Below, one piece after another: positions 1 to 14,666 of a stretch of DNA of 14,666 nt. The notes under the pieces were generated by a model that did not search any database, was not told where the DNA came from, and saw only the letters and a program-made list of their open reading frames with translations. The DNA is from an uncultured archaeon (lineage in GTDB: Archaea; Hadarchaeota; Hadarchaeia; Hadarchaeales; WYZ-LMO6), in the NCBI GenBank assembly GCA_938074535.1, contig CALJER010000044.1, positions 1 to 14,666 on the forward strand, given 5' to 3'. Numbering within the stretch: the first letter of the stretch is position 1; each line of letters begins with the position of its first letter. Made by a program: the position numbers and the translations under genes.

Positions 1-706
1 GAGGCTCACGGGGGTGCCCGTGCCCCCCAACAAGGCCATCGTGGGGGACAACGCCTTTTCCCACGAGTCGGGAATCCACACCCACGGGGTGCTCAGGTTC
101 CCGGGCACCTACGAGCCCCTCTCCCCCGAGCTGGTGGGGCACCGCCGCAGGCTGGTGCTGGGAAAGCACGCGGGAAGCAAATCGGTGGAAAAGGAGCTGA
201 GGGAGATGGGCCTGAGGCCCACCAAGGAGCAGCTGAAGGAAATCACCAGGCAGCTGAAGTCCCTGGCCGACAAGGGAAAGAGGATCACGGAGGCCGACAT
301 CCGGGCCATAGCGGAGCATGTGGTGGGCAGGTTGCCGGCGGAAAAAAGGCTGGTGGAAATAAAGGAAATCATCGTGAACACGGGAAACACCATCACGCCC
401 ACCGCCTCCGTCAGGCTGCTGGTCAGGGGGGAGGAGAGAGTGGGCTCGAGCATCGGGGTGGGACCCGTGGACGCCGCCATCAAAGCCATCCGCAATTCCC
501 TTTCCGAAGTTCAGGAATTGAAGCTGAAGGAGTACCACCTGGACGCCATCACGGGGGGGAGCGATGCCCTGGCGGAGGTGACCGTCAAACTCGAGGACGA
601 AAAGGGAAACCTCTACATCTCCAAGGGGGTCAAGGACGACGTGGTGCTGGCCAGCGTGGAGGCCATGATCAACGGCATCAACAAGTACTTCCTCAAAAGG
701 GGATAA
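1..706 (+). CDS. 2-isopropylmalate synthase / (R)-citramalate synthase (LeuA/CimA family), C-terminal part; gene starts upstream of the window
   Basis: Frame is open from position 2 (RLTGVPVPPNKAIVGDNAFSHESGIH). Motifs NKAIVGxNAFxHESGIH and LGKHAG, plus regulatory-domain motifs GVGPVDA and AITGGSDALAEV. Stop TAA 704-706. LeuA vs CimA cannot be resolved from this fragment. Confidence 0.9.
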   Translation, partial: RLTGVPVPPNKAIVGDNAFSHESGIHTHGVLRFPGTYEPLSPELVGHRRRLVLGKHAGSKSVEKELREMGLRPTKEQLKEITRQLKSLADKGKRITEADIRAIAEHVVGRLPAEKRLVEIKEIIVNTGNTITPTASVRLLVRGEERVGSSIGVGPVDAAIKAIRNSLSEVQELKLKEYHLDAITGGSDALAEVTVKLEDEKGNLYISKGVKDDVVLASVEAMINGINKYFLKRG

Positions 707-707
707 A

Positions 708-1292
708 CTAGAGGGGCCTGCCGGACCCGGGCAGTTCCTTGCCCGTGTGGTCGAAGAAAATGGCGCAGAAGGCAGCCCACATGGCCAGGATGCCGCAGAC
801 CAGGCCGAAGTACCCCGCCAGACGCAGCAGGATCTCTGCCCCCTGCAGGGCGTGGGCCGCCAGCAGGAAGAAGGTGAGCCAGAGGGTCCCGAAGACCCAG
901 ACCAGGTTCCAGCTGTGCTTGAAGGTCAGGATCCACATGAAGAAGGTGAAGACCCCCCAGATGATCATGAAGGAGGCCACGGCCCTGGCGGAAGCCGCGG
1001 GCGCCAGCCCCACCGGCTCGGAGGCGAAGATCCAGTAGAAGGCCAGGGATTCCCAGAAGCAGCCGTAGGCCGAGAAGGCGGTGGCCGCAAACATGTCGCC
1101 CCTCTTGAACGCAACCCCTCCTGCGATCAGCTGCACAATTCCGCCGAAAAAGATGGCCATCGTCATCACGAAGCTCTTCTCAAGGGTGAAGTCCACCACG
1201 TTCAGGTTCGTCAGGCTGAGGAGGACCGTGGTCATACCGAACGCCATCAGCCCCAGCGTGGCGGGGTTGGCTGGCTGGTCCTGCGGTGGCAT
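708..1292 (-). CDS. Acetate uptake transporter, GPR1/FUN34/YaaH (SatP/AceTr) family
   Basis: N-terminal ANPATLGLMAF (family motif ANPAPLGL), FFGGIVQLIAG, ATAFSAYGCFW, and about 6 hydrophobic helices. Start is ATG 1292 or TTG 1295. Confidence 0.9.
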   Translation of the reverse strand: MPPQDQPANPATLGLMAFGMTTVLLSLTNLNVVDFTLEKSFVMTMAIFFGGIVQLIAGGVAFKRGDMFAATAFSAYGCFWESLAFYWIFASEPVGLAPAASARAVASFMIIWGVFTFFMWILTFKHSWNLVWVFGTLWLTFFLLAAHALQGAEILLRLAGYFGLVCGILAMWAAFCAIFFDHTGKELPGSGRPL

Positions 1293-1313
1293 CAAGCTGT
1301 TTTAAAATCCGCC

Positions 1314-1328
1314 CATAAAAAGATTCCC
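1314..1328 (-). promoter_or_regulatory. Putative BRE/TATA promoter of the acetate transporter gene (probably a leaderless mRNA)
   Basis: Minus strand reads GGGAATC-TTTTTATG, about 22 nt upstream of ATG 1292. No Shine-Dalgarno precedes the start. Confidence 0.55.
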
Positions 1329-1335
1329 GCAACCC

Positions 1336-1353
1336 GGAAAAAAGAGGGGAAGG
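1336..1353 (-). terminator. Putative oligo-T terminator of hsp20
   Basis: Minus strand CCTTCCCCTCTTTTTTCC immediately after the hsp20 TAG stop. Confidence 0.45.
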
Positions 1354-1983
1354 CTACTTTTTTTCTTCGGGGCGCGGCTCCTTCTTCTCCTTGATCTCGA
1401 TCCTCTCCTTTGGCTCCGGTTTCTCCAGCCTTCTGAAGATTACCTCCAGCACGCCGTTCTCAAAGGTGGCGTCGGCCGATTTCGGGTCCACCCTGTAGGG
1501 AAGCTCCACTTCCTTGTGGTACTTCCACTCCCCCCTCTCGGCGGAAATCACCAGTCTGTCCTCCTCCACCCTGAGGTCTATGTCCGACCTGCTCACCCCG
1601 GGAAGCTCCGCCACCACGCGCACGTGCTTGGGCCCCGGAATGCACTCCACCAGCGGCTCCCTTTTCATTTCCAGGGCGGGGGCGCCCTCCGGGGGCATCA
1701 GGTTGCCGAAAACCCTAACCGAGGGTTTTCCGTCGGGTCCCACCGTTATCGAATACCCTCTCACCACCGGGCCGTAGGTCCTGACGGTGCTCCCGTCGGG
1801 CAACTTGTACTCCCGCAGAAGTTCCTTGGGGGGCTCCCTGGAAAACTGGGCCAGAAACCGCTCCAGCTCCCTGTCCATCTCCCTGAACTCTCTGAAGAAC
1901 CTCTCGAACTCCCTATCCATGTCCCTGAAAAAATCCCTGGGCCAGTTCCTCCTCCTGAACCAGTTTTCCCAGAAATCCCACAT
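1354..1983 (-). CDS. hsp20: Archaeal small heat shock protein (Hsp20/alpha-crystallin family)
   Basis: F/W/R-rich N-terminus, archaeal motif YGPVVRGYSITVGPDGKP, alpha-crystallin core (VVAELPGV...ATFENGVLEV) and C-terminal IxI motif (RIEIK). Confidence 0.93.
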   Translation of the reverse strand: MWDFWENWFRRRNWPRDFFRDMDREFERFFREFREMDRELERFLAQFSREPPKELLREYKLPDGSTVRTYGPVVRGYSITVGPDGKPSVRVFGNLMPPEGAPALEMKREPLVECIPGPKHVRVVAELPGVSRSDIDLRVEEDRLVISAERGEWKYHKEVELPYRVDPKSADATFENGVLEVIFRRLEKPEPKERIEIKEKKEPRPEEKK

Positions 1984-1995
1984 CTTCCCACCGTT

Positions 1996-2030
1996 GTCCT
2001 CTCTGAGGACCGGAATAAAAAAATTCCGGT
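1996..2030 (-). promoter_or_regulatory. hsp20 promoter: TATA-like T-tract within a perfect inverted repeat, plus a second overlapping palindrome
   Basis: ACCGGAAT-A6-ATTCCGGT at 2009-2030; the minus-strand TTTTTTTA at its centre lies about 35 nt upstream of ATG 1983. GTCCTC-TCT-GAGGAC at 1996-2010. Confidence 0.55.
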
Positions 2031-2042
2031 AACCCTTTATCC
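2029..2042 (+). promoter_or_regulatory. Putative BRE/TATA promoter of the C/D box sRNA
   Basis: GTAACC-CTTTATCC, with the TTTAT core at 2036-2040 about 21-25 nt upstream of the predicted sRNA 5' end at 2061. Confidence 0.45.
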
Positions 2043-2060
2043 GAGAAGTACCAAGAAAGA

Positions 2061-2127
2061 TTTGCCGATGATGTCACGGTAAGCCTGAGCCCGGCGATGA
2101 TTTGAATGATGGGCGGACTGAGGCAAA
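2061..2127 (+). ncRNA. Box C/D 2'-O-methylation guide sRNA; D guide predicted to target 16S rRNA C1402 (E. coli numbering)
   Basis: Terminal stem TTTGCC (2061-2066)/GGCAAA (2122-2127). Box C ATGATGT 2068-2074, D' CTGA 2085-2088, C' ATGATTT 2097-2103, D CTGA 2118-2121. D guide TGATGGGCGG is complementary to conserved 16S CCGCCCGUCA (one G-U pair). Confidence 0.85.
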
Positions 2128-2138
2128 AAAATAAGAAA
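2125..2138 (-). terminator. Putative oligo-T terminator of the glutamate-synthase-like gene
   Basis: Minus strand TTTCTTATTTTTTT, 14-27 nt after stop TGA 2152-2154. Confidence 0.5.
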
Positions 2139-2151
2139 CCTCCTGGGCGGG

Positions 2152-3759
2152 TCAACCCAGGATGGTTTCCATGAGTTCTTTCTCCGCCTCGTCCACCGTG
2201 GGTATGCCGGTGACCCTGGAGGCCCTCTCCGTGAGGGCCACTAGATCCCCCCTGTCTATCAGCTCCAGCTTCCACTTGCGCGTCCCCGCCATCAGCTGCC
2301 GCAGGCCCACCCCTATCCGCTCCACCTGGTAGGTGTACAGGCCCAGGGCTCCTGGCGGTATCCGCTGGAATCTCTCTCCGTACTTCTGCTTCAGCTCCGG
2401 GGCACTCACGAAGAACTTGGAGGGCTCCTTCCCGTACTGTTCGGAGAACTTGGCCGGAAGCTTGCCCTTCTCAGCCAGCTCCGCGAAGTAGGAGGCCTTC
2501 ATCACCGCCGTCAGGGGGGATCGGGCCATGGTTATAGCCTTCACCAGGGGTCCATCTCCAAAGTTGCTCATGGCAATGGCCTTGAAGACCTGGGTCTCGT
2601 TTATGAAGCCCCCCGCCATGCTGAGGTCGGGCACGTACCTTCCCTTCCTCTTCAGGATCTGGGCGCACTTCAGAACCTGTGCCTCCAGGTACACCGTGGG
2701 GGTGCTCATCTCGTTCATCATGGGCACGGGGCTCATCCCCGTACCCCCTCCCGCCCCGTCGAAGGTTATGTAATCCACCTTCGCCTCCGAGGCCACCTTC
2801 ATGGTCCAGGCCACGTCCGCAGGGCGGTAGGCACCCGTCTTCAGACTGACCTTCTTGGCCCCCTGTTCCCTGAGCCATTCCACGTCCTCCACGAACTCCC
2901 TTTCCGCGGGCATGCCCACCCTGCTGTGGCGCTCGAAAGTCCTGAAGTAGCCCTGCCTGAAGGCCTCCTGCACCGCCGGGTCCTCTGGATCGGGGACCAC
3001 CACATAGCCCCTTCTCTTGAGGGCCAGGGCCCTCTCCAGGCTGTCGAGCCTGACCTCCCCTCCGATGGCCTTGGCGCCCTGCCCCCACTTCCTCTCTATC
3101 ACGTCCACCTCCAGCTTGGAGATGGCGTAAACATCCACCCCGAACCTCTGGTCCTCCACGTTGGTCTGGACGGCCACTCCCCCGTGTTTCCCGTCCCAGA
3201 ACTCCCTGAACTTCTTCACCCTGTACTCTAAATCGGGCGAGGAAACCACCTTCCCCCCCGTGAAGGTGGCCTCGGGGTCCATGCCGCACACGTTCTCCCC
3301 TATCACCAGGATGACCCCTGCAAGCGCCGAGCCCACCGCCAGACCGTCCCAGTTGTTCCTGGCCACCGCAGTGGAACCGAAGGCCCCGTTGACCAGGGGA
3401 ACGCGCAGGGGTATTCCCCCCAGCCTGGTGGAGATGTCCACGTTGGGGAAAACCGCCCTGTCTGGATCGGCCTCTATTCCTTCGGCACCCCTGAGGCTGG
3501 CCAGGATGTTGAAGTGGGACCAGTCGAGACCGTAGTCCTTGAGGGAAGCCGCCGTGCTCCTCCCGAAGTACTCCGGCATCGGGTAGAGGACCTCCCTCCC
3601 CCTGAAGGCGGAGAGGCCCACCTCACACAGCACAGGACACTCCCTGATACAGAGGGGACACATCCCGCTGGTGGGGCTCACGTCTCTGACCCTGGAAGCG
3701 GTACCCGTGGTGGACTGCGCGTTCAGATATGCCGAGTTCCTCTGCACCCTTTCGGTCAT
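2152..3759 (-). CDS. FMN-binding glutamate synthase family protein (stand-alone GltB FMN domain-like)
   Basis: Motifs ERKWGQGAKAIGG, SLKTGAY, TFDGAGGGTGMSP and MAGGF, plus N-terminal CPLCIRECPVLC. ATG 3759 is preceded by GGAGGGAGG and is preferred over GTG 3777. Confidence 0.85.
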   Translation of the reverse strand: MTERVQRNSAYLNAQSTTGTASRVRDVSPTSGMCPLCIRECPVLCEVGLSAFRGREVLYPMPEYFGRSTAASLKDYGLDWSHFNILASLRGAEGIEADPDRAVFPNVDISTRLGGIPLRVPLVNGAFGSTAVARNNWDGLAVGSALAGVILVIGENVCGMDPEATFTGGKVVSSPDLEYRVKKFREFWDGKHGGVAVQTNVEDQRFGVDVYAISKLEVDVIERKWGQGAKAIGGEVRLDSLERALALKRRGYVVVPDPEDPAVQEAFRQGYFRTFERHSRVGMPAEREFVEDVEWLREQGAKKVSLKTGAYRPADVAWTMKVASEAKVDYITFDGAGGGTGMSPVPMMNEMSTPTVYLEAQVLKCAQILKRKGRYVPDLSMAGGFINETQVFKAIAMSNFGDGPLVKAITMARSPLTAVMKASYFAELAEKGKLPAKFSEQYGKEPSKFFVSAPELKQKYGERFQRIPPGALGLYTYQVERIGVGLRQLMAGTRKWKLELIDRGDLVALTERASRVTGIPTVDEAEKELMETILG

Positions 3760-3782
3760 CCTCCCTCCTTCCCGCACTCTCC

Positions 3783-3790
3783 TTTTAAAA
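3783..3790 (-). promoter_or_regulatory. Candidate TATA box (TTTTAAAA) in the divergent gltB-like/nadE intergenic region
   Basis: Palindromic TTTTAAAA in an AT-rich patch, about 24 nt upstream of ATG 3759. Confidence 0.4.
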
Positions 3791-3864
3791 TTAGTTGAGA
3801 AAACTTCCTACTCCCTGCTCTCCGATAAAGCTAAAAGAAACGCGGACCCCGCTCGAATGAAGAT

Positions 3865-4659
3865 ATGAAGGACTTCCCCGCCTCCCGCCCTTCCCTCAGG
3901 GACCCCTCGAGAACCTGTGAAGAGATCCTCTCCTTCATAAGGGAAAGGGTGGGAGAGGCCAAGGCGAAGGGGGTGGTGCTGGGGCTCAGCGGGGGCCTGG
4001 ATTCCTCCACCGCCGCCTACCTCTGCGCGAAGGCCCTGGGGCGCCGCAGGGTCCTGGGCCTCCTCATGCCCGACGAAGCCACCTCTCCCCAGGACCTCGA
4101 AGACGCCAGGCTCGTCGCCGGGAAGCTGAAGATCCCCCACAGGTTCTTCGACCTCACCCCCCTCTGCGAGCATATCTTCCCGCTTTTCAGGGGAAACCGC
4201 AACAGCAGGGGGAACGTGAAGGCCCGCCTGCGCATGGTCCTGCTCTACTACGCCGCCAACTCCAGGGACCTGCTGGTGGTGGGCACGAGCGACAGGAGCG
4301 AGATCCTCATGGGTTACTTCACCAAGTACGGAGACGGAGGGGCCGACCTGCTCCCCCTGGGGGGGCTCTTCAAAACCCAGGTGAGGGAGCTGGCGAGGTA
4401 CCTGGGGGTTCCCGACCGCATCTTGAGCAAGCCCAGCACCCCAGGGTTCTGGCCGGGACAGACGGCGGAGGGCGAGCTGGGGGTGAGCTACGAACTCCTG
4501 GACTCCATCCTGCACCTGAGAGTCGATCTGGGCAAGGATCTCCCCTCCATCCAGAGGGAGCTGGGGGTGAGCAGGGGACTCGTCGAGCGCCTCCTGAGGA
4601 GGATGGAGGGAACGGAGCACAAGAGGAGGCCTCCCCCCTCCCCTACTCCTCCAGCCTGA
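3865..4659 (+). CDS. nadE: NH3-dependent NAD+ synthetase
   Basis: GLSGGLDSS PP-loop, GNVKARLRM, GYFTKYGDG, LFKTQV, GQTAEGELG and EHKR. No glutaminase domain. Confidence 0.95.
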   Translation: MKDFPASRPSLRDPSRTCEEILSFIRERVGEAKAKGVVLGLSGGLDSSTAAYLCAKALGRRRVLGLLMPDEATSPQDLEDARLVAGKLKIPHRFFDLTPLCEHIFPLFRGNRNSRGNVKARLRMVLLYYAANSRDLLVVGTSDRSEILMGYFTKYGDGGADLLPLGGLFKTQVRELARYLGVPDRILSKPSTPGFWPGQTAEGELGVSYELLDSILHLRVDLGKDLPSIQRELGVSRGLVERLLRRMEGTEHKRRPPPSPTPPA

Positions 4660-5173
4660 GCCTGAGCTTCGCCATGTCCTCCTTTATTTCCGCCCTGTGG
4701 CCCATGCCCTCCAGCGTGTCCAGCAGCAGCTCCTTCACGAACCTCTTGCTGGACGGAACGTTCAGAACCAGCGTGAACTCCTTCTCCGAAGCCCGGCTCA
4801 TCTTGAAGAAGTTGCAGGCCTCTATCCTCCTCAGGTACTCGACGGGGGAAAGGGAGGAAAGCTGCTCCGCGTGGGAGAGGGAAACCTCCCTGCACTCCCT
4901 GTAGAACCTCTCCTTCTCCCCGCTCCTCTCCAAGTACTTGAAGAAGAGCAGCCAGTGATCCACGTCCAGGATCACGTGCTCACCCCCCTGGAGGAGATCC
5001 AGCCAGATCTTGACCTTCTCCGGATCCCTCAGCAGCCTCCCGTAAGCGGAGAAAAACTTCAGGGCGAATCTTATCAGGGCACTGTAGGTCATCCCGCTCT
5101 CCTGACTCAACCTCCTCAGGATCTCCTCCGCCTCCCTGTCCAGGGACACGCTGAGACGTATGGGTGCGGGCAG
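4643..5173 (-). CDS. Ribbon-helix-helix (CopG-like) transcriptional regulator with uncharacterised C-terminal domain; probable CTG start at 5173
   Basis: Upstream extension gives (M)PAPIRLSVSLDREAEEILRRLSQESGMTYSALIRFALKFF, matching the RHH strand-helix-helix pattern. The ORF-track GTG 5149 would cut the beta-strand. In-frame TAA at 5183-5185 bounds the ORF. Confidence 0.7.
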   Translation of the reverse strand: MPAPIRLSVSLDREAEEILRRLSQESGMTYSALIRFALKFFSAYGRLLRDPEKVKIWLDLLQGGEHVILDVDHWLLFFKYLERSGEKERFYRECREVSLSHAEQLSSLSPVEYLRRIEACNFFKMSRASEKEFTLVLNVPSSKRFVKELLLDTLEGMGHRAEIKEDMAKLRLRLEE

Positions 5174-5177
5174 GAAC

Positions 5178-5942
5178 TCACCTTATGTACCAGGGTTCTT
5201 CTCTCTCTTCCGCGCCCTCCGCGAGCTCCCTGCGCTCGAATTCCTTCCTCAGCTTGCTCACCATCCTCTCCACCTCTCTGGCCCTCTCCTCCAGCACGCT
5301 CGTGTCTATCTTTATCCCCAGCATTTCCTCCAGCGCCTCCAGCACTGACTGGGTGGAGCGGTGGTCCACGAAGGCCCCGTGGGTCTCTCCCAGCAGGCAG
5401 GTGCCCTTGATCCCCCTCGTCCTCCCCAGACCGAGCAGGAGCCCCGTGGCGCCCACCAGGATGGGGCCGAAGTCCTTCTCCCCCGGAATCAGGTATCCTT
5501 TGCCCTCCTTCAGCAGCTCCCTGTCGGTGGCTATGGCCACCACCTTGGGCTTGCCCTCCGTCTGCCTTCCGGTGGGGTATCCCCCCAGCGCGAAGATCCT
5601 CCTAACCTCAAGCTTCTCCGCCACCTCCAGAATTTTTTCCACCATTTCGTACTGTCCTTCGGGCGAGGTCACCTGCCCCTCCCCAGAAACGATGATCAGG
5701 TCCTTGCCGTTGACCCTCGCCCAGAAGAAGGAAGCCCTGGGCAGCCTGACCGATCCGTCCCTCTCCACGAGAACATGATGAAGGAAGTGCGGGGAGTAGA
5801 GGTCGGCGAACCTCTCGGCCTTCATCTCCTTCACCAGATGTTCAGACGCCAGCTTCCCCACGTGGCCCGCTCCCCCCAGCCCCTCTATCAGCACGGGGTT
5901 CTTAACCCTGGGGACCTTCAGAAACCTTACCTCCGTCTCCAT
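5178..5942 (-). CDS. PAC2 family proteasome assembly chaperone-like protein (COG2047-type)
   Basis: PVLIEGLGGAGHVGKLA, IFALGGY, ILVGATGLLLG and CLLGETHG. Conserved position after nop10. ATG 5942 is preceded by GAGGTGGAGGG. Confidence 0.88.
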   Translation of the reverse strand: METEVRFLKVPRVKNPVLIEGLGGAGHVGKLASEHLVKEMKAERFADLYSPHFLHHVLVERDGSVRLPRASFFWARVNGKDLIIVSGEGQVTSPEGQYEMVEKILEVAEKLEVRRIFALGGYPTGRQTEGKPKVVAIATDRELLKEGKGYLIPGEKDFGPILVGATGLLLGLGRTRGIKGTCLLGETHGAFVDHRSTQSVLEALEEMLGIKIDTSVLEERAREVERMVSKLRKEFERRELAEGAEEREEPWYIR

Positions 5943-6099
5943 TTCCCTCCACCTCTTTCTTGAGCTTCCTCCTGTATTTACCATATGGGTCCAGGGGGGA
6001 GAACCTGGGGGGATGGGGGGAAGAGGTCTCCCTTCCGCAGGAGGGGCATTTCTCCCTCAGGGTATAGGTCCCGCAACCCTTGCACCTCCTGAGCCTCAC
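5902..6099 (-). CDS. nop10: H/ACA RNP protein Nop10
   Basis: CxxCGxYTL...CPxCG zinc ribbon and PHPPRFSPLDPYGKYRR; lies downstream of aIF2-alpha. Confidence 0.95.
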   Translation of the reverse strand: MRLRRCKGCGTYTLREKCPSCGRETSSPHPPRFSPLDPYGKYRRKLKKEVEGNGDGGKVSEGPQG

Positions 6100-6109
6100 A
6101 GACTTTCTC

Positions 6110-6916
6110 TCAGCGACCCCCTCCCTTGGCCGCGTGGAACTCCCCCTTTCCTCCCTGCGCTTTGAGCGAATTTATAGCCAGCTCAGCCACCCTCCTCATG
6201 GCCGACTCCGCCTCCTTGTAGGAAGAGGCCGAAACCTCCACCCTGTACCTGGGCGAACCCACGTAGTATATCTCCACCCTCACGCCGTCGCTCGACACCT
6301 CTTCCTTGGCCTTCACCATGGCCTCCCTGATCCTCTCCACCCCGTCAGGAGCCGTAGAGTGCAGCTCCAGATACCCCACCACCTTGAAGAAGGGGAGCTC
6401 CACCAGGGAGGAGGAGACCTTCACCAGGGCGTTCACCCATTTCTTGGTCAGCCCCAGCCCCTCCAGCACCTTCCCCCCCTCCTTCGCCACCCGCTCCAGG
6501 CCCGTGTACATGTCACCGAACTTCTCCTGCAGCTTGAAGCCCGCCTCCTCGTAGGCCTCATCCAGGGACTTCCGGAGCTTCCTGGCCGCAAGCTCCAGCA
6601 GCTTCTCCGCCCTCTCTTCCCTCCTCCACTGCTCCCTCTTCCAGACCTTCTCGCTCTCCCTGACCCTCCTCATGGAGAGGTCCACGTGACCCCTCCTCTC
6701 GTCCACCGCCAGAACCCTGCACACCACCGTCTGTCCTTCCCTGATGTGCTCCCTGATGTTCTTGATCCACCCGGAGGCCACCTCGGAAAGGTGGACCAGC
6801 CCCACCTTACCCCCGTACTCCTCCAGCCTCACGAAGGCGCCCTCGGGAAAAACCTCGGAGATGGTGCCTATCACCAGCTCCTCGGGCGAGGGGAACTCAT
6901 TCCTTCTCCTCACCAA
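6110..6916 (-). CDS. eif2a: Translation initiation factor 2 subunit alpha (aIF2-alpha)
   Basis: S1 domain ([11 protein letters not shown]...[19 protein letters not shown]...[10 protein letters not shown]) and C-terminal [12 protein letters not shown] 6916 follows GGAGGTGA and is preferred over GTG 6964. Confidence 0.95.
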
Positions 6917-7085
6917 CCCTCTCACCTCCCCCTTTCCTCGCCCCCAGAAGCCTCGCCTTCCCACCGGTGGGCACCACCAGCGTTTTTCCGCAAACCGCGC
7001 ACCTGACGCGCACGGTGGAGTGGCTGTAAACCCTCTGCTCGTTCCCGCAGCCCTCGCACACCACTTCCAGAAACTCGCCCGTCAG
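6897..7085 (-). CDS. rps27e: 30S ribosomal protein S27e (absent from the ORF track; apparent CTG start)
   Basis: Manual translation: (M)[61 protein letters not shown], 62 aa. Contains CxxC...CxxC and PTGGKA. Expected position between rpl44e and aIF2-alpha. Confidence 0.93.
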
Positions 7086-7089
7086 GTCC

Positions 7090-7368
7090 TCACCCCACTA
7101 TCTCTATCTTCTTGGCCCTGAAGCCCACCCTCGGGTGTGCCTTCCCGCATTCTCCGCACCTCAGGAGGAGGGCCACCTTCTTGGTGGTCTTCGCGAACTT
7201 CCTCTGCTCCGACCTCGGCTGCCCCCCGTACCCCTTCATCACCCTGGCAAACTGTCTCTGGCCCCAGCTCATCGAGCGCGGGGATTTCTTCTTCACCTGG
7301 CTCACGGTGTGCTCCGTGTGCTTCTTGCAGAGGGGACAGTAGGTGCGGATCTTCTTGGGTACCTTCAT
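7090..7368 (-). CDS. rpl44e: 50S ribosomal protein L44e
   Basis: [20 protein letters not shown]...KGYGGQPR...KTTKK...CGECGK. Start ATG 7368. Confidence 0.96.
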
Positions 7369-7369
7369 C

Positions 7370-7930
7370 CTATTCCTTCCCAGCCGTGCCAAAAAAGCGT
7401 TTGGGATGGAGCTTTCTGGCGAACCGGTGGGCCACCAGGAGCTCCGCCGTCCCCCTGGGCAGGGAGACGATCTCCCCCTCCTCGAAGGGGCCGTAGTACC
7501 TCAGGTCCTCCCCCACTATCCTGGGAACCTTCCCGAGCACCACCAGAAGCTCGTGGCCGGGCTCGGGCGGGGGGAGTCTTTCCTCCGGCCTGGAGCCCAG
7601 CAGCTCCCCTCTGGCCCTCTCCAGCACCTCCACCAGCTCGGAGAAGAACCGGAGCTCCTCCTCGTCCTGCGAGGACGGCCTTTCCCCTTCAAGCGAAAGC
7701 CTCACCGCCTTGAGGGTTCTGAGGGTGAAGAGCTCGGCCAGGAGGCCCCCCGCCTCCCTGAGTTCCTCCTCCAGCAGCTCCCTCCTCAGCCCCTCGCTCC
7801 TCTCCAGCTCGGCCTGCAGACGAAAGAGGTAGCTCGAAACCCCGGAGTAGAAGCCCCGGGGAAGGGGGGAAAGAGCCCTGGAGGTCCTCTCCTCCAGCCA
7901 TGCCCGTTCAAGCTTTTCCCAGTCCTCCAT
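7370..7930 (-). CDS. DNA replication GINS protein (Gins51-type)
   Basis: Helical A domain (LSPLPRGFYS...LFTLRTLKAV) and C-terminal B domain (IVGEDLRYYGPFEEGEIVSLP...AELLV). Lies between priS and rpl44e. Confidence 0.85.
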   Translation of the reverse strand: MEDWEKLERAWLEERTSRALSPLPRGFYSGVSSYLFRLQAELERSEGLRRELLEEELREAGGLLAELFTLRTLKAVRLSLEGERPSSQDEEELRFFSELVEVLERARGELLGSRPEERLPPPEPGHELLVVLGKVPRIVGEDLRYYGPFEEGEIVSLPRGTAELLVAHRFARKLHPKRFFGTAGKE

Positions 7931-8861
7931 TTCCTCCCTCCCTTACGAACTTGGGGACGGCCTGGTCCAGGGAGAAGCTCTCTATGTCCTTTATGTACAT
8001 GCACTTCATGCTCACCCCGGAGTGCAGGGTGGAGGGAAGCCTGAGGATCCTCTTGACGTCCACCGTGACCCTTCCGTCCACCCAGGAGGAGTTCAGCCTG
8101 GCCAGGAACTCCAGCAGGCGCTCCCCCTTCTCCCCCAGCGTCCTCATCTCCTCCATCCTCCCCCTGCGCAGGGCCTGCAGCACCTCCTCCTTCTTCTGCT
8201 GGATTTTGGCCGCGGCCCTGGGGAAGACCTCCCTCAGCCTCTCCTCCGGCAGACGCTCCAGCGTCCTTGCGGCGAACTCCCTGAAAACCCTGGAGTAACC
8301 CAGGGCGAGGGAGAGGTCCGTGGGAATCACTCCACCCGTGACGTAAGAAACCACCTGGGCCCTCTCGTTCTGCTCCAGTCTGGACACGGGCTCGTCGAGA
8401 ACCCTCAGGTGAAACCCCCTCCCCGAATACGAGAAACGGAGGTCGCGCAGCCCCAGATCGGAGGAGAGCACGTCGGAGAAGAGCATCACCACCCTGCGGG
8501 CCTCCTCCAGGCACTTCTCGCACACACCGCCCTCCCCGCACCCGCAGGGCTTGACGGGCAAATCCTTGGCGTCCACATCGAAGGCCAGCTCGGACTTGAT
8601 CCAGCCGGCCCTCCTGGAGGGATGCTCGTAGAGGGCCACGCTGATGTAGGCGGAGAAGGGGAAGCTCTCCCTCAGGTAGGAGGCCAGCTGCTCCAGGGTG
8701 AGGAACTGCCGGTACCGCTGGCTCGGCCCATTCCCGTCCGGGTCGAAACCGAACTCCCTCAGGGAGAGGGTCTGCTGAACGAAGTCGGGGACCTCATGCC
8801 TGCTCCACTCCTCCCTGTAGAACCTCTTCCTCTCCTCCGGTGTCGCCCTTCTGAACTCCAT
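7908..8861 (-). CDS. priS: DNA primase small (catalytic) subunit
   Basis: REFGFD, ELAFDVDAKD (DxD), zinc knuckle CGC...CEKC, YSGRGFH and DGRVTVDVKRILRLPSTLH. Start ATG 8861 (MEFRRATPEER). Confidence 0.95.
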   Translation of the reverse strand: MEFRRATPEERKRFYREEWSRHEVPDFVQQTLSLREFGFDPDGNGPSQRYRQFLTLEQLASYLRESFPFSAYISVALYEHPSRRAGWIKSELAFDVDAKDLPVKPCGCGEGGVCEKCLEEARRVVMLFSDVLSSDLGLRDLRFSYSGRGFHLRVLDEPVSRLEQNERAQVVSYVTGGVIPTDLSLALGYSRVFREFAARTLERLPEERLREVFPRAAAKIQQKKEEVLQALRRGRMEEMRTLGEKGERLLEFLARLNSSWVDGRVTVDVKRILRLPSTLHSGVSMKCMYIKDIESFSLDQAVPKFVREGGNGGLGKA

Positions 8862-10116
8862 CCCTTCTACCCTCCCAGCGCAGCCGCTTATAGTAGTAGG
8901 TGAGGGGGTTCTTGATGTCCCTGCAAACCTCATCGGGAACGCAGAGGAAGGGTGCGGAGGAGGAAATCTTTCTGCAGTTGGGCGGGCTGTACCACTTGCT
9001 CCTGCCCGAGTCCTCGGGCCTGGGATCCGTCGTCATGCCGAACCCCAGGTGGTAGTAAACGTTGGCCTTCTCCTGGGGCTGGTCCGTGAAGAGGGGGGGA
9101 CGGCACCGCTCGGCGGCCTCGAAGATGAGGGGGATGATCTCCTCCTTCACCGCGGAGAAGCCCTCGGGGAGGTCCCTTATTCTGGTGACCCTCCTGCCCT
9201 GGGGCGGGAGGCGGGCATGGGAGAGGAAGGAGGTGAGCAGAACCGTGATGGCGTAGTTCCTGCCCCCCGAACCCACCCCTCCGAGGGCCCGCTTGACGCA
9301 GGGGGGGAAGAACTCGGGCCTGAGCCTGCCCCTGGGGAGCCTGACCCCCGCTTCCGCCGCCTCCCTGGGCAGAAGGGAGGAGATCCTCTCCCCCACCCTC
9401 ACGAGCACCTCGGGCGGCTTCTTCCCTTCCGAAAAGCGCTCGCAGAGGGAGGCCACGTACTCCTCGCACTTCAGACCCATCAAGCCAGAGAAGAAGTTCC
9501 AGAGCTGGTAGGGCGTCACCACGGCCTTCCCGTCCACCAGGTAGAGATCGGTGAGCTGGACCTTCCCGGCCTTCATCAGGGGGGAGAGGTCCGTCCAGGG
9601 GAGGGAGAACCTGGGCTGGTGCTGGGGCGGGACGGGGTCGGGCGGAATGAGGATGCCAGCCTCCTTCAGGCTCGAGTTCCTTACCGAGAAGAGGTCCCCC
9701 CTGGGGATTCTCCTCGCGAGCTCGCCCAGCTCCGAGACCCTCAGGTACCTGCGAATTACCTCCAGACACGGACCCTCGTACCCACGCGTGAAAAGATGGT
9801 AGAGCCTGTACCTCACCCCCTCCTCCGTTTTCTCCCCTGCCAGCCTGACCTCCCTGGAATAGGGATAGGAAACGGCGGCCAGGCCCTGGCACATGAGGAA
9901 GAAGGAGAGGACCTCCCTTCTCACCTCCTCCAGGCTGAAGCCCACCACCATCTCCGCCCCCGTCCTCCAGCGAAGCCTCTCCACCGCCCTTTCCACCACC
10001 TCCTCAGGAAGGGAGGAGAGGGGCGGGGAGGAACGGACGAGCTCCCTGGCCTCCGGGGAGAAGAAATCCAGAACGGCCGGGTATTCCGGTAGGGGGAACA
10101 TCTCCTCCCGGCTCAC
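8794..10116 (-). CDS. priL: DNA primase large subunit
   Basis: LDFFSPEARELV, Fe-S domain FFPPCVKRALGGVGSGGRNYAITVLLTSFL, WYSPPNCRKI, LCxPDEVC and IKNPLTYY. Adjacent to priS. Confidence 0.92.
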   Translation of the reverse strand: MSREEMFPLPEYPAVLDFFSPEARELVRSSPPLSSLPEEVVERAVERLRWRTGAEMVVGFSLEEVRREVLSFFLMCQGLAAVSYPYSREVRLAGEKTEEGVRYRLYHLFTRGYEGPCLEVIRRYLRVSELGELARRIPRGDLFSVRNSSLKEAGILIPPDPVPPQHQPRFSLPWTDLSPLMKAGKVQLTDLYLVDGKAVVTPYQLWNFFSGLMGLKCEEYVASLCERFSEGKKPPEVLVRVGERISSLLPREAAEAGVRLPRGRLRPEFFPPCVKRALGGVGSGGRNYAITVLLTSFLSHARLPPQGRRVTRIRDLPEGFSAVKEEIIPLIFEAAERCRPPLFTDQPQEKANVYYHLGFGMTTDPRPEDSGRSKWYSPPNCRKISSSAPFLCVPDEVCRDIKNPLTYYYKRLRWEGRRDGVQKGDTGGEEEVLQGGVEQA

Positions 10117-10868
10117 TCCAGTTCGATCCTCGGGGCCAGGATGAAGCTGAGGCTGCCCCTTCCACCCGCTATGCGCAGGTCCAGCTTCACGGGCAGGTCC
10201 TCCCCCAGGTGGACGGTGACCACGTCCTTGGGGTCGGCGGCCTTCAGCATGTCGGAGAGGTATTTCACGTTGAACATGGAAGAGCAGGAGCGCTCAAGCT
10301 TCAGCTTGGGCATGGCGGCGCTCCCCTTCTCCAGCCTCAGCTCCGCCGATTTCCCATCACCCTCCGCATGCATGAAGAATCCCTCCTCCGTTACCCTGAA
10401 GCGAACGTTCTCCCCCACCGTCTCGGAGTCCCTCAGGCCGTCCTGCAGCACCTCGGCCATCACCTCCACGAGGGCTGTGAACTGAAGCCTGGGTTCGGGG
10501 AGCTCGCTCTCCCTCAGGTCGAGGAGGGGGAGGCTGAACTTCCTGCTGGAGGTACCCCTGAAGGTGACCAGAAGCCTGTTCTTCTCCTCGTCGTGCTCCA
10601 TCACCAGGGCATCGTCGCTCTTGGCCCTGGACAGGACCCTGTTCAGCTCCGTGAGGGAGAGGCCCAGCCCCAGGGGCTTGGAGACCCTGTACTCCTCGAA
10701 GGCTGACGACGGAAGCCTGAAGTCCACCAGAGCCACGTGGGAGGGATCCATGGCCCTCATGCTCACCCCCTCCTGGGTAAACCTGAAGTGGGCCTCCTCC
10801 AGCAGGTTGACTATGGCCCCCATGCATGTCTTCCAGACCTTGGTGTCCGACATCCTGACGGTCAGCAT
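10113..10868 (-). CDS. pcn: DNA polymerase sliding clamp PCNA
   Basis: MRAMDPSHVALVD, SMFNVKYL, LGEDLPVKL and C-terminal FILAPRIE. SD GGTGA lies 4 nt before the ATG. Confidence 0.96.
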   Translation of the reverse strand: MLTVRMSDTKVWKTCMGAIVNLLEEAHFRFTQEGVSMRAMDPSHVALVDFRLPSSAFEEYRVSKPLGLGLSLTELNRVLSRAKSDDALVMEHDEEKNRLLVTFRGTSSRKFSLPLLDLRESELPEPRLQFTALVEVMAEVLQDGLRDSETVGENVRFRVTEEGFFMHAEGDGKSAELRLEKGSAAMPKLKLERSCSSMFNVKYLSDMLKAADPKDVVTVHLGEDLPVKLDLRIAGGRGSLSFILAPRIELE

Positions 10869-10872
10869 GCTC

Positions 10873-11220
10873 TCACCCTACTTCCTCCTCCAGCTTTTTT
10901 ACCTCTTCCATCACCCTCCGGTACAGCTCGAAGTCCAGCCCGTCCACCCTCTGCACGATTTCCGCCTCCATCTCCTTTCCCCCCCTCTCGACGGAAAAGG
11001 TGGGCCTGCCGAAGATCCTCACCTTGGAACCCACTTCCACCCCCTCGAACATCCCCTCCTTTTCGGGGAAGACGGTAAGGGTCCCGGAGCCGTCGTCCAG
11101 CACTATCTCGGAAGCCCTTTTCTCCACCACCACACCCATCACCTTCACCCACTCCTCCCCCTCCCTGAGCTCTGCTATCCTGCGGTAGGGTGCCGCCTTC
11201 CTCCTCCTGGGCTCCTCCAT
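10873..11220 (-). CDS. Single OB-fold protein resembling the small RPA subunit (RPA14/Rpa3-like)
   Basis: RRRKAAPYRRIAEL...VKVMGVVV...LDDGSG...VGSKVRIFGR...AEIVQ..DGLDFELY plus a C-terminal helix, similar in pattern to Thermococcales RPA14. ATG 11220 follows GGTGA-GGGG. Confidence 0.75.
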   Translation of the reverse strand: MEEPRRRKAAPYRRIAELREGEEWVKVMGVVVEKRASEIVLDDGSGTLTVFPEKEGMFEGVEVGSKVRIFGRPTFSVERGGKEMEAEIVQRVDGLDFELYRRVMEEVKKLEEEVG

Positions 11221-11228
11221 CCCCTCAC

Positions 11229-11552
11229 CTACGCATACTCCCTCCAGGTGTTTCCGCACCTGGTGCACCTGTAGAACCTGGTGGAAGGCTCATCCGCGCT
11301 CCTGGTCTGCCTCATCCACCAGTACGCCCTGTCGTTACCGCACTTGGGGCACTTGGCCTTGGTGGTGGGCAGGGTGGAGGGCTCCTCCTCTATCACCACC
11401 ACCTCCCCCTTCTCCTCCACCTTCCTCACCACCCTGTACTCAGATCCCTCCGCCCTCTCCTCCTTCCCGCAGAGCTGGCACACCAGCACTCCCTCTTCCC
11501 CTGGCTTCGGAACCAGAAGCCCCCCGCACCTGCAGAACCTCAATGTCCCCAA
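11229..11552 (-). CDS. tfs: Transcription factor S (TFS, RpoM family)
   Basis: C-terminal CPKCGN...QTRSADEPSTRFYRCTRCGNTWREY with the catalytic DE pair. Start is TTG 11552 or 11543. Confidence 0.95.
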   Translation of the reverse strand: MGTLRFCRCGGLLVPKPGEEGVLVCQLCGKEERAEGSEYRVVRKVEEKGEVVVIEEEPSTLPTTKAKCPKCGNDRAYWWMRQTRSADEPSTRFYRCTRCGNTWREYA

Positions 11553-11573
11553 GCCGACTTTTCAGAAGGGGGA

Positions 11574-11587
11574 TTCAAATAGCTTTC
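11574..11587 (-). promoter_or_regulatory. Putative internal promoter (BRE-TATA) upstream of tfs
   Basis: Minus strand GAAAGC-TATTTGAA in the largest intergenic gap of the superoperon (35 nt), about 22 nt upstream of TTG 11552. Confidence 0.45.
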
Positions 11588-12094
11588 TCAGCCCTGCGTC
11601 CACACCGAAAGGGACAGCCAGCCCAGGTTGGGCACCACCGCCACCACCTTCCCCCTCACCCTCTCGAACGAAACAGGAAAATCAGCACTGGCATTGGCAT
11701 CACCCTTCATCAAGAGCACGCTGCCGTTGTCCAGGAAAGCCAGCACTCTGTGGACCACCGGCATCAGGTTGGGACCACGCTGGTACACCACCACATCGCC
11801 GACCTTCAGCTCGGAGGGGGAGCCGACCCCCCTCACCACCACCAGGTCCCCCTTCTCGAATCCCCCCTGAAGGGGGAAGGTGTAGGTGTTCTCCCCCCTC
11901 TCCTCGTAGACGGTCCTCCAGCCCTCGCCGTCATGCCTCATGCTGTTCGAGACCACGGGCATGAGGGGGGTTTCAGAGTTGAGGGAGAGCATGAGGGCGC
12001 CCTGAAAGGCGAAGTAGAGGAAACCCAGCAGGAGGAGGAAGGAAAGCAGGGAGTAGAGGGGCTCCCTGACGGGGGCGGAAAGCAGCCGCTTCAT
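11588..12094 (-). CDS. Signal peptidase I (archaeal/ER Sec11-type)
   Basis: N-terminal TM helix, VVSNSM (catalytic Ser), GDLVVV, PVVHRV (catalytic His), KGDAN...D and C-terminal VRGKVVAVVPNLGW. Confidence 0.88.
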   Translation of the reverse strand: MKRLLSAPVREPLYSLLSFLLLLGFLYFAFQGALMLSLNSETPLMPVVSNSMRHDGEGWRTVYEERGENTYTFPLQGGFEKGDLVVVRGVGSPSELKVGDVVVYQRGPNLMPVVHRVLAFLDNGSVLLMKGDANASADFPVSFERVRGKVVAVVPNLGWLSLSVWTQG

Positions 12095-12694
12095 TCAATC
12101 CCCTCCTTCGCCTTCCCCCCTGCTTATGCCGGCGGCTATGAGGTGGGCCAGTCTGAGGGGCTCCGGCATCAGCCCGTGCTTCACCGTCCTCCTGAGAACC
12201 TCCTCCGCATCCTCCTTCCTCATGCCGCACAGCTGCAGGAAGATCCTCCCTCCCCCCATCTTCACCCTATGGATCCTGCCCGCGCCCTTCATCCTTTTCC
12301 ACCTCTCCCTCCAGTCCGGGAGATGCCTGAGGGCCCTCTCCACCTTTTTGAGATCGGGCTTCCTCCTGGTCACCACCAGCACGGGAAGGGCCGTGCGCTC
12401 GAAGATCTCCCTCACGTCGAGAACGTTGAAACCCGCCACCGTTATCCCCTCGCTCATCACCACCCGAAGCTGGTCCCTGTGCCTGCTCCTGTTGATCATC
12501 TCCACCACCCTGTCGGTGGCGTCCATCCCATCCTTCTCCACGGTGGTGCTGAGCACCCCCTCCAGCTGCTCCCCTCCCCTCATCACCACACCCACCAGCA
12601 GCACCCTCTCCCCCCTCCTGGGTCTGAAGGAACCGTCGTCGATCCCCAGCACCCTTATCTCCGGTTTGATTTTCCAGAACTTCACGCACTTCAA
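12095..12694 (-). CDS. DUF99/UPF0215 family protein (endonuclease V-like fold)
   Basis: IKPEIRVLGIDDG, DGMDATD, GITVAGFNVLD and PEPLRLAHLIA. Confidence 0.88.
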   Translation of the reverse strand: MKCVKFWKIKPEIRVLGIDDGSFRPRRGERVLLVGVVMRGGEQLEGVLSTTVEKDGMDATDRVVEMINRSRHRDQLRVVMSEGITVAGFNVLDVREIFERTALPVLVVTRRKPDLKKVERALRHLPDWRERWKRMKGAGRIHRVKMGGGRIFLQLCGMRKEDAEEVLRRTVKHGLMPEPLRLAHLIAAGISRGEGEGGD

Positions 12695-12984
12695 GAGGGC
12701 ACCTTGAAGTTCTCGAGCTCAGCCTTGAACTTGCCTTCCAGCTCCTCCAGCTTCTTTCCCAGCCTGTTCAGGGCCTTCAGAAGGGCTTCCTCCGGTCTTC
12801 CCCTTTTCACCCTCACGTAGAACTCCGGATGGGAAAGAAGGGGGTGCTCGATCCTGTAGGCTGCCGCCTCCACGTTCTCGTCCTCGTACATCGCCTTCCT
12901 CAGGAGGTTGCAGAGGGTGTGGTCCTCCCCCACCACCCTGAACCTGAGGGTTCTGCCCTCCCTCTGGACCTCTTCTATCTTCAC
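12691..12984 (-). CDS. rpoL: DNA-directed RNA polymerase subunit L (Rpo11)
   Basis: GEDHTLCNLLR and AAYRIEHPL. GTG 12984 overlaps the upstream stop (GTGA). Confidence 0.95.
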   Translation of the reverse strand: MKIEEVQREGRTLRFRVVGEDHTLCNLLRKAMYEDENVEAAAYRIEHPLLSHPEFYVRVKRGRPEEALLKALNRLGKKLEELEGKFKAELENFKVPS

Positions 12985-13193
12985 TCCTCTCCCCCCTCCC
13001 ACCTTCTGAGCATCTCCCCTATTTCTTCTCTGGCCCTCCTTATTTCTTCCCTGGAGCCCCTTATTCCGACCGTAACGTGGGTCCCCCTCGCTTCCGCCTC
13101 CATCTCGTACTCCAGCCCGCCCAGCATGCGCATGAACTCCACCGCCTTTGAAGGGTCCCTCAGCACCAGGGTGAAGACCCTCCTGACCCTCAC
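12981..13193 (-). CDS. Small (70 aa) protein resembling the N-terminal domain of the DUF2067 family
   Basis: MRVRRVFTLVLRDPSKAVEFMRML...VTVGIRGSREEIRRAREEI. GTG start overlaps the csl4 stop (GTGA). DUF2067 genes normally sit between csl4 and rpoL. Confidence 0.6.
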   Translation of the reverse strand: MRVRRVFTLVLRDPSKAVEFMRMLGGLEYEMEAEARGTHVTVGIRGSREEIRRAREEIGEMLRRWEGGEE

Positions 13194-13783
13194 TCCCCCC
13201 AAGGCTCTCCCCTTCCGTAGTCGCTCGCCAGCTTCCTGAACTCCACCCTCTTGCAGATGGGACACCTGAGCTTCCCCATCTTGGAGTTCTCGACCTTGAG
13301 GGGGGTGTTGCAGTTGAAGCACTTGGCCAGGATCACACCCAGATCATCCTCGGTGGTGGAGAGCTGGACCATCTCCCTGCCCACCTCCCCCACCTTTGCC
13401 CGCACGATGTCCCCCACCCTGAACTTTCTCTCCAGGTCCTTCACGTACCCCTTGCTCACCCTTGAAACGTGGATCACACCCAGCTTGGGAGGGGGCAGCT
13501 GCCTGCCCTCGCTCCCCCGGAGGCTCTCTATGGTCACCTCCGCCTTCTGGGGTGTCACATCCTCCACCTCCCCCAGCACGATGTCCCCCCTCTTCAGGAC
13601 GGGGGGGAAGCTCTTGGGAATCACCGAGATCTTCCTCGTCCTCAAATCCACCAGCACCAGCCCGGCACAGGAGGAGTACACCTTTCCCCCTTCCTCGTAC
13701 GCCCCTTCCCCGGGCAGGAACTCCTCCACCGTGGAAAGGAAGGTCCCGGGCACCACGAAGCTTCCCGTCCTTATCTCCTCCAT
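13190..13783 (-). CDS. csl4: Exosome complex RNA-binding protein Csl4
   Basis: FVVPGTFLSTVEEFLPGEGAYE, S1 domain (IHVSRV...FRVGDIVRAKV), DLGVILAKC and zinc ribbon CxxC...CPxC...RKLA. Start is ATG 13783 or GTG 13792. Confidence 0.95.
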   Translation of the reverse strand: MEEIRTGSFVVPGTFLSTVEEFLPGEGAYEEGGKVYSSCAGLVLVDLRTRKISVIPKSFPPVLKRGDIVLGEVEDVTPQKAEVTIESLRGSEGRQLPPPKLGVIHVSRVSKGYVKDLERKFRVGDIVRAKVGEVGREMVQLSTTEDDLGVILAKCFNCNTPLKVENSKMGKLRCPICKRVEFRKLASDYGRGEPWGE

Positions 13784-13810
13784 GGCCACCACCTACCTTG
13801 CGGCCGTGAG

Positions 13811-14665
13811 TTAAAAATCACTCGCCTCCACCGAGTCCAGCCTGTAGCCCTCCCCCTCCCCCAGTAGAAGGAGGAGCTCGGGAGGGGTGAGGACGGGGAG
13901 CTCGAACCTCAGGGCGTCGTCCAGGGGTATCCTCGGACAGGCGGCGCAGACGGCTGCTTCCAGCTCCAGCTCCTGCAGGGCCTCCGGCCTTATTTCGTCG
14001 GCCACCACCCTCACCACCTTCTTTCCTGCCTTTCTGAGTTTCTCGCACAGGACTTCAGCCAGCCTGAACCTGGCCTGGCCCGGCTTGGTGCTCACCACCA
14101 CCCCGAAGAGGGAGCCCCCAGCCGCCCTGGCCATCACTCCCCTCCTGCTCCTCAGGAAGTCCTCCGCGGAAGTCATTCTCTCCCGGCGCCCGCTCAGGGG
14201 ATCCACCGCCAGAACGGGCTTGCCCGTGGCGAGGTGCACGCCCATCGGATGAAATCTCCCCGTCCCAAAGTAGAGAAACCAGTCAACCTCCTTCGACACC
14301 GAAAGGGCGGAAGCGAGGTCGCAGCCCAGTACCTGTCCCCCGTACCTGGTCCTGGCACCTGGCCCCCCCACCAGCGGAAGAAAGCCGCGGGAGGCGAGTG
14401 CTTCCAGCACCTGCGGCAGGAAACCCACATGCTGGACAGTGGTGACCACTCCCACCCTCCCGCGCTCCTCCCCCTCGACCGCTCTCACGACCTGCTCCAC
14501 CGGGTCCACCCTCATCCTTGCCTCCACGAAGAGGACGGGGAGGGAAGAGGGAAGGCCCATATCCGAGTGGCCGTAGTGCAGCAGTGCCTCCGCCCCCACC
14601 CTCCTGGCCCCCTCCTCCGCCAGGTCACAGGCACCGTAGCAGCTCCCCCCCAGGAAGACCGCCTC
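13811..14665 (-). CDS. dph2: Diphthamide biosynthesis enzyme Dph2; 5' end lies outside the window
   Basis: Frame is open to the window end (EAVFLGGSCYGACDLA...HYGHS). Three Fe-S cysteines in GACD, GQVLGC and ACPR; also GRFH and STKPGQ. Confidence 0.95.
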   Translation of the reverse strand, partial: EAVFLGGSCYGACDLAEEGARRVGAEALLHYGHSDMGLPSSLPVLFVEARMRVDPVEQVVRAVEGEERGRVGVVTTVQHVGFLPQVLEALASRGFLPLVGGPGARTRYGGQVLGCDLASALSVSKEVDWFLYFGTGRFHPMGVHLATGKPVLAVDPLSGRRERMTSAEDFLRSRRGVMARAAGGSLFGVVVSTKPGQARFRLAEVLCEKLRKAGKKVVRVVADEIRPEALQELELEAAVCAACPRIPLDDALRFELPVLTPPELLLLLGEGEGYRLDSVEASDF

Positions 14666-14666
14666 C

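Follow-up and report, generated by a model that had tools for sequence, protein, structure and literature searches.

The window analysed in this study is a stretch of 14,666 nucleotides carried by contig C44 of the genome of an uncultured member of the Hadarchaeota (assembly of 1.2 Mb, 63% G+C, 93.6% complete). Two minus-strand genes of this window, one Hsp20-like (1354-1983) and one whose product has a glutamate-synthase domain (2152-3777), are separated by a gap of 168 nt. In this gap lies 2061-2127 (plus strand), which a sequence-only reading had proposed to be an unannotated box C/D sRNA predicted to direct 2'-O-methylation of C1402 in the decoding centre of 16S rRNA (rRNA positions are given in E. 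coli numbering unless a model or alignment is named). The locus raises two questions, namely whether this element is a genuine RNA gene and which ribosomal nucleotide its guide addresses.

Boxes C, D', C' and D in this order within a 6-bp terminal stem, a short hairpin between D' and C' and a TATA-like element upstream had all been described from the sequence, and each of them is present. The stem strands TTTGCC (2061-2066) and GGCAAA (2122-2127), delimited from the window sequence and from covariation, enclose the four boxes. Box C (ATGATGT, or AUGAUGU in RNA; 2068-2074) agrees with the consensus RUGAUGA at six of seven bases and is near-invariant in an alignment of 34 copies of the sRNA (alignment A1). 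It is followed by a D' spacer of 10 nt (CACGGTAAGC, that is CACGGUAAGC; 2075-2084), an orphan or degenerate guide in the host family, and by box D' (CTGA, or CUGA; 2085-2088), which is at least 90% conserved in A1. The D'-C' loop GCCCGGCG (2089-2096) is closed by two base pairs, G2089-C2095 and C2090-G2094, and leads into a degenerate box C' (ATGATTT, or AUGAUUU; 2097-2103), in which A1 shows conservation of GAUGA and variation at the last two bases. The D spacer of 14 nt (2104-2117) ends in TGATGGGCGGA and contains the guide core TGATGGGCGG, that is UGAUGGGCGG (2107-2116), which spans positions 11 to 2 when numbered back from box D; box D itself (CTGA, or CUGA; 2118-2121) is invariant in A1. 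Archaeal C/D guide spacers usually measure about 12 nt. The D' and D spacers measure 10 and 14 nt here, a departure from this norm that we count against a role of the sRNA in C1402 methylation; they measure 10-12 and 13-15 nt in relatives, and constraint on the D spacer is confined to positions 2-11 from box D.

The putative TATA-like element TTTAT (2036-2040, plus strand) lies about 25 nt 5' of the stem strand TTTGCC, and YTTAT(C) or TTTATA occurs at a comparable upstream distance in most of the relatives' flanks inspected. TTTAT may be the promoter element, and the sRNA would be independently transcribed from 2061-2127 on the plus strand. A second TATA-like A/T run (2014-2025) may serve the divergent Hsp20-like gene. 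On the minus strand, a terminator-like hairpin with a T-rich tail (2141-2162) follows the stop of the gene at 2152-3777; the A-run that immediately follows the sRNA stem on its 3' side is complementary to the T-run of this hairpin.

Similarity searches located the element in relatives from several families of the host order. A1 shows little or no variation in the boxes and the D guide, and the flanks and the loop are variable. Among the 34 sequences, the terminal stem is maintained by compensatory changes: alignment pair 5-71 is AU in 15, GC in 13, CG in four, GU in one and UA in one, and pair 7-69 is CG in 18 and GC in 16, with none unpaired at either. Both sides change in six of the seven stem pairs, 81% of the stem cells are paired versus 25-47% in slid controls, and the covariation score of the stem was reached by none of 500 shuffles. 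The short helix in the D'-C' loop is likewise paired in 89.7% of its alignment cells (pair 33-42: GC 33, AU 1; pair 34-41: CG 23, AU 3, UA 1, other 7).

A covariance model built from the homologs (R1), whose match in the window spans 2060-2129, identified copies with conserved boxes in 61 of 66 Hadarchaeota genomes, including all 26 of high quality, and in 12 of 13 genomes of the Undinarchaeales-containing class (E <= 2e-8); these counts overstate the number of evolutionary events because kin are not independent, and both R1 and the pattern used for guide extraction favour copies that retain a GGGCG core. The five Hadarchaeota genomes without an R1 match are 67-83% complete. The host genome also encodes fibrillarin and Nop5, whose genes are adjacent on contig C36, and two L7Ae-family proteins, all above Pfam cut-offs. 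Together, the conserved boxes, the covarying stem and the presence of these three protein components confirm, on comparative grounds, that 2061-2127 (plus strand) is a genuine box C/D sRNA gene. That it had gone unannotated is borne out as well: a scan against Rfam returned no match for the sRNA at gathering scores, and at E values up to 10 it gave weak generic C/D matches only, the best being sR1 at 20 bits versus the 45 required and in a shifted register.

It could be argued that the boxes and stem arose by chance or are promoter and terminator signals of the flanking minus-strand genes, as the location in a narrow intergenic gap and the terminator-like hairpin abutting the 3' stem strand would suggest. 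Such signals would hardly account for an element kept with its boxes in two distant groups, for the compensatory changes in its stem, or for a guide core that is invariant between variable flanks and a variable loop, and we regard this explanation as very unlikely.

Several observations concern the form and distribution of the gene. The pattern TGATG-N9-15-CTGA-N22-34-CTGA occurs twice in the window versus 0.06 expected; the second, loose C...D'...D match (10301-10359, minus strand) lies in a G+C-rich, coding-looking region, lacks an evident C' box and is probably due to chance. One relative (G034) carries tandem paralogues about 120 nt apart (contig C96:4417-4488 and 4611-4682), which differ in their terminal stems and D' spacers and have the same D guide, and another (G031) has a weak second copy nearby. 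The sRNA of the deepest Hadarchaeota families (loci L250-L253; genomes G012, G009, G015 and G046) is shorter, at 63-66 nt, with box C AUGAUGA, poorly recognisable D' and C' boxes and the guide end GGGCGA(C/U/A). A public MAG named 'Candidatus Hadarchaeota archaeon' contains a copy that does not differ from the one in a relative of the same order. Folded without protein, the segment 2058-2130 (plus strand) adopts a different fold with two hairpins (-26.5 kcal/mol, z = -4.3), in which CGGUAA of the D' spacer of the host genus pairs with the 5' stem strand and GCCC of the loop pairs with GGGC of the guide. The D' spacer and loop segments are unlike these in other families, so we rejected this fold as the functional structure and treat it as incidental.

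The sRNA would form a terminal C/D kink-turn, with the 6-bp stem closing it, and an internal C'/D' motif, and it would bind L7Ae, Nop5 and fibrillarin. The 10 nt upstream of box D are predicted to pair with 16S positions 1399-1408, and fibrillarin would then 2'-O-methylate decoding-centre nucleotide C1402, which faces position 5 of the guide. The 10-bp duplex with one G-U pair that had been proposed for 2107-2116, with the N+5 rule pointing to C1402, holds on the host's own 16S rRNA: the gene, on contig C3, reads ACACACCGCCCGTCAAGCC, and its segment CCGCCCGUCA forms nine Watson-Crick pairs and one G-U pair with guide positions 2-11. Numbering of this site follows the E. coli row of the supplementary alignment of Dennis et al. 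(2015) and its text, alignment A1395 corresponding to E. coli A1408. Random 12-mers found a 10-bp site with at most one G-U pair in the 7-kb rRNA precursor in about 3% of 200,000 trials. The 16S site reads ACCGCCCGTCA in all 19 Hadarchaeota relatives in which it is assembled.

Among 62 guide copies from 61 genomes, no variation occurs at positions 3-7, 9 and 11. Position 8 is U in 60 and C in two, position 10 is G in 60 and A in two, position 2 is G in 46 and A in 16, and positions 1 and 12 accept any base. Methyl transfer requires a Watson-Crick pair at N+5 together with box D (PMC4644070); here guide position 5 forms a Watson-Crick G-C pair with the equivalent of C1402, and box D is a perfect CUGA. 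As in the sR11 of Ignicoccus hospitalis (Iho), the sequence GAUGGGCGG stands one base upstream of a D-type box and places N+5 on C1402.

The only other GGGCG-type guide detected in the host genome is a coding-looking stretch on contig C47 without C/D features. In bacteria, C1402 receives its 2'-O-methyl group from RsmI, a stand-alone protein that works without a guide RNA. Together with RsmH this enzyme modifies the nucleotide that the Hadarchaeota element would address with an RNA. The check for an RsmI homolog that the sequence-only reading had proposed was negative: neither RsmI (TIGR00096) nor RsmH (PF01795) gave a match in this 93.6% complete genome. Taken together, the pairing and conservation of the D guide suggest that it most likely directs a 2'-O-methyl group onto 16S C1402, a cytosine that is universally conserved.

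One feature of the 16S duplex is unexpected in that the U at position 8, which forms the G-U pair with G1405, is kept in 60 of 62 Hadarchaeota copies and in 12 of 12 copies from the Undinarchaeales class, although C would pair better. In addition, the 16S rRNA of one uncultured archaeon detected with a pattern scan (G045; loci L186, L192 and L023) has A at position 1405 (CCGCCCAUCA), where G is near-universal. This 16S site pairs with the guide in Watson-Crick fashion throughout. The 23S helix 92 of the same organism is quite different (UUAACUCAUUAA), and its candidate sRNA has no clear C'/D half.

The sequence-only reading overlooked a site in 23S rRNA that matches the guide equally well. The guide core pairs with UCGCCCAUCA on the 3' strand of the A-loop helix 92, with N+5 at C2558 (E. 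coli numbers being alignment columns minus 274), and the same D guide may act on this site in addition to 16S. On the host's own helix 92, UUCGCCCAUCAA, it forms 11 pairs at positions 1-11 (10 Watson-Crick and one G-U), and by pair count it fits 23S as well as or better than 16S; the predicted duplex energies are -20.3 kcal/mol at 16S and -18.6 kcal/mol at helix 92. A rRNA pairing of at least 9 bp with a Watson-Crick N+5 pair is thus found at both sites. A third 23S match, ACCGCCCAUCCA (position 3141 of the gene), was discarded, as it is not conserved even within the genus: its 9-nt complement CCGCCCAUC is kept in three of the 17 genomes in which the fetched loci cover the region, namely the host, one relative from its genus and a third genome, and another relative from the genus is without it.

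Within the phylum, the comparison of the two sites leans towards 23S. Helix 92 is variable across Hadarchaeota (UUCGCCC[A/G]U[C/U]AA), and it nevertheless keeps ten contiguous pairs with the guide (positions 2-11, with zero to three G-U pairs) in all 32 same-genome comparisons, whereas pairing with 16S is lost at position 2 in 16 of 62 copies and at position 10 in two of 62. None of the guide variants weakens the fit to 23S, which is kept or made better, and those at positions 2 and 10 each cost one 16S pair. Position 8 is C in two copies, both in genomes whose 23S partner is G; position 10 is A in two copies, and in the one with a known 23S of its own the partner is U.

These data raise the alternative that helix 92 (C2558) is the only selected target in Hadarchaeota and that the match to 16S is a by-product of the likeness between CCGCCCGUCA and UCGCCCAUCA, the sRNA being a double guide whose D' guide acts on U2504. 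U2504, the D' target of relatives, lies about 54 nt upstream of C2558. Such spacing is common for double guides: of those for rRNA in Pyrobaculum, 72% address sites within 100 nt of each other (PMC6009581). In the same direction, sR64 of Methanopyrus kandleri (Mka) has been assigned to the same 23S position (alignment C2832, equivalent to E. coli C2558), and the 23S of the host family has C opposite guide position 10, which turns a G-U into a G-C pair. A guide selected for helix 92 alone would, on the other hand, be expected to carry A rather than G at position 10, as the 23S partner is U in 26 of the 32 genomes whose 23S is known, and G is kept in 60 of 62 copies. Three G-U pairs weaken the case further in five of the 32 genomes, and in the host family the D' partner guide has been lost.

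Evidence from outside Hadarchaeota points to 16S. All 12 copies from the Undinarchaeales class retain the guide core GAUGGGCGG, and in this class the 16S site is intact in nine of nine genomes and helix 92 reads UUCACCGGUUAA in eight of eight genomes, mismatching guide positions 4 and 7; in one genome of this class, the 16S site is the only complement of the guide in the rRNA stretches examined. Position 2 changes from G to A in one of the 12 copies of this class, where 23S is not a target, so that it says little in favour of a U partner; we accordingly set aside the purine-only variation at position 2 as an argument for 23S. Guide position 11 is C in Ignicoccus sR11, in Sulfolobus sR122 and in a Sulfolobales MAG, which in these organisms matches their own 16S G1408 and mismatches the A of 23S. 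A pattern scan of contigs listed at least 120 matches, mostly chance bacterial ones with six archaeal among the matches listed; the pattern is too loose for a distribution to be read from it and, as it forced U at position 8, gives no information on the choice between U and C beyond the two groups covered by R1.

On the strength of the Undinarchaeales-class and Thermoproteota evidence, and of the separate sRNA (sR64) that Methanopyrus has for the 23S position, we take 16S C1402 as the likely conserved target. Selection on helix 92 alone is, in our judgement, improbable.

A further reading, which is a subset of C1402 methylation rather than a competitor of it, is that a single guide of 10 nt acts on two centres of the ribosome. 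Three positions distinguish the decoding-centre strand of 16S (C, G, C) from the A-loop stem strand of 23S (U, A/G, U/C), and at these the guide has G, U and G, the only bases that pair with both. It would follow that in Hadarchaeota the sRNA methylates both C1402 and C2558, a possibility that we consider rather unlikely. Such dual targeting could explain the conserved G-U pair at position 8 in Hadarchaeota, though not in the Undinarchaeales class. If it is real, the sRNA would couple the maturation of the active sites of both subunits, the same RNA would in most relatives also address U2504 of the peptidyl-transferase centre through its D' guide, and the guide would be ancient and common to Hadarchaeota, Undinarchaeales, Methanopyrus and Thermoproteota.

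For methylation of 16S C1402, the reading that we prefer, the nearest known counterparts are Iho sR11, Mka sR114 and Sulfolobus acidocaldarius (Sac) sR122, in each of which GAUGGGCGG is separated by one base from a D-type box; a near copy occurs in Mma sR106 (PMC4644070, supplementary file 1). All four guides carry the entry 'NP' (no prediction) in Dennis et al. (PMC4644070). The core of sR11, sR114 and sR122 can pair with 16S 1399-1407/8, including a G-U pair at G1405 as here. In these three sRNAs it is the D' guide, whereas in Hadarchaeota it is the D guide, and the second guide is a different one, listed in the numbering of Dennis et al. for 16S A1223 in Iho sR11 and for 16S U894 in Mka sR114. 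The remainder of the three sRNAs is unalignable with the Hadarchaeota sRNA, so only the guide is shown to be common to them. Using RiboMeth-seq, Seistrup et al. (2017, PMC5389701) found Cm1402 in Nanoarchaeum equitans, with no sRNA candidate for it. In I. hospitalis they measured a level below 50% and named Iho sR11 as an sRNA that could direct this modification. We count the sub-stoichiometric methylation in I. hospitalis against our preferred reading.

The low level in I. hospitalis would also fit an sRNP that binds 16S, 23S helix 92 or both as an assembly chaperone or placeholder, with little or no methylation. Pyrobaculum (Pca) sR25 and Thermoproteus tenax sR35 provide a precedent for such binding: their guides pair with the same 16S segment (C1389*, equivalent to E. 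coli C1402) and have a conserved N+5 mismatch, so that binding without methylation is expected (PMC6009581). The conserved internal G-U pair, which weakens the duplex, is consistent with this, as is the chaperone role that has been proposed for archaeal sRNAs (PMC4644070). The Hadarchaeota guide differs from sR25 and sR35 precisely at N+5, where it forms a Watson-Crick G-C pair upstream of a perfect CUGA box, and Cm1402 is present in N. equitans (PMC5389701). We therefore see a slim chance that the sRNA acts by binding alone, and retain methylation of C1402 as the probable function.

The sequence-only reading had also called the sRNA the archaeal counterpart of U43/snR70. The target position supports this comparison, since yeast Cm1639 (snR70) is equivalent to E. 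coli Cm1402 and human Cm1703 (PMC2794176), and SNORD43 is reported together with Cm1703; yeast snR70 and human U43 (SNORD43) are box C/D guides that address this same position. Neither SNORD43 nor snR70 matched the sRNA in the Rfam scan at E values up to 10, so that 'counterpart' stands for the same target position and not for homology. By target position, snR70/U43 is a functional analogue of the proposed Hadarchaeota guide.

The degeneration of the D' guide in the host family was overlooked in the sequence-only reading. No mismatch-free rRNA or tRNA site was found for the D' guide in the host genome, and the six genomes of the host family show four variants of the D' spacer, one of them with a TTGA D' box. 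In most other families, the D' spacer reads CAC(C)GACAUCGU and is complementary to 23S CGAUGUCG(GU) over 7-10 bp, with N+5 at U2504 in the peptidyl-transferase centre. The Undinarchaeales class keeps a D' guide in 10 of 12 copies (ACCGACAUCGA(U/G), with 10 Watson-Crick pairs to 23S), for which N+5 is A2503. The D' guide has decayed in the host family and is probably idle in the host.

Separate sRNAs with guide sequences of their own are assigned to the corresponding positions in other archaea: I. hospitalis sR204 to 23S U2778 (E. coli U2504), the site of the relatives' D' guide, and Mka sR64 to C2558, where the D guide has its second possible site. The Ignicoccus genes for sR204 and sR11 (with GAUGGGCGGA) are neighbours on opposite strands, at coordinates 62476 and 62791 (PMC4644070). 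The two guides that belong to one RNA in Hadarchaeota and Undinarchaeales are hence found there in two adjacent sRNA genes.

The rRNA genes of the host are overlong (contig C3:18321-25526; loci L001 and L022). The 16S measures 2356 nt versus a model of 1478 positions, and the 23S spans 4653 nt versus a model of 2987 positions; the extra lengths resemble introns. The 3' end of one 23S insertion directly abuts CGAUGUCGG in the peptidyl-transferase centre, the site of the relatives' D' guide, and this insertion is apparently common to the host and at least six relatives.

The guide core and the proposal of Cm1402 are already known from the work on sR11, which the sequence-only reading had missed, and the Hadarchaeota sRNA is not new in kind. 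Its interest lies in the target and in the extent of its conservation. C1402 is among the few rRNA positions reported to be 2'-O-methylated in bacteria (E. coli), eukaryotes (yeast and human) and archaea (N. equitans) (PMC2794176, PMC5389701), and an archaeal guide for it had been suggested for one species only, with none found in N. equitans (PMC5389701). Our comparison offers a likely target for guides with 'no prediction' in Methanopyrus, Sulfolobus and Ignicoccus, so the question of a C1402 guide could be addressed in tractable species such as S. acidocaldarius. Model R1 can be used to annotate this sRNA in uncultured archaea, and its possible dual specificity for 16S and 23S rRNA is flagged here. 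For Hadarchaeota, the sRNA represents a candidate C1402 guide that is conserved throughout nearly the entire phylum and in a DPANN class.
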